Source: a plasmid. From it: a stretch of DNA of 64,000 nucleotides. The stretch is from the sequence record NZ_CP023785.1; one strand, written 5' to 3'. A program made the position numbers and the translations under genes. Shown here piece after piece: positions 1 through 64,000 of the stretch (within the stretch, counting starts at the first letter, position 1; each line of letters begins with the position of its first letter). The notes beneath the pieces are model-generated. The model saw nothing but the letters and a program-made list of their open reading frames with translations, made no database searches and was not told the origin of the DNA.

Positions 1-152
1 CCAATCAAACATCAGCCAATCGCTTAATTGGAGCCGTTCTTATGGACCTACATGATGAATGGATTTATTCTTCAAGAAAATACATCAATTTTGATAAGTA
101 GAAATGGTAAAAACATTGTATAGCATTTTACACAGGAGTCTGGACTTGACTC
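1..152 (+). mobile_element. IS256-family element, right end only (3' end of transposase ORF ...SANRLIGAVLMDLHDEWIYSSRKYINFDK* plus terminal IR); window starts inside it
   Basis: Bases 1-100 translate to a tnp C-terminus closely matching the C-terminus of the intact IS256 transposase at 20413-21585. The following sequence gtaaaaacattgtatagcattttacacagga..ggacttgac matches the IS256 right end at 21590-21645. Confidence 0.7.
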
Positions 153-196
153 ACTTCCTTTATTATTTTTCATTTTTTTAAACTATTTAATACTAA

Positions 197-1874
197 CCTG
201 AATAATTCATACTTTTAATTAAAACCATGTGAAACTGCCTCACGGCAGCTTACAATTACTTTTTCATCTTCACCCGTTAAGTGATGAAAAAAGAACCCCT
301 TTCTGCTATGGTTAAAGTGACTAAACCAACCAAAAGAAAGGAGTTCTTTTCATGACTAGCTTACACAAAAACCAAGTAAAATTCAATTCAAATATCACTA
401 TTTCTCATACAGGTGGTCAATTATCGAGTGATTCGGGTCTCGTCCTAGTGAAAGAGCTGATGAACATCTTTGGTTTTTCTGAACTGGCTAAGCAACACAT
501 TCACATTGAAGACAAACGAGCGTATTTTACTCATGACAACTTATCCATACTTGAGCAGTTCATTATGCAATTAATTGCTGGTTACTCAGCTGATTCTGCA
601 GCTAATCTCCTGAGACAAGATCCTGTGTTTAAAGCTGTTTTAGATAGGAAAGAACTCGCTTCTCAATCTTCACTTTCCCGATTTTTAGATCGACTATCTG
701 AGGAGAATATCCATGAACTTCAAGCTTTGAACCAAGAACTTATCGATAAAGCACGCCTCATCCGTAATGATACGGAATTAATCATTGATTTAGATTCGAC
801 CCATTCAGATACATTTGGTCACCAAGAACAAACGAATTATAATACACACTACCAAACCTATGGTTACCATCCATTGGTAGCTTTTGACGGATTGACTGGT
901 GACTTCTTAAAAGCTGAACTACGTTCAGGAAATCAATATACATCAAAAGGCGTAAAGGAGTTTCTCACACCTTTATTAGAGCACTATAATCACTCTCTAC
1001 CAAACACTGACATCTTGGTTCGTGGAGACAGCGGGTTCGCTACACCTGGTGTGTATGATTCGTGTGAATCAAAAAAGAGTCATTATGTTATTCGACTGAA
1101 GAATAATCGTAGACTAGGTCAAATAGCTGAGAAATCAGTACTTTATGGCGATAATCAAAAGTGGGAAGAACGAGAAGTTCAGTACTTCTCGACCACTTAT
1201 CAAGCACAATCCTGGTCACAAAGTCGTCGCGTGTGTATACGCTCAACACGTGAAGCGGGCGAACTACTCTTTCGACATGAATTTATCGTGACGAATCTAT
1301 CAGAAAATGTTTCTCCTGATACCATCTTTTCTATCTATGCCAAACGTGGCACAATGGAGAACTTCATTAAAGAAGCGAAAGCTGGCTTTTACTTTGACAA
1401 AACAGACAGTCCTCGCTTTTTGGAGAATCATGTCCGAATGATGCTCAGCTTGATAGCTTACAACTTAGTCAACTTCTTAAGAACGATTGGCTTTGAAGAA
1501 GTCCAAAAGGGAATGACCATTCATTCTATTCGATTGAAGTTTCTGAAAGTTGCTGGGAAATTAGTCCAAACGGGTAGACGAGTCTATCTCAAATTATCTA
1601 GTTATCATGTGTATCAGAATGAATTCTACAGGGTCTTTGCTCGCCTGAGGCGAGCCAGTCAATGGATCTAATCCAACAATCTAACGATTTTTTTACTGGG
1701 AAGTTATCCAGGGAGAAGTATGCTCAAAATGCCTTACACCCAAAATTTATTCCTCAATATTTTTGAACAGTGAATGTTTGAAGTAACTTTTTAGTCAAAA
1801 TCAGTTGATAGGGATATTAGTGATACATATTTCAATAAAATGTGCCAAAGAATTAAAGCTATGAATTATTCAGG
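197..1874 (+). mobile_element. IS1380-family insertion sequence (about 1.68 kb) with 15-bp terminal IRs cctgaataattcata and 6-bp flanking direct repeat tactaa
   Basis: IRs at 197-211 and 1860-1874 (inverted); identical tactaa at 191-196 and 1875-1880; single 439-aa DDE ORF inside. Confidence 0.7.
352..1671 (+). CDS. IS1380-family DDE transposase (439 aa)
   Basis: Length and motifs (HYQTYGYHPLVAFD..., DSGFATPGVYD...) are typical of the IS1380/DDE_Tnp_1_3 group. Family assignment is from memory. Confidence 0.7.
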   Translation: MTSLHKNQVKFNSNITISHTGGQLSSDSGLVLVKELMNIFGFSELAKQHIHIEDKRAYFTHDNLSILEQFIMQLIAGYSADSAANLLRQDPVFKAVLDRKELASQSSLSRFLDRLSEENIHELQALNQELIDKARLIRNDTELIIDLDSTHSDTFGHQEQTNYNTHYQTYGYHPLVAFDGLTGDFLKAELRSGNQYTSKGVKEFLTPLLEHYNHSLPNTDILVRGDSGFATPGVYDSCESKKSHYVIRLKNNRRLGQIAEKSVLYGDNQKWEEREVQYFSTTYQAQSWSQSRRVCIRSTREAGELLFRHEFIVTNLSENVSPDTIFSIYAKRGTMENFIKEAKAGFYFDKTDSPRFLENHVRMMLSLIAYNLVNFLRTIGFEEVQKGMTIHSIRLKFLKVAGKLVQTGRRVYLKLSSYHVYQNEFYRVFARLRRASQWI

Positions 1875-1914
1875 TACTAATGTCTTTTATAATAGCTTTT
1901 CATATATTATATAA

Positions 1915-2655
1915 TCAATCTTTATAAGTCCTTTTATAAATTTCTTTTCTACCATTTTCGATAAATTCCTGTTTAATATTTTTAATTCCATAAACAATAG
2001 TTTCAATAGGATAATATTCTTCAACTATATCTTGATATTCTTTTGCTTTCTCAATATCTATATTTCCATACATTCTTAATATATCTTCTCCAAAATTTGT
2101 TCCTATTTCTTCTTCACTATCTTCAAGTAAGTATATAAAATCACAATATTCATCTATAATTCCAGAATCTCCAAAATCAATTATTCCAGTTAATCTATTA
2201 TTGCCATCTAACAATAGATGATTACAACTAAAATCATTATGGCATAAACACTTTTTACCCTCAAAAACTGTTGTTGCATTTAGTCTTTCCATAAAACTTT
2301 CTATATAATCTTTTTCTATATCAGTTAAATCATTATAAATAGTTTCACGCAACAATATATACTCTTCTAATACATTTTGTTTATTATCAATAGTACATTC
2401 ACTAATATCTGTATAATCTAAACCGTGCATTTGTCTTAAAAAACTGGCAATATCTCGTTTTAACAAATTTTGTTCTTCTTCTGACATAGTAGAATAAATT
2501 TCTGGTGTTAAAAAAGTTCCTTTAATTTCTTTATAACCTAGTATAGATAATTCATCACTAATATACGAATATTCAATATTAGGAATTTTTACATTAGTTT
2601 CTAAATTTGTATTTAAAAAATTATATATTGCTTTTTCTTTTGCATAACCTTTTTT
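1915..2655 (-). pseudogene. aacA-aphD: 3' portion (APH(2'') domain) of bifunctional aac(6')-Ie-aph(2'')-Ia, separated from its 5' part by an IS256-family insertion
   Basis: Translation [25 protein letters not shown]...[12 protein letters not shown] matches the C-terminal two thirds of AAC(6')-APH(2'') as I recall it; the gene resumes immediately left of the 8-bp duplication cctttttt. Confidence 0.9.
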
Positions 2656-4807
<2,152 letters not shown>

Positions 4808-4808
4808 T

Positions 4809-6572
4809 TGTCAATATAGTTGTCGTATTTTTATTTTCCACCTATCAAAAAGCAGAACCTCCCTATGGTCGGTTGGCCTCGTTATCCAATAGGGGAAGAA
4901 TAACTTTTTCCCCTATTGGGTGACGAGGGTTATTTGATAATCTTGAAAGATTATGCTCCTGTTAACTTTCTGTTTCTTTTAAAGGATTCAACGCCACCGA
5001 TTGATGTGGAGTCCAATTTCGAACACCTTTTGACCAGCGTTCAGGATGGCGCTTTTTAGCGTCCTCGTAAACCTGCTTTCGTTTCTCTAAAATAGCGAGA
5101 TGTCGTCCTTCATGACACGCTGCAGGAGACACAAATTGAATCCCACTATGCAAATGAGAATCGTTATACCAATCGACAAACTCTTTCGTCCATTTTCGAG
5201 CATCATCTATTGTTTTAAAGCCGTTATTGGGATATTCTGGTCGATATTTTAACGTTCGGAAAGCCGCTTCCGAATAAGGATTGTCATTACTCACTCGTGG
5301 TCTTGAATAAGAACTTTGAATTCCTAATTTTTCGAGTAAGACTTGAAAAGTCGCGGCTTTCATAGGGCTGCCATTATCGGAGTGTAAAACCAACGGCTGT
5401 CCTTGGATACGTTCCTTAAGCACCGTCTGTTTAATAAGTTTTTCGGCATGACGAGCTTCTTCTGATTCCCAAATCTCCCAGCCTACCATTTTACGGCTAA
5501 ATAAATCAATGATGAGATATAACCGGTAAAAGAGTCCTTTTATTGGACCTTTTAGCCAAGTAATATCCCAAGTCCAAACTTCATTTGGCTTCGTCGCAAG
5601 GTGACTTGGCGGTATGCGTTTTTGTGAAACTTGACTTCGGCCACGGTGATGTTGCATATTTTTTTCTCGCAATACACGATAGAAGCTAGACTCTGATGCA
5701 ATATAAATCGAGCAATCCGCAAGTTTTGGTACAATTTGGCTAGGTGGCAAATTCATAAATTCTTTTTTTGAAACGGTTTCTATTATTTTTTCGCGTTCTT
5801 GATCCGTCAGTTTATTTTTGGGTACAGGACGTTTCGCCAAAGGGCGTTGATCATGCGCTATCGTACCTTCACGCGTCCATCGTTCGTAGGTTCGAACGCT
5901 AATATTCAGCTCATTACAGGCATAGGTGAGACGGGCCCCATTGCGATTGGCTTCTTGAATAAGTTCAACAGCTTGTTTGCGATCTGAAGATGAAATCATT
6001 CTTCCTCTTGGTCCCCCCCAAATCGCGTGTGCTTTTTTTCTTAGTAATAAGAGAGCAGCGGCTTCCGCTAATGCTTTTTCCTTATGACGTAATTCTTTCT
6101 CTAATTGACGCGCTTGTTTTTTCTCTTCTTTTAGTTCAGTTGCAAGTTCTCTCGTTCGATTTTCTTCCTGTTCATTCGCAGATAAGCACGTTTTCTTCCA
6201 AGCCTCAATTTGTTCTTTAAATAAGCCCTTCTTTCGGCAATATTCCGCAAGTTCTACTTGGTTCATTGAGAATGATTCCATCACAATTAAAAATTTATCT
6301 TCACTTGACCATTTTTCGACATTTTTTTTCGTTCCGGGTGTAGTATTCCCTTGAATTCTAGCTTTTTTACGCCAAGAACAAAGAGTCGCTTCTGGAATGC
6401 CCAAAGTTTGACTTAATTGGCGAATCCCCCTATTTTCGGGTGGCATCATTTTCTTGATGGCTGTCGCTTTCAGTTCGGTAGAGTAACGTTCATTGTTTTT
6501 ATTTGTCATGGTAATCATCCTCCGTATAGTCTTTATTATAACTTATTATCCTATACGACAACTAGCCTAACA
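4809..6572 (-). mobile_element. IS3-family element (~1.76 kb) with terminal IRs tgt(c/t)a..tagttgtcgtat and a 19-bp internal hairpin 4856-4912
   Basis: Ends were defined by comparing 4809-4840 with the reverse complement of 6548-6572. There is no TSD; on both sides the element abuts truncated genes. Confidence 0.55.
4962..6518 (-). CDS. IS3-family transposase, OrfA-OrfB fused in one 518-aa frame (HTH + leucine zipper + rve DDE core)
   Basis: N-terminal HTH and zipper ELATELKEEKKQARQLEKEL; C-terminal integrase core WTWDITW..HSDNGSPMKA.. Confidence 0.75.
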   Translation of the reverse strand: MITMTNKNNERYSTELKATAIKKMMPPENRGIRQLSQTLGIPEATLCSWRKKARIQGNTTPGTKKNVEKWSSEDKFLIVMESFSMNQVELAEYCRKKGLFKEQIEAWKKTCLSANEQEENRTRELATELKEEKKQARQLEKELRHKEKALAEAAALLLLRKKAHAIWGGPRGRMISSSDRKQAVELIQEANRNGARLTYACNELNISVRTYERWTREGTIAHDQRPLAKRPVPKNKLTDQEREKIIETVSKKEFMNLPPSQIVPKLADCSIYIASESSFYRVLREKNMQHHRGRSQVSQKRIPPSHLATKPNEVWTWDITWLKGPIKGLFYRLYLIIDLFSRKMVGWEIWESEEARHAEKLIKQTVLKERIQGQPLVLHSDNGSPMKAATFQVLLEKLGIQSSYSRPRVSNDNPYSEAAFRTLKYRPEYPNNGFKTIDDARKWTKEFVDWYNDSHLHSGIQFVSPAACHEGRHLAILEKRKQVYEDAKKRHPERWSKGVRNWTPHQSVALNPLKETES

Positions 6573-6833
6573 TAGGGGGTCTTGTAGTGCTTTAGCTTTA
6601 AATTTTGTTTGAAGTATATCCCAAAGTCTAATTTGTGGATCTAAACTCATAAAATCGGATAGCTTTTTAGCGCTGTTTTTATTAAGGTTTCCGACTATCG
6701 TCATAGCGTCAAAGCTCAATTTCGGATTAGAAGTGCACACGAAATGTGCGTCTAACCGGCTATTAGAGTACGCCGGTTTTTTTGTGTAATTTTCCACCAA
6801 ATTTTCTTGCTCATTTTTCGTTATTTTTGCCAT
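6573..6833 (-). pseudogene. N-terminal 87 codons of a pT181-family (Rep_trans) rolling-circle replication initiator, truncated by the IS3 element; contains dso-like IR aaccggcgtactctaatagccggtt (6754-6778)
   Basis: [84 protein letters not shown] is near-colinear with pT181 RepC residues ~20-95 (from memory), and the nick-site motif TACTCT/AATAGCCGGTT sits in the same position as in pT181. Confidence 0.8.
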
Positions 6834-7003
6834 AAAAAGCGACTCCTTAATTTTGTTTAAGAAGTCGCTTTTCCAATTACATTTGCGAATATATATCTTG
6901 AAGAATAATCTTAAATCGTTTAATATCAAGATATACAATTAAGAAACAAACATCGACTGTTTATTTTGCTCACAAACTTTGGTCGGGGAGTGAGCGACTT
7001 CTT
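6834..7003 (-). promoter_or_regulatory. rep leader with pT181-type transcription attenuator: terminator hairpin (6835-6844/6863-6872) that sequesters the SD aaggagtc just 5' of the ATG, plus upstream preemptor aagaagtcgct (6992-7002) complementary to the 5' arm
   Basis: Complementarities read directly from sequence; arrangement corresponds to the countertranscript-driven attenuation described for pT181. Confidence 0.45.
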
Positions 7004-7070
7004 ATTTTTATTTTGTTATTAATATAACACTAACAAAAGACTTGGTCTAATTAGATCAAGTCTTTTTTAG
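6933..7070 (+). ncRNA. candidate antisense copy-control countertranscript (promoter ttgaag-N17-taatat at 6897-6925, ends at terminator 7038-7069)
   Basis: Promoter and terminator read from sequence; orientation opposite to rep leader. Confidence 0.3.
7038..7069. terminator. bidirectional rho-independent terminator aagacttggtct-aatt-agatcaagtctt + TTTT
   Basis: 12-bp stem with one G-U pair, T-run on plus and A-run upstream. Confidence 0.5.
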
Positions 7071-7508
7071 TACCAAAACTTATTACATAATCAAAACTTA
7101 ATTCTCTTTAGATAATTTATATTGCTGGTAAGTATAATAAACTATCAATGATTGCACTACTACTTGTGAAAAAGCTAATGATACTCGAATGATTTTCTTC
7201 GTTTTCTCACTCATTTTACTCAACTCCTTTCGTTGCTTTATTCCAATTTCCTTATTGGTCGGAACCTACAGGGCTTTATGTGTTGTTGAGTTGGTACTTT
7301 CTTGGGATTAATCCCAATTCAAGTCCAACCAACTCGCTAACAAGTTAGCTAACACATAGCCCATTCCAACCAATAAGTTTTCTCGGCATAAAAACGTGTT
7401 ATAATACTATTAGTTGTTTTTTCATAAGGAGTTACCCCCTTATTTGCATTTATTTTGCATTTTAAGGGGGTATTTTGCGTATTTAGCCCTTTTTATATAT
7501 AAATCTAC

Positions 7509-8060
7509 CTAAAGGTCATTAAATACTCTAAAAAACAATGCTATGAGCCACAGAATGATAGCGAAGAATACATAGGGTACTGCATAAAGTATCAACATCA
7601 AATATCGCCATGCACTTTCGTGGTCATCAATAAAACCATTAATAAAGCTATATAAATGTTCAATACCAAAGAAATGACCTATCGGACCTGTCACAAGCAT
7701 TACAAGTACAAAAATAATTAGCACAAAAAATATATTTGTAACGCCTTTTGTCATCACTTTTAGCGCTGTATTCGATTTATCAACCACTTTGTTATGGTCT
7801 TTTATTTTACTTTCTAAGATTTCTTTATACTCTTTTGTTTCTTCTCTCGCTTGTTTCGTCACTTCACGTATTTCGTCTTTAGTATCGCTTAATTCATCTT
7901 GAATAGCTTGTTGAAAATCTAATTTCAAATTATCTTCATCAAGTCGTTTAATATAGTGCTTTGCAGTTGTTTCAAAGTTTAATCTTGCATGCTTAGTCTT
8001 TTCTTCAAAAACATCTAACTTATTATTAAAGTTCGAGGTCGAAGCCTCTAGTCTTTTCAT
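7509..8060 (-). CDS. hypothetical protein, coiled-coil N-terminus and two C-terminal TM helices (183 aa)
   Basis: ORF with hydrophobic C-terminal segments; followed by hairpin 7440-7480. Confidence 0.45.
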   Translation of the reverse strand: MKRLEASTSNFNNKLDVFEEKTKHARLNFETTAKHYIKRLDEDNLKLDFQQAIQDELSDTKDEIREVTKQAREETKEYKEILESKIKDHNKVVDKSNTALKVMTKGVTNIFFVLIIFVLVMLVTGPIGHFFGIEHLYSFINGFIDDHESAWRYLMLILYAVPYVFFAIILWLIALFFRVFNDL

Positions 8061-8100
8061 GAGTATGTTTGTTCTCTCGTTCCTGTCTTGCTCGCTCTTC

Positions 8101-8531
8101 GGTTCTGTTGCAAAGTTTTAAATAAAGAATAAAATCCCTTACGGTATCTATGATTTAAGCTGGGATTCCCAATAATACCTTGATTTCAGTACAGACCGAA
8201 AACCCGAAGAGAGTGCCTTCTTTCCGGGTTTTCTTATATAATCCTCGAATGGCTTCCATGCCTTTAATCGTGGTAGAGGCAGTGCGTAAACTTCGATAGA
8301 ATTTATTGCGTCTCTTTACTGGACGATGGTCTTGTTCAATCAAATTATTCAGGTATTTAATGGTACGATGTTCTGTCCCTTGATAAAAGCCGTATTCTTT
8401 TAGTTTCTTAAAGGCACTTGTAATAGAGGGGGCTTTATCTGTGACTACAACCTTCGGTTCATCAAACTGCTTCACTAACCGCTTAAGAAAAGCATAGGCT
8501 GCTTGTGTGTCCCGTTTTTTACGTAACCAAA
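8101..8531 (-). mobile_element. IS1216 3' fragment (IR + C-terminal ~120 codons), truncated by insertion of a second IS6 element
   Basis: IR at 8101-8119; translation WLRKKRDTQAAYAFLKRLVKQFDEPKVVV... identical to intact copies. Confidence 0.85.
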
Positions 8532-9339
8532 GGTTCTGTTGCAAAGTTTTCCAAAAAATCTATTTTAGTGTAAAATTGAGAAAAAAGACAGAGAGGACAG
8601 AGTAATGAATCATTTTAAAGGCAAACAATTCAAAAAAGACGTCATTATTGTCGCTGTTGGTTACTACCTGCGTTACAATCTAAGCTATCGTGAAGTTCAG
8701 GAATTGTTATATGATCGTGGAATAAATGTTTGTCATACTACGATTTATCGTTGGGTGCAAGAGTACAGCAAAGTCCTCTATTATCTTTGGAAGAAGAAAA
8801 ATAGACAATCCTTCTATTCATGGAAAATGGACGAAACCTATATCAAAATTAAGGGACGTTGGCATTATCTTTATCGTGCAATTGATGCGGACGGCTTAAC
8901 CTTAGATATCTGGTTACGAAAGAAACGGGATACGCAAGCAGCCTATGCTTTCTTAAAACGACTCCATAAACAGTTTGGTGAGCCGAAAGCAATTGTGACC
9001 GATAAAGCACCTTCTCTTGGCTCCGCCTTTAGAAAGTTACAGAGTGTGGGTTTATATACTAAGACAGAGCACCGAACTGTGAAGTATCTTAACAATTTAA
9101 TAGAACAAGACCATCGACCTATTAAACGACGAAATAAATTTTATCAAAGTCTCCGTACAGCCTCTTCCACGATTAAGGGCATGGAGACCATTCGAGGAAT
9201 ATATAAAAAGAACCGAAGAAATGGAACGCTCTTCGGCTTTTCGGTGTCTACTGAAATCAAGGTATTAATGGGAATAACAGCCTAAGATATTTGGAGTTCA
9301 GAGAGGGCGCGTTTGATTTTCAAACTTCGCAACAGAACC
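8532..9339 (+). mobile_element. IS6-family element, variant related to but distinct from IS1216 (IRs ggttctgttgcaaagttt / aaacttcgcaacagaacc)
   Basis: IRs read directly; tnp ~80% identical at protein level to IS1216 copies. Confidence 0.85.
8605..9285 (+). CDS. IS6-family transposase (226 aa, variant)
   Basis: MNHFKGKQFKKDVIIVAVGYYLRYNLSYREVQELLYDRGINVCHTTIYRW... Confidence 0.9.
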   Translation: MNHFKGKQFKKDVIIVAVGYYLRYNLSYREVQELLYDRGINVCHTTIYRWVQEYSKVLYYLWKKKNRQSFYSWKMDETYIKIKGRWHYLYRAIDADGLTLDIWLRKKRDTQAAYAFLKRLHKQFGEPKAIVTDKAPSLGSAFRKLQSVGLYTKTEHRTVKYLNNLIEQDHRPIKRRNKFYQSLRTASSTIKGMETIRGIYKKNRRNGTLFGFSVSTEIKVLMGITA

Positions 9340-9876
9340 GAAGGACTTAACATTGATAAATTATTCCAAGAAAAAGCCAGTGGTAAAGATACTGAGCGTC
9401 CTGAGTTTCAAAAATTACTAAATTATATCCGTGAAGGTGATTGCGTCATCGTTACATCACTAGATCGTTTAGGAAGAGATTATGAAGATATAAAAAATAC
9501 AGTTGCTTTTATGAAACAGAAAAAAGTAGCGTTAAAAATATTAGATGCACAGTTTTTAGATTTTAATACTGGAAATGAACTCCTGGATACCGCTATGTTC
9601 GATATGTTTTTATCACTGCTAAGTTATATTGCACAAAACGAGCGTGAGAAAATTCGTGAACGTCAGCGGCAAGGAGTATTATTGGCTCAAAAAGCCGGCC
9701 GATATAAGGGACGACCAATCGAGTATTCTATTAACTCAACAGATCCGCAAAAACGCTTAGTTTTTAAAACCGTGGTGGACATGTTAAAGCAAGGCATTCC
9801 AGTTGCAGAGATTGCAAAAGAAAACGGGATCTCTCGACCAACTATTTATAAAATAAAGAAAGCGAATGATTTGTAG
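9340..9876 (+). pseudogene. serine resolvase (tnpR-like) lacking its N-terminal catalytic segment, truncated by the IS6 element
   Basis: From EGLNIDKLFQEKASGKD onward it is ~95% identical to the full-length resolvase at 45128-45733; the Ser-containing GYIRVSS segment is absent. Confidence 0.8.
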
Positions 9877-9901
9877 AAATATACTACATTCATTCGCTTT
9901 T

Positions 9902-9938
9902 CTACCGCACTATTTCGTTTCTATGTTCCATGTACCCC
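9902..9938. repeat. Tn3-family-like 38-bp terminal inverted repeat (reverse complement ggggtacatggaacatagaaacgaaatagtgcggtag)
   Basis: Same sequence at 44447-44483 and inverted at 45760-45796; GGGG start and GGAAC..GAAAA core resemble Tn3-type IRs. Confidence 0.5.
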
Positions 9939-10121
9939 GTATCGGCGATGGCATTTAGGACAGTAAAAGTAATTTTTTTGATAAACACTTTTTGCTAATT
10001 CCCCACAGTCACACTCCACGTGAAAAGCAATATTTCGATTAAAACTAGTTATTTCAATGCCCCAACGATCATAAGATTTTCGCTTCATAAAAATTTTCCT
10101 CCTTGTAAATTTTACTAACGA

Positions 10122-10427
10122 TTATAAATACCGTTGCCATTCTTTCAACTGTTGACTAATTAACGCATAAAATTCGACTTCTGATAAAATGGTAATCTCA
10201 TGACCTAACGCAATCAAGTCCCGCGCGGTTTGTTCCTTTTTTGTATAGAGAGAATCATCAAACAACGACTTAGAATACTGACCACAAACCAGGAAATTTG
10301 TTTTTGAAGTAACACTTGATTGACAATGGCCGTTTAAAGAGTGAACCAAACCGATGGCTTGGGTTCGTGTCATTTGCTGCAGCGTTCCAGTAAAAACGAC
10401 CCTTTGATTCGTTAAGTCCATTTTCAA
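10122..10427 (-). CDS. BRCT-domain protein (101 aa)
   Basis: VVFTGTL...FLVCG pattern typical of BRCT modules as found at ligase C-termini. Confidence 0.45.
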   Translation of the reverse strand: MKMDLTNQRVVFTGTLQQMTRTQAIGLVHSLNGHCQSSVTSKTNFLVCGQYSKSLFDDSLYTKKEQTARDLIALGHEITILSEVEFYALISQQLKEWQRYL

Positions 10428-10461
10428 ACTCTCCCTTCCCGTCTAATAGCTGTTATATCTA

Positions 10462-11079
10462 TCAAGAAAAGTGGTGCAAGGTATGTTCATATTCTTTCAC
10501 CCGTCGATAAAAGGTATTTCGTTTCATGCCCAATTGATCCATAGCATAGACTGCAGTTATCTTTCCTGCTTTCCAGTCAGAATAGATCGCAGGAAATTCA
10601 GGAGGTAAAGCAATTTTCTTTCTGCCGAATTTTACACCCTTTTGTTTCGCAGCTTCTACGCCTTCTCTTTGCCGGCTATTAATTCGTTTCCGCTCGTCTT
10701 CGGCCATATAGCTGAGTAATTGCAGAATTAAGTCAGAGATAAGCGTCTCTAACCCATCTAGTTGCTTGTAACTAGCAGTATCTAACAGAGGCATGTCTAA
10801 CACAGAAATATCAATCTGCTTTTCCTTAGTTAATTCTCGCCATTCTTCTAAAATCATTTGTTTATTTCTGCCTAGTCTATCTAATGATTGTAGATAGAGT
10901 AAATCTCCTTTTCGAAACATCCGTTTCATTAATTGATATTCAGGGCGTTTAAAATCTTTGCCGCTGGCTTTTTCTACAAATATATATTCTTCAGGGATTC
11001 CTAATTCCTTCGCGGAAATCAGTTGTCGTTCGATCGATTGATCATAACTACTGACCCGGATATAAAAAAATTTTCTCAT
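10462..11079 (-). CDS. serine recombinase (resolvase/invertase family, 205 aa)
   Basis: FYIRVSSYDQSIERQ catalytic Ser motif, C-terminal HTH. Confidence 0.85.
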   Translation of the reverse strand: MRKFFYIRVSSYDQSIERQLISAKELGIPEEYIFVEKASGKDFKRPEYQLMKRMFRKGDLLYLQSLDRLGRNKQMILEEWRELTKEKQIDISVLDMPLLDTASYKQLDGLETLISDLILQLLSYMAEDERKRINSRQREGVEAAKQKGVKFGRKKIALPPEFPAIYSDWKAGKITAVYAMDQLGMKRNTFYRRVKEYEHTLHHFS

Positions 11080-11403
11080 CGTTTTTATCTACCCTTTTTT
11101 CACTAAAATTGTTTCAAAACAATCAGATTAAATCAGAAACGTTTCAAATTGTATTATGTGGTTATTATGCCATACATAAACAAAGAAAATCAAGGCATGT
11201 CAAAAAGTATACTTTTTGAAACAGTAAGTTTACACTCCCGCATGATTATATTTATTCCGCTAAAATACATAAAAATGGCAGGCCTTAACGGTCTGCCATT
11301 AAATAAACTAGTTATCCAGTTTTTCTTTTATGTCTTCCATGGTATATTTTATTTTTCACATCAGAATTTGACTTCTTTAACTTTTACAATTTTTTTAACA
11401 CTA

Positions 11404-11799
11404 TTATTCTATTACAACACTATATATTTCTAATTTAGGGTTAAAAATAAATCTTTTTGATACTTTTGCCTTTACAATATAATTGTATTCTTTCTTTTTT
11501 TCTTTGAAGTCGCTTGATTCAACTGTAACTTCAAACCACATTTCATTTGGAGACTCTTTTAATTTTTTTACTTGAAATGAATTATCTCTTGGATCATAAG
11601 GTGGTACTCTTTCAAACTCAGGAAGTTTTCTCTGTATTTGTTCTTCAGGAGTATTCGCAAAGTAATCTACTATCTTGACAGTTATTAAAAGTACTACTAT
11701 TCCCAAAACTATAACAAACATAAAGATAATTCCACATCCAGAATTATTTTTATTATTTTGAGTCAGATTATTCCATTCTATTTCTTCCATAATCATCAT
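11404..11799 (-). CDS. small single-TM membrane protein (131 aa), last gene of the bacteriolysin-like operon; candidate immunity protein
   Basis: TM segment GCGIIFMFVIVLGIVVLLITVKIV; terminator hairpin 11272-11300 downstream. Confidence 0.45.
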   Translation of the reverse strand: MMIMEEIEWNNLTQNNKNNSGCGIIFMFVIVLGIVVLLITVKIVDYFANTPEEQIQRKLPEFERVPPYDPRDNSFQVKKLKESPNEMWFEVTVESSDFKEKKKEYNYIVKAKVSKRFIFNPKLEIYSVVIE

Positions 11800-11878
11800 G
11801 TCCTTTTACAATTCATATACTTATTTTATCGTATATATTTAAAAAGGAAAAGGACACTGTTTAAATAGTAAACGATTC

Positions 11879-14230
11879 TTAATTAAGTTTACTTCTATTT
11901 TCTTGAAATTGAATAATTTTTTCAGAAAATCCATTTGCAACTTTCCCCTCATCTCCAATAAAATCAAGATAAGTAAAATCTGTCCCAAGTGAATTATTAA
12001 CTATTTTATCAATGAAAAATGAAATTATCCCTACACCTAAGATATCAACTGTTTCGTCATTTTCTAATAAACTATTTGTTACTGAAGCGATTTTATCTGA
12101 AGAACCAAATCTGTTCTTAACAAATTGATTAAATCTATCAATAGCACCCTTATCACAATAGTACGTTTTTAAAGCCGATAAAGCTGTTGAATCAGAATTT
12201 CTTTTTGCTAAGGTATAAACATTTACCGCGTCAACATCTTGGTATAAATCTTCTAGACTAAATGTTCCACCTGCAGCCGTACCTACTAATGCAAATACAC
12301 CTTGCTCCATTTGTATTCCTAATTTCTTAACTTCACCCCAGCAAGTCATTAAATCTCCTAACCAACCTGCAAAGTCAGAAACACTATCATTGATTGTGTC
12401 GGCTAGAAACATCTGTGATTGTAACGTCACAATTAAGTGAGGCAAACCTATTATTGAACCAGTATTAGGATCTATAAAATAATTATACAGGCCCTCGCTA
12501 TTAGTTAATTTATTCCTATATTCATCATAAATTTTTCTATCATGCTCTGTTACAGGAGAAGAAATGATGTCCCATGACAAACCAGAATAATTTACATATC
12601 TATAAAATGTCAAATGAGGGTTCCAAGGATTATCAAGACCAGCTTGTGATAGATATTGATACGCACGTACCATCTGATTTATAACCTTCTGATTGTATTT
12701 GGCAATGTAATTATCATTATTAGTATCATTTGATAACTCATTAAATCCGCTATCTCTACCCGATGTAGCGATTAAATCGATACCAACAGCTCCGTTGCCA
12801 CTTCCTATGGTAAATTCAACAAATTGATCAAAAGACCATTGTCTAGGCATAGGAAAACCTAAATTCCCACTATAACCAGTCGACATATCTGAAACAAATG
12901 CAAACGAAGCATACCCGTTATTGATTATTTGAGAACAAACATTTCTTGTTCCGTAAACACCCGTTTGATACCCGCTATATGACATTACAGCAGATACCCC
13001 CTTAAAATATTCTCCAGCATATGCAAGAATTTCTTCCCCTAACATGTCTAGATCAACAGCAAAATAAATAACTGTTGTTAATGGTATATTTAGATTTTTT
13101 GCTGCATCTATAGCCTTCTTACCATCTGATAAGCCACGATCATAAGTAAAATAAGCTAATGCTGCACCTCCATCTTGATAGATAGGAAACACAGATAAAT
13201 TTTTAGAAAAAATATTATTCAATTCCTCTGTAGTTAGATACTTATTTCGTTCATCTTTTCCAATTCCAACAGTACCAGTAAGATATCTACCAACTATTTT
13301 TATATCATTATCAACCAATGTTTGGATTTGAGATCTAGTTAATTGCGTAGAAGTATCTGCGCCATCTGCAGATCTTCTAATATCTCCAGCGCTAGACAAT
13401 AGTCCTTTTATTACAACAACATCTGCTATTTCAGTATATTCAGGCAATACCATAAATTTTCGGAATGCCAGTACTTCTAAACCCATATATTTAGTGAAAA
13501 TACCATCGAATGTACCGTCTTCAAAATAACCATTAACATATAATCCATATTGAATTATTCTTACATAGTTTCCCGAGTTACCTTCAGACACAGGATAAGT
13601 TTTACTAGTTGTCCCATTACCATAAGACCCTGTTGCTTCACTGGGAGAATATCCTAGTTCAGCTTGTAATGCAAAAATTAATGCTTGATTTGAATTTCTT
13701 TGATAAATACCATCACAAGGCATTATTCCCGTGTATTCTAAATAATTTACATTTAACCATTGCTGCATTTTTCTAATTTTACTATCTCCGCCGGGAACAA
13801 GAACAAAAGCACTCATATCAAATAACGCTTTGGCCCATTTCGCATCCAAAACTCCAGTTACAGCGCTTCCATTAAACCCTGCATCAGTCTGCAACTCTTT
13901 TACAGCAGTATCTAAATATGGAGTATATACCCCATCGAAGCCACCTGGATTAATCCCCTTACACCAAAAGGCACCTTGAATAAGAAATACAATATTTTTA
14001 GGTAGATTTTTGCCCCATTTAGGAGTAACCTGATTATCGTACATTTTTTCAGTGGTAGGTCCAAAATTAGCTACTAGATTAGTAATACCAAGTTCTACTT
14101 GTAGTCCTTCAATAAGTCCATAGATTGTAGGCCACCCTGTTCGCCCATTTTCTGGAACCTTATCAAACCCTGTAACATTACTGTATTTCTTGTTTAGCCA
14201 TTTCTGAGTACTTAAAACCATCTCATCCAT
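11879..14230 (-). CDS. 783-aa protein with 3-4 N-terminal peptidoglycan-binding (PG_binding_1-like) repeats, a central DUF1906/Rv2525c-like GH-like domain (...IYFAVDLDM...) and a ~300-aa C-terminal domain of unknown function; no signal peptide
   Basis: Repeat pattern V..LQ..L.G....DG..T...; DUF1906-like block RSQIQTLVDNDIKIVGRYL...VIYFAVDLD; own sigma70 promoter and upstream terminator. Confidence 0.6.
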   Translation of the reverse strand: MDEMVLSTQKWLNKKYSNVTGFDKVPENGRTGWPTIYGLIEGLQVELGITNLVANFGPTTEKMYDNQVTPKWGKNLPKNIVFLIQGAFWCKGINPGGFDGVYTPYLDTAVKELQTDAGFNGSAVTGVLDAKWAKALFDMSAFVLVPGGDSKIRKMQQWLNVNYLEYTGIMPCDGIYQRNSNQALIFALQAELGYSPSEATGSYGNGTTSKTYPVSEGNSGNYVRIIQYGLYVNGYFEDGTFDGIFTKYMGLEVLAFRKFMVLPEYTEIADVVVIKGLLSSAGDIRRSADGADTSTQLTRSQIQTLVDNDIKIVGRYLTGTVGIGKDERNKYLTTEELNNIFSKNLSVFPIYQDGGAALAYFTYDRGLSDGKKAIDAAKNLNIPLTTVIYFAVDLDMLGEEILAYAGEYFKGVSAVMSYSGYQTGVYGTRNVCSQIINNGYASFAFVSDMSTGYSGNLGFPMPRQWSFDQFVEFTIGSGNGAVGIDLIATSGRDSGFNELSNDTNNDNYIAKYNQKVINQMVRAYQYLSQAGLDNPWNPHLTFYRYVNYSGLSWDIISSPVTEHDRKIYDEYRNKLTNSEGLYNYFIDPNTGSIIGLPHLIVTLQSQMFLADTINDSVSDFAGWLGDLMTCWGEVKKLGIQMEQGVFALVGTAAGGTFSLEDLYQDVDAVNVYTLAKRNSDSTALSALKTYYCDKGAIDRFNQFVKNRFGSSDKIASVTNSLLENDETVDILGVGIISFFIDKIVNNSLGTDFTYLDFIGDEGKVANGFSEKIIQFQENRSKLN

Positions 14231-14276
14231 AAAAATCCCCTGCTTTCTTGCCGAACATACGTTCGTTTATGTGTTG

Positions 14277-14305
14277 ATTATATTTTATATTTTAGTGTTT
14301 GTCAA
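14277..14305 (-). promoter_or_regulatory. sigma-A promoter (TTGACA-N17-TATAAT on the minus strand) for the 783-aa gene
   Basis: tgtcaa at 14300-14305 and attata at 14277-14282 (plus-strand reading). Confidence 0.5.
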
Positions 14306-14319
14306 CAACTAAAAATAAT

Positions 14320-14352
14320 AAAACAGCACAAAGAAATCTCTTTGTGCTGTTT
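14320..14352. terminator. hairpin aaaacagcacaaagaaatctctttgtgctgtttt separating the two transcription units
   Basis: 13-bp perfect stem, T/A runs both sides. Confidence 0.5.
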
Positions 14353-14354
14353 TA

Positions 14355-15044
14355 TTAAATATTTTGAACAACATAATACGTACCTGCAACAGGATTATAA
14401 GTGTAATAAATACCTATATTCATTGTCCAACCAGGCCCGTTTGGTGCAAAGTATTTGAATCCTTCACGAGCATACAATGCCATTCCTTGAATAGAACCAG
14501 ATTTAGTTGCGTTGGCTTGATTTACATTTCCTACTCTTCCATCGTCAATGTAGGATTTCCAACGTAAAAAGTTGCCTGTACCATCAGCTGGTTTTACACC
14601 CATACCTCCAAAACGCCATCCCGCACCACTAAATGGCTGTGATTTATAGCTTCCTCCTCCTGCTAGTACAAGAAGGTGTCCGCTAGTACCAACATCGGGT
14701 GGAAATGCTCCTCGAGGCATAATTGGAGTAGTTTCAATATCATTTTTGAATTTTTCAGCAACAATTTTTTTTGCTTCTGTCACTGAAACTGAAGCAGGAT
14801 CAGTTTCTGAATTATATGAACCTTGAATTATATCTGGATTATCCATAGATACAATTTTAGCTTCCCCTTTTAAAAAACCACCTTCTGGCAATGCAAGTAC
14901 TTTATCTTCTTCTTCAAAATCAGCAAAGTATCGTGAGGCGTACTGCTCTGGATCTGAAATAACTTCTTTCTCAGCAGCATATACTGCATTTCCAAATGTT
15001 AACATCATAAGTAGCCCAACAGAAACACCAAAAATCTTTTTCAT
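14355..15044 (-). CDS. secreted protein of unknown function (229 aa, Sec signal peptide ...GNAVYA|AEKE), Gly/aromatic-rich C-terminal domain
   Basis: Signal peptide and ORF read from sequence; no recognisable catalytic motif. Confidence 0.5.
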   Translation of the reverse strand: MKKIFGVSVGLLMMLTFGNAVYAAEKEVISDPEQYASRYFADFEEEDKVLALPEGGFLKGEAKIVSMDNPDIIQGSYNSETDPASVSVTEAKKIVAEKFKNDIETTPIMPRGAFPPDVGTSGHLLVLAGGGSYKSQPFSGAGWRFGGMGVKPADGTGNFLRWKSYIDDGRVGNVNQANATKSGSIQGMALYAREGFKYFAPNGPGWTMNIGIYYTYNPVAGTYYVVQNI

Positions 15045-15057
15045 AATGAATCTTCCT

Positions 15058-15510
15058 TTACTCTAATTCCACTGAATTAGTTTCTTTTATCTGCTTTAAT
15101 TCATTTCTTTTACTATTTAAAAGCTCTTTTAGATCCTTAATCGAAATAGCGTTGGAATCAGTATTAACATCAATAAACTGTCTGTGATTTTGTTTATAAC
15201 TAACTAATTCGGATTTGCCATCTCCCATTAATTGCCCACCAGCAGACAAGACAACAATTTTATCTGAGTCACTAATTCCTGGAATACTTTCTTCTAACTG
15301 TTCCCCGGATAAATCACCAAATTCTTTATACAATTCTTCATCTGACATAGAATAGATATTTTTGGTCAAACTCATTTTTTTATTATTATGTTCAGCTACT
15401 CTTTGATCTTTTATTTGAGCGTTTGAATTAACAGAATCTAAATTCAAAAGAAAATAGCCCCCAATTAATATTGTAAATACTGAAAAAATACTTAGTATCG
15501 TTTTTTTCAC
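15058..15510 (-). CDS. N-terminally membrane-anchored protein (about 150 aa)
   Basis: Start most likely GTG at 15510 (RBS gaggtg); TM ILSIFSVFTILIGGYFLL. Confidence 0.45.
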   Translation of the reverse strand: MKKTILSIFSVFTILIGGYFLLNLDSVNSNAQIKDQRVAEHNNKKMSLTKNIYSMSDEELYKEFGDLSGEQLEESIPGISDSDKIVVLSAGGQLMGDGKSELVSYKQNHRQFIDVNTDSNAISIKDLKELLNSKRNELKQIKETNSVELE

Positions 15511-15556
15511 GATTCTCACCTCGCTTTCTTATTAAATTTATAATATATATCTACGA

Positions 15557-16375
15557 TAAGATAATTGGTTCTGTTGCAAAGTTTTAAATCTACTATCAAA
15601 TAAGATAGAATAATAGAAAAAGATAGCAGGAGGAATAACGATGAATCATTTTAAAGGAAAGCAATTTCAGCAGGATGTGATTATTGTAGCCGTGGGCTAC
15701 TATCTTCGTTATAACCTTAGCTATCGTGAAGTTCAAGAAATCTTATATGATCGTGACATTAACGTTTCTCATACGACGATTTATCGTTGGGTGCAAGAAT
15801 ATGGCAAACTACTCTATCAAATTTGGAAAAAGAAAAATAAAAAATCCTTTTATTCATGGAAAATGGATGAAACGTACATCAAAATTAAAGGAAAATGGCA
15901 TTATTTGTATCGAGCCATCGATGCAGATGGTTTAACCTTGGATATTTGGTTACGTAAAAAACGGGACACACAAGCAGCCTATGCTTTTCTTAAGCGGTTA
16001 GTGAAGCAGTTTGATGAACCGAAGGTTGTAGTCACAGATAAAGCCCCCTCTATTACAAGTGCCTTTAAGAAACTAAAAGAATACGGCTTTTATCAAGGGA
16101 CAGAACATCGTACCATTAAATACCTGAATAATTTGATTGAACAAGACCATCGTCCAGTAAAGAGACGCAATAAATTCTATCGAAGTTTACGCACTGCCTC
16201 TACCACGATTAAAGGCATGGAAGCCATTCGAGGATTATATAAGAAAACCCGAAAAGAAGGCACTCTCTTCGGGTTTTCGGTCTGTACTGAAATCAAGGTA
16301 TTATTGGGAATCCCAGCTTAAATCATAGATACCGTAAGGGATTTTATTCTTTATTTAAAACTTTGCAACAGAACC
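15557..16375 (+). mobile_element. IS1216 (IS6 family), intact
   Basis: 18-bp IRs ggttctgttgcaaagttt at both ends, 226-aa tnp. Confidence 0.95.
15641..16321 (+). CDS. IS1216 transposase
   Basis: MNHFKGKQFQQDVIIVAVGYYLRYNLSYREVQEILYDRDINVSHTTIYRW... Confidence 0.95.
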   Translation: MNHFKGKQFQQDVIIVAVGYYLRYNLSYREVQEILYDRDINVSHTTIYRWVQEYGKLLYQIWKKKNKKSFYSWKMDETYIKIKGKWHYLYRAIDADGLTLDIWLRKKRDTQAAYAFLKRLVKQFDEPKVVVTDKAPSITSAFKKLKEYGFYQGTEHRTIKYLNNLIEQDHRPVKRRNKFYRSLRTASTTIKGMEAIRGLYKKTRKEGTLFGFSVCTEIKVLLGIPA

Positions 16376-18572
16376 CAAATTTTGTTCCTCCTCAAAGAAA
16401 AAGAGACTTTTGGAAAGAATTTCCAGAGTTCACGTAACCCTAAAAATTCATATCCAAAAATCTCTAGCTTGAAGAAACCTAAAAATATTCGTATAATGAA
16501 CCTGAGTTACGGAGCTAGGTGAAGTAGTTTCCGTAAATAGTCGAGAGTGTTAGCGCACTGCTCGGCTTTTATTTTGCTCTTTTTTCTCGTTTTCTTTGAT
16601 TATAGCACTCCTCCTAAAAAAATAAAAAGACCTCAGGGAATTTCATTCCCCGAACCCCTTGAGCCTCCTCCTGCCGAAATGGAAAGGGCGCACCCGCTGT
16701 TTATTTCATTCAGCTATCGGCTTTCACAATCTAACACGATCGTTCCGCTACCAGTCGCCTTACAGGCTCCATTTTCGCTCCTCTAACGTGTTTTAACGAT
16801 TGTGCCGATAACTAAACGAAATAAACGCTAAAACCGCTCAGAACGCAAAATATGCCATTTTAGAGCTATTGTAGAAAATGTAGTTTGAAATGCAATTTTC
16901 TTCTTTCAGCTTTTTATTTCCCACTTGTAAATCTGCTAATTATTTTCTACCAGACAAACCATTGATTTTTTGGCTATCAGTTAACTCACGATTATTATGA
17001 GAAATGCTTGTATTCTTTGTTCCCTTTTTGAACGAAATACTAAACCCTAAGGTGAACCCCTCCTTCGCGCTGTCGCTAATAAAAAGAGTGTAAACCTTTC
17101 TGTTACTCTTTGACAAAGAGTAACATTTTCCTAATTGTGACATGGCTGTCACAATTCCAAACGCTCTCCGAGGGTTTTCGCTGTCACAAGTGACAACGAA
17201 AAAAGGAGCCGAAAGCGTGTCACGCTCTCAACTCCTTTTACGCTTTATTTTGCTTCACGCAAAATAATCGCTTATCTTAAACATTGACGTAAATTTACTC
17301 TCACTTATCTGACTTTTTTACTCGGTATCACTCCGAGTAAGCCGTCATATTCATTGGGATAATCTCGTCTGCTTCGCTCTAATTTTCCAGAGTGAGGGGT
17401 AACTCCTTCCCCCGAATTACCCCAAAGAGTGACACTGGGATATCCCTAAATTTATTATAAAAAGCCAAGTCTCTTTGCGCAACTGTTTTATCCAAGTCGG
17501 CATTTGCGGATTCGTTAGCGTTTTTTCGCTCTTGCTGCAAACGCACGACCCACCATGCCGACTTGTGCTGAAAATAAAAAAGTGGACAAAAATTCATCCA
17601 CTCATTCTTCCGTCACGTCCAACCCCAAAAGCCACGTATCCAATTCTTTTTTCAAAACATCTGCCGATTCCGAAAATGTCTCTCGTAAATGATTAACTAA
17701 CTCATCACTTTGGCTTTCTTTTTTCAACAAATTTCGATATTTATATTTTGTATGACGAGCCAAGCCAGCCCATAAATTTTGATCTGAAATCAATCCTGCA
17801 ATCATAATTCTATCAGTATGCTTTGTATCAGTCGGCAAAAAATGAGGACTTGCGAAACTGTCTAAACTTTCATGAACCATCGCATACCAATCAGTAGCTT
17901 TTCCACGCCGTAACTGCAATTCCAGTCGCCACCAAGTTTTTATTTCCGGTGGTACAATTTTCCGTTTGGTTTCTTGTTCCAATTTTTTGTTGTACATCCT
18001 TATTTGTCGCTCACTGGCACGACTACCCCAATATGCCGTTTCCAGCTTCCCAGACCGCCCATAGATTGGTTTGAATGAAACAGGGTCAACCACACGATAT
18101 TGCGTAATAAAATCATCAGGCACATCGATAATGTCGCAAGCAATATCAGCACGTGAGAAATGTGGTTCTAAAAATAAATCATGGATAAAGTTCTTCATCG
18201 AACCCGCCAAAAATTGGCTAATTTTATTTGGGTTAAAGTCAATTCGCCCTTGCCCTTCTTGATATTTCAAAATTTCAATGTAAGCAATATTCTCATCATG
18301 CTTATCCACAATTTGCCAACCATTTAGACCAACAGATTTAACATAACCATTATTTTCATTCAGTCGCATTAACTGTTCAAAGTCTAAAATCAATACATCA
18401 TTTTGCGTGTGATAATAAATATTCTCTTTGAGTTTTCCAACAATGGTAATTCGGTCAATTGACCACTGTATTTTAAGGGGGGTGGTCAAAGTTTGCACAC
18501 TTAACCGCCTGTTAGATAGGGCTGTTAAATTTTCCCACTCATTTATGATCGTGCCACGTTTACTCAAATTTT
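16376..18572 (-). other. remnant of a small pT181-family rolling-circle plasmid trapped between two directly repeated IS1216 copies (rep gene plus ~1.2 kb of downstream non-coding sequence rich in palindromes)
   Basis: Rep_trans ORF 17602-18572; palindromes tgtgacatggctgtcaca (17126-17143), ctgtcacaagtgacaac (17172-17188), ttactcggtatcactccgagtaa (17319-17341). Confidence 0.5.
17602..18572 (-). pseudogene. pT181-family Rep_trans replication initiator, 5' end (first ~20-30 codons, promoter and leader) replaced by IS1216
   Basis: RIDFNPNK, ETAYWGSRASERQIRMYNKK, TWWRLELQLRRG, RHTKYKYRNLLKKE blocks parallel pT181 RepC; dso-like 24-mer at 18492-18516; ORF runs into the IS1216 IR. Confidence 0.7.
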
Positions 18573-19381
18573 GGTTCTGTTGCAAAGTTTTAAATCTACT
18601 ATCAAATAAGATAGAATAATAGAAAAAGATAGCAGGAGGAATAACGATGAATCATTTTAAAGGAAAGCAATTTCAGCAGGATGTGATTATTGTAGCCGTG
18701 GGCTACTATCTTCGTTATAACCTTAGCTATCGTGAAGTTCAAGAAATCTTATATGATCGTGACATTAACGTTTCTCATACGACGATTTATCGTTGGGTGC
18801 AAGAATATGGCAAACTACTCTATCAAATTTGGAAAAAGAAAAATAAAAAATCCTTTTATTCATGGAAAATGGATGAAACGTACATCAAAATTAAAGGAAA
18901 ATGGCATTATTTGTATCGAGCCATCGATGCAGATGGTTTAACCTTGGATATTTGGTTACGTAAAAAACGGGACACACAAGCAGCCTATGCTTTTCTTAAG
19001 CGGTTAGTGAAGCAGTTTGATGAACCGAAGGTTGTAGTCACAGATAAAGCCCCCTCTATTACAAGTGCCTTTAAGAAACTAAAAGAATACGGCTTTTATC
19101 AAGGGACAGAACATCGTACCATTAAATACCTGAATAATTTGATTGAACAAGACCATCGTCCAGTAAAGAGACGCAATAAATTCTATCGAAGTTTACGCAC
19201 TGCCTCTACCACGATTAAAGGCATGGAAGCCATTCGAGGATTATATAAGAAAACCCGAAAAGAAGGCACTCTCTTCGGGTTTTCGGTCTGTACTGAAATC
19301 AAGGTATTATTGGGAATCCCAGCTTAAATCATAGATACCGTAAGGGATTTTATTCTTTATTTAAAACTTTGCAACAGAACC
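18573..19381 (+). mobile_element. IS1216, intact
   Basis: IRs at both ends. Confidence 0.95.
18647..19327 (+). CDS. IS1216 transposase
   Basis: identical to 15641-16321. Confidence 0.95.
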   Translation: MNHFKGKQFQQDVIIVAVGYYLRYNLSYREVQEILYDRDINVSHTTIYRWVQEYGKLLYQIWKKKNKKSFYSWKMDETYIKIKGKWHYLYRAIDADGLTLDIWLRKKRDTQAAYAFLKRLVKQFDEPKVVVTDKAPSITSAFKKLKEYGFYQGTEHRTIKYLNNLIEQDHRPVKRRNKFYRSLRTASTTIKGMEAIRGLYKKTRKEGTLFGFSVCTEIKVLLGIPA

Positions 19382-19428
19382 ATAATAAGTCTCTATTTTT
19401 CAATAACTATTGCAAAATTATATCTTAA

Positions 19429-20311
19429 TTAAGAAAATATTTTTATTTTAAAGATAAAAAATTCTTCATCCTGCAATACTTTATATTCTATATTGTAATT
19501 ATTCAGAATATTACTTACAATATATAAACCTAATCCATTACTATTTTCCTTATTTAAATCAAATTTAACATCAAATATTTTATCCATATTCGAAATTTTA
19601 TTGTTACCGTATGAATTCTCTATATATAACCAATCATTAACTATCCCAATATTAATTACCCCATTTACATCAGTATATTTTACCGCATTACTAATCAAAT
19701 TAGATAGAATAATCTTTAAAGCTGTTTTTCCTATATAAACATTCTCGTCTAATATATAATTATTGACAGTTATTTTCTTTTGATTTGCTAATATTTCATA
19801 CTTTTTTAATATGTCTTCTAATGTATCATTTATTTTCAAATATTCTTCATCATTATTCAAATTTTCTATAGAATGAACTGATAATATTTGAGAAATATTT
19901 TTTGTTAAACTATCAACGATTTCAATACATTCATTAATATAAATATCTCTTTCTTTATATTTTCCAATATTGTATTTCATGTTTTCCAGTATTATTTTAA
20001 GACTAGCAAGAGGGGTTTTAAGTTCATGGGATGCACCTTTAAAAAAGTCATATTTTAACTTTTCTAATTTTAAAATTTCTTTATTTTTAAATTCCAAATC
20101 GTCAATTGTTCTTAATAAAGTAGAATACAAATCATTAATTTGTTGTTTTAATTCTCCAACTTCATCATTAGAGCTAACTTTTAAACTCATTTTTTTATCA
20201 AGTTTCATCATTTTATCAGTAACAATTTTTATTTCTTGTATATTATTTTTTATTGATTTTGCATAAATTAAAGAAATAATAGCAGAAAATAAAATTGATA
20301 TTAATAAAGAA
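19429..20311 (-). pseudogene. sensor histidine kinase (HisKA + HATPase), N-terminal sensor/TM region removed by IS256; no cognate response regulator nearby
   Basis: H-box GASHELKTPLASL, N-box SNLISNAVKYT, G-box NSNGLGLYIV; apparent N-terminal 45 aa are read-through of the IS256 left end. Confidence 0.8.
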
Positions 20312-21645
20312 GATAAAGTCCTTATAATTGTGTAAAAGTAAAAAGGCCATGTAACAGTCCTTTTACGGTACAATGTTTTTAACGACAAAAACATACCCAG
20401 GAGGACTTTTACATGACCCAAGTACATTTTACACTGAAAAGCGAAGAGATTCAAAGCATTATTGAATATTCTGTAAAGGATGACGTTTCTAAAAATATTT
20501 TAACAACGGTATTTAATCAACTAATGGAAAATCAACGAACAGAATATATTCAAGCAAAAGAATATGAACGAACAGAAAACCGACAAAGTCAACGAAATGG
20601 CTATTATGAGCGCAGCTTTACGACACGTATAGGCACGCTAGAATTAAAAGTACCCAGAACACGTGATGGCCATTTTTCACCCACAGTGTTTGAACGTTAT
20701 CAACGAAACGAAAAAGCCCTCATTGCTTCAATGTTGGAAATGTATGTATCAGGCGTTTCAACTCGTAAAGTATCAAAAATTGTGGAAGAACTTTGTGGTA
20801 AATCCGTCTCTAAGTCCTTCGTTTCTAGCTTAACAGAACAGCTAGAACCAATGGTTAACGAGTGGCAGAATCGTTTATTATCAGAAAAAAATTATCCTTA
20901 CTTAATGACCGATGTACTCTATATAAAAGTACGAGAAGAAAATCGAGTACTCTCAAAAAGCTGTCATATAGCGATTGGAATAACCAAAGATGGCGACCGT
21001 GAAATTATCGGCTTCATGATTCAAAGTGGCGAAAGCGAAGAGACCTGGATAACATTTTTTGAATACCTAAAAGAACGCGGTTTACAAGGTACAGAACTCG
21101 TTATTTCTGATGCGCACAAAGGATTAGTCTCTGCCATTAGAAAATCCTTCACCAACGCAAGTTGGCAAAGATGCCAAGTTCACTTCCTAAGAAATATCTT
21201 TACCACCATTCCTAAAAAAAATTCAAAATCTTTCAGAGAAGCTGTTAAAGGAATTTTTAAGTTCACAGATATTAACTTAGCTCGTGAGGCTAAAAATCGA
21301 TTGATTCATGATTATATCGATCAACCAAAATATTCAAAAGCTTGCGCATCATTGGATGATGGATTCGAAGACGCCTTTCAATATACCGTACAAGGAAATT
21401 CCCACAATCGACTAAAGAGTACCAATCTAATTGAACGACTGAATCAAGAAGTGCGCAGAAGAGAAAAAATTATTCGTATCTTTCCAAACTGCGTTTCAGC
21501 CAATCGTTTAATTGGAGCAGTCCTTATTGATCAACACGATGAGTGGCTTTCTTCATCAAGAAAATATATTAAATTTGCCAAGTAAAAAATAGTGAGAGCA
21601 TTGTATAGTATTTTACACAGGATTGTGGACTTGACTTTTTTTTCA
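20312..21645 (+). mobile_element. IS256, intact (about 1.33 kb)
   Basis: left end gataaagtccttataattgtgtaaaag, right end ...cacaggattgtggacttgac. Confidence 0.9.
20413..21585 (+). CDS. IS256 transposase (390 aa)
   Basis: MTQVHFTLKSEEIQSIIEYSV... matches IS256 Tnp from memory. Confidence 0.95.
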   Translation: MTQVHFTLKSEEIQSIIEYSVKDDVSKNILTTVFNQLMENQRTEYIQAKEYERTENRQSQRNGYYERSFTTRIGTLELKVPRTRDGHFSPTVFERYQRNEKALIASMLEMYVSGVSTRKVSKIVEELCGKSVSKSFVSSLTEQLEPMVNEWQNRLLSEKNYPYLMTDVLYIKVREENRVLSKSCHIAIGITKDGDREIIGFMIQSGESEETWITFFEYLKERGLQGTELVISDAHKGLVSAIRKSFTNASWQRCQVHFLRNIFTTIPKKNSKSFREAVKGIFKFTDINLAREAKNRLIHDYIDQPKYSKACASLDDGFEDAFQYTVQGNSHNRLKSTNLIERLNQEVRRREKIIRIFPNCVSANRLIGAVLIDQHDEWLSSSRKYIKFAK

Positions 21646-22104
21646 TTTATTATCTATTATTCTCTTTTAAAAATAGCCCCAATGATCTTATGTAAGTAAA
21701 CGGACGGACAATTTATAATATAGCACTTTGCTTCTTGTTGCTTGTATGGTTATTTTTGTGTTTAAAATCTAAAAGTCTAACTAAAATTCTACCTTTAAAT
21801 TTCAGATTCTTGAATGCCCAATTTATATAGAGCACTATCATGCTTCTTTTGTTCTTGGACGCAATTTCTTCTGGTCTATTCATTCAATCCTAGTGTATTT
21901 ACACAATATTCCTTTGGCCTAAAACTTTGATAAATACGTATATATAAATTTACGTATTTATCAAAAATATAAATGCAATTTTTACTTTCAGATAACTCTT
22001 AAAACAACCTACTATCAGGTAGTTTTAAGAGTTCACTCACTTTGCGAATCCAAGCGGGTCTTGAAGTAATAATAGTAAAATCCCCTAAAAAAATTGTCAT
22101 TCTA

Positions 22105-22800
22105 TAGACCCTTAAATGGACTTATCTCCAAAAGTTAAACTATTTTTCGGTATTTTACTGGAGGTAGTCCATTTTTACCCTTTTGTTATTGCAACATCTA
22201 CTCTCTTTTACTTATACTATCTCAAATGCGATCATCAGCTTCTTGTTCACGGATGTATTTTTCAATTGTCTTTTGATTCAATTCGACTGTACTCACATAA
22301 TATTCCTCCGACCAAAATGATTTATTTCCGTATCTATATTTGTGATTTACGTGCTGCTCGTGGATTAGCACAGCACTACGATCTTTCAGATAACTATAAA
22401 ACTGGATATACTTATTTTTGATGGTACTTGAACAAGCATGTGAATATGATCTGGCGTTGCATGTGCTTCTATAATTTCCACGTTTTTTATTTTGCACAAC
22501 TTCCTAAGTATTTTTCCAATATCTTTTCGTAATTGCCTATAGATTACTTTTCGTCGATATTTTGGTGTAAATACAATATGATACTTAAAATTCCAACGAG
22601 TATGGGCTAAACTTTTATCGTCATTTGACATGAAAAAACTCCTTTCGATATGCTAGTTCTTCCACGTGTAGAAACGCATGGTTTTCTTGTTTCGCACGCT
22701 TTGCGCACGAAACTGACTGAAGTCATTAACAAAAAAATTGTAGACAAAGAAATTTTTCTTTGTCTACAATCTGAAAGGATAGGCACTACCATTTTTTATA
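22105..22800 (-). mobile_element. IS200-like element with end hairpins (22112-22165 and 22738-22769)
   Basis: hairpins ggacttatctcc...ggaggtagtcc and ttgtagacaaagaaatttttctttgtctacaa. Confidence 0.5.
22222..22631 (-). pseudogene. IS200/IS605-family Y1 transposase tnpA split by a frameshift near 22390-22400
   Basis: N-part SLAHTRWNFKYHIVFTPKYRRKV...HIHMLVQVP (HuH), C-part ...GNKSFWSEEYYVSTVELNQKTIEKYIREQ in another frame. Confidence 0.7.
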
Positions 22801-22864
22801 AAATATTTGTATTGAACCATTTTTTAGTTATTAGCTTACTAATACAAAATAATGTATTATAGTA

Positions 22865-23728
22865 TCAACATAACCATCCTTTGTCCATGATTTTATCTAA
22901 AAAGATTGTAAGGATCAATAAGTCTGCACTTCCACCAATACTCCAATTTTTCTTTTTAAATTGCTGATTTAGGTAATCCAAATATTTTTTACCTTGTATG
23001 GTTTTTACACCCCCTAATTCAAAATAAGGATGAATAAGTAATTGATACTCTTCAAAAACATGTCTATTATTACTTCGTTTGATCAAATTGGTATCTTCTA
23101 CTTCCATTGATAGAAAAAGTAAAGTGTCTATCATCTTATCTTGTTGCGACCCTTGATATGCTTGATAATAAGGCAATCCTCGGTCAAAAACACAAGGATA
23201 ACCTCTTTTGGCTTCCCCTCGTATCCCTGTCAATCCATGGTTAACAAATAGATATTCTCCCCAAGTCCATGCTTTTGGTTTTGTTTGATCAATCTTCCCA
23301 AAATCGTTAAGTAGATTTTTCGTCATTTTTTGAATTTCTTTTTGAAAGAAACTTTTTTTACAAGGAACTTTCCAAATAGTTAACCGGCCACAAATAGCAA
23401 GAAAAATCCCCAATGAAAAGATAGCACCTTTATGTGTATTTATACCATTTGTCACTGAGAACATCGCAGTTTCAGCCTCTAAACCAATCTGTCGAATCGC
23501 CATAAAGGTTTCTTCAATTGGTTGATGTTGTCGGTCCAATCCTGTTTGGATAAATTCTTCAAAATAGGGAGTCAAAACTACACTACTTTGTAGAAAAGTA
23601 AAAATGTCCATATCTTGATGAGACCCGGGGTCTACTGGATCAACCAATCCTGGTTTATTGATACATGTAACTTCATAAAGCATCGCTAATTGTGCTTCTT
23701 GTGCTATTTTTTGAATATTATCATGCAT
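22865..23728 (-). CDS. citG: triphosphoribosyl-dephospho-CoA synthase
   Basis: length and position at the end of cit operon; conserved CitG-like sequence. Confidence 0.8.
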   Translation of the reverse strand: MHDNIQKIAQEAQLAMLYEVTCINKPGLVDPVDPGSHQDMDIFTFLQSSVVLTPYFEEFIQTGLDRQHQPIEETFMAIRQIGLEAETAMFSVTNGINTHKGAIFSLGIFLAICGRLTIWKVPCKKSFFQKEIQKMTKNLLNDFGKIDQTKPKAWTWGEYLFVNHGLTGIRGEAKRGYPCVFDRGLPYYQAYQGSQQDKMIDTLLFLSMEVEDTNLIKRSNNRHVFEEYQLLIHPYFELGGVKTIQGKKYLDYLNQQFKKKNWSIGGSADLLILTIFLDKIMDKGWLC

Positions 23729-24278
23729 GTTTCAATGCTCCTTTTAAGGAATCGGCTACTATTTGTTCGATTTTCTTTTGCATTTCTTTCACAGTATGTG
23801 TACGATTACGTGCACATACCTTTGCTGATTTCCCACAAATAAAACAAGGACGTTCCCCATGATTAAGAGCTTGGCGACTGACAATTGTTATCTGCTCTCC
23901 TTTTTTGAACAAGACATCTAAATCAAAAAGTCTACCTAATGCGTCTTGCTCTTCTAACGTGACCAACCATTTTTTGAGATTCAAAGGTGCTTCTGTTACT
24001 ATTACGTACCAGTCCAATCCACTTGGCAAATTGATTTCTTTTGTGTACGTCATTTCCACCTTTTTTTTTAAAAACATTTGCTGAATTGACTGCTGTCCCT
24101 GACGAAATACCTGCTCAATCATTGGATTATTTTTGATCGGCCCAGGAATATTCAATGTAAAGACCATCAATGAACTATTTGAATACTTGGAAAGCAGGTT
24201 GCTTTGCAAGTTAGCACGTTGTTCTTTATGGATCAAAATATCCTCGATTTCTTGAATTTCTCCAGTATCAAACATCAT
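23721..24278 (-). CDS. citX: apo-citrate lyase phosphoribosyl-dephospho-CoA transferase
   Basis: 185 aa between citF and citG. Confidence 0.75.
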
Positions 24279-25855
24279 GATCTCTCTTCTTCAAATTCTT
24301 TCACCTGACGAACGACATCTAAAATTGAACCATCTCGGTATTCTACATAGGCAACTATCCGATCTGTGAATTGCAAAGGTTCCGGGATGCCTACTATTTT
24401 TTCTGCTTTTTGCTGTAATTCTTCTATTGTAAAAACAGGAATTTGTGGAATTCTTTCAAAAATAGCTATTAGATCTTTACGTTGGGGATTGATAGCAACC
24501 CCTACTTCTGTGACTAATACATCGATACTTTTCCCTGGTGTGATCAATGTAGTAACATCATTTACTACTGTAGGTATTCGGCCACGTACTAACGGCGCTG
24601 AGATGATAGTAAGTTTAGCCGTTGCTGCATCTTGATGTCCACCAATCGCACCTCTTAGCACACCATCTGAACCAGTCATAACATTTACATTGAAGTTTGT
24701 GTCAATTTCTAATGCAGATAAAATAGCGACATCTAATTGGTTAACAACCGCTCCTTTATTACTTGGATCAGCATAAAAGGAAGCATCGATCTCCTGTTGG
24801 TTCTCAAGCCGCGCCATTCCTTCAGCTGCTCCTTTGTCAAAGTCTTGGACATCTAACACTTTTTCAACAAGACCTTTTTCCAATAAATCAACCGTTGGTT
24901 TAGTGATGCCACCTAATGCAAAAGAAGCTTTGATCTGTTTTTCTTCCATTTCACTAGCTAAGTAACGCGTTACTGCTAAAGCTGCACCACCCGTTCCTGT
25001 TTGAAAAGAAAAGCCATCTTTGAAATAAGGTGAGTGAACAATGACATCTTTGACCATTTCAGCAATTTTTAATTCTTTTGGGTTTTTAGTAAACCGTGTA
25101 GCACCAGCACCGATTTTATTCGGATCACCAATTGCTTCTACTTCCACGACATAGTCGACTTGTGTTTGCGGAATACTAATGGGCGTATTAGGGTAAGGAA
25201 CTAAATGATCAGTTAGAAGAATGACTTTATCTGCATATTGTGCATCTACTTTTGCATACCCTAATGAACCAAAAACGGATTTTCCAACAGTCGCATTAGC
25301 ATTTCCATAATCATCAGATGTTGGTACTCCTAGAAATGCAACATCGATTTTCAATTCACCACTTTCAATTGCACGTGGACGATTACCATGAGAACGTAAA
25401 ATCACAGGATTGTCCATTCCTCCATGAGAAATAAATTCACCTAAGCTGCCGCGCATCCCACTGCTTGTGATATGAGTTACTGTACCGTCCTTGATGCATT
25501 CAATAACCATCTCATTCATAGTGTTCGTTAAAGAACTTGGTGCTAAGGTCAATTCTTTGATGCCCATTTCACGGATCACGGCCATCACTTGGTTAAAAAC
25601 AAAATCACCTTCTCTCAAATGATGATGAAATGAAATCGTCATTCCATCTTTTAAGCCCGATTTTTCTATAGCTTCTTTGATCGAGTGCATCAATTTATTT
25701 GTCTGATTAGTTACAGTCGTTACTTTTGGTGCACAACGTTGAATCGTTTGTGGCGATAATGAAACACTTTGGAATTCTTTTTTATACTTTGTTAAAACAC
25801 TTGATGGAATGCTACGTCTTTGTTTATTATGCATGGATATTTCCCTCCTCATCAA
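24275..25855 (-). CDS. citF: citrate lyase alpha subunit (citrate CoA-transferase); true start probably Met at 25834
   Basis: ~515 aa, typical CitF sequence. Confidence 0.85.
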
Positions 25856-26732
25856 TCAATCGTGATGCTTTTGCTAACATCAATGTCCGTTGTGCACGTT
25901 CTACAATTGGTTTATCGATCATTTTTCCATTTAAAGAAATTACGCCAGAACCTTTTTCTTTTGCTTCTTCGATTGCCGAGATGATGTCTAGTGATCGTTT
26001 GATTTCTTTGATTGACGGCTGATAAACAGTATTGACTACTGGAATTTGCCGTGGATTGATACAAGATTTTCCATCAAAACCTAATTGATGGATTAAACGT
26101 ACTTCGTTTAAAAATCCTTCCATATCATCCACATCAGAGTAAACAGTGTCAAATGCGGAAATGCCTGCTGCACGTGCAGCATGAACGATCATACTGCGAG
26201 CAAAAAACAATTCGTTTCCATCTGGATATCGTTTGGTTTTCATATTTGTCACATAGTCTTCTGCCCCAATGGCGATTCCAATCAATCGATCAGATGCTTT
26301 GGCGATCGCAGGTGCGTTCAATACACCAGAAGCACCTTCAATGGCTGCCATCATCAATGTTCGCCCTATCGGAACATTATGATAGTTTTCTGCTTCTATA
26401 ATCACTTTTTCTACTTCTGTTATATCTTCAGAGGTTTCTGTTTTAGGTAAACGTAATACATGCGCGCCGGCTTTAACCATTGCAAAAATGTCTGCACGTC
26501 CAAATTCTGAGTGCAGGTCATTTATTCGAACAATTAATTCTGTGTCACCATAATCCACTGTTTTCAATGCCTCAGCCACAAGCATTCTTGCGCTGTCTTT
26601 TTCTGCCATAGACACTGCATCTTCCAGGTCGAACATAATCGAGTCAGCACCATAAATACCTGCATCTTTGATCATCGCTGGATTATTTCCTGGAACAAAC
26701 ATCATTGTTCTTCTCAAACGTTCTTTCATCAT
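25827..26732 (-). CDS. citE: citrate lyase beta subunit (citryl-CoA lyase)
   Basis: 301 aa HpcH/HpaI aldolase fold sequence. Confidence 0.85.
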
Positions 26733-26736
26733 CTAA

Positions 26737-27030
26737 TTAAACCTCCCACGGTGTTTCTTGGTGTTGGATACCTAAGGAACGATGGATCGCTGTTTTTAAT
26801 CGTGCAACAATAACGCAATCTAATGCCCCTTTATCTACTACCTTGAGTTTTACGTTTTTAATCTGATAAACTGCTAGTGTGTCATAGATAACTTTTTTGA
26901 TTTGTTTTCCAAATTGCTCAATCACTTGACTGTCTAAATCGATTTCTATTCCTTCTGTATTCGGTGAAATCATGATTTGGACATCACTTGACTCTAATGT
27001 TCCAGCAATCGCTGATTTATTTATTTCCAT
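26737..27030 (-). CDS. citD: citrate lyase acyl carrier protein (gamma subunit)
   Basis: 97 aa, position. Confidence 0.85.
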   Translation of the reverse strand: MEINKSAIAGTLESSDVQIMISPNTEGIEIDLDSQVIEQFGKQIKKVIYDTLAVYQIKNVKLKVVDKGALDCVIVARLKTAIHRSLGIQHQETPWEV

Positions 27031-27033
27031 TAC

Positions 27034-28047
27034 TTAACGCTCCCTTTTATTTTTTAAGTATTGATAGGTTGTTTCTGGAACCATATATTTTATTTTTTCC
27101 AATTGCCCAGCAAGATACGCTTTACGAACTTGAGAAGCAGAAATAACTTGGTGTTGTTCCGTTTTCTTCCTTGCAAGGACATGAACTTTTATTTCAGGGG
27201 GTAAAATCGTTTCCAGTATGTCGTTATATGAACGAGTCATTGGGGAAAGTGGTTCTTCTCCCACATATCTAGCAGAGATATCTAAATAAGTGGCAATTCT
27301 TTCTTTGAATAAAGTAGCATCTACGACCATTTGCTCCTTTGCTATTTCATCATCTTCTCGTAAAAAATAGGTGGGAAACGTTGCAGGGCTAATAATATAC
27401 TCGCCACCTGATAGAACAATGACATTTTTCAGTTTTTGTAATCCTTGTTGAACTAATTTGAGTCGGTCCTTCGTCGAAAAAAGATTTTGTTCTTTTTCGA
27501 GTACAAATACATATACCCAATCGTTGTTATTGGCAGCTTGTTTTACTAAATAATAATGCCCTTCTGTAAATGGGTTCGCATTCATGACAATTGCTGCTTT
27601 TTTTTCACCATTCACTTTAGGAATCCTCTCTAGGTACTGTTTTATAGAACTATCTCCCATTTCTAATACAGCTATTTTTGGGGTAGATACGATTGTTTCA
27701 AAACCTAAAAAGTTAAAACTTTTTTGATAGCGCGGTTTCGTGAAAACAATATAATGAAAAATCTCTTGTTGACTCATTGCCTGAATTATTGCAGAGACTA
27801 GTACATTAAATGTATGTCCACCATCTTTATATTTTTCAGACACGGCGATATATTTAATCACGTTGTTTTGATAAGATACTGTTCCTACTAACTTTTCTTT
27901 ATGGTATATACCCAATGTTTGATCTAAATGTTGAAAATCTTCGATTTGCTTCTTTTGTATTCCTGAATCAAGCAAAAGATTTTCCCATTGGTCTTTGATA
28001 TAGTTATTTTTTAAAAATAATCGTTGGATATCTGTTTGATCAAACAC
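27034..28047 (-). CDS. citC: [citrate (pro-3S)-lyase] ligase
   Basis: 337 aa with N-terminal acetyltransferase-like and C-terminal nucleotidyltransferase motif (NPFTEGH). Confidence 0.85.
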   Translation of the reverse strand: MFDQTDIQRLFLKNNYIKDQWENLLLDSGIQKKQIEDFQHLDQTLGIYHKEKLVGTVSYQNNVIKYIAVSEKYKDGGHTFNVLVSAIIQAMSQQEIFHYIVFTKPRYQKSFNFLGFETIVSTPKIAVLEMGDSSIKQYLERIPKVNGEKKAAIVMNANPFTEGHYYLVKQAANNNDWVYVFVLEKEQNLFSTKDRLKLVQQGLQKLKNVIVLSGGEYIISPATFPTYFLREDDEIAKEQMVVDATLFKERIATYLDISARYVGEEPLSPMTRSYNDILETILPPEIKVHVLARKKTEQHQVISASQVRKAYLAGQLEKIKYMVPETTYQYLKNKRER

Positions 28048-28072
28048 ATGGTCACGTCCTTTCTTTATGTTC

Positions 28073-29377
28073 TTATGATAGCAGACCCATTAAAAAGATA
28101 GCGAACGTTACGGTCATAGCACCCCCTAGTCGAACAGCAACTTGTGCAAATGGCATTAATTCCATGCGATCACCCGCAGCTAAGATAGCTAAAGCACCTG
28201 TACCGCCTTGTCCGCTACAACATGAAACTGCGATGGCAGTATCAACTGGGTACATTTTTAAAAATTTTGCGGCGATAAAAGCTGTAGCGACAATAGCTAC
28301 TACCGTCACAATGATTGTTACTATCGTTGCAGGATTTTTAAATACTTCGATCAGCTCTAACCAATCTGTTTTTGCAACCCCTACGCCAAAAAGTAAGGGA
28401 GGTGTGATCCCACGAACAGTGAATCCATACAACGAATTTCCACCTTCTTCGATATTTTTAGGGATAAAACCAAGCATTTTAGCCCCCATAAGAGAGACTA
28501 ATAAGATCACAGGTGAAGGAATAGAAAAGCCAAGGAGTGATTTTAATAAGTGCTCAACATAGACAGCAACAAAATAAATCGTTATTGCTACCACGCCTGC
28601 TAACAATGTTTTTTCAATATTGACTGGTTTAGCTGAACCCTTCAAGTTCTCTAAATGTTCATCATCCCCATCGATCAAATTACCCTGACCATTTAATTGT
28701 GGGTATTTCTCTCCAATTTTTTTGAGCATACCAGACAGTAGAACTGCGACTAAACTTCCCAACATCACACACGGTAGAATCTTCCCAAAGATATCATTTT
28801 GTCCCATACCAGATAATATTGCTGCATAACCAATCGATAATGGCATCGCTCCTTCCCCAACACCACCAGCCATAATCGGCGCAACGATAAAGAAATACGC
28901 ATTCCAAGCAGATAGCCCAAGGAGTATTCCCACACCTGTTCCTATCAAAGAACCAATCACATCGCATAAAATTAAAATAATGATAATACGTGAAGTTGCT
29001 TTAACCAATGTTTGCCGATTCATTGAAGCAATACTGCCGACAACTAGTAGTGTGATAAAGAACATCAAGAAATTGTTATTATTCATAAAATCAGAAACCA
29101 CAGTTACAGTACTTTGAGGTAGCCAATGTTTATAGACTAGAAATGCAGGCAAAAATGTAACAACTAATACTTTACCACCTAAATCTTTTAAAATAGGAAT
29201 AGTTTTACCAATTTCTTCTAATAAATAAGCAAAAACAGTCATAATACCCAAAGAAACTAACATATCATTTTCTGGAACGATATTGCTTATCGTCATTGCA
29301 AGATACGCGAGTACCAAAATGATATAAAGAGATAAAGGAATAAAACCAATTTTAATTCTATTTAATGTTTTCAGCAT
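28073..29377 (-). CDS. citP: 2-hydroxycarboxylate transporter family citrate permease (434 aa, ~12 TM)
   Basis: size/topology of 2HCT (CitP/MleP/CitS) transporters inside cit operon. Confidence 0.7.
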   Translation of the reverse strand: MLKTLNRIKIGFIPLSLYIILVLAYLAMTISNIVPENDMLVSLGIMTVFAYLLEEIGKTIPILKDLGGKVLVVTFLPAFLVYKHWLPQSTVTVVSDFMNNNNFLMFFITLLVVGSIASMNRQTLVKATSRIIIILILCDVIGSLIGTGVGILLGLSAWNAYFFIVAPIMAGGVGEGAMPLSIGYAAILSGMGQNDIFGKILPCVMLGSLVAVLLSGMLKKIGEKYPQLNGQGNLIDGDDEHLENLKGSAKPVNIEKTLLAGVVAITIYFVAVYVEHLLKSLLGFSIPSPVILLVSLMGAKMLGFIPKNIEEGGNSLYGFTVRGITPPLLFGVGVAKTDWLELIEVFKNPATIVTIIVTVVAIVATAFIAAKFLKMYPVDTAIAVSCCSGQGGTGALAILAAGDRMELMPFAQVAVRLGGAMTVTFAIFLMGLLS

Positions 29378-30545
29378 GTATATTATCCTCGTTTTCTTTT
29401 AGTTTTTGTAAATAATCCAAAACTGCCTGTGAAACGACGTTTGCGACTCCTTCATCAAAAACATTAGGGATGAATTTTTCTACCGTAGGCTCTGCGACCT
29501 TAGCAGCTAATTGTTTGGCTACTTCAAGTTGTAATGAAAGATCGACTTTATTCGCTTTCGATAGTAATAGTCCCTTGAACAATCCGGGAAATACTAAAAT
29601 ATTGTTTACTTGGTTAGGATATTTCGAAGAACCTGTAGCGATTAGCTTTGCACCAGATTCTTTTGCTAAATCGGGTGTGATCTCTGGTACTGGATTGGCT
29701 AAAGCAAAAATAATCGGATTATCATTCATTTTTCCAATCATTTCAGGCGTTAAAACATTTCCTATTGAAAGACCGATAAAAACATCTTGTCCAACGATTG
29801 CATCTTCCAAAACGCTTGCATTATTATTTGTATCATGTATATGATCCAACAACTCTCTTTGATATTTATTTAATGTACTATCTTGCTTCTTTAATCTCCC
29901 TTGTTTATCCACCAATGTTAGATTTTTGATACCAGCAGCGATTAATAGTCTAGCTGTTGCAACCCCAGATGCTCCCATGCCGTTGATCAAAACTCGAAGT
30001 TCAGTTAATGTTTTCCTTTGGATCTTAGCAGCATTGATCAATCCAGCTAAAACAACTATCGCTGTTCCTTCTTGATCGTCATGATACACAGGAATAGAAA
30101 GTTTTTCTTGTAATTTTTCTTCAATCTCAAAACACTTCGGTGCTGCAATATCTTCTAAATGGATCCCTGCAAAACTATTTTGCAAATTGACAATTGTTTG
30201 TACAATCTCGTCTACTGATTTTTGTTCGATGGCTAATGGAATCGCATTGACACCTGCTAAATTTTTATAAAGCAGCGCTTTCCCTTCGACGATTGGTAAT
30301 CCAGCTTGGTTTCCTACATTTCCAAGACCTAATACCGCCGACCCGTCTGTAATAACGGCCACTAATTTACCACTAATTGTTAATTCTCTTGCCAAAGCAT
30401 GATTTTTCTCAATCATTAAACTTAGTTCTGCTACACCTGGGGTGTACATTTTTGCTAAATCTTGATCATCTTGCACGGCTTCTGTTGTTTCCATCCGTAA
30501 AACACCTACATTTTTTTTATGGATTTCTAAAACTTCATCAAGCAT
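29358..30545 (-). CDS. citM: malic-enzyme-family soluble oxaloacetate decarboxylase
   Basis: PVYHDDQEGTAIVVLAGL and Rossmann GMGASG motifs; first gene of operon as in lactococcal/Weissella cit clusters. Confidence 0.7.
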   Translation of the reverse strand: MLDEVLEIHKKNVGVLRMETTEAVQDDQDLAKMYTPGVAELSLMIEKNHALARELTISGKLVAVITDGSAVLGLGNVGNQAGLPIVEGKALLYKNLAGVNAIPLAIEQKSVDEIVQTIVNLQNSFAGIHLEDIAAPKCFEIEEKLQEKLSIPVYHDDQEGTAIVVLAGLINAAKIQRKTLTELRVLINGMGASGVATARLLIAAGIKNLTLVDKQGRLKKQDSTLNKYQRELLDHIHDTNNNASVLEDAIVGQDVFIGLSIGNVLTPEMIGKMNDNPIIFALANPVPEITPDLAKESGAKLIATGSSKYPNQVNNILVFPGLFKGLLLSKANKVDLSLQLEVAKQLAAKVAEPTVEKFIPNVFDEGVANVVSQAVLDYLQKLKENEDNIHAENIK

Positions 30546-30733
30546 ACCTTCACTCCTTTTTACATTTTTTAATTACAAAACCACTTTAACACTTTTTTTT
30601 AAAATAAAAAAACCCTTTCATTTTAAATTTTAAAAAAATGATGCTTATTTTTAAAAATTTAAAAAAAGACTAAATTCAATTTTTTTGGTATAATGAGAAA
30701 AAATATCTATTTGAAAAAGTTAGGAGCTATACT
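30546..30733. promoter_or_regulatory. divergent citI/citM promoter region, extremely AT-rich with repeated ttttaaa(a)at blocks (candidate CitI operators)
   Basis: sequence composition and arrangement between divergent citI and citM. Confidence 0.4.
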
Positions 30734-31681
30734 ATGCATCTGGAATTCTCTGACTATGAATCACTCCTTGTAAAAATTTGTGAAGACTATTATCTCGAGG
30801 ATATCAATATTAGTGAAATTTCTAAAAAATATGGGATCACCAGATATAAAGCTTTAAAATATATTGAAGATGCACGTGAAAAACAATTAGTTAGTATTTC
30901 AATTAATTCTCCGTATGCTAGGAATTATGAGCTAGAAGAAATCTTCAAAAATTACTTTAAAACGAATATCTATATATTAAAAAGTAGTGAAGACTTATCA
31001 CAACACGATTTATTATTTTCAAAATTTGCTGCCGATTACATTCAAGAATTAATTAAGAAAGCCAATGTGGTTGCACTATCTTGGGGAGATACCGTTTACA
31101 AAGTGATTGATCAGTTTAAAATGGGTGCTCGTGAAGAATTAATTTTTACTCAATTCATTGGCGAAATCGGAAAATATAATTCCTTAGCTGGCTCCACACG
31201 ATTAGTTCAAAAAGCTGCTGAACGTTATGAGTCTTCTTATTTGACTCTCAGTATTCCTTTATATGTCATCAATGAAACTGCACGTGAACTAATGGCTCTA
31301 GAACCTTCTTTAGCTAATACCTTAGCAACCGCTTCGCATGCAGATATGTTAATTTCTGGAATTGGCACCTTATCCTCTATTGATTCTGTCGAACCCTGGA
31401 ACAAGCATCGTAAAATCCTATTTCCAAGCATGACGGATACTGTTGGATTTCTTTACGGAAGACCCTTCAATATCAATGGTGAATTCATCAAAGCATCTGA
31501 GGATAAGACTTTTGGTCTTTCTTTAAAAGAAATTTTCGATATTCCAAAACGAATTGGTATTTGTAAAAGTAAGTTCAAAGCGGAGAGTTGTTTAGGCGCC
31601 TTGAATGGTAATTTTTTTACAGATTTATTTTTGGATGAAAAAACTGCTTGGAAAATACTTTCTTTGATAAAAAAAGAGTGA
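30734..31681 (+). CDS. citI: SorC/DeoR-family transcriptional activator of the cit operon
   Basis: N-terminal HTH (ISEISKKYGITRYKALKYIEDA) + sugar-binding-like domain, divergent from citM. Confidence 0.75.
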   Translation: MHLEFSDYESLLVKICEDYYLEDINISEISKKYGITRYKALKYIEDAREKQLVSISINSPYARNYELEEIFKNYFKTNIYILKSSEDLSQHDLLFSKFAADYIQELIKKANVVALSWGDTVYKVIDQFKMGAREELIFTQFIGEIGKYNSLAGSTRLVQKAAERYESSYLTLSIPLYVINETARELMALEPSLANTLATASHADMLISGIGTLSSIDSVEPWNKHRKILFPSMTDTVGFLYGRPFNINGEFIKASEDKTFGLSLKEIFDIPKRIGICKSKFKAESCLGALNGNFFTDLFLDEKTAWKILSLIKKE

Positions 31682-31694
31682 GTCATGTAAAATC

Positions 31695-31733
31695 CTCCAA
31701 AAAATTTAGATTTTTGGTACTACTTTTTTGGAG
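31695..31733. terminator. bidirectional terminator ctccaaaaaa-N-ttttttggag
   Basis: 10-bp stem between convergent citI and partition adaptor gene. Confidence 0.5.
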
Positions 31734-31977
31734 GGCAGTACAATGATTCACTCTTTTTATTGGATATCAAAATCCCTTTTTTTGAGAAGCTTGTCTTGAT
31801 ATTTTTTGAACTTTTCCAAGCCATACTCCATTACTTTTCAAGATTTAATTTCTTTGTATTCACTGAATAATTTCCACGTTTTTTCGTTAATGTTACTTCT
31901 TATTAATTTTATTGTACTTCTCATGCAATAGGATCATATATCCTTCTAAATCTTTTTTATGCTATAAAAAGGGGGTT

Positions 31978-32526
31978 CTATCTAACTTTATTATTCATTC
32001 CCCACCCTTTGCGCAGTGAGTCTTCGGTATCTTGTTTTATCTGACTGGTAGTTCTTATTATTTCTCCACGGTCATCTAATTCTGGAACAATTGGATATTT
32101 TTCTCTGAACAAGTCTAGTTCTTTCACCACGTCATTAAACAAATCTTGCTTATCTTCTTGCGTAAGATTCTGTTTAATATACTCATCTAAAGCTTTTCTA
32201 AGCAATTCATCTCTTGTCATATTAGTCTCATACTTTTCTACTAAAACTCTGGAAGTCGCATTTAACAAAGTCGACAGTTTTAAAGGATGCTTGGTGGAAT
32301 AAACCTTATCAAACTTTCTGATTGGTGCGCCAACTTTTTTTGTTCTTCCTCTACTCTGTCTTTCAACATTGGAGGAAGTTTTTATTTCTTGAACTTGGTG
32401 CACTTCTAATTGCTTATTTTCAGATGGTGTAATTGCTTGCTGCTTTTTCTTTGCTTCTGCTTCTTTTTTTATTTTGGCGAGTCCTTTGTTGTTCCCAAAA
32501 ATATCAAGTCCTTTGATGTCAGCCAA
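31978..32526 (-). CDS. plasmid partition adaptor/centromere-binding protein (small ParB/PrgO-like, 182 aa)
   Basis: immediately downstream of and overlapping parA; basic, low-complexity N-terminus. Confidence 0.5.
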   Translation of the reverse strand: MADIKGLDIFGNNKGLAKIKKEAEAKKKQQAITPSENKQLEVHQVQEIKTSSNVERQSRGRTKKVGAPIRKFDKVYSTKHPLKLSTLLNATSRVLVEKYETNMTRDELLRKALDEYIKQNLTQEDKQDLFNDVVKELDLFREKYPIVPELDDRGEIIRTTSQIKQDTEDSLRKGWGMNNKVR

Positions 32527-33384
32527 TTACTCCACCTCCGCATACCAATTCTCGTGTTCTTCCAATTCTTTCAAAATACTGATAAATAATTCGTGGCTTT
32601 TGCGATCCCATTGTTTTAAGAGACCTTTCTTTGTCTTCTCCATCGTAATACCTGATCCGTCGTATCGTTTTAAGCGCGCATTTTTGAGTACAACATTTTT
32701 AATCAAATGTTCCCCATAAATCTCTTGGGCTTGTTTATACATTTCCTGATCTACTGCGTCACCGCTTTCCAACATGAAAGGAATAACACCAGCAACATAT
32801 AAATTTGTATCAAATTCTTTCACAAAAAAGTCCATATACTCAAGATATTGCATCGCATTTCTCATCGATTTTACTTGGGTCTGTAAGACGACGATTGCCC
32901 AGTCCGCAATGTACATCGCGGATTTACTATATACAGAAATAGAAGGTGGGACATCTAAATAGATGACGTCAAACTCATCAAATAATGGTTCTAGCTTTTC
33001 TTTCATATATTTGAATTGGGATAATGAATCATTATATTGGTCTTTGATCCAATCATCATACATTTCAAAGGACATGTCTGCTGGAAGTATATAGAGGTTA
33101 TTGATTACTTTATAGACAGCCTCTTTAGGTGGAAGATTGTTTATCAACACGTCAGTCACAGTATTTTCGTAAACAATCGGTTCACCTTCTCCGCCCCCTT
33201 CTTCGTTAGTGAAGTTCATATGCGTTAAGTTCATCACGTCAGAAGTATTTCCTTGCATATCCAAGTCAATTATCAAGGTTCTTTTTCCTTCATTAACTGC
33301 TGATTCAAACCCTAACATTTGCGCGCACGTACTTTTACCTACGCCACCTTTAAAATTACCGATTACATATTTCTTCGCTACCAC
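32527..33384 (-). CDS. parA: ParA-family partition ATPase (285 aa)
   Basis: deviant Walker A KGGVGKST, Walker B ..IDLD.. Confidence 0.85.
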   Translation of the reverse strand: MVAKKYVIGNFKGGVGKSTCAQMLGFESAVNEGKRTLIIDLDMQGNTSDVMNLTHMNFTNEEGGGEGEPIVYENTVTDVLINNLPPKEAVYKVINNLYILPADMSFEMYDDWIKDQYNDSLSQFKYMKEKLEPLFDEFDVIYLDVPPSISVYSKSAMYIADWAIVVLQTQVKSMRNAMQYLEYMDFFVKEFDTNLYVAGVIPFMLESGDAVDQEMYKQAQEIYGEHLIKNVVLKNARLKRYDGSGITMEKTKKGLLKQWDRKSHELFISILKELEEHENWYAEVE

Positions 33385-33419
33385 GTTCCTACCTCTTTTC
33401 TTTTAGCAATATTCATTTG

Positions 33420-33530
33420 ATACTATTATAACATATTTATTTTTAGTTACTACCAAAAAAAAGATATATATGTACTACCTTATAATTAATAAGGAAAAGG
33501 TAGTACATAAATAAGGAAAAGCTGAAATAT
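33420..33530. repeat. iterons upstream of parA (tagttactacc; inverted pair tgtactacctta ... aaggtagtacat)
   Basis: same GGTAGTA motif as the large array at 62.3-63.9 kb. Confidence 0.5.
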
Positions 33531-33669
33531 ATTGATTTATAGCTTTCCTCAAAGTAATGACGTTATTTAATTTATCGAGAAGCAGAGAATACTCGCGACT
33601 TTAGTCATGTAGACGAATCAGATTTTCGATAAAAAAGAAGCCGTCCTTCTTAAGAACGACAACAAATCA

Positions 33670-33957
33670 CTAGATTAATTTTTTCAACTGATCATAAAAG
33701 TTTTCATGCGTTCCACATAACAATACTGGAATAACCTTGTTTTCTATAATCTCGTAAGCTACTCTATATGTTGTGCCCGCATATTTGAACCCACTAGACC
33801 AAATACCTGATAAATCCCCAGTTTTTTGTTCACCCTTATATGGATCAATCGCAATTTCATCATAAATTAAATTCAAAAATTTTTCTTTCAATGGCTTCTC
33901 TTTTAGCTTTTTTAAATACTTAATGACATGTTTTGAAGGAACGATTTCATAAGCCAA
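33670..33957 (-). CDS. RelE/ParE-superfamily toxin (95 aa)
   Basis: C-terminal ...GTTYRVAYEIIENKVIPVLLCGTHENFY fold pattern; 11-bp overlap with upstream antitoxin gene. Confidence 0.65.
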   Translation of the reverse strand: MAYEIVPSKHVIKYLKKLKEKPLKEKFLNLIYDEIAIDPYKGEQKTGDLSGIWSSGFKYAGTTYRVAYEIIENKVIPVLLCGTHENFYDQLKKLI

Positions 33958-34276
33958 TTTCTGTTGCCAACTCCTCTTTAGTCATTACTTTAGAATTAGT
34001 AAGTGTATCTTCAGCAATATCTCTAAAGGAAGAATGCATTTTGTTTTTTCTATTCTTAAATTCTACAAGAATCTCATCTTTATCGTAGCCTTCTGCAATT
34101 ATATCAGACAAAATATCTTCGCTAAAATCATAAAATTCTTTTTGTGGTTCAACAAATTCATAAAGAATACCATTCTCTACCAACTTTGCTTCAACTTCGA
34201 CTCCATTAGGAACATTAAAATCTTTAGGTACTGTCAACATGATTGAATTGCCTTGTTTTCTTGTTTTTGTAATCAT
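33947..34276 (-). CDS. AbrB/MazE-fold antitoxin (109 aa)
   Basis: N-terminal swapped-hairpin motif ITKTRKQGNSIMLTVPKDF; palindromic operator around extended -10 tggtataat at 34290-34350. Confidence 0.6.
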   Translation of the reverse strand: MITKTRKQGNSIMLTVPKDFNVPNGVEVEAKLVENGILYEFVEPQKEFYDFSEDILSDIIAEGYDKDEILVEFKNRKNKMHSSFRDIAEDTLTNSKVMTKEELATEIGL

Positions 34277-34370
34277 TTAAATCCCTCATTTCTAACAGTA
34301 TGTAATTACTTAGTAAATACATTATACCACGAGATAATGTATTTACAAGTAATTACTGTGACTCGTAATG

Positions 34371-35178
34371 GGTTCTGTTGCAAAGTTTTAAATAAAGAAT
34401 AAAATCCCTTACGGTATCTATGATTTAAGCTGGGATTCCCAATAATACCTTGATTTCAGTACAGACCGAAAACCCGAAGAGAGTGCCTTCTTTTCGGGTT
34501 TTCTTATATAATCCTCGAATGGCTTCCATGCCTTTAATCGTGGTAGAGGCAGTGCGTAAACTTCGATAGAATTTATTGCGTCTCTTTACTGGACGATGGT
34601 CTTGTTCAATCAAATTATTCAGGTATTTAATGGTACGATGTTCTGTCCCTTGATAAAAGCCGTATTCTTTTAGTTTCTTAAAGGCACTTGTAATAGAGGG
34701 GGCTTTATCTGTGACTACAACCTTCGGTTCATCAAACTGCTTCACTAACCGCTTAAGAAAAGCATAGGCTGCTTGTGTGTCCCGTTTTTTACGTAACCAG
34801 ATATCTAAGGTTAAGCCGTCCGCATCAATTGCACGATAAAGATAATGCCAACGTCCCTTAATTTTGATATAGGTTTCGTCCATTTTCCATGAATAGAAGG
34901 ATTGTCTATTTTTCTTCTTCCAAAGATAATAGAGGACTTTGCTGTACTCTTATACCCAACGATAAATCGTAGTATGACAAACATTTATTCCACGATCATA
35001 TAACAATTCCTGAACTTCACGATAGCTTAGATTGTAACGCAGGTAGTAACCAACAGCGACAATAATGACGTCTTTTTTGAATTGTTTGCCTTTAAAATGA
35101 TTCATTACTCTGTCCTCTCTGTCTTTTTTCTCAATTTTACACTAAAATAGATTTTTTGGAAAACTTTGCAACAGAACC
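34371..35178 (-). mobile_element. IS6-family element, hybrid (5' third like the 8605 variant, remainder IS1216) with an in-frame TAA nonsense codon (Gln->stop at 34950-34952)
   Basis: IRs at both ends; CAA->TAA relative to copy at 8605. Confidence 0.85.
34425..35100 (-). pseudogene. IS6 transposase inactivated by nonsense mutation
   Basis: W V * E Y S at position where other copy reads W V Q E Y S. Confidence 0.8.
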
Positions 35179-35460
35179 GAAATGAGTATAGTATGAATTA
35201 GTAATTTGGTTTTCATCTAAGTTTAGCTTTGATTTACTAAAATTGATATCTCGATACATGTTCAATACATCTAATACAAATCGAGAATCTTCTTTCGGAA
35301 ATGGCTCAGAAAGATCACTCCAAATTTCATCATCATAATGATACTCGTAACCTTCTCTCAATATTTCGATTTTTCTTTCATAATAAGATCTGTTTTGGTC
35401 CTCAAATTTAGCCAATAACTCAAATTGATTTACTAGTGACAATCTCTGAAAACTGTCCAT
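35179..35460 (-). pseudogene. YfbU-family (UPF0304) protein, C-terminally truncated by the IS6 element
   Basis: QRLSLVNQFELL...RFVLDVLNMYRDI parallels YfbU N-terminal half; ORF reads into the IS IR. Confidence 0.45.
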
Positions 35461-35921
35461 TAAATGTTTCTTCCTATCTTGTTCATTAACAAAAAATTAT
35501 AAGCCCTTACAACGAATATTATATATTAAATTTAATTGTAGGTGAACACGAATTTTATAAATATTTATGGTGTTAATGACAAATGATATCCGACTCCTCT
35601 TCATACGTTCTGGACTATTTGCTAATAGATTAAAATTTCAGCATCTATTTCTGACCATAAATAAATGAGCTGCCGAAAAGCTGCCAAATCAGACTTGAAA
35701 ATAAAGGATCAAAAACTTTTAAGTTTCTGACCCCGTAACTCACACTTCAAAATCTTACTTAAAAAGGAGTCTGAAAGAAAAAAAGAGTATTCAAAATTTT
35801 TTTCTAACTAGCTACATCACATCTATGCATTGACACTCAAAGAACCAGAATAAGTCATCAGAAAGCAAGGGGGTGCGGACATAATCCTGGACGAAAAAAT
35901 AAACTTAGGAGGAATGTCCGT

Positions 35922-36740
35922 GTGTTTTCCCACAAAGAGCGTGTAAGGGCAATTCAGTTATTTTTAAAATACGATTGCTCTTATGCTGCAACCATTCGAG
36001 AATTAGGGTATCCGTCGATTGGTGCACTACGGAAATGGTATAAAGAGTATTTGGAATCCGGAGAGCTCCATCAGGAGCACCGAAAAAAATCAAAGTATTC
36101 TGAAGAACAAAAACGAATAGCGGTGAATCATTATTTTGAATATGGTCAATGTTATGCACGAACCATTCGCATGCTTGGTTATCCTAATAGAGAGTCCTTG
36201 CGGCAGCGGTGTGAAGAACTTGCACCAGGAGCTAGAAAACTCCGAAAAAGTGCGGTAAAGTTAACACAAGATCAAAAAGAAGCTGTGTTGAAAAAATTCT
36301 ATAAACCGCAAACTAATAGGAAAAATTTAGCCGAATCTGGAGGAATTAGTAGAGTTACTCTATATCAATGGAAAAACACGGTTCTTGGAAAGGATTTTCC
36401 ATTGTGTATGACTTTAAAAAATCAGGAAAAACAAAAAGAGCTACTTTTAAAGGAAGTAGAAGACTTACAAAAACAAGTACACCAATTACAGCTCGAAAAA
36501 GCATTACTCGAAGGAGCGGCTGAACTGCTAAAAAAAGAAAAAGGCGTCAATCTTCTTTGTCTATCAAATCAAGAAAAAACGATATTGATTGATGCCTTAC
36601 GAAATCAGTTCACCTTGAAAGAGCTTCTTCAACAGCTCCAGTTTCCTAAAAGCAGCTATTTTTATCAAAAACAAGCACTTGAGAAACCAGATAAGTATTA
36701 CAAAGAACGTCAAATTAATTATCACGATTTTCAATCATAA
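35922..36740 (+). CDS. IS3-family OrfA (GTG start, HTH + leucine zipper)
   Basis: RBS aggagg 35907-35912; QLQLEKALLEGAAELLKKEK zipper. Confidence 0.7.
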   Translation: MFSHKERVRAIQLFLKYDCSYAATIRELGYPSIGALRKWYKEYLESGELHQEHRKKSKYSEEQKRIAVNHYFEYGQCYARTIRMLGYPNRESLRQRCEELAPGARKLRKSAVKLTQDQKEAVLKKFYKPQTNRKNLAESGGISRVTLYQWKNTVLGKDFPLCMTLKNQEKQKELLLKEVEDLQKQVHQLQLEKALLEGAAELLKKEKGVNLLCLSNQEKTILIDALRNQFTLKELLQQLQFPKSSYFYQKQALEKPDKYYKERQINYHDFQS

Positions 36741-37304
36741 CTTCTGTGCGTATGGTTACCGTAGAATTCACCAAGCTTTAAAAAATATGGGTAAAAAGCT
36801 TTCTGAAAAAGTTGTACGTAGATTGATGACTGAGGAAAATCTATTTGTTAAATTTTCTAGACGAAAAAAGTATTCTTCGTATGCTGGGGAAATTTCTCCT
36901 GCACACCCTAATTTATTAAATCGGAATTTTAAAGCAAAGAAGCCAAATGAAAAATGGTTAACAGATATTACTGAATTTAGAATTCTCGCAGGGAAAATCT
37001 ACTTATCACCACTTGTCGATTGTTACGATGGTGCTATTGTTAGTTGGACTATTGGAACAAAGCCAACTTGCTTCACTCTATGTCTAAAAAGGGTTATTCA
37101 CCAGATAATTCAGCGTGCGAAGGTTTCTTTGGACGATTAAAAAACGAGATGTTTTATCAACGTGACTGGAAGAATACAACAATCAATCAGTTTATAAACA
37201 AATTGGATGATTATATTCATTGGTATAATAATCAACGAATTAAGTTATCTTTAGGAGGGCTAAGCCCTCTTCAATATCGGAAGAAGCAAAGATATATTTG
37301 TTAA
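36679..37304 (+). pseudogene. IS3-family OrfB remnant lacking the central DDE segment (deletion between ...WTIGTKP and LHSMSKKGYSPDNSACEGFF...)
   Basis: two short frames 36679-37140 and 37044-37304; catalytic HSD/E region absent. Confidence 0.65.
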
Positions 37305-37539
37305 AAAGGTCCAAAAAAAATATCCGCACCCCCTTTTTTTTGTAAAAAACTATTGCACAATACAAGTAGCCTACGGCTATCGAAATTTCCATAACTTTCG
37401 AGCAAGAACTTATCTCATTCAAGGCTTGATCTTCCAAGTAAAACAAAAACCAGTTAAGCACTCTGCCTAACTGGTTATGACTAAATTTTCAGTTGTATCT
37501 TTCTCTACCAACACTAAATGTCGAAGAGCCTTTTTTCGT

Positions 37540-38415
37540 TTATGAATGTAAGACCGCTTCTCGAGCCAATGCCAAACAACCGAGCGTTCCAGCGTTGTCT
37601 TCTAATGCTGGGGTCACGATATATTTGCTTAACTCAGGTGTTTCGACATACCCATTGACCAATTTTGCAAATGCGTCGTGGACGTTTTGCAGCATATGGC
37701 GTTGTTTCATCACACCACCGCCAAAAATGATCACATCTGGAGAAAACATCAAGGTTGTATTGTAGGCACATTGAGCAATATAGGAGGCTTCGATTTCCCA
37801 ATAAGGATCATCTTCTGCAACCTCTTGTCCTTTTTTCCCTAAGCGTTTTTCGATGGCGGGTCCAGCGGCCATCCCTTCTAAACAGTTGCCATGAAATGGA
37901 CAGCTGCCAGCAAAGTCATCTTTTGGATAAGGGACGACGAGCATATGCCCCATTTCTGGATGACTAAACCCTTCGATAAAGCGCCCTTCTTGTAAGGCAC
38001 CGCCGCCAACACCCGTACCGATCGTATAGTAAACGACACTGCTCAATCCTTTGCCACTGCCGAAGACATACTCACCATAGGCAGCCGCATTGACATCTGT
38101 TGTCCAAGAAATCGGGATCGGAAATTCTTTTTTCATGGTACCGATGAAATCAAAATTTTGCCATGCCAATTTCGGGGTCGAGGTAATGTACCCATAAGTG
38201 GCGGAATCGCGATGGATATCGATAGGCCCAAATGAGCCAATCCCAATCCCTGCTAAATCTGCTTGGTATTGTTTGAAGAAGTCAATGACTAAAGGTATTG
38301 TTTCCTCAGGTGTCGTTGTCGGAAAGCTCACTCTTTCCTTGATCGTCATTTCTTCATCGCCAATGGCACACACAAATTTTGTGCCGCCTGCTTCGATTGA
38401 ACCATAAATCATCAC
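37540..38415 (-). CDS. scrK: ROK-family fructokinase
   Basis: GIEAGGTKF N-terminus and CxCGxxGC(L)E zinc motif (CPFHGNCLEG). Confidence 0.8.
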   Translation of the reverse strand: MMIYGSIEAGGTKFVCAIGDEEMTIKERVSFPTTTPEETIPLVIDFFKQYQADLAGIGIGSFGPIDIHRDSATYGYITSTPKLAWQNFDFIGTMKKEFPIPISWTTDVNAAAYGEYVFGSGKGLSSVVYYTIGTGVGGGALQEGRFIEGFSHPEMGHMLVVPYPKDDFAGSCPFHGNCLEGMAAGPAIEKRLGKKGQEVAEDDPYWEIEASYIAQCAYNTTLMFSPDVIIFGGGVMKQRHMLQNVHDAFAKLVNGYVETPELSKYIVTPALEDNAGTLGCLALAREAVLHS

Positions 38416-38428
38416 TGAGCTCTCCCTT

Positions 38429-39901
38429 CTATAGATTAATTAAGCCGCTTTCCAATGAAAAGGTTACTTCACTGTCTGCCAGCAAAAGAAAATCCTGTCC
38501 TTTTTCTGTCTCATAAAAAGTTGTACTCATAGTCAGACGATCATTTAAAAAAAGCTCAATAGCTGAAGTATCACGGAAAATTTCGATGGTTAGACAATTA
38601 TTTTCCAAAGGAATCGTCACACTGCGCTTTTTCAACACTTCCTTTTCAGCTCCTGATAAATCATACGGCATGTGTTCCCTGGAAGCAGTAAAGCACTCCC
38701 GTTCAACATCATAGTTAAGCAGTAATGTATGGTCGGGTCCCTTCGCATAGTGAAGTTCTAGTTTCGTTGCCTGTTTTAAATTGATTTCCAAGCGTAAATA
38801 GTGCTGGTCATATACTAAGTCCTTCAGTAAGAAGCGATTCTCTTCAGTCTTCGCCCATTCAATCCTTTCCTGCGGATCAATTACTTGATAAATTGATGAA
38901 ACTGGCCGTTGCAACAATTGATTATCAGCCACCCTCAGCTCTCTAGGCAAGGTCATGGAACCTGACCAACCATGGCCCAGATCATTCGTAGGTATTTTAC
39001 GCTGCCACATTTGCATCCAAGCAATCATTATTCTTTGGCCTGCTTCGTTTTCACAGGTCTGGGGTGCATAAAAATCTAAACCGCCATCGATTTCATGAAA
39101 ATTCTCTACTAGAAATTTGCCTGTTTGCCAATCGACAGTACCGATGAAAGCAACAGTTGAGTTCGTATTTTGGTAAGCATTGCCTTGTGGAGTCATTTGA
39201 ATAGGAGAAAGAATCAAGACTTCTTTTCCATCTAGTTCAAACAAGTCTGGGCATTCCCATACAATGCCTTGTTCTGGAGTTCCCTCCAGCAATACGGAAT
39301 AAAACTCCCAAGTTAGTAAATCTTTGGAATGGAACATCACAATTTGTCCACGAGCATCTGCAGTTTTAGTAGCGACTACAGTAAAATAGTCTTCTTTTCG
39401 CTGAAACACTTTGGGATCGCGGAAATCTTCGGTCGTTGCAACAGAAGCTAAGTGATCTTCTGCGATGATTGGATTTCCGGCATATTTTTCAAAGTGAATG
39501 CCATCTTCTGAAACTGCCAAACACTGAACTTGTCGAACTTGCCCTTCCACAACATTGTGTCCTGTATAAATCAAATACAGCTTGCCATCCTTTTCTATGG
39601 CACTGCCGGAAAAACAGCCTTCCTTGTCATAGCTTTCACCTGGTGCCAGTGCTACTGGCAAATGCTCCCAGTGAATTAGATCCTTGCTTTTAGCATGGCC
39701 CCAATGCATTGGTCCCCAGATGCTGTCGTAAGGATAATATTGATAAAACAAGTGATACTCCTCTTGATAATAAACAAAACCATTTGGATCATTCATCCAG
39801 CCAATCGGAGCCATCAAATGAAATTTATTCCGGTATTCTTGATTGACTGTTTGAGCATTTTTCTCAATAAACTCATTGGCCTTTAAAAGTTTTTGCAACA
39901 T
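38429..39901 (-). CDS. GH32 beta-fructofuranosidase / sucrose-6-phosphate hydrolase
   Basis: WMNDPNG, FRDPKVF and WECPDLF catalytic motifs. Confidence 0.85.
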   Translation of the reverse strand: MLQKLLKANEFIEKNAQTVNQEYRNKFHLMAPIGWMNDPNGFVYYQEEYHLFYQYYPYDSIWGPMHWGHAKSKDLIHWEHLPVALAPGESYDKEGCFSGSAIEKDGKLYLIYTGHNVVEGQVRQVQCLAVSEDGIHFEKYAGNPIIAEDHLASVATTEDFRDPKVFQRKEDYFTVVATKTADARGQIVMFHSKDLLTWEFYSVLLEGTPEQGIVWECPDLFELDGKEVLILSPIQMTPQGNAYQNTNSTVAFIGTVDWQTGKFLVENFHEIDGGLDFYAPQTCENEAGQRIMIAWMQMWQRKIPTNDLGHGWSGSMTLPRELRVADNQLLQRPVSSIYQVIDPQERIEWAKTEENRFLLKDLVYDQHYLRLEINLKQATKLELHYAKGPDHTLLLNYDVERECFTASREHMPYDLSGAEKEVLKKRSVTIPLENNCLTIEIFRDTSAIELFLNDRLTMSTTFYETEKGQDFLLLADSEVTFSLESGLINL

Positions 39902-39914
39902 TCACTATTCACTC

Positions 39915-40763
39915 CTATTTTATACCCGTTCCAGAACCGCCAAGTCCCTGCAGAATATATTTTTGTGCAACGATATAAACAATAATCAGTGGAATCGTTG
40001 CAATGGTTAAAACAGCCATCACTTGATTGATATAAACTGGCTGTGTAGTATTGATCGTAGTAATTGCCACTTGCATTGAAAATTTGCTGCTGTCAGTTAA
40101 GACCATTAACGGCCAAATATAATCATTCCAGCTGGAGATAAAGGATAAGACACCTACTGTGGCTATGGCTGGTTTAGACATTGGCAGCATGATGTGAAAG
40201 AAAATTTTAACAATATTTGCACCATCTAATTTCGCTGATTCAATGATTTCTTCTGGAATCGCGATAAAGAAATTTCTAAACAGATAGATATTAAACGCGC
40301 TGGCCATCGCTGGTAAAATCACTGCCAAGCGAGTATTCACTAAGCCTAGTGAATTAACGATGGTAAATTGCGGAATTAAAACCGTCTCCATCGGGACAAT
40401 CAGCAGAGCTAACAAAGCTCCAAAGATAATTTTCTTGCCTGAAAAATTAACCTTCGCAAAGGCAAAACCCGCCAAAGAGTTTACAATGATTGACCCACAG
40501 GCAAAGGTTAAACCATAAAAAATACTGTTTAATAAATAAGTTCCCACACTGAACCGGGAAATAACCTCTTGATAAGTTTTAAACCAATTAGCTGGATTCA
40601 AACTAGGTAAAAAAGCTTTGAAGGAAGCTAAATTTTGATAGACATCTGCTTCAGGCTTCATAGAGGAAACTACCATCCACAGCATCGGGAAAATGAATAA
40701 TGCCGCTAAAAGGAACAGCAAACAATATTCTACGATCATTAGCGGTCCAAATTTCTTGGTCAT
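39915..40763 (-). CDS. carbohydrate ABC transporter permease (MalG-like)
   Basis: EAA-loop region ...AKLDGANIVKIFFHIMLP. Confidence 0.8.
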   Translation of the reverse strand: MTKKFGPLMIVEYCLLFLLAALFIFPMLWMVVSSMKPEADVYQNLASFKAFLPSLNPANWFKTYQEVISRFSVGTYLLNSIFYGLTFACGSIIVNSLAGFAFAKVNFSGKKIIFGALLALLIVPMETVLIPQFTIVNSLGLVNTRLAVILPAMASAFNIYLFRNFFIAIPEEIIESAKLDGANIVKIFFHIMLPMSKPAIATVGVLSFISSWNDYIWPLMVLTDSSKFSMQVAITTINTTQPVYINQVMAVLTIATIPLIIVYIVAQKYILQGLGGSGTGIK

Positions 40764-41644
40764 GCTGGATCATCCTCCTTTACCAATTTTCTTTGAGCAA
40801 TTGTAATTAAACCAATCATAGTGGTAAAGATTAACGCAATGGAGCTGGAGTAGCCTACCATACGGTCTGTAAATCCAGTTTGGTAAATGTAATAAACCAT
40901 TGTCATAGTAGAATTCATTGGTCCACCTTGAGTCATTACCATTGGCTGAATGATTAGTTTAAAGGCCGAAATCAATGTGGTAAGTAAAATAAAAATCGCC
41001 GTGGGCTTTAATAATGGCATGGTGATATAGCGAAATTGCTGAAACTTAGAAAAACCATCAATTTCGGCTGCCTCATAAACGTCTTGCGGAATATTTTGCA
41101 TTCCCCCTAAAAACAGCAGCATCTGATATCCTGCACCTTGCCATGCCGATACGAACACAAGCGTATACATTGCTTGTTTGGGACTAGTCAAAAAAGGCTG
41201 CGAAGCAATTCCAATCTTTGCAAATAGCGTATTAACCAGACCTTCATTAGGATTTAACAAGTACAACCATAAAATCGAAATAACGACTAAGGACATCACG
41301 ACTGGCGCAAAAAAGGCTACTTTAAAAAAGATATTTCCTTTACGATTTTTGTTGATAATAAGTGCCATTCCTAAAGCTGCCCCTATTTGGACCGGAATAA
41401 TCCAAACAACAAATTTAGCCGTGTTCCAAATACTTTTTACAAAAATTGGATCAGCGAACAGTCGCTTAAAATTTTCTAAGCCGATAAATTGTCTAGCATC
41501 TGGCATTAACAAATAATAATCAGTAAAGGCATAATAAATTACCATGATTACGGGTATGATCAGAAAAATCGTCAGCAGCAGCAAAGCTGGCGCTAGAAAG
41601 CCGTAACCTATCAAATTGTCTTTCATTGTCGGTTTTTTTAACAC
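40760..41644 (-). CDS. carbohydrate ABC transporter permease (MalF-like)
   Basis: 6 TM, EAA loop AAEIDGFSKFQQFRYITMP. Confidence 0.8.
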   Translation of the reverse strand: MLKKPTMKDNLIGYGFLAPALLLLTIFLIIPVIMVIYYAFTDYYLLMPDARQFIGLENFKRLFADPIFVKSIWNTAKFVVWIIPVQIGAALGMALIINKNRKGNIFFKVAFFAPVVMSLVVISILWLYLLNPNEGLVNTLFAKIGIASQPFLTSPKQAMYTLVFVSAWQGAGYQMLLFLGGMQNIPQDVYEAAEIDGFSKFQQFRYITMPLLKPTAIFILLTTLISAFKLIIQPMVMTQGGPMNSTMTMVYYIYQTGFTDRMVGYSSSIALIFTTMIGLITIAQRKLVKEDDPA

Positions 41645-41668
41645 TTGATTGGCCCCCTTTAGAAACTT

Positions 41669-43027
41669 CTATTTTAGTGAAGTATCAATTGCCTGTTGCA
41701 TTTCAGCAGCGCGACTATCTGCTACTTTTTGTACATCTGGGTTTTCCTCGAAGTAGCTAATATCTTGAACTGCTTGTTGGAATGCTCTAGATACTTGCGG
41801 ATAAGCTACAACCACTGGGCGGGCATGTCCAGAAATTTGGTTTTGCTTAATTAATACCTGCATTCCTTCCGACACTTCATCTTTAATTAAATCAACTGTT
41901 GAATTTCTGATAGGTAGAACACTGTTCCCTAAACTCATAATACGACTAGATTCTGTACTGGTTGCAAACTTAATAAAGGCCGCAGAAGCATCCTTTTTCT
42001 CTGTTTTCTCAGTCATTGCTAACTGCCAGCTTCCGGTTGGTGAAACTAACTCCCCAGTTGCATCTGAAACGGGGTAAGGCAAAATACCATAATCAATCTC
42101 TTGATAGTTTTCCTCTAAATCTGCCATTGTCCAAGAACCGCTCAGCATCATGGCATATTTGCCAGTTTCAAATCCTTTTTCAATAGGACTGATTGTGGTG
42201 TAACCTTTTTCAACCAATTCTTGAATAAATTCCAACGCTTCAACGGATTTTTTACCGTTAAAATAGTCTTCGGCTTTGGTTCCATCAGCATTAACGACAT
42301 CGCCGCCATTCGACCATATAAATGGTGTATATGCGTAGGTCAGCATTTCGTCTCCCGACGCCATTTGCATATCAATTGCAGGCGTTTTGTATTTATCAGT
42401 CAGCTTTTGGCAAATTGCTTGAAATTCCGTCCAAGTCCAAGGATCTTCTAACGTCGGCAATTGATCTTCTGTAATTCCAGCATCTTTGAACAGCGACTTA
42501 TTGTAATAGACACCCACACTGGACTCTGAGAAACCAAACGCATACATTTTGCCATCGTAGGTTCCTTGCTGAATAATGCTGTCTAATACATCATCCATGT
42601 CCGCATCTTTCAAATAATCATCTAATGGAGCAATGACTCCTGAATGAGCATAAGCTGCAGTATTCGGTCCATCTAACGTAATAACATCAGGAAGGGTATT
42701 GGTTGTAATTGCAGCATTTACTTTATCCTCATATCCACCGCCGCTTCCGCTACGAGGAATATACTCAGTAACAGCTTTATATTCACCCTCGTATTCATCA
42801 TTAAAATTGTTCACAATCTCTGCCCAAGCTTTTCCTTCAGGCGTTTCATCAGAAAACTGAACCCAAATCTTAATTTCTCCTGGATCACTGCTACCTGAAC
42901 TTTTCTCCTTACTGCCACATCCTGCAAGTCCTCCAGCTGTTAATGCTAAAATTGCTGCAATTGCTAACATTCTCTTTTTCATCGATGTTCCTCCTATTTT
43001 TTGAAACGTTTCCGTTTTATTTTTCAA
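41669..43027 (-). CDS. extracellular sugar-binding lipoprotein of ABC transporter
   Basis: lipobox LAGC, SBP family 1 size. Confidence 0.8.
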   Translation of the reverse strand: MKNKTETFQKIGGTSMKKRMLAIAAILALTAGGLAGCGSKEKSSGSSDPGEIKIWVQFSDETPEGKAWAEIVNNFNDEYEGEYKAVTEYIPRSGSGGGYEDKVNAAITTNTLPDVITLDGPNTAAYAHSGVIAPLDDYLKDADMDDVLDSIIQQGTYDGKMYAFGFSESSVGVYYNKSLFKDAGITEDQLPTLEDPWTWTEFQAICQKLTDKYKTPAIDMQMASGDEMLTYAYTPFIWSNGGDVVNADGTKAEDYFNGKKSVEALEFIQELVEKGYTTISPIEKGFETGKYAMMLSGSWTMADLEENYQEIDYGILPYPVSDATGELVSPTGSWQLAMTEKTEKKDASAAFIKFATSTESSRIMSLGNSVLPIRNSTVDLIKDEVSEGMQVLIKQNQISGHARPVVVAYPQVSRAFQQAVQDISYFEENPDVQKVADSRAAEMQQAIDTSLK

Positions 43028-43121
43028 TTAATTGGTAACGTTTCCAATTAATTGGTTTTAAGATATCATTGAAATCACTTTCTGTCAACCTATCTCAAAA
43101 AAATCGTTATAAACCGGTTTT

Positions 43122-44081
43122 TTACTCTTTAGTCGTCTCTCCAGCGTGAAAGAAAACCGGTACTACCACACGCTTAGGCGGTTCTTCATTTAAAATCATC
43201 GCCATGAGTGTTTCTACTGAAACCTTGGCCATTTCCTCTATCGGCTGTACAATCGTTGATAGTAAATAGTCTTTTTGCAACGATAGCTTGACTCCATCAA
43301 AACCAATAATTTGAAAATCCTTAGGTGCTTCCTTCCCTAGTTTTTTTTGGGCTTTTATCACATCCAAAGCCATGAAATCATTGATGGTAAAAATGCTATC
43401 AATTTCAGGATTATCCGAAAAAAAAGCGAGCAATTGTTCCTCTAAATTGCTAATTGGTTCAGGCATATCCAATACCTTCACAGCTATTTTATTTTCCTTA
43501 CAAATATTGTAAAAACCAGCTTTACGATTGTTTGTTTCGTTAGGGTAAGGTGAAACACCCCCAACATAGCACAAGTTTTTACAGTTACGAGTAAGTAGTT
43601 CTTGAGCGGCAATTTGCCCACCTAAATAATTATCTGCCGTTACATAAGAAACCTGTTCCGAAAAATGGCGGTCTATACTGACAAATGGTAAATTTGATGA
43701 TACATATTTATCAATGTCTGAATAGGTAATACCTATAATTCCGTCTACTTTACTCTGCTTGACCATTTGGATATATTCTTTTTCTTTTTCCGCACTGCCG
43801 TTCGCATTACACAAAAAAAGCTTATAATTTTTTTGGCTGAGAGCTTCCTCTACATAGTAGGCAAACTCGGAAAAGAAGGGATGCCAAATCGTAGGTAAAA
43901 TAAGAGCTATTGTATTGCTACTATTCGTTTTCATACCTCTGGCATATTCATCAGGCTCATAATTAAGCTCACTAATTGCAGCCATTACTTTTTCTTTGGT
44001 AACCTCTTTCACCTTTACTCCATTTATTACTCTAGATACCGTACCCACACCAACTCCTGCTAACGCAGCAACATCCTTCAT
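43122..44081 (-). CDS. LacI-family transcriptional regulator (start most likely MKDVAALAG at 44081)
   Basis: HTH MKDVAALAGVGVGTVSRVING. Confidence 0.8.
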   Translation of the reverse strand: MKDVAALAGVGVGTVSRVINGVKVKEVTKEKVMAAISELNYEPDEYARGMKTNSSNTIALILPTIWHPFFSEFAYYVEEALSQKNYKLFLCNANGSAEKEKEYIQMVKQSKVDGIIGITYSDIDKYVSSNLPFVSIDRHFSEQVSYVTADNYLGGQIAAQELLTRNCKNLCYVGGVSPYPNETNNRKAGFYNICKENKIAVKVLDMPEPISNLEEQLLAFFSDNPEIDSIFTINDFMALDVIKAQKKLGKEAPKDFQIIGFDGVKLSLQKDYLLSTIVQPIEEMAKVSVETLMAMILNEEPPKRVVVPVFFHAGETTKE

Positions 44082-44264
44082 AGTAGTTTTCACTTCACGA
44101 ACAACTCCTCTCAAAAGAATTTCAGGTATTATTATACCAAAAGAAGGAAACGATTCCAAATTAGCAGGAATATTTTTATTTTAAAATAGATATTAGACGT
44201 GAAGCTTTTCGTAAAAAAATTTTCGTATTCAGATTTACCGGATTGACTCTGTCGCCAATATAGG

Positions 44265-44446
44265 CCGGCATACTTTGTCAATTTTATTTCATCAGAAAAA
44301 CGTTCAATTGGACCAATTTCAGCGAGTATTCCAGCAGCCTAAACAGGACCAATACCTGGGATACTGGTTAAACATTGATACTCCGGTAGCACCACGACTA
44401 AGTCGTCAATGGCTTTATCTAAGTCTTTAATTAATTTTTCAAGATT
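44265..44446 (-). pseudogene. IS110-family transposase C-terminal-domain fragment with internal stop
   Basis: LTSIPGIGPV*AAGILAEIGPIERFSDEIKLTKYAGLYWRQSQSG (Transposase_20-like). Confidence 0.45.
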
Positions 44447-44610
44447 GGGGTACATGGAACATAGAAACGAAAATGCACGGTAGTGAAAAATTAAAAACAC
44501 AAGAATCGTTGATTTATTAGTATTCTTGTGTTTTCAATTTTATACATTCAAAAATAGTATCTGGAACATCCGTGCGAAAATGCACGGTAGGAACCAAAAG
44601 ACGAACATTC

Positions 44611-45006
44611 TCAATAATTCTCTATATTTAACGGACGTAGTATTCCATTCGATAATTCTTTTTCATAGCGGAAACTATATTTGCCAACAAAATTAATGTG
44701 ATCACTAATTAATGGAAATTGCTTGCGTAACACTTCTTCGGAACAGTCGAACCCTTCCGTTTTAATTTGTTCAAAGACTTTTTCTAAATATAGTGAATTC
44801 CAATATATGATAGCATTAGTTACTAATCCTAATGCGTTGAGCTGTTCCTCCATACCGTCGTAATAAGTTTGATAAAGTTTGCCTTTTCTACCATAAAATA
44901 TATTTCGACATAGAGCATGACGAGCTTCACCTTTATTTAACTGTTCCGAGCTAGGCTCTCCTAAATAAACACCAAAAGAATTTTTATTGCGCTTAATTTC
45001 ATTCAT
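44611..45006 (-). pseudogene. tnpA: Tn3-family transposase, C-terminal 131 codons only
   Basis: ...ARHALCRNIFYGRKGKLYQTYYDGMEEQLNALGLVTNAIIYWNSLYL... typical TnpA C-terminus. Confidence 0.65.
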
Positions 45007-45127
45007 TCAAAACCTCCAAAGTAAATTATAAGTAGACTTAAAATTTATTTTTAAAAATGCTATGATAACAGTAAAACTACAAGTAAATTTTACATGTAAA
45101 TTATATCATTTTTTAAAAGGAGTTTTT

Positions 45128-45733
45128 ATGGCAAAAATTGGATATATTAGAGTGTCTTCACAAGATCAAAATTTAGATCGACAATTGGCAATGATGGAAG
45201 ACCTTAACATTGATAAATTATTCCAAGAAAAAGCCAGTGGTAAAGATATCCAGCGACCTGAGTTTCAAAAATTACTAAATTATATCCGAGAAGGTGATTG
45301 TGTCATTGTTGCATCACTGGATCGCCTAGGCAGAGATTATGAAGACATAAAAAATACAGTTACCTTTATGAAACAGAAAAAAGTAGCATTAAAAATACTA
45401 GATGCACAGTTTTTAGATTTTAATACTGGAAATGAACTCCTAGATACTGCTATGTTCGATATGTTTTTATCATTGCTAAGTTATATTGCACAAAACGAAC
45501 GTGAGAAAATCCGTGAACGTCAGCGGCAAGGAGTATTATTGGCCAAAAAAGCTGGTCGATATAAGGGGCGACCAATTGAATATTCTGAGAACTCAACAGA
45601 TCCGCAAAAACGATTAGTCTTTAAAACTGTGGTGGACATGTTAAATCAAGGAGTTCCAGTTGCAGAAATTGCCAAAGAAAATGGTCTCTCTCGACCAACC
45701 ATATATAAAATAAAGAAAGCGAATGATTTGTAG
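45128..45733 (+). CDS. tnpR: serine resolvase (201 aa; ORF-track start 45062 is an upstream in-frame extension)
   Basis: MAKIGYIRVSSQDQNLDRQ catalytic Ser, C-terminal HTH; RBS aaaggag. Confidence 0.85.
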   Translation: MAKIGYIRVSSQDQNLDRQLAMMEDLNIDKLFQEKASGKDIQRPEFQKLLNYIREGDCVIVASLDRLGRDYEDIKNTVTFMKQKKVALKILDAQFLDFNTGNELLDTAMFDMFLSLLSYIAQNEREKIRERQRQGVLLAKKAGRYKGRPIEYSENSTDPQKRLVFKTVVDMLNQGVPVAEIAKENGLSRPTIYKIKKANDL

Positions 45734-45778
45734 AATTTATACTATATTCATTCGCTTTTCTACCGTGCATTTTCGTTT

Positions 45779-46084
45779 CTATGTTCCATGTACCCCATAT
45801 TCTCTATGAAGGAGTTTCAATGTCATATTCTTTTTCATTAGTTCTTTATGAACATATTCCCAGTCTACAGGAAGGTAACCTCGTGCTGTTGTTTGTTTTT
45901 CCGGAAAAAGATATTCCTGCAGCCAAGTATCGCTCATATCAGCGGTTAGTTCAGTCACCCCCTTCCTGTCTGCTCGAGAAGTAACTTCTCGAATCGTATG
46001 TCTGGAGCTTCCCACAGTTAAACTAATCGTTCGTTGAGAAATACCGGAAAAATAAAGCTCCAAAATTTTTCGATAGTGAACCAA
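45779..46084 (-). pseudogene. IS21-family IstA N-terminal fragment, truncated by the Tn3-like IR
   Basis: HTH SQRTISLTVGSSRHTIREV and PVDWEYVHKELMKKNMTLKLLHREY block; last codons are read from the IR. Confidence 0.55.
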
Positions 46085-46851
46085 TAAAATAACATTCTGT
46101 ATAAGTTGTCATACCGAAAGGTATGCCTTTCTATTATACAGAAGGTTATTCATCTATTAAATATGAAAGTGGAGCAGTTTGTTGCCCTGGATGGAGCTAT
46201 CTATTGCCTTGAGTGGAGCAGTTATTCACCTCACTGGAGCTATTTATCTGCAATACTCAACTTGTTTAAATTTTTTTTCAGTAACTAATAGGAGTCAATG
46301 GCAATACGTACATCCATGTATTCTAAAGTGGTACAAACAAGGGGATTATCCATCGGTTTTCTTTCAAACGAGCTTAGAGTTGCCCTGAGCCAACTAATAA
46401 ATAGCAAAACAAGCGAACCGAGAGAAGGCTTCGCTTGTTTCTGATCAATTCTGTTTAATTTTATCTAGGATCACTTCAAATGTTTCAAAGGTATCTATAT
46501 CTAACTGGCACAGCCAAAGTAAGTATTTCTTTTCCTTATATGTCTAGTCAACAGTGGGGTAGGAGGTGATCAAATTATTGTATCTTGCTCTTTGTTCACT
46601 TGATGCTAGCTGCCAGCGTTTCTCAAATATTTTTTCTTCTTCCATTATCGATCCCCCAAAAAGAGCGCTGCCTGAAACTTCAATAACGGGCAGCGCAAGT
46701 CTAATTATGCAGATCTATGTATAGCATAACAAACAAATATGAAAAAACTTAGAAGGTAGTAGAAGTTCTGGCGTCTTTTGCTTTGCTTTCGTTCTTAATG
46801 TGTTTCATTCTAGAATATCTCAAAATAAAAACTATGCGTGGTGTTCTCATA

Positions 46852-47097
46852 TTAATTACTTGTTTTTTTCTCTTTTAAGTACATTAATACTTCATATTCC
46901 TCAACATGCTTACTTACAAAAGCATTATAAAATGAAGTACCTAAAACCATAGCAATCAATGTTAATATAGAATAGCTGACAATACCCCAGTCTCCAGAAA
47001 ACATTTCAGGAAACACTGCTTGTGGAAGACCTAGTATTAGAAATGAAATATAACAGATCATAACTACATTTAATAAGTTTTTATTCCTATCTGTCAC
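46852..47097 (-). CDS. small two-TM membrane protein (81 aa), weak translation signals
   Basis: hydrophobic ORF with terminator 46650-46692 downstream; no convincing SD. Confidence 0.3.
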   Translation of the reverse strand: MTDRNKNLLNVVMICYISFLILGLPQAVFPEMFSGDWGIVSYSILTLIAMVLGTSFYNAFVSKHVEEYEVLMYLKEKKTSN

Positions 47098-47185
47098 TTT
47101 TCTTTTTAAATGGCAAAAATTTCAATCTTTAAATGGCGAAAAACAAAGAGCGTGAGACCCTATCCTTATCTCACGCTCTTTGTCT

Positions 47186-47454
47186 ATTTTTCTAACAAAT
47201 CAAGTATTTCTTGAGGAGAATCAATAATTATATCTACACTTTGAAAATTTTCTATATTTTTGGCTCCCCATTTAGCTAAACCAAATGCTATCCCACAAGC
47301 TTTCGCACTTTGCATGTCATATAATGAATCACCAATATAAATCGTTTCTTATTTTTTATGCCCAATTCATCAATTGCCTTTTGTATGGGGTCCGGAAAAG
47401 GTTTATGCAACTTAGTATCTGAAGCTGTAATTTGTATATCAAAATATAGATTTA
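47186..47454 (-). pseudogene. HAD-superfamily hydrolase C-terminal fragment with internal stop, truncated by IS982-family element
   Basis: ...ETIYIGDSLYDMQSAKACGIAFGLAKWG... motif III/IV of HAD phosphatases. Confidence 0.45.
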
Positions 47455-48494
47455 ACCCGTGGTGCTAGTTAATTTTTTCCTAGAGGAAAATGTCTAAACA
47501 TGTTGGTAAATCAACAAAAAAACGCATATAGTAGTCTCAAAACTCCCAAGAAATGAGGACTACATATGCGTTCATCAAAATATACTGAACATTATACAGA
47601 TACTTTTATAACATTCAAGGAAATTATGAGAACTGTTTCTAACATATACCACAATTGTGTACCAGATAAGATTAAAAACCGAAGAAATACTGATCAACTG
47701 AAGCAACGCGATACAGTGATTATTGCTTGTGTTATATGGGGCATAATTAATGGCTATACTAGCCAAAGAGCCACGTATAGAGCGGTTTGTTCCATCTTAT
47801 TTCCTAATGGTGACTTTCCTAGTAGGAGTCGATTCACTCGCTTAAGTTCAAACTTAGCTTACACTATCAAGATTATTCGATACTTTTTCATCAAGAAGCT
47901 CACCAAAGGTGAACTAGTCGGAATTATAGATAGTTTTCCTAGTCCATTATGTAAACCAGTTAGAAATAGACAAGCAAAACTATTGAATCAAATAGCCAAA
48001 GTTGGCTATAACTCAACAAAAAAATCTTATTTTTATGGTCTTAAAATTCATATGATCGTTACTAAGACTGGCTTTCCGATTACTTACTCAATCACGAATC
48101 CAGGTGTCCATGACGTGAAAGTGTTAGAGACTTTATCGGAAGAAGCGAATCTTCCCAATATCCTAGGGGACAAAGGATATATTAGCCATAAAATCCATGA
48201 AAAGCTTGCCCTTATGGGCATTACTATATCCATTCCGCCACGTAAAAACATGGATAAATCAGAAAAACTAGACCACAGCTTACTTGGAAAACAAAGAAAA
48301 ACAGTTGGGACTGTTTTTTCTTTGTTAGAAAAATTAGGTTGTCAAAATTTCAACTCACGTTCTGTTAAAGGGCTAGAGAGTAGATTTGAAAGCATATTAC
48401 TGGCTTACAGTGTTCTATTAAGTCGAGCACAACGACGTTTTGAAGGAACTTTGAGATATTCTTTAGGATATTAAAATTAACTAGCACCACGGGT
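47455..48494 (+). mobile_element. IS982-family element (ISEfm1-like), 22-bp IRs acccgtggtgctagttaatttt
   Basis: IRs 47455-47476 / 48473-48494. Confidence 0.8.
47566..48474 (+). CDS. IS982-family DDE transposase (302 aa)
   Basis: YFYGLKIHMIVT..., DKGYIS motifs. Confidence 0.8.
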   Translation: MRSSKYTEHYTDTFITFKEIMRTVSNIYHNCVPDKIKNRRNTDQLKQRDTVIIACVIWGIINGYTSQRATYRAVCSILFPNGDFPSRSRFTRLSSNLAYTIKIIRYFFIKKLTKGELVGIIDSFPSPLCKPVRNRQAKLLNQIAKVGYNSTKKSYFYGLKIHMIVTKTGFPITYSITNPGVHDVKVLETLSEEANLPNILGDKGYISHKIHEKLALMGITISIPPRKNMDKSEKLDHSLLGKQRKTVGTVFSLLEKLGCQNFNSRSVKGLESRFESILLAYSVLLSRAQRRFEGTLRYSLGY

Positions 48495-48532
48495 ATCTAT
48501 TAAGAAGATCCTAGGTTATCTTAGATTATCTG

Positions 48533-50353
48533 CTAATCTTTGTATTTCCAGCAGTATCCTCCAGCATGTTTTTGAACTCCATTTGCAGCATCCCTAATAC
48601 TTTTTGAGTTAACGCCAACTTCTTTTACAGCAGAAGCTATAGTATCGAATTCTTTTATTATTGTTCCATCATCAGTCATTTGAATAATCTGTCTTCCACG
48701 CTTCTTGCTAGGCTCACTAATCGCATCCTCTTTTTTGTTCGCTTTTAGAAAATCAGATTTTTCCTTAGCTATCCGCTCTGCCTCTTGTTTAGCAAATAAT
48801 AGCTTAATTGCCTTATCCCTACGAGCCTCTAAAGTACCAACATCGTGCCGTGTTTTACGCATAATTCCTTCATCAAGAATGAGAATTTCATTATCGTAAT
48901 CCTTAATTTTTCGATAAGCTTTAGCATAAGAATCATATAGCGCAGGAGCATCATAGCCGTTATATCGAGCTTTATCAAAAAGTGCAATAGCTTCATCTAC
49001 TTTGCCATTTTTCCTAGCAGTTTCTCCACGTTCCCAATATGGATAACCTGCATCAAATCCTTTCTCCCAATTCCCTATATTTCGTATCTTGTTTAATGAA
49101 ACTCGATTATGCAACCCGTTAATAATTACATCTTCTCTAGATATCACTTTTTCAATATTTAGGTTAACTTCAGTCTCATCATATCCACGATTTTTTGCAT
49201 CGAATAATAACTCTTTCATCGCTGATTTTGAAATAGATTTCAGCATACTAAGGCTTTGCTCTGCTTCTTTTTTAGTGTAATTACTAACACTCATATATTC
49301 ATTCATAGAATTATAACAATCGCTATAAGCACTGAAAATATAATTTGAAAGAGGCGTTAAGTCAAAGGGGCTACGAAAATAGACTCGCACATTTGTTGTA
49401 CCGCCTTCACTTACAGTACAAGGTTCTATAGGTAAATCAATTCCATTTGTAGCATCTTTTCTAATAATGATGTAATTTCCCTTCTTAGCAAACTTAAACT
49501 TTAAGAATGTATATAGACAAGTTACATCGACATAATTATTACTGTTTTTTCGATACCTGATCCAACTGGTGTCGCATCCTTTTTTCTCAATAATATCTTG
49601 AATAAAAGCACAAGCTTCAAGTTCTTTTATGTCTGGAGTCATCTTTTCTATTTGCTTTTTTTGTTCTTCCAACGACTCCTCAATAATATCTAAAACACCC
49701 CAAAAAATCTTTCCGCATATATCTGCATCTGATTCCGCTCTATGGGCAGTGTCATTTATTAATCCGAAATATTCCGCTACAGTCTCTTGCTTATGATTTA
49801 CAATGCCTTTTATATGTTTTCTAGAGAGACTCAGAGTATCAACATACTTAATTTTAGCATCATACCCAAGTCTAGAAAATGTGTTACTTAAAAATCCAAA
49901 ATCGAAACTTGCATTGTGTGCACACATAGTGATTTTTCCATCTAGTGCATCTCCTAAAAATTCTACCAACTGGGGGTAAACTTCCTGCTCATTTGGAGCA
50001 GAGTTTAGCATTTCATTAGTTATATTATTTATTGCCGAAGCTGAGGCTGCAATTCTAACTTTTGGATTGACAAGAGTTCCGAATGATTGAATTGGAACTC
50101 CTTCTTTAAATAGCACCGCACCAATCTCTACAATTCTATCTGAAGAAGAATTTAGGCCAGTTGTTTCCACATCAAAAGCGATAAAAGTTTTACGAAACTC
50201 ATCTACATTTGATATGTCCACTTCCAATTTTTCAGCAAAAACTTTACCAGTACGAAATAGACTAGAAGCCAGTTGATAATCAACGTGTTTACTAACCTTT
50301 CCTTGTTTTTTCTTTAGAAAATCAAATAATCCCACTATTATTTCCTCCCCCAT
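48533..50353 (-). CDS. 606-aa multidomain protein: DnaQ-like DEDDh 3'-5' exonuclease (res ~55-215) + central unknown + TPR-like segment + C-terminal NUMOD-like DNA-binding tail (...GYCWKYKD)
   Basis: Exo I FDVETTGL, Exo II HNASFDFGFL, Exo III HRAESDAD; C-terminal SI.DAANG...GGYCWKY. Confidence 0.6.
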   Translation of the reverse strand: MGEEIIVGLFDFLKKKQGKVSKHVDYQLASSLFRTGKVFAEKLEVDISNVDEFRKTFIAFDVETTGLNSSSDRIVEIGAVLFKEGVPIQSFGTLVNPKVRIAASASAINNITNEMLNSAPNEQEVYPQLVEFLGDALDGKITMCAHNASFDFGFLSNTFSRLGYDAKIKYVDTLSLSRKHIKGIVNHKQETVAEYFGLINDTAHRAESDADICGKIFWGVLDIIEESLEEQKKQIEKMTPDIKELEACAFIQDIIEKKGCDTSWIRYRKNSNNYVDVTCLYTFLKFKFAKKGNYIIIRKDATNGIDLPIEPCTVSEGGTTNVRVYFRSPFDLTPLSNYIFSAYSDCYNSMNEYMSVSNYTKKEAEQSLSMLKSISKSAMKELLFDAKNRGYDETEVNLNIEKVISREDVIINGLHNRVSLNKIRNIGNWEKGFDAGYPYWERGETARKNGKVDEAIALFDKARYNGYDAPALYDSYAKAYRKIKDYDNEILILDEGIMRKTRHDVGTLEARRDKAIKLLFAKQEAERIAKEKSDFLKANKKEDAISEPSKKRGRQIIQMTDDGTIIKEFDTIASAVKEVGVNSKSIRDAANGVQKHAGGYCWKYKD

Positions 50354-50397
50354 TAATTTTATCCAGAATCACTTTTACGATGCCTTTTTCTTATATT

Positions 50398-51240
50398 CTA
50401 CCTATTCGCATACCACAAGAAGTGATCTAACTTTCTTCTTCTAAAAGGAATATGTATATTATTTTCATCAAGTAGTTTTCCAACACATTCGTTAAATGCC
50501 TCGTAATCAAAACTTCTTCGCCACGTATCAATCTTATTCGTAGTTAGTCCTTGGATATAGTGTGGAAGAGTATTTTTAACGATACCATCAAAGATGGAGT
50601 AATCATCTCTCCCACACACTTCCACATTATGATATGTACAGTACTTGGATGCAAATGAGAACATATTAACTGCACCAATGTTCCTTGCGATAATATTTAT
50701 CAACTGAGGATCTCCTTTTGCCAACCGATCATCAAAATTTGGAATCTCCAGAATTACTTTAGCCAAATCATATAGAGACAACCTGCTCTTATATTGAGAA
50801 AGATGTGTTGAATTTGTTACATCAATTACCGCAATCTTCATCGCAATAGTATTTAAATCATTATGAAGAGGAAATGCATTCAAAACATCATGTATTATTA
50901 GACCTTCTTTCCCATAATTAGAGCTTGCACCTACAAACTTATGCTGTTTCTCAATATTTTCTTCAGTTAAAGATAAGTATTTTTGTTTATGGATTGTTTC
51001 ACTTATAGTTTTTTCTTTACTTGAATCAAGCTTAAGAACCTTGTCAATGCACCAATATGTTGTTGCTCCTTTTATTGGGGAAATATCATTCTGCTTAAGA
51101 TATTCTTTTAATAAACTCAGTTGTTTTCCTTCTGGAATAGTACCAGATTTCGTTTCTATGATATGAGGTTGTGGTTTGGAAGTACCTTCATTAGCAGCAA
51201 ATACAGCATACTCAACATCATTTATTGTTATGATTTTCAA
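50398..51240 (-). CDS. hypothetical protein (280 aa), operonic partner of the exonuclease
   Basis: 44-bp gap to exonuclease gene, 15 bp to upstream HTH gene. Confidence 0.5.
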   Translation of the reverse strand: MKIITINDVEYAVFAANEGTSKPQPHIIETKSGTIPEGKQLSLLKEYLKQNDISPIKGATTYWCIDKVLKLDSSKEKTISETIHKQKYLSLTEENIEKQHKFVGASSNYGKEGLIIHDVLNAFPLHNDLNTIAMKIAVIDVTNSTHLSQYKSRLSLYDLAKVILEIPNFDDRLAKGDPQLINIIARNIGAVNMFSFASKYCTYHNVEVCGRDDYSIFDGIVKNTLPHYIQGLTTNKIDTWRRSFDYEAFNECVGKLLDENNIHIPFRRRKLDHFLWYANR

Positions 51241-51255
51241 TACAAATTACACCTC

Positions 51256-51477
51256 CTAATTACCTATCTTTATTTCATTGCCATCAGGCAATATAAAAGC
51301 CTGCACAAACTTGACACCTAGCACATCAGCAATCGCTTTCAACTCATCTAAGGTTACCGTTTCTCGTTGTAATTTCTTATTGAAATTCTGTGGAGTCTGT
51401 CCAATACGTCTAGCAAGTTCGGAAACACTTATATTCATTTGCTCACACAGTTCTTTAATCATTTCTGCCGTAGTCAT
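51256..51477 (-). CDS. XRE-family helix-turn-helix regulator (73 aa)
   Basis: ISVSELARRIGQTPQNFNKKL. Confidence 0.7.
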   Translation of the reverse strand: MTTAEMIKELCEQMNISVSELARRIGQTPQNFNKKLQRETVTLDELKAIADVLGVKFVQAFILPDGNEIKIGN

Positions 51478-51619
51478 ACAGCACCTCCAAGTTTACGCTA
51501 AGAATATTATAAATCATTTGGTTTATAATAACAATAGTTATTAAAATATTATTATAATCAGCAAGCAAAAGAAAACCCACGACTCTACTGTAGAATCATG
51601 GGCTATTTACTTCTGGTTT

Positions 51620-51898
51620 TCATATTTCCATTTCGATGCCAGATTTGAAGGATATGACGAAGTGTTCTTCATAGACTGTAACGCTCTGGATTATCTTCCT
51701 TACAAGCTTATCATCGTACTCTAAGGTACGGAATTTGTTCTTGCGGATAAATTCAATCAGCTCATTGATTCGCTCGTTCTCGCCACTGAGGGAGGCATCT
51801 TCTACTAAAAGGAGCTGTCGCTTGTCTCTCAGCTCATCAATCTCATCTGCTAGATGTTCATAATCTTGACCCTTATTAGCCAGCTTGATGAGTTCTTT
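51620..51898 (-). pseudogene. C-terminal coiled-coil fragment of a recombinase-like gene, 5' removed by IS1216
   Basis: ORF runs into IS1216 IR; sequence resembles C-terminal coiled-coil of large serine recombinases (weak). Confidence 0.3.
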
Positions 51899-52707
51899 GG
51901 TTCTGTTGCAAAGTTTTAAATCTACTATCAAATAAGGTAGAATAATAGAAAAAGATAGCAGGAGGAATGACGATGAATCATTTTAAAGGAAAGCAATTTC
52001 AGCAGGATGTGATTATTGTAGCCGTGGGCTACTATCTTCGTTATAACCTTAGCTATCGTGAAGTTCAAGAAATCTTATATGATCGTGGCATTAACGTTTC
52101 TCATGCGACGATTTATCGTTGGGTGCAAGAATATGGCAAACTACTCTATCAAATTTGGAAAAAGAAAAATAAAAAATCCTTTTATTCATGGAAAATGGAT
52201 GAAACGTACATCAAAATTAAAGGAAAATGGCATTATTTGTATCGAGCCATCGATGCAGATGGTTTAACCTTGGATATTTGGTTACGTAAAAAACGGGACA
52301 CACAAGCAGCCTATGCTTTTCTTAAGCGGTTAGTGAAGCAGTTTGATGAACCGAAGGTTGTAGTCACAGATAAAGCCCCCTCTATTACAAGTGCCTTTAA
52401 GAAACTAAAAGAATACGGCTTTTATCAAGGGACAGAACATCGTACCATTAAATACCTGAATAATTTGATTGAACAAGACCATCGTCCAGTAAAGAGACGC
52501 AATAAATTCTATCGAAGTTTACGCACTGCCTCTACCACGATTAAAGGCATGGAAGCCATTCGAGGATTATATAAGAAAACCCGAAAAGAAGGCACTCTCT
52601 TCGGGTTTTCGGTCTGTACTGAAATCAAGGTATTATTGGGAATCCCAGCTTAAATCATAGATACCGTAAGGGATTTTATTCTTTATTTAAAACTTTGCAA
52701 CAGAACC
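51899..52707 (+). mobile_element. IS1216, intact
   Basis: IRs both ends. Confidence 0.95.
51973..52653 (+). CDS. IS1216 transposase
   Basis: as above. Confidence 0.95.
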   Translation: MNHFKGKQFQQDVIIVAVGYYLRYNLSYREVQEILYDRGINVSHATIYRWVQEYGKLLYQIWKKKNKKSFYSWKMDETYIKIKGKWHYLYRAIDADGLTLDIWLRKKRDTQAAYAFLKRLVKQFDEPKVVVTDKAPSITSAFKKLKEYGFYQGTEHRTIKYLNNLIEQDHRPVKRRNKFYRSLRTASTTIKGMEAIRGLYKKTRKEGTLFGFSVCTEIKVLLGIPA

Positions 52708-52710
52708 TTT

Positions 52711-53931
52711 TTATTTTACAGAAGCACTCGAAACTGCATCTACTGCAGTTTCATCGTGTGTGCTGGCGCTGGTTACTGCATCTGTTTTTCCACCATGAAC
52801 AGATGCACTTGAAACCGCATCTTCATTTCCAACAAGTTGTTGACCCGTTTGTTGTAAATACCACTCAATGATTGGTTTGAAATCAAGAATGTATTCATTG
52901 ATTCCAGCATACTCTCCATTTTCATCATGCATTGCTTGGTAATTATGCACAATATATTTTTCTGGCACTTGTTTTGGTACATGAACACGTACCGCATCTG
53001 TTGCTCCGCTTCGCAGTTGTTGAATTACCCACTCTACATTTTTATACGATTTTTCTGGGTGACAGTTGGCTAATGGATTCCCTACCTGACCGGGCACACG
53101 AGCAGCTAACATCTCTTTCGCTTCTTGGCGCAAATTATAATATAAAAATTGGTTATTATTATCTGCAAAAGTTAATTCCATCGGCATCGAATCTAAAAAG
53201 TAATTGATTTGATCCACTGTCAATAACCCACGATTTAATTTGACGTAAGTATTTCCAGAAACGGCACCGACTGCTTCAGAAGCTTTTTCCAACCAATGAT
53301 CATCTGACATATCAACATCGGGTATTGTCGTAGCAATTGTTCCTGTCGCATGCAAATCTTCTGGTGGAAGCTTTTTAGGCCCTGCTAAGGTAGACACGAC
53401 TTTAATGAATTTTACAAAACTTGCTAATGTACTGCCTAAAAAGTCAACAGTTCGTGGATCAATCAAGCGATCTTCTTGGTCAAATGCTTCTTTTGCTTTT
53501 CCCAATAAAAATTCATTTCCGGGCATCACTAATGCATTCACGCCTGGTGCGTCCAAAATTTGGCGCAAGTGTAATTGCGCGCGTGAAGTTCCTTGATCGT
53601 AGTAAGAAGCACCCACAACCATTACAGGTTTATTTTCAAGTGGATGGATTTTAAATGATAGCCATTCAAGTGCACTTTTCAATCCTGCTGGAACCGTATG
53701 ATTGTGTTCTGGCGTAGCAATAATTACCCCATCAGCCATTAAGATTTTGCGATTTAGCTGTTGAATAGCAGGACTATTTGTTTGATCATCATCTTGATTG
53801 AACAGAGGTAAATCTTTGATTTCAATGATTTCTAAATTAAATAGTTCATGATATTGTTTTTGGATAAATGTTAATAATTTACGGTTATATGAAAGTTCAG
53901 CTGCTGATCCGACGATACCTATTAATTTCAT
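52711..53931 (-). CDS. NADPH-dependent FMN reductase-family domain fused to a ~200-aa C-terminal domain of unknown function and a repetitive DAV(S/T)SAS(V/T)H tail (start MKLIGIVGS at 53931)
   Basis: flavodoxin-like fold signature LIGIVGS...GVIIATPEHNHTVPAGLKSALEWLS; tail repeats read directly. Confidence 0.6.
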   Translation of the reverse strand: MKLIGIVGSAAELSYNRKLLTFIQKQYHELFNLEIIEIKDLPLFNQDDDQTNSPAIQQLNRKILMADGVIIATPEHNHTVPAGLKSALEWLSFKIHPLENKPVMVVGASYYDQGTSRAQLHLRQILDAPGVNALVMPGNEFLLGKAKEAFDQEDRLIDPRTVDFLGSTLASFVKFIKVVSTLAGPKKLPPEDLHATGTIATTIPDVDMSDDHWLEKASEAVGAVSGNTYVKLNRGLLTVDQINYFLDSMPMELTFADNNNQFLYYNLRQEAKEMLAARVPGQVGNPLANCHPEKSYKNVEWVIQQLRSGATDAVRVHVPKQVPEKYIVHNYQAMHDENGEYAGINEYILDFKPIIEWYLQQTGQQLVGNEDAVSSASVHGGKTDAVTSASTHDETAVDAVSSASVK

Positions 53932-53950
53932 CTTTGTTTGCTCCCCTCGA

Positions 53951-54562
53951 TTAAATCGTTTCCCATGAAAAGCTTTCGGCTTCACGTTTATTTGCTTGGT
54001 GCGCATGTTGCAATTGACTAGTGATTGTGACAAAGAGTAAGAAATCTTTGAATAGTTCACGTAATTTTGCGACTTGTTCTTCATCAATGAGTCGTCCTTG
54101 CTCATCAAAGGCTTGGAGTGAATGACCCAATAAAAATTCTGAGCTTGGCATAATTCGTGCCTTTAACTCTGGTGAATCCAATATTTGGCGCAAATGTGCT
54201 TGTGCGCGTGAAGAACCTAACGTGCCATAAGACGCTCCGGTAATCATCACTGGTTTATCCACAAACGGAAAAATACCATATGAAAGCCAATTTAATGCGT
54301 TAATCAATGAAGCAGGAACCGCATGGTCATACTCTGGTGTGCTGATGATTACGCCATCTGCTTGTTCAATTTTTCCAGCAATTTCTTTAACAACATTTGG
54401 TAGTTCTGTGTTTTCAGGTTTGTTAAATAGTGGCAGCTCCTTGATTTCGACAATTTCGATTTCTGCCTCATTTACAAAATAATTTTTCATAAACTGTAAT
54501 AATTCACGGTTTGTTGACCGCGTTGAATTTGTTCCTACTAATCCAATAAATTTCATCTTCAT
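53951..54562 (-). CDS. NADPH-dependent FMN reductase-family protein (203 aa)
   Basis: paralog of N-terminal domain of preceding gene. Confidence 0.7.
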   Translation of the reverse strand: MKMKFIGLVGTNSTRSTNRELLQFMKNYFVNEAEIEIVEIKELPLFNKPENTELPNVVKEIAGKIEQADGVIISTPEYDHAVPASLINALNWLSYGIFPFVDKPVMITGASYGTLGSSRAQAHLRQILDSPELKARIMPSSEFLLGHSLQAFDEQGRLIDEEQVAKLRELFKDFLLFVTITSQLQHAHQANKREAESFSWETI

Positions 54563-54604
54563 TCTCTTTCCTTTCTAACATCGATTTCTGACTGTTCGCA
54601 CGTA

Positions 54605-55537
54605 CTAAATTTTTTCAAATCCTTTTGTATACAAGAATTGATTCTCTTTTGTTACAACTGCTCCCTCGATACCCGGCTGTTCTTCAAGCGCTTTCAACAC
54701 TTCTAAAGAAGATGCTCCAAATAAACGTGTAGTCCAGATTTCTCCATCTACAGAAGAATCAGACAAAATCGTCAGGCTTGCTACGTCATTTTTAACTGGA
54801 AAGCCAGTTTTCGGATCAATGATGTGATGATACACTGACGAACCATTTTGTAGATAACGTTCGTAGATTCCAGAGGTAACTAAAGATTGGTTGCTTAGTT
54901 TAACCACCGCAAGCGACTCTTCACGTGAACCTTTAGGATTTCGCAAACCAATACGCCAAGCACCATCCGAACGTCTTGGTGATTCACCAAAAACAACGAT
55001 ATTTCCTCCTAAGTTAACTAAAGCAAACGCTGCATTTCGCTCTCGGCAATGTGTAATTAATTTATCTGCAATGTAACCTTTTGCTAACGCCCCCAAGTCA
55101 ATCATCATTCCTGGTTTGGTTAAAAAAACGGTTTTCATTTTTTCATCTAATTGAATTTGGTGTGGATCCGTTAGCAGAAGTAACTCAGTTATCTCTGCTT
55201 TTGTTGGAACCAATGCATCTTCAAATCCAATGTGCCATTTTTGTACAACCGGACCAATAGCAATATTCAGATAACTATTTCTTGCACAACTATGTGCTTT
55301 TCCTAATTTGATGAGCTCAAAAAGTTCAGGATGTACAATCACAGCTTGTCGTCCAGCAGCTTGATTGATGGCCATTAATTCAGAAGTTGCATCATGTGCG
55401 CTGAAGCGATGTTCATAAACGTGCAACCATTCGCCTAACTCTGCTAGTAATCGACTAGGCTCTTCATGCCCAACTTGTAATGTAATTGTTGTCCCCATCA
55501 TTTGCCAGATTTTCGTTTCTTCGATCACCTGATTCAT
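54605..55537 (-). CDS. apbE: FAD:protein FMN transferase
   Basis: 310 aa ApbE family sequence. Confidence 0.75.
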   Translation of the reverse strand: MNQVIEETKIWQMMGTTITLQVGHEEPSRLLAELGEWLHVYEHRFSAHDATSELMAINQAAGRQAVIVHPELFELIKLGKAHSCARNSYLNIAIGPVVQKWHIGFEDALVPTKAEITELLLLTDPHQIQLDEKMKTVFLTKPGMMIDLGALAKGYIADKLITHCRERNAAFALVNLGGNIVVFGESPRRSDGAWRIGLRNPKGSREESLAVVKLSNQSLVTSGIYERYLQNGSSVYHHIIDPKTGFPVKNDVASLTILSDSSVDGEIWTTRLFGASSLEVLKALEEQPGIEGAVVTKENQFLYTKGFEKI

Positions 55538-55961
55538 TTTGTACCTTCTTTACTTGAACTACGGATTACATGAGTAATTAGTTTTTATTTTTGTTACTGT
55601 TTTCACAACCAGATGATACGCCTGCTAGATTTATTTGTCAACCGATTTTATATATTTTTTTATATAATAAGGTAATTTTAATATAAAATTTTATATTGTA
55701 AAAAAACAAATAAGGGAAACAAACAACACATTTTTGTGTGTTGCTTATTTCCCTCTAACTATCGTTTTCTATTTGATGGTTAACCTACTTAAAATAAATA
55801 CTGCAACGACAAACGGAGATCAAGCATGCTTTGTAACGTATTTTACGAGAATTACGACTTTATTTTATTACTCTATCTTGCTGCCATACCCGTCTATCCC
55901 TAATCATCTTTGGTGAATTTTTTCAAAGTTAGCATAACAAAAATAAGTATTTTTTCCTTCG

Positions 55962-56819
55962 TTAATCAATAGTATCATTTTTTTTCATATGATTTAATTC
56001 ATCAATTAATTTTTTGTTTTTATTAATTTTAGCAAAAGCTAGTGCATCTTGAATCAATTCGAGCACTTCTGCCTTCGACTTATTTTTAGCCTGTGCGTTC
56101 TTCGCTAATTGGGCAGCAGCTCGTGCTAAGTAATAAGTCAAATGGTTATCCGAACAAATATCGATTGCGTAATTTAGTAGTGCATCACTTGTTTCCAAAT
56201 CACCGTCTTGCGCAAAAAAAACACCACAATGAAAGACGATATTTAACACCCGCCAGATATCTTCTGTTGTACGAATCGGATACGTATAAATTTTTTCAAA
56301 CACTCGATTGAAATAAACTTCTGCTTTTTCCAACTCTTTTTCTCTAGCATAGACCATTCCAATACCTGTATATGCCAATAAACGAAACAACGTGTTGGCT
56401 GTTTCTGCCATCAACAACTGATCAAAATGGAACAACACATCCGTAATTGGTGCATTCGTAAAAATCATTTCAAATCCTTTTAGATAGTAGTAACGTGCAA
56501 TCAGCTCAGACTCGTCAATTACCTTGGGATCAATGGCTGCTAAAATCTGTGTCAATTGTTCATATTCACTCGTAATCAGTGAAAACTCTGCTTTTTCTAG
56601 CTGTTCATCAAGTTGTGTATTGATCACGTTCATCGAAGAAAAAAGTTCAACTAACGGAAGATTGATTCGATTACATAATTTGATTAAAATTTTTAACGAA
56701 GGGACTTGACCATTGTTCTCAAATTTACTTAATGTTGCTTGTGTACAAATTCCTTCAGACACTTCTTTTTGAGATAAGTTGGCAGCCTTTCTTGCCGTAA
56801 TAAATTTTTCAATGTTCAT
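55962..56819 (-). CDS. Rgg/MutR-like (RRNPP-type) transcriptional regulator: XRE HTH + TPR-like C-terminal domain (285 aa)
   Basis: N-terminal HTH LSQKEVSEGICTQATLSKFENNGQVPS, size typical of Rgg. Confidence 0.55.
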   Translation of the reverse strand: MNIEKFITARKAANLSQKEVSEGICTQATLSKFENNGQVPSLKILIKLCNRINLPLVELFSSMNVINTQLDEQLEKAEFSLITSEYEQLTQILAAIDPKVIDESELIARYYYLKGFEMIFTNAPITDVLFHFDQLLMAETANTLFRLLAYTGIGMVYAREKELEKAEVYFNRVFEKIYTYPIRTTEDIWRVLNIVFHCGVFFAQDGDLETSDALLNYAIDICSDNHLTYYLARAAAQLAKNAQAKNKSKAEVLELIQDALAFAKINKNKKLIDELNHMKKNDTID

Positions 56820-56911
56820 TATTTTCTCTCCAATCAGACCTCACACGAAAATCATTTCTGTCTCGATTTTAGCATGTTTTCTTTGGGAATGCTTTAATTG
56901 GTTAAGATATC

Positions 56912-57720
56912 GGTTCTGTTGCAAAGTTTTAAATAAAGAATAAAATCCCTTACGGTATCTATGATTTAAGCTGGGATTCCCAATAATACCTTGATTTCAG
57001 TACAGACCGAAAACCCGAAGAGAGTGCCTTCTTTTCGGGTTTTCTTATATAATCCTCGAATGGCTTCCATGCCTTTAATCGTGGTAGAGGCAGTGCGTAA
57101 ACTTCGATAGAATTTATTGCGTCTCTTTACTGGACGATGGTCTTGTTCAATCAAATTATTCAGGTATTTAATGGTACGATGTTCTGTCCCTTGATAAAAG
57201 CCGTATTCTTTTAGTTTCTTAAAGGCACTTGTAATAGAGGGGGCTTTATCTGTGACTACAACCTTCGGTTCATCAAACTGCTTCACTAACCGCTTAAGAA
57301 AAGCATAGGCTGCTTGTGTGTCCCGTTTTTTACGTAACCAAATATCCAAGGTTAAACCATCTGCATCGATGGCTCGATACAAATAATGCCATTTTCCTTT
57401 AATTTTGATGTACGTTTCATCCATTTTCCATGAATAAAAGGATTTTTTATTTTTCTTTTTCCAAATTTGATAGAGTAGTTTGCCATATTCTTGCACCCAA
57501 CGATAAATCGTCGCATGAGAAACGTTAATGCCACGATCATATAAGATTTCTTGAACTTCACGATAGCTAAGGTTATAACGAAGATAGTAGCCCACGGCTA
57601 CAATAATCACATCCTGCTGAAATTGCTTTCCTTTAAAATGATTCATCGTCATTCCTCCTGCTATCTTTTTCTATTATTCTACCTTATTTGATAGTAGATT
57701 TAAAACTTTGCAACAGAACC
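56912..57720 (-). mobile_element. IS1216, intact
   Basis: IRs both ends. Confidence 0.95.
56966..57646 (-). CDS. IS1216 transposase
   Basis: as above. Confidence 0.95.
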   Translation of the reverse strand: MNHFKGKQFQQDVIIVAVGYYLRYNLSYREVQEILYDRGINVSHATIYRWVQEYGKLLYQIWKKKNKKSFYSWKMDETYIKIKGKWHYLYRAIDADGLTLDIWLRKKRDTQAAYAFLKRLVKQFDEPKVVVTDKAPSITSAFKKLKEYGFYQGTEHRTIKYLNNLIEQDHRPVKRRNKFYRSLRTASTTIKGMEAIRGLYKKTRKEGTLFGFSVCTEIKVLLGIPA

Positions 57721-57758
57721 ATTGTACTGGTAGAAGTTAGAGCAAAACGACGGCAGGA

Positions 57759-57947
57759 TTATTTGTCCTGACCGTCGTTTTGTTTTTCTGAAATAAACAT
57801 AGGTTCATTAGGACTATTGTAGTAATTTGGATTTAATTTAAGTTCCCCTTTGGAATTATTTTTTCCAATTACGGATAATAGCATGGGGCTAAAACCTAAT
57901 ACTCCTAGAGAAATAGAACCTAGTACCAACATAGTTTTTTTTAACAT
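57759..57947 (-). CDS. 62-aa precursor of a small secreted or membrane peptide (MLKKTMLVLGSISLGVLGFSPMLLSVIG|KNNSKGELKLNPNYYNSPNEPMFISEKQNDGQDK)
   Basis: Promoter ttgaca-N17-taaaat (about 57985-58013 on the minus strand) and RBS aagagg. The rho-independent terminator at 57748-57785 encodes the last residues. The gene sits between two IS1216 copies. Confidence 0.5.
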   Translation of the reverse strand: MLKKTMLVLGSISLGVLGFSPMLLSVIGKNNSKGELKLNPNYYNSPNEPMFISEKQNDGQDK

Positions 57948-58037
57948 AGGCTGCACCTCTTTTTTTAAAGCGCTGTCACTTGTATACACATTTTAAGTGC
58001 TGTTCTATAGTTTGTCAAATGTTTAAATTGTAAAAAT

Positions 58038-58846
58038 GGTTCTGTTGCAAAGTTTTAAATAAAGAATAAAATCCCTTACGGTATCTATGATTTAAGCTGG
58101 GATTCCCAATAATACCTTGATTTCAGTACAGACCGAAAACCCGAAGAGAGTGCCTTCTTTTCGGGTTTTCTTATATAATCCTCGAATGGCTTCCATGCCT
58201 TTAATCGTGGTAGAGGCAGTGCGTAAACTTCGATAGAATTTATTGCGTCTCTTTACTGGACGATGGTCTTGTTCAATCAAATTATTCAGGTATTTAATGG
58301 TACGATGTTCTGTCCCTTGATAAAAGCCGTATTCTTTTAGTTTCTTAAAGGCACTTGTAATAGAGGGGGCTTTATCTGTGACTACAACCTTCGGTTCATC
58401 AAACTGCTTCACTAACCGCTTAAGAAAAGCATAGGCTGCTTGTGTGTCCCGTTTTTTACGTAACCAAATATCCAAGGTTAAACCATCTGCATCGATGGCT
58501 CGATACAAATAATGCCATTTTCCTTTAATTTTGATGTACGTTTCATCCATTTTCCATGAATAAAAGGATTTTTTATTTTTCTTTTTCCAAATTTGATAGA
58601 GTAGTTTGCTATATTCTTGCACCCAACGATAAATCGTCGCATGAGAAACGTTAATGCCACGATCATATAAGATTTCTTGAACTTCACGATAGCTAAGGTT
58701 ATAACGAAGATAGTAGTCCACGGCTACAATAATCACATCCTGCTGAAATTGCTTTCCTTTAAAATGATTCATCGTCATTCCTCCTGCTATCTTTTTCTAT
58801 TATTCTACCTTATTTGATAGTAGATTTAAAACTTTGCAACAGAACC
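58038..58846 (-). mobile_element. IS1216, intact (tnp with G->D substitution at codon 20)
   Basis: IRs both ends. Confidence 0.95.
58092..58772 (-). CDS. IS1216 transposase
   Basis: as above. Confidence 0.95.
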   Translation of the reverse strand: MNHFKGKQFQQDVIIVAVDYYLRYNLSYREVQEILYDRGINVSHATIYRWVQEYSKLLYQIWKKKNKKSFYSWKMDETYIKIKGKWHYLYRAIDADGLTLDIWLRKKRDTQAAYAFLKRLVKQFDEPKVVVTDKAPSITSAFKKLKEYGFYQGTEHRTIKYLNNLIEQDHRPVKRRNKFYRSLRTASTTIKGMEAIRGLYKKTRKEGTLFGFSVCTEIKVLLGIPA

Positions 58847-58974
58847 CCCATAGATATATTGGACTTCCTCTTTTAAAACACAAAAATAAATACTACCTTA
58901 TTTAGGTAGTATTTATTAAAAGTTACGTCAATTTTGATTAAAAATATACTACTTGAACCTCTCATGAGTAAAGT

Positions 58975-59245
58975 CACGAAATTTTTGGGAATAGAGCGTA
59001 CTTGATATCTTATTTTTTCACTAATAGCAGTGTCTCTTATTCACCAAGCGATCCCCGTAGTTCCTACGGTTCTTAATTTTTCTCTAGACTAATGATTGTA
59101 TCTTTAGACCTTCGGCCATAACATGGAGCAAAATAAAAAGGTACTAAGTCTTATATATCAATCTTCGAGTAACCGACGGTTAACAACCATATCGAGCGGC
59201 ATTAATCACCCACCTGTAGAGGATGAGCGACTTTTTCCTAATTAT
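58975..59245 (-). mobile_element. miniature IS200/IS605-type derivative (PATE-like): inverted copies of the left-end (59130-59245) and right-end (58975-59085) sequences of the IS605-family element at 59970-61912, without tnpA/tnpB
   Basis: Strong alignment between the reverse complement of 58975-59085 and 61775-61870, and between the reverse complement of 59130-59245 and 59995-60120. Confidence 0.6.
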
Positions 59246-59247
59246 TG

Positions 59248-59565
59248 TTAAAAGCCTAGTTTCATTTGTTTAGATTGGAAAATACGTCCTACAAGTATCT
59301 CTTTTTTTTCATGGTCGATCCGATAAAATAAGGCATAGCTTTTGCCGATCACGATCCGATATGTTGGGATATCCATTCCATAGATTTCGGAAACTTCCTC
59401 ATGCATAGTTGGAAAATTTTTGGTTAGTTCTAAAGCCTTCTGGATCGCACCTACAAATCTTTTTATGCTGGCTGGAGAAAGAGCAAGCTCATTTTCCCAT
59501 TCTTCTATTATCGTTTCAAGGCTGGTCTGAAAACTTTTAGAATAAACTAGCGTGTACTCTTTCAT
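59248..59565 (-). CDS. RelE/ParE-superfamily toxin (105 aa)
   Basis: ParE-like N-terminus YTLVYSKSFQTSLETI, C-terminal ...YRIDHEKKEILVGRIF. Confidence 0.65.
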   Translation of the reverse strand: MKEYTLVYSKSFQTSLETIIEEWENELALSPASIKRFVGAIQKALELTKNFPTMHEEVSEIYGMDIPTYRIVIGKSYALFYRIDHEKKEILVGRIFQSKQMKLGF

Positions 59566-59820
59566 CTATTCACTCCAGCCGTATTTTCCGAAAGCTTTTA
59601 CCATTTCAATTTCTGAAACTGTTAAACCTTTCTCAAAGTCTTGGAAACTTTCTTCAATCAATTTGCGATCGTGTTCTTTTGCTATTTGAGTAGTATCTAA
59701 TATGAATAAGTTGTCTTCTTGTTTGGCTTGGATAATGTCTCCGCTTTTTAATCCAAGAGAGCTTGGAAGGATCACTCCCACGCTATTGCCGATCTTTCTA
59801 ACCTTTAGTTCTTTTCCCAT
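59566..59820 (-). CDS. AbrB/MazE-fold antitoxin (84 aa)
   Basis: KVRKIGNSVGVILPSSL swapped-hairpin motif; perfect 16-bp palindrome ttataacatgttataa at 59857-59872 upstream (operator). Confidence 0.65.
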   Translation of the reverse strand: MGKELKVRKIGNSVGVILPSSLGLKSGDIIQAKQEDNLFILDTTQIAKEHDRKLIEESFQDFEKGLTVSEIEMVKAFGKYGWSE

Positions 59821-60178
59821 GTTATCACACTCCTTTTAGTTTTTGATGAATAAATTATAACATGTTATAACAACAATTGCCAACGGTGTTTCTTAAGGGA
59901 TTCCACTCCATATTATTATTGGACAAAATAAGCCACTTAGAACGCTGAAAACATATACAAACGATATCAAAATACGAGTGAACTACTCACCATACACTTC
60001 CGTTAACATCCATTTAACAGAATTAGGCAGAAGTCGCCCATCCTCTATAGGTGGGTGATGAATGCCGTTCGGTATGAGGGTTACCGTTGGTAACTCGAAG
60101 ACCGACAACTAAGGCGTATTGCCTTTTTATTTTGTCCCATGTTACAATCAGTCTATACAAGAAATGAGTTGATATAAC

Positions 60179-60583
60179 ATGGAATTAGATACAAATAATC
60201 ATTCAGTATTTCTTCTTTATTACCACCTTGTTTTAGTAACGAAATATCGTAGACAAGTGATTGATGATGAAATATCTGATTATGCCAAAACTACTTTTGA
60301 AAGAATTTCAGAATCGTATCACATTACTTTAGTGGAGTGGAATCATGATAAAGACCACGTTCATATTATGTTCAAAGCTCAACCTAAAACAGAATTGACA
60401 AAATTCATCAATGCCTATAAAAGTGCCAGCTCAAGATTGATAAAACGTGACTTTCCAAGAGTCAAACAATTTCTTTGGAAAGAAATGTTCTGGTCTAAAA
60501 GCTTTTGTCTTCTGACAACTGGTGGCGCACCAATTGATGTGATTAAGAAGTATATCCAAAATCAAGGAAACAATCATAAATAG
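60179..60583 (+). CDS. tnpA: IS200/IS605-family Y1 transposase TnpA (134 aa)
   Basis: HuH motif HVHIMF, catalytic Tyr region. Confidence 0.85.
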   Translation: MELDTNNHSVFLLYYHLVLVTKYRRQVIDDEISDYAKTTFERISESYHITLVEWNHDKDHVHIMFKAQPKTELTKFINAYKSASSRLIKRDFPRVKQFLWKEMFWSKSFCLLTTGGAPIDVIKKYIQNQGNNHK

Positions 60584-60590
60584 AAAGTAG

Positions 60591-61748
60591 GTGAACTTTA
60601 TGGAACAACTAAAAGCATACAAATTCAGAATCTATCCAACAGAGGAACAAGAAATCTTCTTTGCCAAATCTTTTGGTTGTGTCCGTAAGGTCTACAATCT
60701 AATGCTTGATGACCGAAAAAAGGCGTATGAAGAAGTTAAAAATGATTCTTCTAAAAAAATGACTTTTCCGACACCAGCTAAATACAAGAAAGAATTTCCG
60801 TTTTTGAAAGAAATTGATAGCCTTGCTTTAGCCAATGCCCAACTTAATTTAGATAAAGCATACAAGAATTTTTTTCGGGATAAATCCGTTGGATTTCCAC
60901 GTTTCAAAAGTAAGAAAAATCCTGTTCAGAGTTATACAACGAATAATCAAAATGGTACAATTGCTTTGATTGATAGTAAATTCATCAAAGTTCCTAAATT
61001 GAAGTCATTAGTAAGAATTAAGCTTCATAGACAACCAAAAGGGATTATCAAATCTGCTACAATATCACGTCATTCTAGCGGTAAATACTATATTTCTTTG
61101 TTGTGTAAAGAAGAAATTATCGAATTACCTAAAACTAATTCCACAATTGGTATTGACTTAGGTATTATGGACTTTGCGATTCTTTCTGATGGACAAAAAA
61201 TTGATAATAATAAATTCACGTCCAAAATGGAAAAGAAACTAAAGCGTGAACAACGCAAATTGTCTAGGCGTGCTTTATTGGCTAAAAATAAAGGTACCAA
61301 TCTATTTGAAGCTAAAAATTATCAAAAACAAAAACGCAAAGTAGCTAGATTGCATGAAAAAGTAATGAATCAACGTACTGATTTTCTGAATAAGTTGAGT
61401 ACAGAAATGATCAAAAATCACGATATTATCTGTATTGAAGACTTAAACACAAAAGGTATGTTGCGAAATCATAAATTAGCTAAAAGTATTTCTGATGTTT
61501 CTTGGTCAAAGTTTGTGACTAAATTACAATACAAGGCTGACTGGTATGGACGAAAAATCATCAAAGTAGATAAATGGTTTCCGTCTAGTCAGATTTGTTC
61601 AGAGTGCGGACATAAAGATGGCAAGAAATCTCTTGAAATTCGAGAATGGACTTGTCCTGTTTGTCATACTCATCATGATCGTGATATCAATGCTAGTATC
61701 AATATTCTGACCGAAGGTCTAAGACTACATTCTATGGGATTGGCTTAG
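60591..61748 (+). CDS. tnpB: IS605-family TnpB (RuvC-like + zinc finger, RNA-guided nuclease family; 385 aa)
   Basis: C-terminal [11 protein letters not shown]...[18 protein letters not shown]. Confidence 0.85.
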
Positions 61749-61984
61749 ATCCAATCATCAAGAACCGTAGGAACTACGGGGATAGCTTGGTAAATAAGAG
61801 ACACCGCTGTTAGTAAAGAAATACGCTATCAAGTATGCTCTATTCCCAAGAAGCTCCCACTTCAAGCGTTAAGAACCGTCAGGTTTAGCTAAGTGGTGAG
61901 TAGTTCACGTAGGTATTTTTATTATATATAGATTTAACATATGTCGGTCGGTTGATTGATATAGCTAAAGTTATAACTCAACCG

Positions 61985-62206
61985 AAGCCGATTCATCTAC
62001 ACGAATAAAGTTGCGAGTGTTCTCGGCTAATTCATAAAAATTGTTATGTGTTCCATATAGCAATACTGGAATAACTTTATTTTCTTGAATCTCATAAGCA
62101 ACTCTATACACGGTGACCGCATACTTAAATCCATTAGACCAATTACCTGATAAACCTCCAGTTTTTTGCTCTTACTTAAATGGATCAATGGCAATTTCAT
62201 CACAAA
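61985..62206 (-). pseudogene. diverged RelE-like toxin paralog (of 33670-33957) with internal stop and 5' truncation by an inverted IS605 LE-like sequence (62207-62245)
   Basis: ~75% nt identity to 33690-33870; TAA at position equivalent to Pro-Tyr; abutting cctatagaggatgagtgacttctgcctaatt. Confidence 0.55.
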
Positions 62207-62493
62207 CCTATAGAGGATGAGTGACTTCTGCCTAATTACGTTAAAAAATATTGAAAGTAACTCTATGTAGCAAAAAATATCTAGAATTTCATTTCCTCAA
62301 AACTGATCGATATTGTATCTAAAAATATATACTACCTAAAATAGGTAGTATATATTAAAATATGTGCTTTTGTTAGAAAAATCAATACATAAATTATCAT
62401 ATCTGTATATGTCATTTAGGTATTTCAGTTATGTTATAATAGTTTTGCTGTCTGCTACCCCGGCCTAATCTGGCAAGGGGAGGAGGAGATATA

Positions 62494-62613
62494 ATGAAAT
62501 ACCTTTTTGATTTTGTTTTTGCAATCAAGCCACTTGCAGATGTAGTGTGCAGTTACCTCTGCAAATGGCTTGATTGCAAAATTGCCAAAAAAGACAGTAA
62601 GCCTACCCGTTAA
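62494..62613 (+). CDS. Fst/Ldr-like type I toxin peptide (39 aa: MKYLFDFVFAIKPLADVVCSYLCKWLDCKIAKKDSKPTR)
   Basis: RBS ggaggagg 7 nt upstream, extended -10 tgttataat at 62432-62440, hydrophobic helix with Pro and ..Y..WL.. followed by charged tail; bidirectional terminator downstream. Confidence 0.55.
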   Translation: MKYLFDFVFAIKPLADVVCSYLCKWLDCKIAKKDSKPTR

Positions 62614-62632
62614 TTCTATAATATAGAAACGT

Positions 62633-62697
62633 AAAAAAAACCCCATCAGCCTGCACGCTGATGGGGTTTGGTGATATAATGAAATACCTCTTTGTTA
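62633..62697 (-). ncRNA. candidate antitoxin RNA (RNA II-like, ~65 nt) from promoter ttgcat-N16-tacaat (62704-62731, minus strand) to the shared terminator; contains the reverse complement of the direct repeat gatataatgaaatacct and is therefore complementary to the toxin translation-initiation region
   Basis: direct repeat at 62488-62504 and 62673-62689 either side of terminator; promoter read from sequence. Confidence 0.45.
62641..62664. terminator. bidirectional terminator ccccatcagc-ctgcac-gctgatgggg flanked by A8 and T-rich tracts
   Basis: 10-bp GC-rich perfect stem. Confidence 0.65.
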
Positions 62698-62859
62698 CTC
62701 ATAATTGTACCATAATTAGTCACGAATGCAACCAATAGAAAAAACTACTTAGAACGGTAGATCATCGCTAATAACAATGCATTGTCCACCAAATGGATTT
62801 TGTGAAGCATTAAATACATTGTTATTAATTGTCGCTGCTTTTAACTAGGCCTCTCCCCT

Positions 62860-63900
62860 TCTATTATAAAAGAAGATATATATCATTTCTTAATTACCTA
62901 CTACCTTAAACCAAAATTTAAGTACTACCTAATTTAAGTATTACTTAAACAATCTAAAAAATAGTTATCCCAATTGTTATGCTTTTATAATACGATTATT
63001 TGTAACAAAATGAATATTATATAATTAAACACTACCATATTTAGGTAGTGTTTAATTATTAGCAAAACAAAAAATATTTATTCTATTCTCTTAACTTCAA
63101 CTAAGTTATGCTGCACACCTTTATATAAATCATATGCAACTCATTAGCTAGACAAACTACAAGCATGTAGTTTTATCTGTTAATTATGTACTACCTAAAT
63201 AAAGTAGTTTATAATTAGCAAGTATATATATTTAAAAATTTAAGATTAATTTTTTTATGACTTGTACAAATTTATCTGATATTCTCTTATTAAGAACTAC
63301 CTAATTTGGGTAGTTCTTATTTTTTACATTTTAAGTAGTATTTAATTGCAATTTGGTAGTATTTTTTTATTATCTTATTCTTAGAACGGTAGTACTTAAT
63401 ATAAATATAGGTAGTATCTAATTTAAGTATTAATGGTAGTATCTAAATTAACAGGTAGTATGTAACTACTTTAAAGTAATTTTTTTCAGATTAACACAGT
63501 AGTATCTTATTAAATAAGTTAATTTTAATGGTAGTACATAATTATTATATATATCTGACATTGGTAGTACTTATTGTATTTTTTAGTAGTATATAATCTA
63601 TTGTTTTCTAGCCTAAAGCCTTGTCTTATAAGAATAATATAATATATACTACTGAAATAAGGTAGTATATATTACTAGTAATGGTAGTATGTTTTATATG
63701 CATAAGGTAGTTCTTAATTTATTTTTTGTTTTGACACTGGTAGTACTTAATTATCTTTAATTTTAAAACTAAATTTTATTCATACGTTTTTCTGGTAGTA
63801 TTTAATTATAAATAATATTTATTTAAAGTAGTTCTTAATGACTTTAAAGGTAGTACATAATTCATTTTATTTCTGATTTTAGGTAGTATTTAATTAAAAA
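62860..63900. repeat. array of >25 iteron-like repeats (G)GTAGTA(C/T) / TACTACC, many as inverted pairs separated by a few bp, in very AT-rich DNA
   Basis: e.g. tactacctaaaataggtagta (62330-62352), cactaccatatttaggtagtg (63031-63053), ggtagtatctaatttaagtattaatggtagtatctaaattaacaggtagtatgtaactac (63410-63470). Confidence 0.7.
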
Positions 63901-64000
63901 ACAGTTTTAATGCGTTTGCATTTTTTATTTATCTTTGCTATTTTCGAAAAGAGTAGGTAATTTTACATAAATAAAACAACGTGAAAGTAGAGGATCTACA

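Follow-up and report, generated by a model that had tools for sequence, protein, structure and literature searches.

What is encoded in the short region that separates a ParE-type toxin gene pair, with its ISEfa4 insertion, from the iteron field preceding repA on a RepA_N megaplasmid of Enterococcus faecium? This question was addressed in a stretch of 64,000 nucleotides of plasmid DNA (NZ_CP023785.1), hereafter called the window. Genome annotation misses the region in hundreds of E. faecium plasmids, many of them from clinical isolates. The literature searched contained no report on the expression, toxicity or stability of the E. faecium copies, and the peptide motifs, looked for in the texts of papers, gave no pertinent match. 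Positions 62432-62731 hold a 39-codon open reading frame (ORF) with a strong Shine-Dalgarno sequence (SD), a toxin promoter, a terminator, a 25-nt repeat and a convergent promoter. The locus is a so far unannotated member of an already known kind, the par-type systems, and the region is very probably a small toxin gene silenced by an antisense RNA, in the manner of plasmid "addiction". The complete reading, namely a par-type type I toxin-antitoxin module whose peptide would be toxic and which would stabilise its plasmid, is held here with high confidence.

Sequence anatomy of the locus

The toxin ORF (62494-62613, plus strand), recognised by its sequence and its conservation in the family, codes for the 39-aa peptide MKYLFDFVFAIKPLADVVCSYLCKWLDCKIAKKDSKPTR. 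The SD, GGAGGAGG (62479-62486, plus strand), stands 7 nt ahead of the ATG. Further upstream lies the extended -10 promoter of the toxin mRNA, or RNA I, TGTTATAAT (62432-62440, plus strand), which has a weak -35 and is also found at this position in the family. These three elements had been listed in an earlier note on this DNA, prepared from the letters alone, and all of them are present with slightly refined coordinates. Transcription would start at about G62447, and RNA I would extend over 62447-62672 (plus strand, about 225 nt), as judged from the Rfam match described below and from the fold. It would end at a shared bidirectional intrinsic terminator (62633-62672, both strands) composed of an A-run, a 16-bp GC-rich stem (62638-62669) and UUU. 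A terminator scan calls this hairpin on the minus strand; on the plus strand it is trailed only by UUUGGUG, a U-tract so short that the 3' end of RNA I is uncertain. The loop reads CUGCAC in RNA I and GUGCAG in RNA II, and inspection by eye revealed no YUNR U-turn, a motif that is missing from some par homologues (Weaver 2020, PMC7472228).

On the minus strand, a promoter (62704-62731) directed toward the terminator combines TTGCAT (62731-62726), a 16-nt spacer and TACAAT (62709-62704), with a TG upstream of the -10. The antitoxin transcript, RNA II, would cover 62631-62696 (minus strand, about 66 nt) and consist of a 5' tail followed by the terminator hairpin. Its predicted fold (-26.5 kcal/mol, z = -5.6) leaves the 5' tail largely unpaired, and its 3' part can pair along its whole length with the 3' end of RNA I. 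Both the convergent promoter and the shared terminator had been proposed in the earlier note, whose guesses of an antisense RNA of about 65 nt and a plus-strand RNA of about 200 nt agree with the lengths predicted here; the size of RNA II also agrees with the 65-75 nt antisense RNA of pneumococcal fst-B. A simple promoter scan listed neither the RNA I nor the RNA II promoter, because the -35 or the -10 scores weakly on its rule, and the support for these two putative promoters comes from their position and family conservation.

The two RNAs are connected by a direct repeat. The 17-mer GATATAATGAAATACCT, already noticed in direct orientation after the GC-rich terminator, occurs exactly at 62488-62504 and 62673-62689, inside a 25-nt repeat whose copies, 92% identical, differ at two positions; in the RNA duplex, one of these positions forms a G-U pair. 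Copy A (62485-62509, plus strand), the predicted target of RNA II, spans the 3' end of the SD, the start codon and codons 2-5; copy B (62670-62694, plus strand) specifies, in its minus-strand transcript, the 5' tail of RNA II. Over 62485-62509, this tail and copy A are predicted to form a duplex of -32.2 kcal/mol that contains a single A-A mismatch. The repeat of the window scores 19 on a match/mismatch scale, and 1040 shuffled downstream regions from 52 loci gave at most 11. Direct repeats do cover the toxin start codon, as had been claimed, but they form a single block split by mismatches rather than separate DRa and DRb elements.

RNA I is predicted to be tightly folded (MFE -88.3 kcal/mol, z = -8.1). 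In a predicted leader stem-loop (62449-62491, plus strand) that would correspond to the 5'-SL of par, the C-rich tract and the 5' end pair with the SD region. The earlier idea of a leader that occludes the SD is correct as to its components, CCCC at 62458-62461 and GGGG at 62477-62480, and in 23/23 distinct family leaders the MFE structure has the SD base-paired with leader sequence upstream of it. For the occlusion itself the statistics are suggestive only: the mean pairing probability of the SD is 0.73, versus 0.58 in composition-preserving shuffles. This mononucleotide shuffle keeps the C-rich tract and so barely discriminates. The fold of 62448-62510 (-19.9 kcal/mol) has a z of only -1.9, and RNAalifold predicted no structure from a MAFFT alignment of 22 leaders, which are too heterogeneous to align. 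A second element, analogous to the 5'-UH of par, is a long-range helix of the MFE structure between CUGUCU at the RNA I 5' end (62448-62453) and AGACAG at 62592-62597 (plus strand). Compensatory variants of this helix are found in the family (UGUCGG/CCGACA, UGCCUC/GAGGCA, UGCUUG/CAAGCA), and in 26 of 28 loci the cognate strands pair more strongly than non-cognate ones do on average, with a mean z of only -1.36.

Conservation and covariation across related loci

Family statistics were obtained from 52 related loci of Enterococcus, Streptococcus, Clostridia and Negativicutes. A peptide pattern served to find these loci, so the search itself accounts in part for the invariance of YxCKWLD. At the level of the sequences, conservation and covariation extend family-wide to every RNA element of the locus, if only suggestively to the leader stem-loop. 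In most loci an extended -10 precedes the start codon by 50-66 nt (77 nt in one locus). All 49 distinct loci have, at the terminator position, a hairpin of -13 kcal/mol or lower with differing stem sequences, preceded by an A-run in 43/49 and followed by a T-rich tract in 43/49. A promoter with at least 9/12 matches is present at the RNA II position in 47/52 loci, and its -10 ends 7-13 nt before the repeat complement in most of them. A cognate repeat exists in 51/52 loci, each time with a locus-specific sequence: the median score is 14 for cognate pairs, and 7 both for non-cognate pairs and for shuffles, the latter never exceeding 11. Both copies of the repeat are altered together in an E. faecium paralogue of 80% identity and in a Lactococcus homologue. 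The cognate duplexes reach -30.9 and -28.8 kcal/mol, versus -10.9 and -12.7 kcal/mol with the paralogue sharing the plasmid. As repeat, terminator and antisense promoter hold their position in the 52 loci while their sequences change together, chance or a dead duplication is excluded. The RNA I/RNA II layout of par(pAD1) proposed in the earlier note is maintained in some 50 homologous loci, where its elements covary. A third, inverted 10-nt copy of the repeat, AGGTATTTCA (62418-62427), was considered as a read-through silencer and dropped for want of covariation: the L002 paralogue retains nearly the same sequence despite a different start region, and the copy falls within promoter sequence.

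The module is present, almost always without annotation, in more than 400 sequenced plasmids (about 440 in PLSDB), and many of them also carry a second, orthogonal and diverged copy elsewhere on the plasmid. Other copies are located beside ssb, on streptococcal contigs of 5.5 kb and on long contigs, the longest of 597 kb; its presence in these other contexts indicates that the module is autonomous. The Rfam model RF02442 (SpF66_sRNA) provides a direct link to pneumococcus. It matches 62454-62680 over its entire length (1-239 of 239) with 53.3 bits for a gathering score of 42 (E 3.9e-11), a result reproduced in a scan of the whole window at the gathering threshold. It also matches 10 of the 20 related loci tested, a Streptococcus mitis copy reaching 115 bits. 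F66 is a 239-nt pneumococcal RNA confirmed by Northern blot and located between SP2168 and SP2169. Fozo et al. placed Fst-A and Fst-B in this interval, detected an antisense RNA of 65-75 nt by Northern blot and found pneumococcal Fst-B to be toxic when expressed in E. coli; the annotation of S. pneumoniae D39V describes the loci of the interval as type I systems of the Fst family.

The peptide is less readily recognised. A moderately hydrophobic helix leads to CKWLD and then to a charged tail, and W25 followed by LDCKIAKKDSKPTR, with 7 charged residues out of 14 in the tail, corresponds to the signature of Fst/Ldr superfamily peptides. The hydrophobic helix and the tail KIAKKDSKPTR of the earlier note are confirmed, with an only moderate helix hydropathy: the best 19-residue value is 1.49, versus 2.24 for Fst of pAD1, and D6, K12 and D16 fall within the putative helix. 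The helix motif P/D/S/T-xxx-G(C), present in the majority of the superfamily toxins, is absent from the window peptide, which has P13-LAD-V17 and D16-VVC-S20 and no Gly; many relatives have S-V-x-A-G, which fits SxxxG, and the Rfam consensus translates to D-V-I-A-G. The alignment to an Fst-family HMM suggested earlier gave no match of the window peptide to Pfam PF13955 (Fst_toxin) or NCBIfam NF033608 (type_I_tox_Fst) at E values up to 10, whereas the pAD1 Fst control obtained 22.8 and 34.7 bits, respectively. Eight of 36 relatives reach 15-18 bits on the Fst profile, below its cutoff of 26, and are aligned across the whole profile. A protein-database search with the peptide plus one extra residue returned only 3 proteins, and an exhaustive search of representative proteins 9 matches, several of them spurious long proteins; protein databases are uninformative here because the ORF is rarely called. 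The HY[IL]CKWLD peptides form a broad clade (Lactobacillales, Clostridia, Negativicutes) that has the full par-type RNA architecture and lies below the current Fst profiles. It would be captured by a protein profile of its own or by a covariance model of wider scope.

The coding hairpin and the competing readings

The toxin ORF contains a near-perfect 28-bp hairpin, a coding quasi-palindrome of 65 nt (62517-62581, plus strand), which the window carries as an inverted allele. Indeed, this segment is the exact reverse complement of the corresponding one in two related loci (L006 and L007), and the inversion is in frame. An equivalent hairpin is conserved and covaries across the family. The continuous 28-bp helix is confined to the lineage of the window; elsewhere the hairpin carries a 9-nt bulge, and this unpaired bulge codes for K-W-L, the most conserved part of the peptide. 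Through the inversion, ADVVCSYLC stands in place of the family consensus AEVTAHYIC, six helix residues are changed and the His-Tyr motif is lost. Two peptide traits that had been taken for a family pattern originate in this lineage. SYLCKW is a product of the hairpin inversion, the family motif being HY[IL]CKWLD, and the proline of the helix, read before as an Fst/Ldr feature, belongs to a two-codon KP insertion that is exclusive to the E. faecium/durans/lactis lineage.

Across 218 plasmid records the flipped alleles share an identity of 99% or more and show no sign of decay; the unflipped allele occurs in 111 records. A recurrent flipping of the hairpin (phase variation) was considered and dropped: in 14 plasmids all flipped alleles belong to one flanking haplogroup, which is consistent with a single inversion event. 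The minus-strand ORF of 63 aa (62455-62646) annotated in CP063612.1 was set aside as a mirror-image artefact of the palindrome. In the megaplasmid lineage of E. faecium, the gene appears to have been remodelled in two steps, a templated 6-nt extension, giving the Lys-Pro insertion and the continuous 28-bp helix, and then the in-frame inversion, which appears to have rewritten six helix residues with the RNA structure unchanged. The covarying hairpin and the inversion allele constitute a clear overlap of RNA and protein constraints in a very small gene. The broader proposal, in which the hairpin of this coding quasi-palindrome, remodelled in two steps, is functional in the switch (for instance as a translation lock or an RNase III site), is tentative and rather doubtful. 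If it were true, mutation driven by palindromes would let type I toxins diversify their peptide with an undisturbed RNA control, and the flipped and unflipped alleles could differ in toxicity or target.

The same changes bear on the activity of this particular copy. The RNA II -10, TACAAT, is a derived SNP (other alleles have TATAAT), and an allele combining this weakened -10 with the loss of the His-Tyr motif could be attenuated. The architecture would then be genuinely of the par type, and the window copy, attenuated or dead through the inversion and a translation-blocking 28-bp helix, would be kept as an RNA pair or by hitch-hiking near repA. The substituted ADVVCSYLC stretch, the SNP, the lineage-specific continuous helix and the lack of a profile match for a peptide of which some relatives do score, below threshold, all fit such a history. 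The ORF, SD, repeat, terminator and both promoters are nevertheless intact, and the near-identity of the 218 flipped copies speaks against decay. The changed residues are still hydrophobic or small, the Trp and the charged tail are untouched, and hydropathy is higher in the flipped allele (1.49) than in the unflipped one (1.06). An attenuated or dead copy is regarded as improbable.

Far less probable still is a plus-strand RNA acting as a non-coding regulatory sRNA, with an incidental ORF and an antisense that merely sets the sRNA level. Rfam does class SpF66 as gene/sRNA and gene callers almost never call the ORF, whose conservation largely coincides with the covarying hairpin, so that selection on the RNA could explain part of it. 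Against this, the ORF is kept at 24-39 aa across the 52 loci (47 aa in one locus whose start call is uncertain), every indel between homologues preserves the reading frame, and in most loci a GGAGG/GGGGG-type SD precedes the chosen start by no more than 20 nt. The most conserved residues, K-W-L, are precisely those of the unpaired bulge, and the pneumococcal ORF is toxic when expressed. In 51/52 loci the predicted antisense is aimed exactly at the SD and start codon, an arrangement that can be understood only where translation is at stake. Least credible of all is a neutral tandem duplication or a minus-strand RNA controlling the replication of repA: RepA_N plasmids use antisense RNAs for copy control and the module lies about 1.3 kb upstream of repA in an iteron-rich region, but the repeat covaries in 51/52 loci, many of them beside no rep gene, in the NRRL B-2354 plasmid this module occupies the same site next to other upstream sequences, and RNA II would be transcribed away from repA and end at the toxin terminator, an orientation on which, together with the occurrence of the module away from rep genes, antisense control of repA was rejected.

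Proposed mechanism and comparison with known systems

In the par-type module preferred here, a constitutive extended -10 promoter would produce RNA I (about 225 nt), coding for a 39-aa membrane-type peptide. The 5' end of RNA I would pair with the tail-coding region and the leader with the SD, most of the ORF being held in the long hairpin; translation of an RNA so heavily folded would be intrinsically poor. The convergent promoter would supply RNA II (about 66 nt), whose complementarity to RNA I would be twofold: its 3' half would match the terminator, and its 5' tail, for the most part unpaired, would match the 3' end of the SD, the start codon and codons 2-5. Pairing at both sites would block ribosome binding. 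By analogy with par(pAD1), RNA II would be the less stable partner, and plasmid loss would cause derepression followed by killing or arrest; the peptide would be toxic, to judge from its pneumococcal homologue. Megaplasmids of the pLG1 type carry fitness and resistance traits in hospital-adapted E. faecium lineages. They are widespread in this species, including many clinical isolates among the matched records, and the module, overlooked by annotation, is a candidate factor in their stable inheritance that might offer a way of curing such plasmids.

The criteria for par architecture and the feature list of par(pAD1) were taken from Weaver 2020 (PMC7472228). With this E. faecalis system the window locus shares convergent promoters and a bidirectional terminator, an oppositely read direct repeat that makes RNA II complementary to the SD and start codon of the toxin, and an RNA I of about 225-230 nt with a leader structure over the SD, suggested by prediction in the window, and a helix tying up its 5' end. 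In both systems the small peptide combines a hydrophobic helix with a charged tail and has an aromatic position ahead of LD, and the locus belongs to the maintenance region of an enterococcal RepA_N plasmid. The window locus differs by its one contiguous 25-nt repeat instead of a DRa/DRb pair, by a predicted RNA II of about 66 nt versus the 40 nt or so quoted for pAD1, by the inclusion of its ORF in a long conserved hairpin and by a terminator loop in which no YUNR was seen. The peptides themselves are distant, with an hhalign probability of only 44% and a net tail charge of +3 in the window versus -3 in pAD1 Fst.

With pneumococcal Fst-A/Fst-B (F66/F67, srn502/503, D39V SPV_2447-2450), RNA homology is above the Rfam threshold over the full model. 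The translated RF02442 consensus ends in CKWLDGKE, so that CKWLD is common to both peptides, as is an acidic helix residue (D16 in the window), typical of the DxxxG clade of Weaver 2020. The 3'-overlapping antisense RNA is another common trait, of 65-75 nt in pneumococcus and predicted in the window. The pneumococcal loci are chromosomal, in tandem and located between fcsR and adcA, whereas the window locus is single and beside a plasmid repA; its peptide has a longer tail (KIAKKDSKPTR) and the KP insertion, and its hairpin is inverted.

More remote systems were compared as well. Clostridioides difficile type I toxins are likewise small hydrophobic peptides with charged tails under antisense control, a comparison made by peptide alone: 15 of 36 family peptides weakly match the N-terminal helix of NF047374 (CD_typeI_toxin; profile positions 1-31 of 51), the best relative scoring 23.5 bits (E 5.5e-05), far under the 60-bit cutoff, and the window peptide does not match it. 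In hok/sok and ldr/rdl too, an antisense RNA represses a small membrane toxin whose mRNA is inactive through long-range 5'-3' pairing. Ldr has the Trp-plus-charged-tail signature in common with the family, 7 of 36 peptides of which weakly match Pfam Ldr_toxin, a profile that does not recognise the window peptide. In these two systems, however, the antisense RNA lies opposite the 5' part of the toxin mRNA, while in the window it would originate from a convergent promoter beyond the shared terminator.

Architecture, conservation and predicted folding of the module

The earlier note had placed a toxin gene, a repeated 17-mer, a convergent promoter and a shared terminator within 62400-62760. This observation was confirmed, and its interpretation is supported with corrections. 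The toxin ORF (62494-62613, plus strand) encodes MKYLFDFVFAIKPLADVVCSYLCKWLDCKIAKKDSKPTR and is preceded by the Shine-Dalgarno (SD) sequence GGAGGAGG (62479-62486), 7 nt 5' of the ATG, and by the extended -10 element TGTTATAAT (62432-62440), with a predicted start of the toxin mRNA (RNA I) near G62447. The 17-mer is the exact core of a 25-nt direct repeat (62485-62509 and 62670-62694). A GC-rich hairpin of 16 bp (62638-62669), with an A-run before it and UUUGGUG after it, was scored by the terminator scan for the minus strand only. On that strand, the promoter of the antitoxin RNA (RNA II; 62731-62704) consists of TTGCAT (62731-62726), a 16-nt spacer and TACAAT (62709-62704), with TG upstream. 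RNA II would start around 62696, cross the complement of the repeat and end in a U-run around 62631, a length of ~66 nt close to the ~65 nt first proposed. Neither promoter was listed by a simple promoter rule applied to the window, and their credibility therefore rests on comparative data. L068, L070 and L071, the alleles examined besides the window, have TATAAT where the RNA II -10 element of the window (62704-62709) reads TACAAT, a derived SNP and a slight weakening of the antitoxin promoter. A 10-nt inverted copy of the start-codon repeat (AGGTATTTCA) in the toxin promoter region (62418-62427) does not covary in the paralogue and is probably coincidental.

This anatomy is conserved in related loci. 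In an 80%-identical paralogue adjoining ssb on other E. faecium plasmids (3001-3357 in NZ_CP041258.1), both repeat copies are replaced by one common, different sequence (GGTTATAGGTTTGAAAATTCTTTTTG and GGTTATAGATTGAAAATTCTTTTTG, as compared with GGAGATATAATGAAATACCTTTTTG and GGTGATATAATGAAATACCTCTTTG in the window), the terminator stem carries compensatory changes and the antisense promoter is TTGCAT-16-TATAAT. A Lactococcus plasmid copy behaves likewise, and its TTGACA-17-TATAAT promoter is perfect. When one genome per species was scanned with a back-translated pattern, 59 loci were recovered from Enterococcus, Streptococcus, Granulicatella, Lachnospiraceae, Ruminococcus, Selenomonas and Veillonella; together with the window and two plasmid loci, they provided 52 non-redundant loci for the family statistics. 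The repeat between the start-codon region and a site 50-110 nt past the stop was found in 51 of the 52, with median scores of 14 for cognate, 7 for non-cognate and 7 for shuffled pairs (shuffled maximum 11). A minus-strand promoter with at least 9 of 12 matches lies directly beyond the second copy in 47/52 loci; most are TG-extended, the -10 element ending 7-13 nt before the repeat complement. All 49 distinct loci place a hairpin of -13 kcal/mol or better between the stop codon and the repeat, as in the window, with an A-run before it in 43 and a T-rich tract after it in 43. The positions of the repeat and of the terminator stem are thus kept while their sequences vary from locus to locus, a pattern that selection on RNA-RNA complementarity produces and that excludes both chance and the neutral duplication considered in the earlier note as sources of the repeat.

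The predicted fold leaves the 5' tail of RNA II mostly unpaired. This tail can form with RNA I, over 62485-62509, a duplex of 24 bp with one A-A mismatch (-32.2 kcal/mol) that reaches from the 3' end of the SD over the AUG to codons 2-5. Through the terminator, RNA I and RNA II are also complementary along the whole of their 3' portions. RNA I itself folds at -88.3 kcal/mol (z = -8.1), its 5' end CUGUCU pairing with AGACAG in the tail-coding region. This helix, which shows compensatory variants across the family, is the counterpart of the 5'-UH, the helix holding the 5' end of RNA I in par, the Fst locus of the E. faecalis plasmid pAD1. When the leader is folded on its own, the GGGGAGGAGGAGA region is paired to the 5' end and CCCC. 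The proposed occlusion of the SD by the leader, a predicted counterpart of the par 5'-SL, recurs in the minimum-energy folds of 23/23 distinct family leaders, but it gains no statistical support from a shuffle control. By analogy with par(pAD1), binding of RNA II would block ribosome access (Weaver 2020). RNA II would likewise be the shorter-lived RNA of the pair, so that plasmid loss would release toxin synthesis. The sequence anatomy and its conservation are observed directly; transcript ends, half-lives, toxicity and a plasmid-stabilising role are inferred.

A coding palindrome and its inversion

RNAalifold was applied to a codon-anchored, ungapped alignment (A5) of 35 family ORF cores. It predicted an outer helix pairing codons (I/L)-S-(V/I) with L-D-(R/G/S), and an inner helix pairing A-(G/E)-(I/V)-(V/A) with H-Y-(I/L)-C. 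Double compensatory changes affect 8 of the 17 pairs. Paired cells amount to 95.8% versus 85.3% in column shuffles, none of 500 shuffles reaching the observed value; pairing is 32-49% after sliding the partners by 1-3 columns, and the covariation score is 0.448 versus 0.246. Since these helices pair and covary, the toxin gene is a coding quasi-palindrome with a 9-nt bulge for K-W-L, and much of the peptide conservation is therefore shared with RNA structure.

The megaplasmid lineage of E. faecium, E. durans and E. lactis has AAGCCAYTT (Lys-Pro-Phe or Leu; 62524-62532 in the window) inserted opposite the bulge; complementary to the AARTGGCTT codons of K-W-L, this insertion fills the bulge and makes the helix continuous over 28 bp. 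The insertion-free allele (…FAILAEVAAHYICKWLD…) persists on an E. faecium plasmid from the honey-bee gut (L005, NZ_CP083180.1). The Lys-Pro insertion looks like a templated extension of the palindrome. Moreover, the 65-nt hairpin segment of the window (62517-62581) exactly matches the reverse complement of its E. durans and E. lactis equivalent (2524-2588 in L006; L007), with 0 differences in this orientation versus 13 forward. The window allele (…PLADVVCSYLCKWLD…) thus represents the consensus-like allele (…PFAEVTAHYICKWLD…) inverted in frame, and there are two in-frame toxin alleles, flipped ADVVCSYLC and unflipped AEVTAHYIC, found at 99% identity or more in 218 and 111 plasmid records, respectively. 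Recurrent switching of the hairpin is not supported: among 14 plasmids compared over ~3.9 kb, all 8 flipped alleles fall in one flanking haplogroup, and a single inversion event suffices. The helix proline and SYLCKW, both indeed present and initially taken as Fst-like features, are thus products of the insertion and of the inversion. The palindrome also explains a minus-strand ORF of 63 aa (62455-62646) that mirrors the toxin (FAIKPFAEVTAHYICKWLDCK); it is spurious as a gene, although CP063612.1 annotates it as a hypothetical protein and omits the real ORF.

Plasmid setting and the ssb-linked paralogue

A 401-bp query matched 442 plasmid records, 438 of them from Enterococcus, for the most part megaplasmids of E. 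faecium 130-320 kb in size; the annotation beneath the match is usually 'none'. Two 'Listeria phage' records, OR847552.1 (2.5 kb) and OR849365.1 (1.8 kb), carry the Enterococcus module at 96.8% identity, with unflipped alleles as judged by mismatch count, and seem to be contaminants or mislabelled fragments.

The gene order in Aus0085 p1, as in further records, is a ParE-family toxin gene with a small gene, ISEfa4, the module, ~1.2 kb of repeats and the RepA_N initiator gene, these neighbours being confirmed by Pfam. GGTAGTA (/TACTACC) occurs 29 times in the window versus 3.6 expected, 19 of them between 62330 and 63888. Most of these iterons, which presumably resemble the TAGTARRR iterons of pAD1-type replicons, lie between the module and repA; a palindromic pair stands just upstream of the module (62330-62350), and others are found at 33448-33505 and 58891-58911. 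Given these neighbours and the iterons before repA, the module belongs to the plasmid maintenance region. NRRL B-2354 is among the plasmids that lack ISEfa4 (IS200/IS605 tnpA and tnpB; 60179-61890), which is inserted here between the ParE pair and the module. Directly after tnpB, Rfam Ref70 matches weakly (32 bits, cutoff 115), perhaps marking the TnpB guide RNA. A 46-aa fragment (61971-62111, minus strand), probably a pseudogene, aligns with Pfam ParE-like_toxin at the C-terminal end alone (25.5 bits, cutoff 28), the intact ParE-family gene and its small upstream partner (59248-59820, minus strand) lying 2 kb further up. Elsewhere in the window, an Rfam ctRNA_pT181 match above threshold (6933-7017, plus strand; 59.5 bits versus 56) suggests a pT181-type replication-control RNA.

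Minus-strand positions 62749-62845 hold a remnant of an ssb 3' end (…NPFGGQCIVISDDLPF*), which an upstream stop codon truncates. Its homology to the intact ssb adjoining the paralogous module suggests that part of ssb travelled with the module. The ssb-linked type is present on many megaplasmids and often shares one with the repA-linked type, several (NZ_LR135395.1, NZ_CP018066.1 and NZ_CP065778.1, for example) carrying both. When RNA II pairs with the start region, the cognate duplexes of the two types (-30.9 and -28.8 kcal/mol) are far stronger than the cross duplexes (-10.9 and -12.7). Cross-pairing is therefore not predicted, and the systems should be orthogonal, which has been reported of par(pAD1) and par(EF0409) (Weaver 2020, PMC7472228).

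Relationship to Fst and to the pneumococcal loci

The Fst/Ldr pattern ascribed to the peptide holds for the Trp and the charged tail, but the P/D/S/TxxxG motif is absent from the window allele, many relatives having SxxxG. The window peptide matched neither Pfam Fst_toxin nor NCBIfam type_I_tox_Fst at E up to 10; pAD1 Fst, as a positive control, scored 22.8 and 34.7 bits, respectively. Over its whole length, the NCBIfam Fst model reached 8 of the 36 family peptides at 15-18 bits (cutoff 26); weak matches linked 15/36 to the C. difficile type I toxin model and 7/36 to Pfam Ldr_toxin, and hhalign aligned the family in register with pAD1 Fst at only 44% probability. The peptide presumably works like Fst, formal membership not being established.

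At the RNA level, the locus matches the whole Rfam model RF02442 (SpF66_sRNA) at 62454-62680 (53.3 bits versus a gathering score of 42), and 10 of 20 related loci tested are hit by it as well. F66 is a 239-nt RNA confirmed by Northern blot between SP2168 and SP2169 of S. pneumoniae TIGR4. It forms the tandem pair srn502/srn503 with F67, whose annotation assigns it to an Fst-family type I system; the D39V annotation gives SPV_2447-2450 as type I toxin-antitoxin pairs of the Fst family. In the same interval, exhaustive PSI-BLAST led Fozo et al. (2010) to predict Fst-A and Fst-B; they also detected an antisense RNA of 65-75 nt opposite the fst-B 3' end and found Fst-B toxic in E. coli. The Rfam consensus, which translates approximately as MSLILELVLTIIADVIAG...FVCKWLDGKE, has the CKWLD and DxxxG motifs in common, the latter ascribed to one pneumococcal clade (Weaver 2020, PMC7472228).

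A description of the E. faecium locus was not found in the searchable literature, a scope outside which key older papers and supplements lie. Canonical Fst genes of E. faecalis plasmids receive a name from the NCBI pipeline, and this locus is left blank because its clade falls below the reach of current curated profiles. A locus common in clinically relevant plasmids is in this way missed and essentially unannotated. The inversion of a coding palindrome is an unusual detail; the kind of system is already known and its mechanism conventional, and the most fitting description of the family is a divergent HY[IL]CKWLD clade within the Fst/Ldr superfamily sensu Fozo et al.
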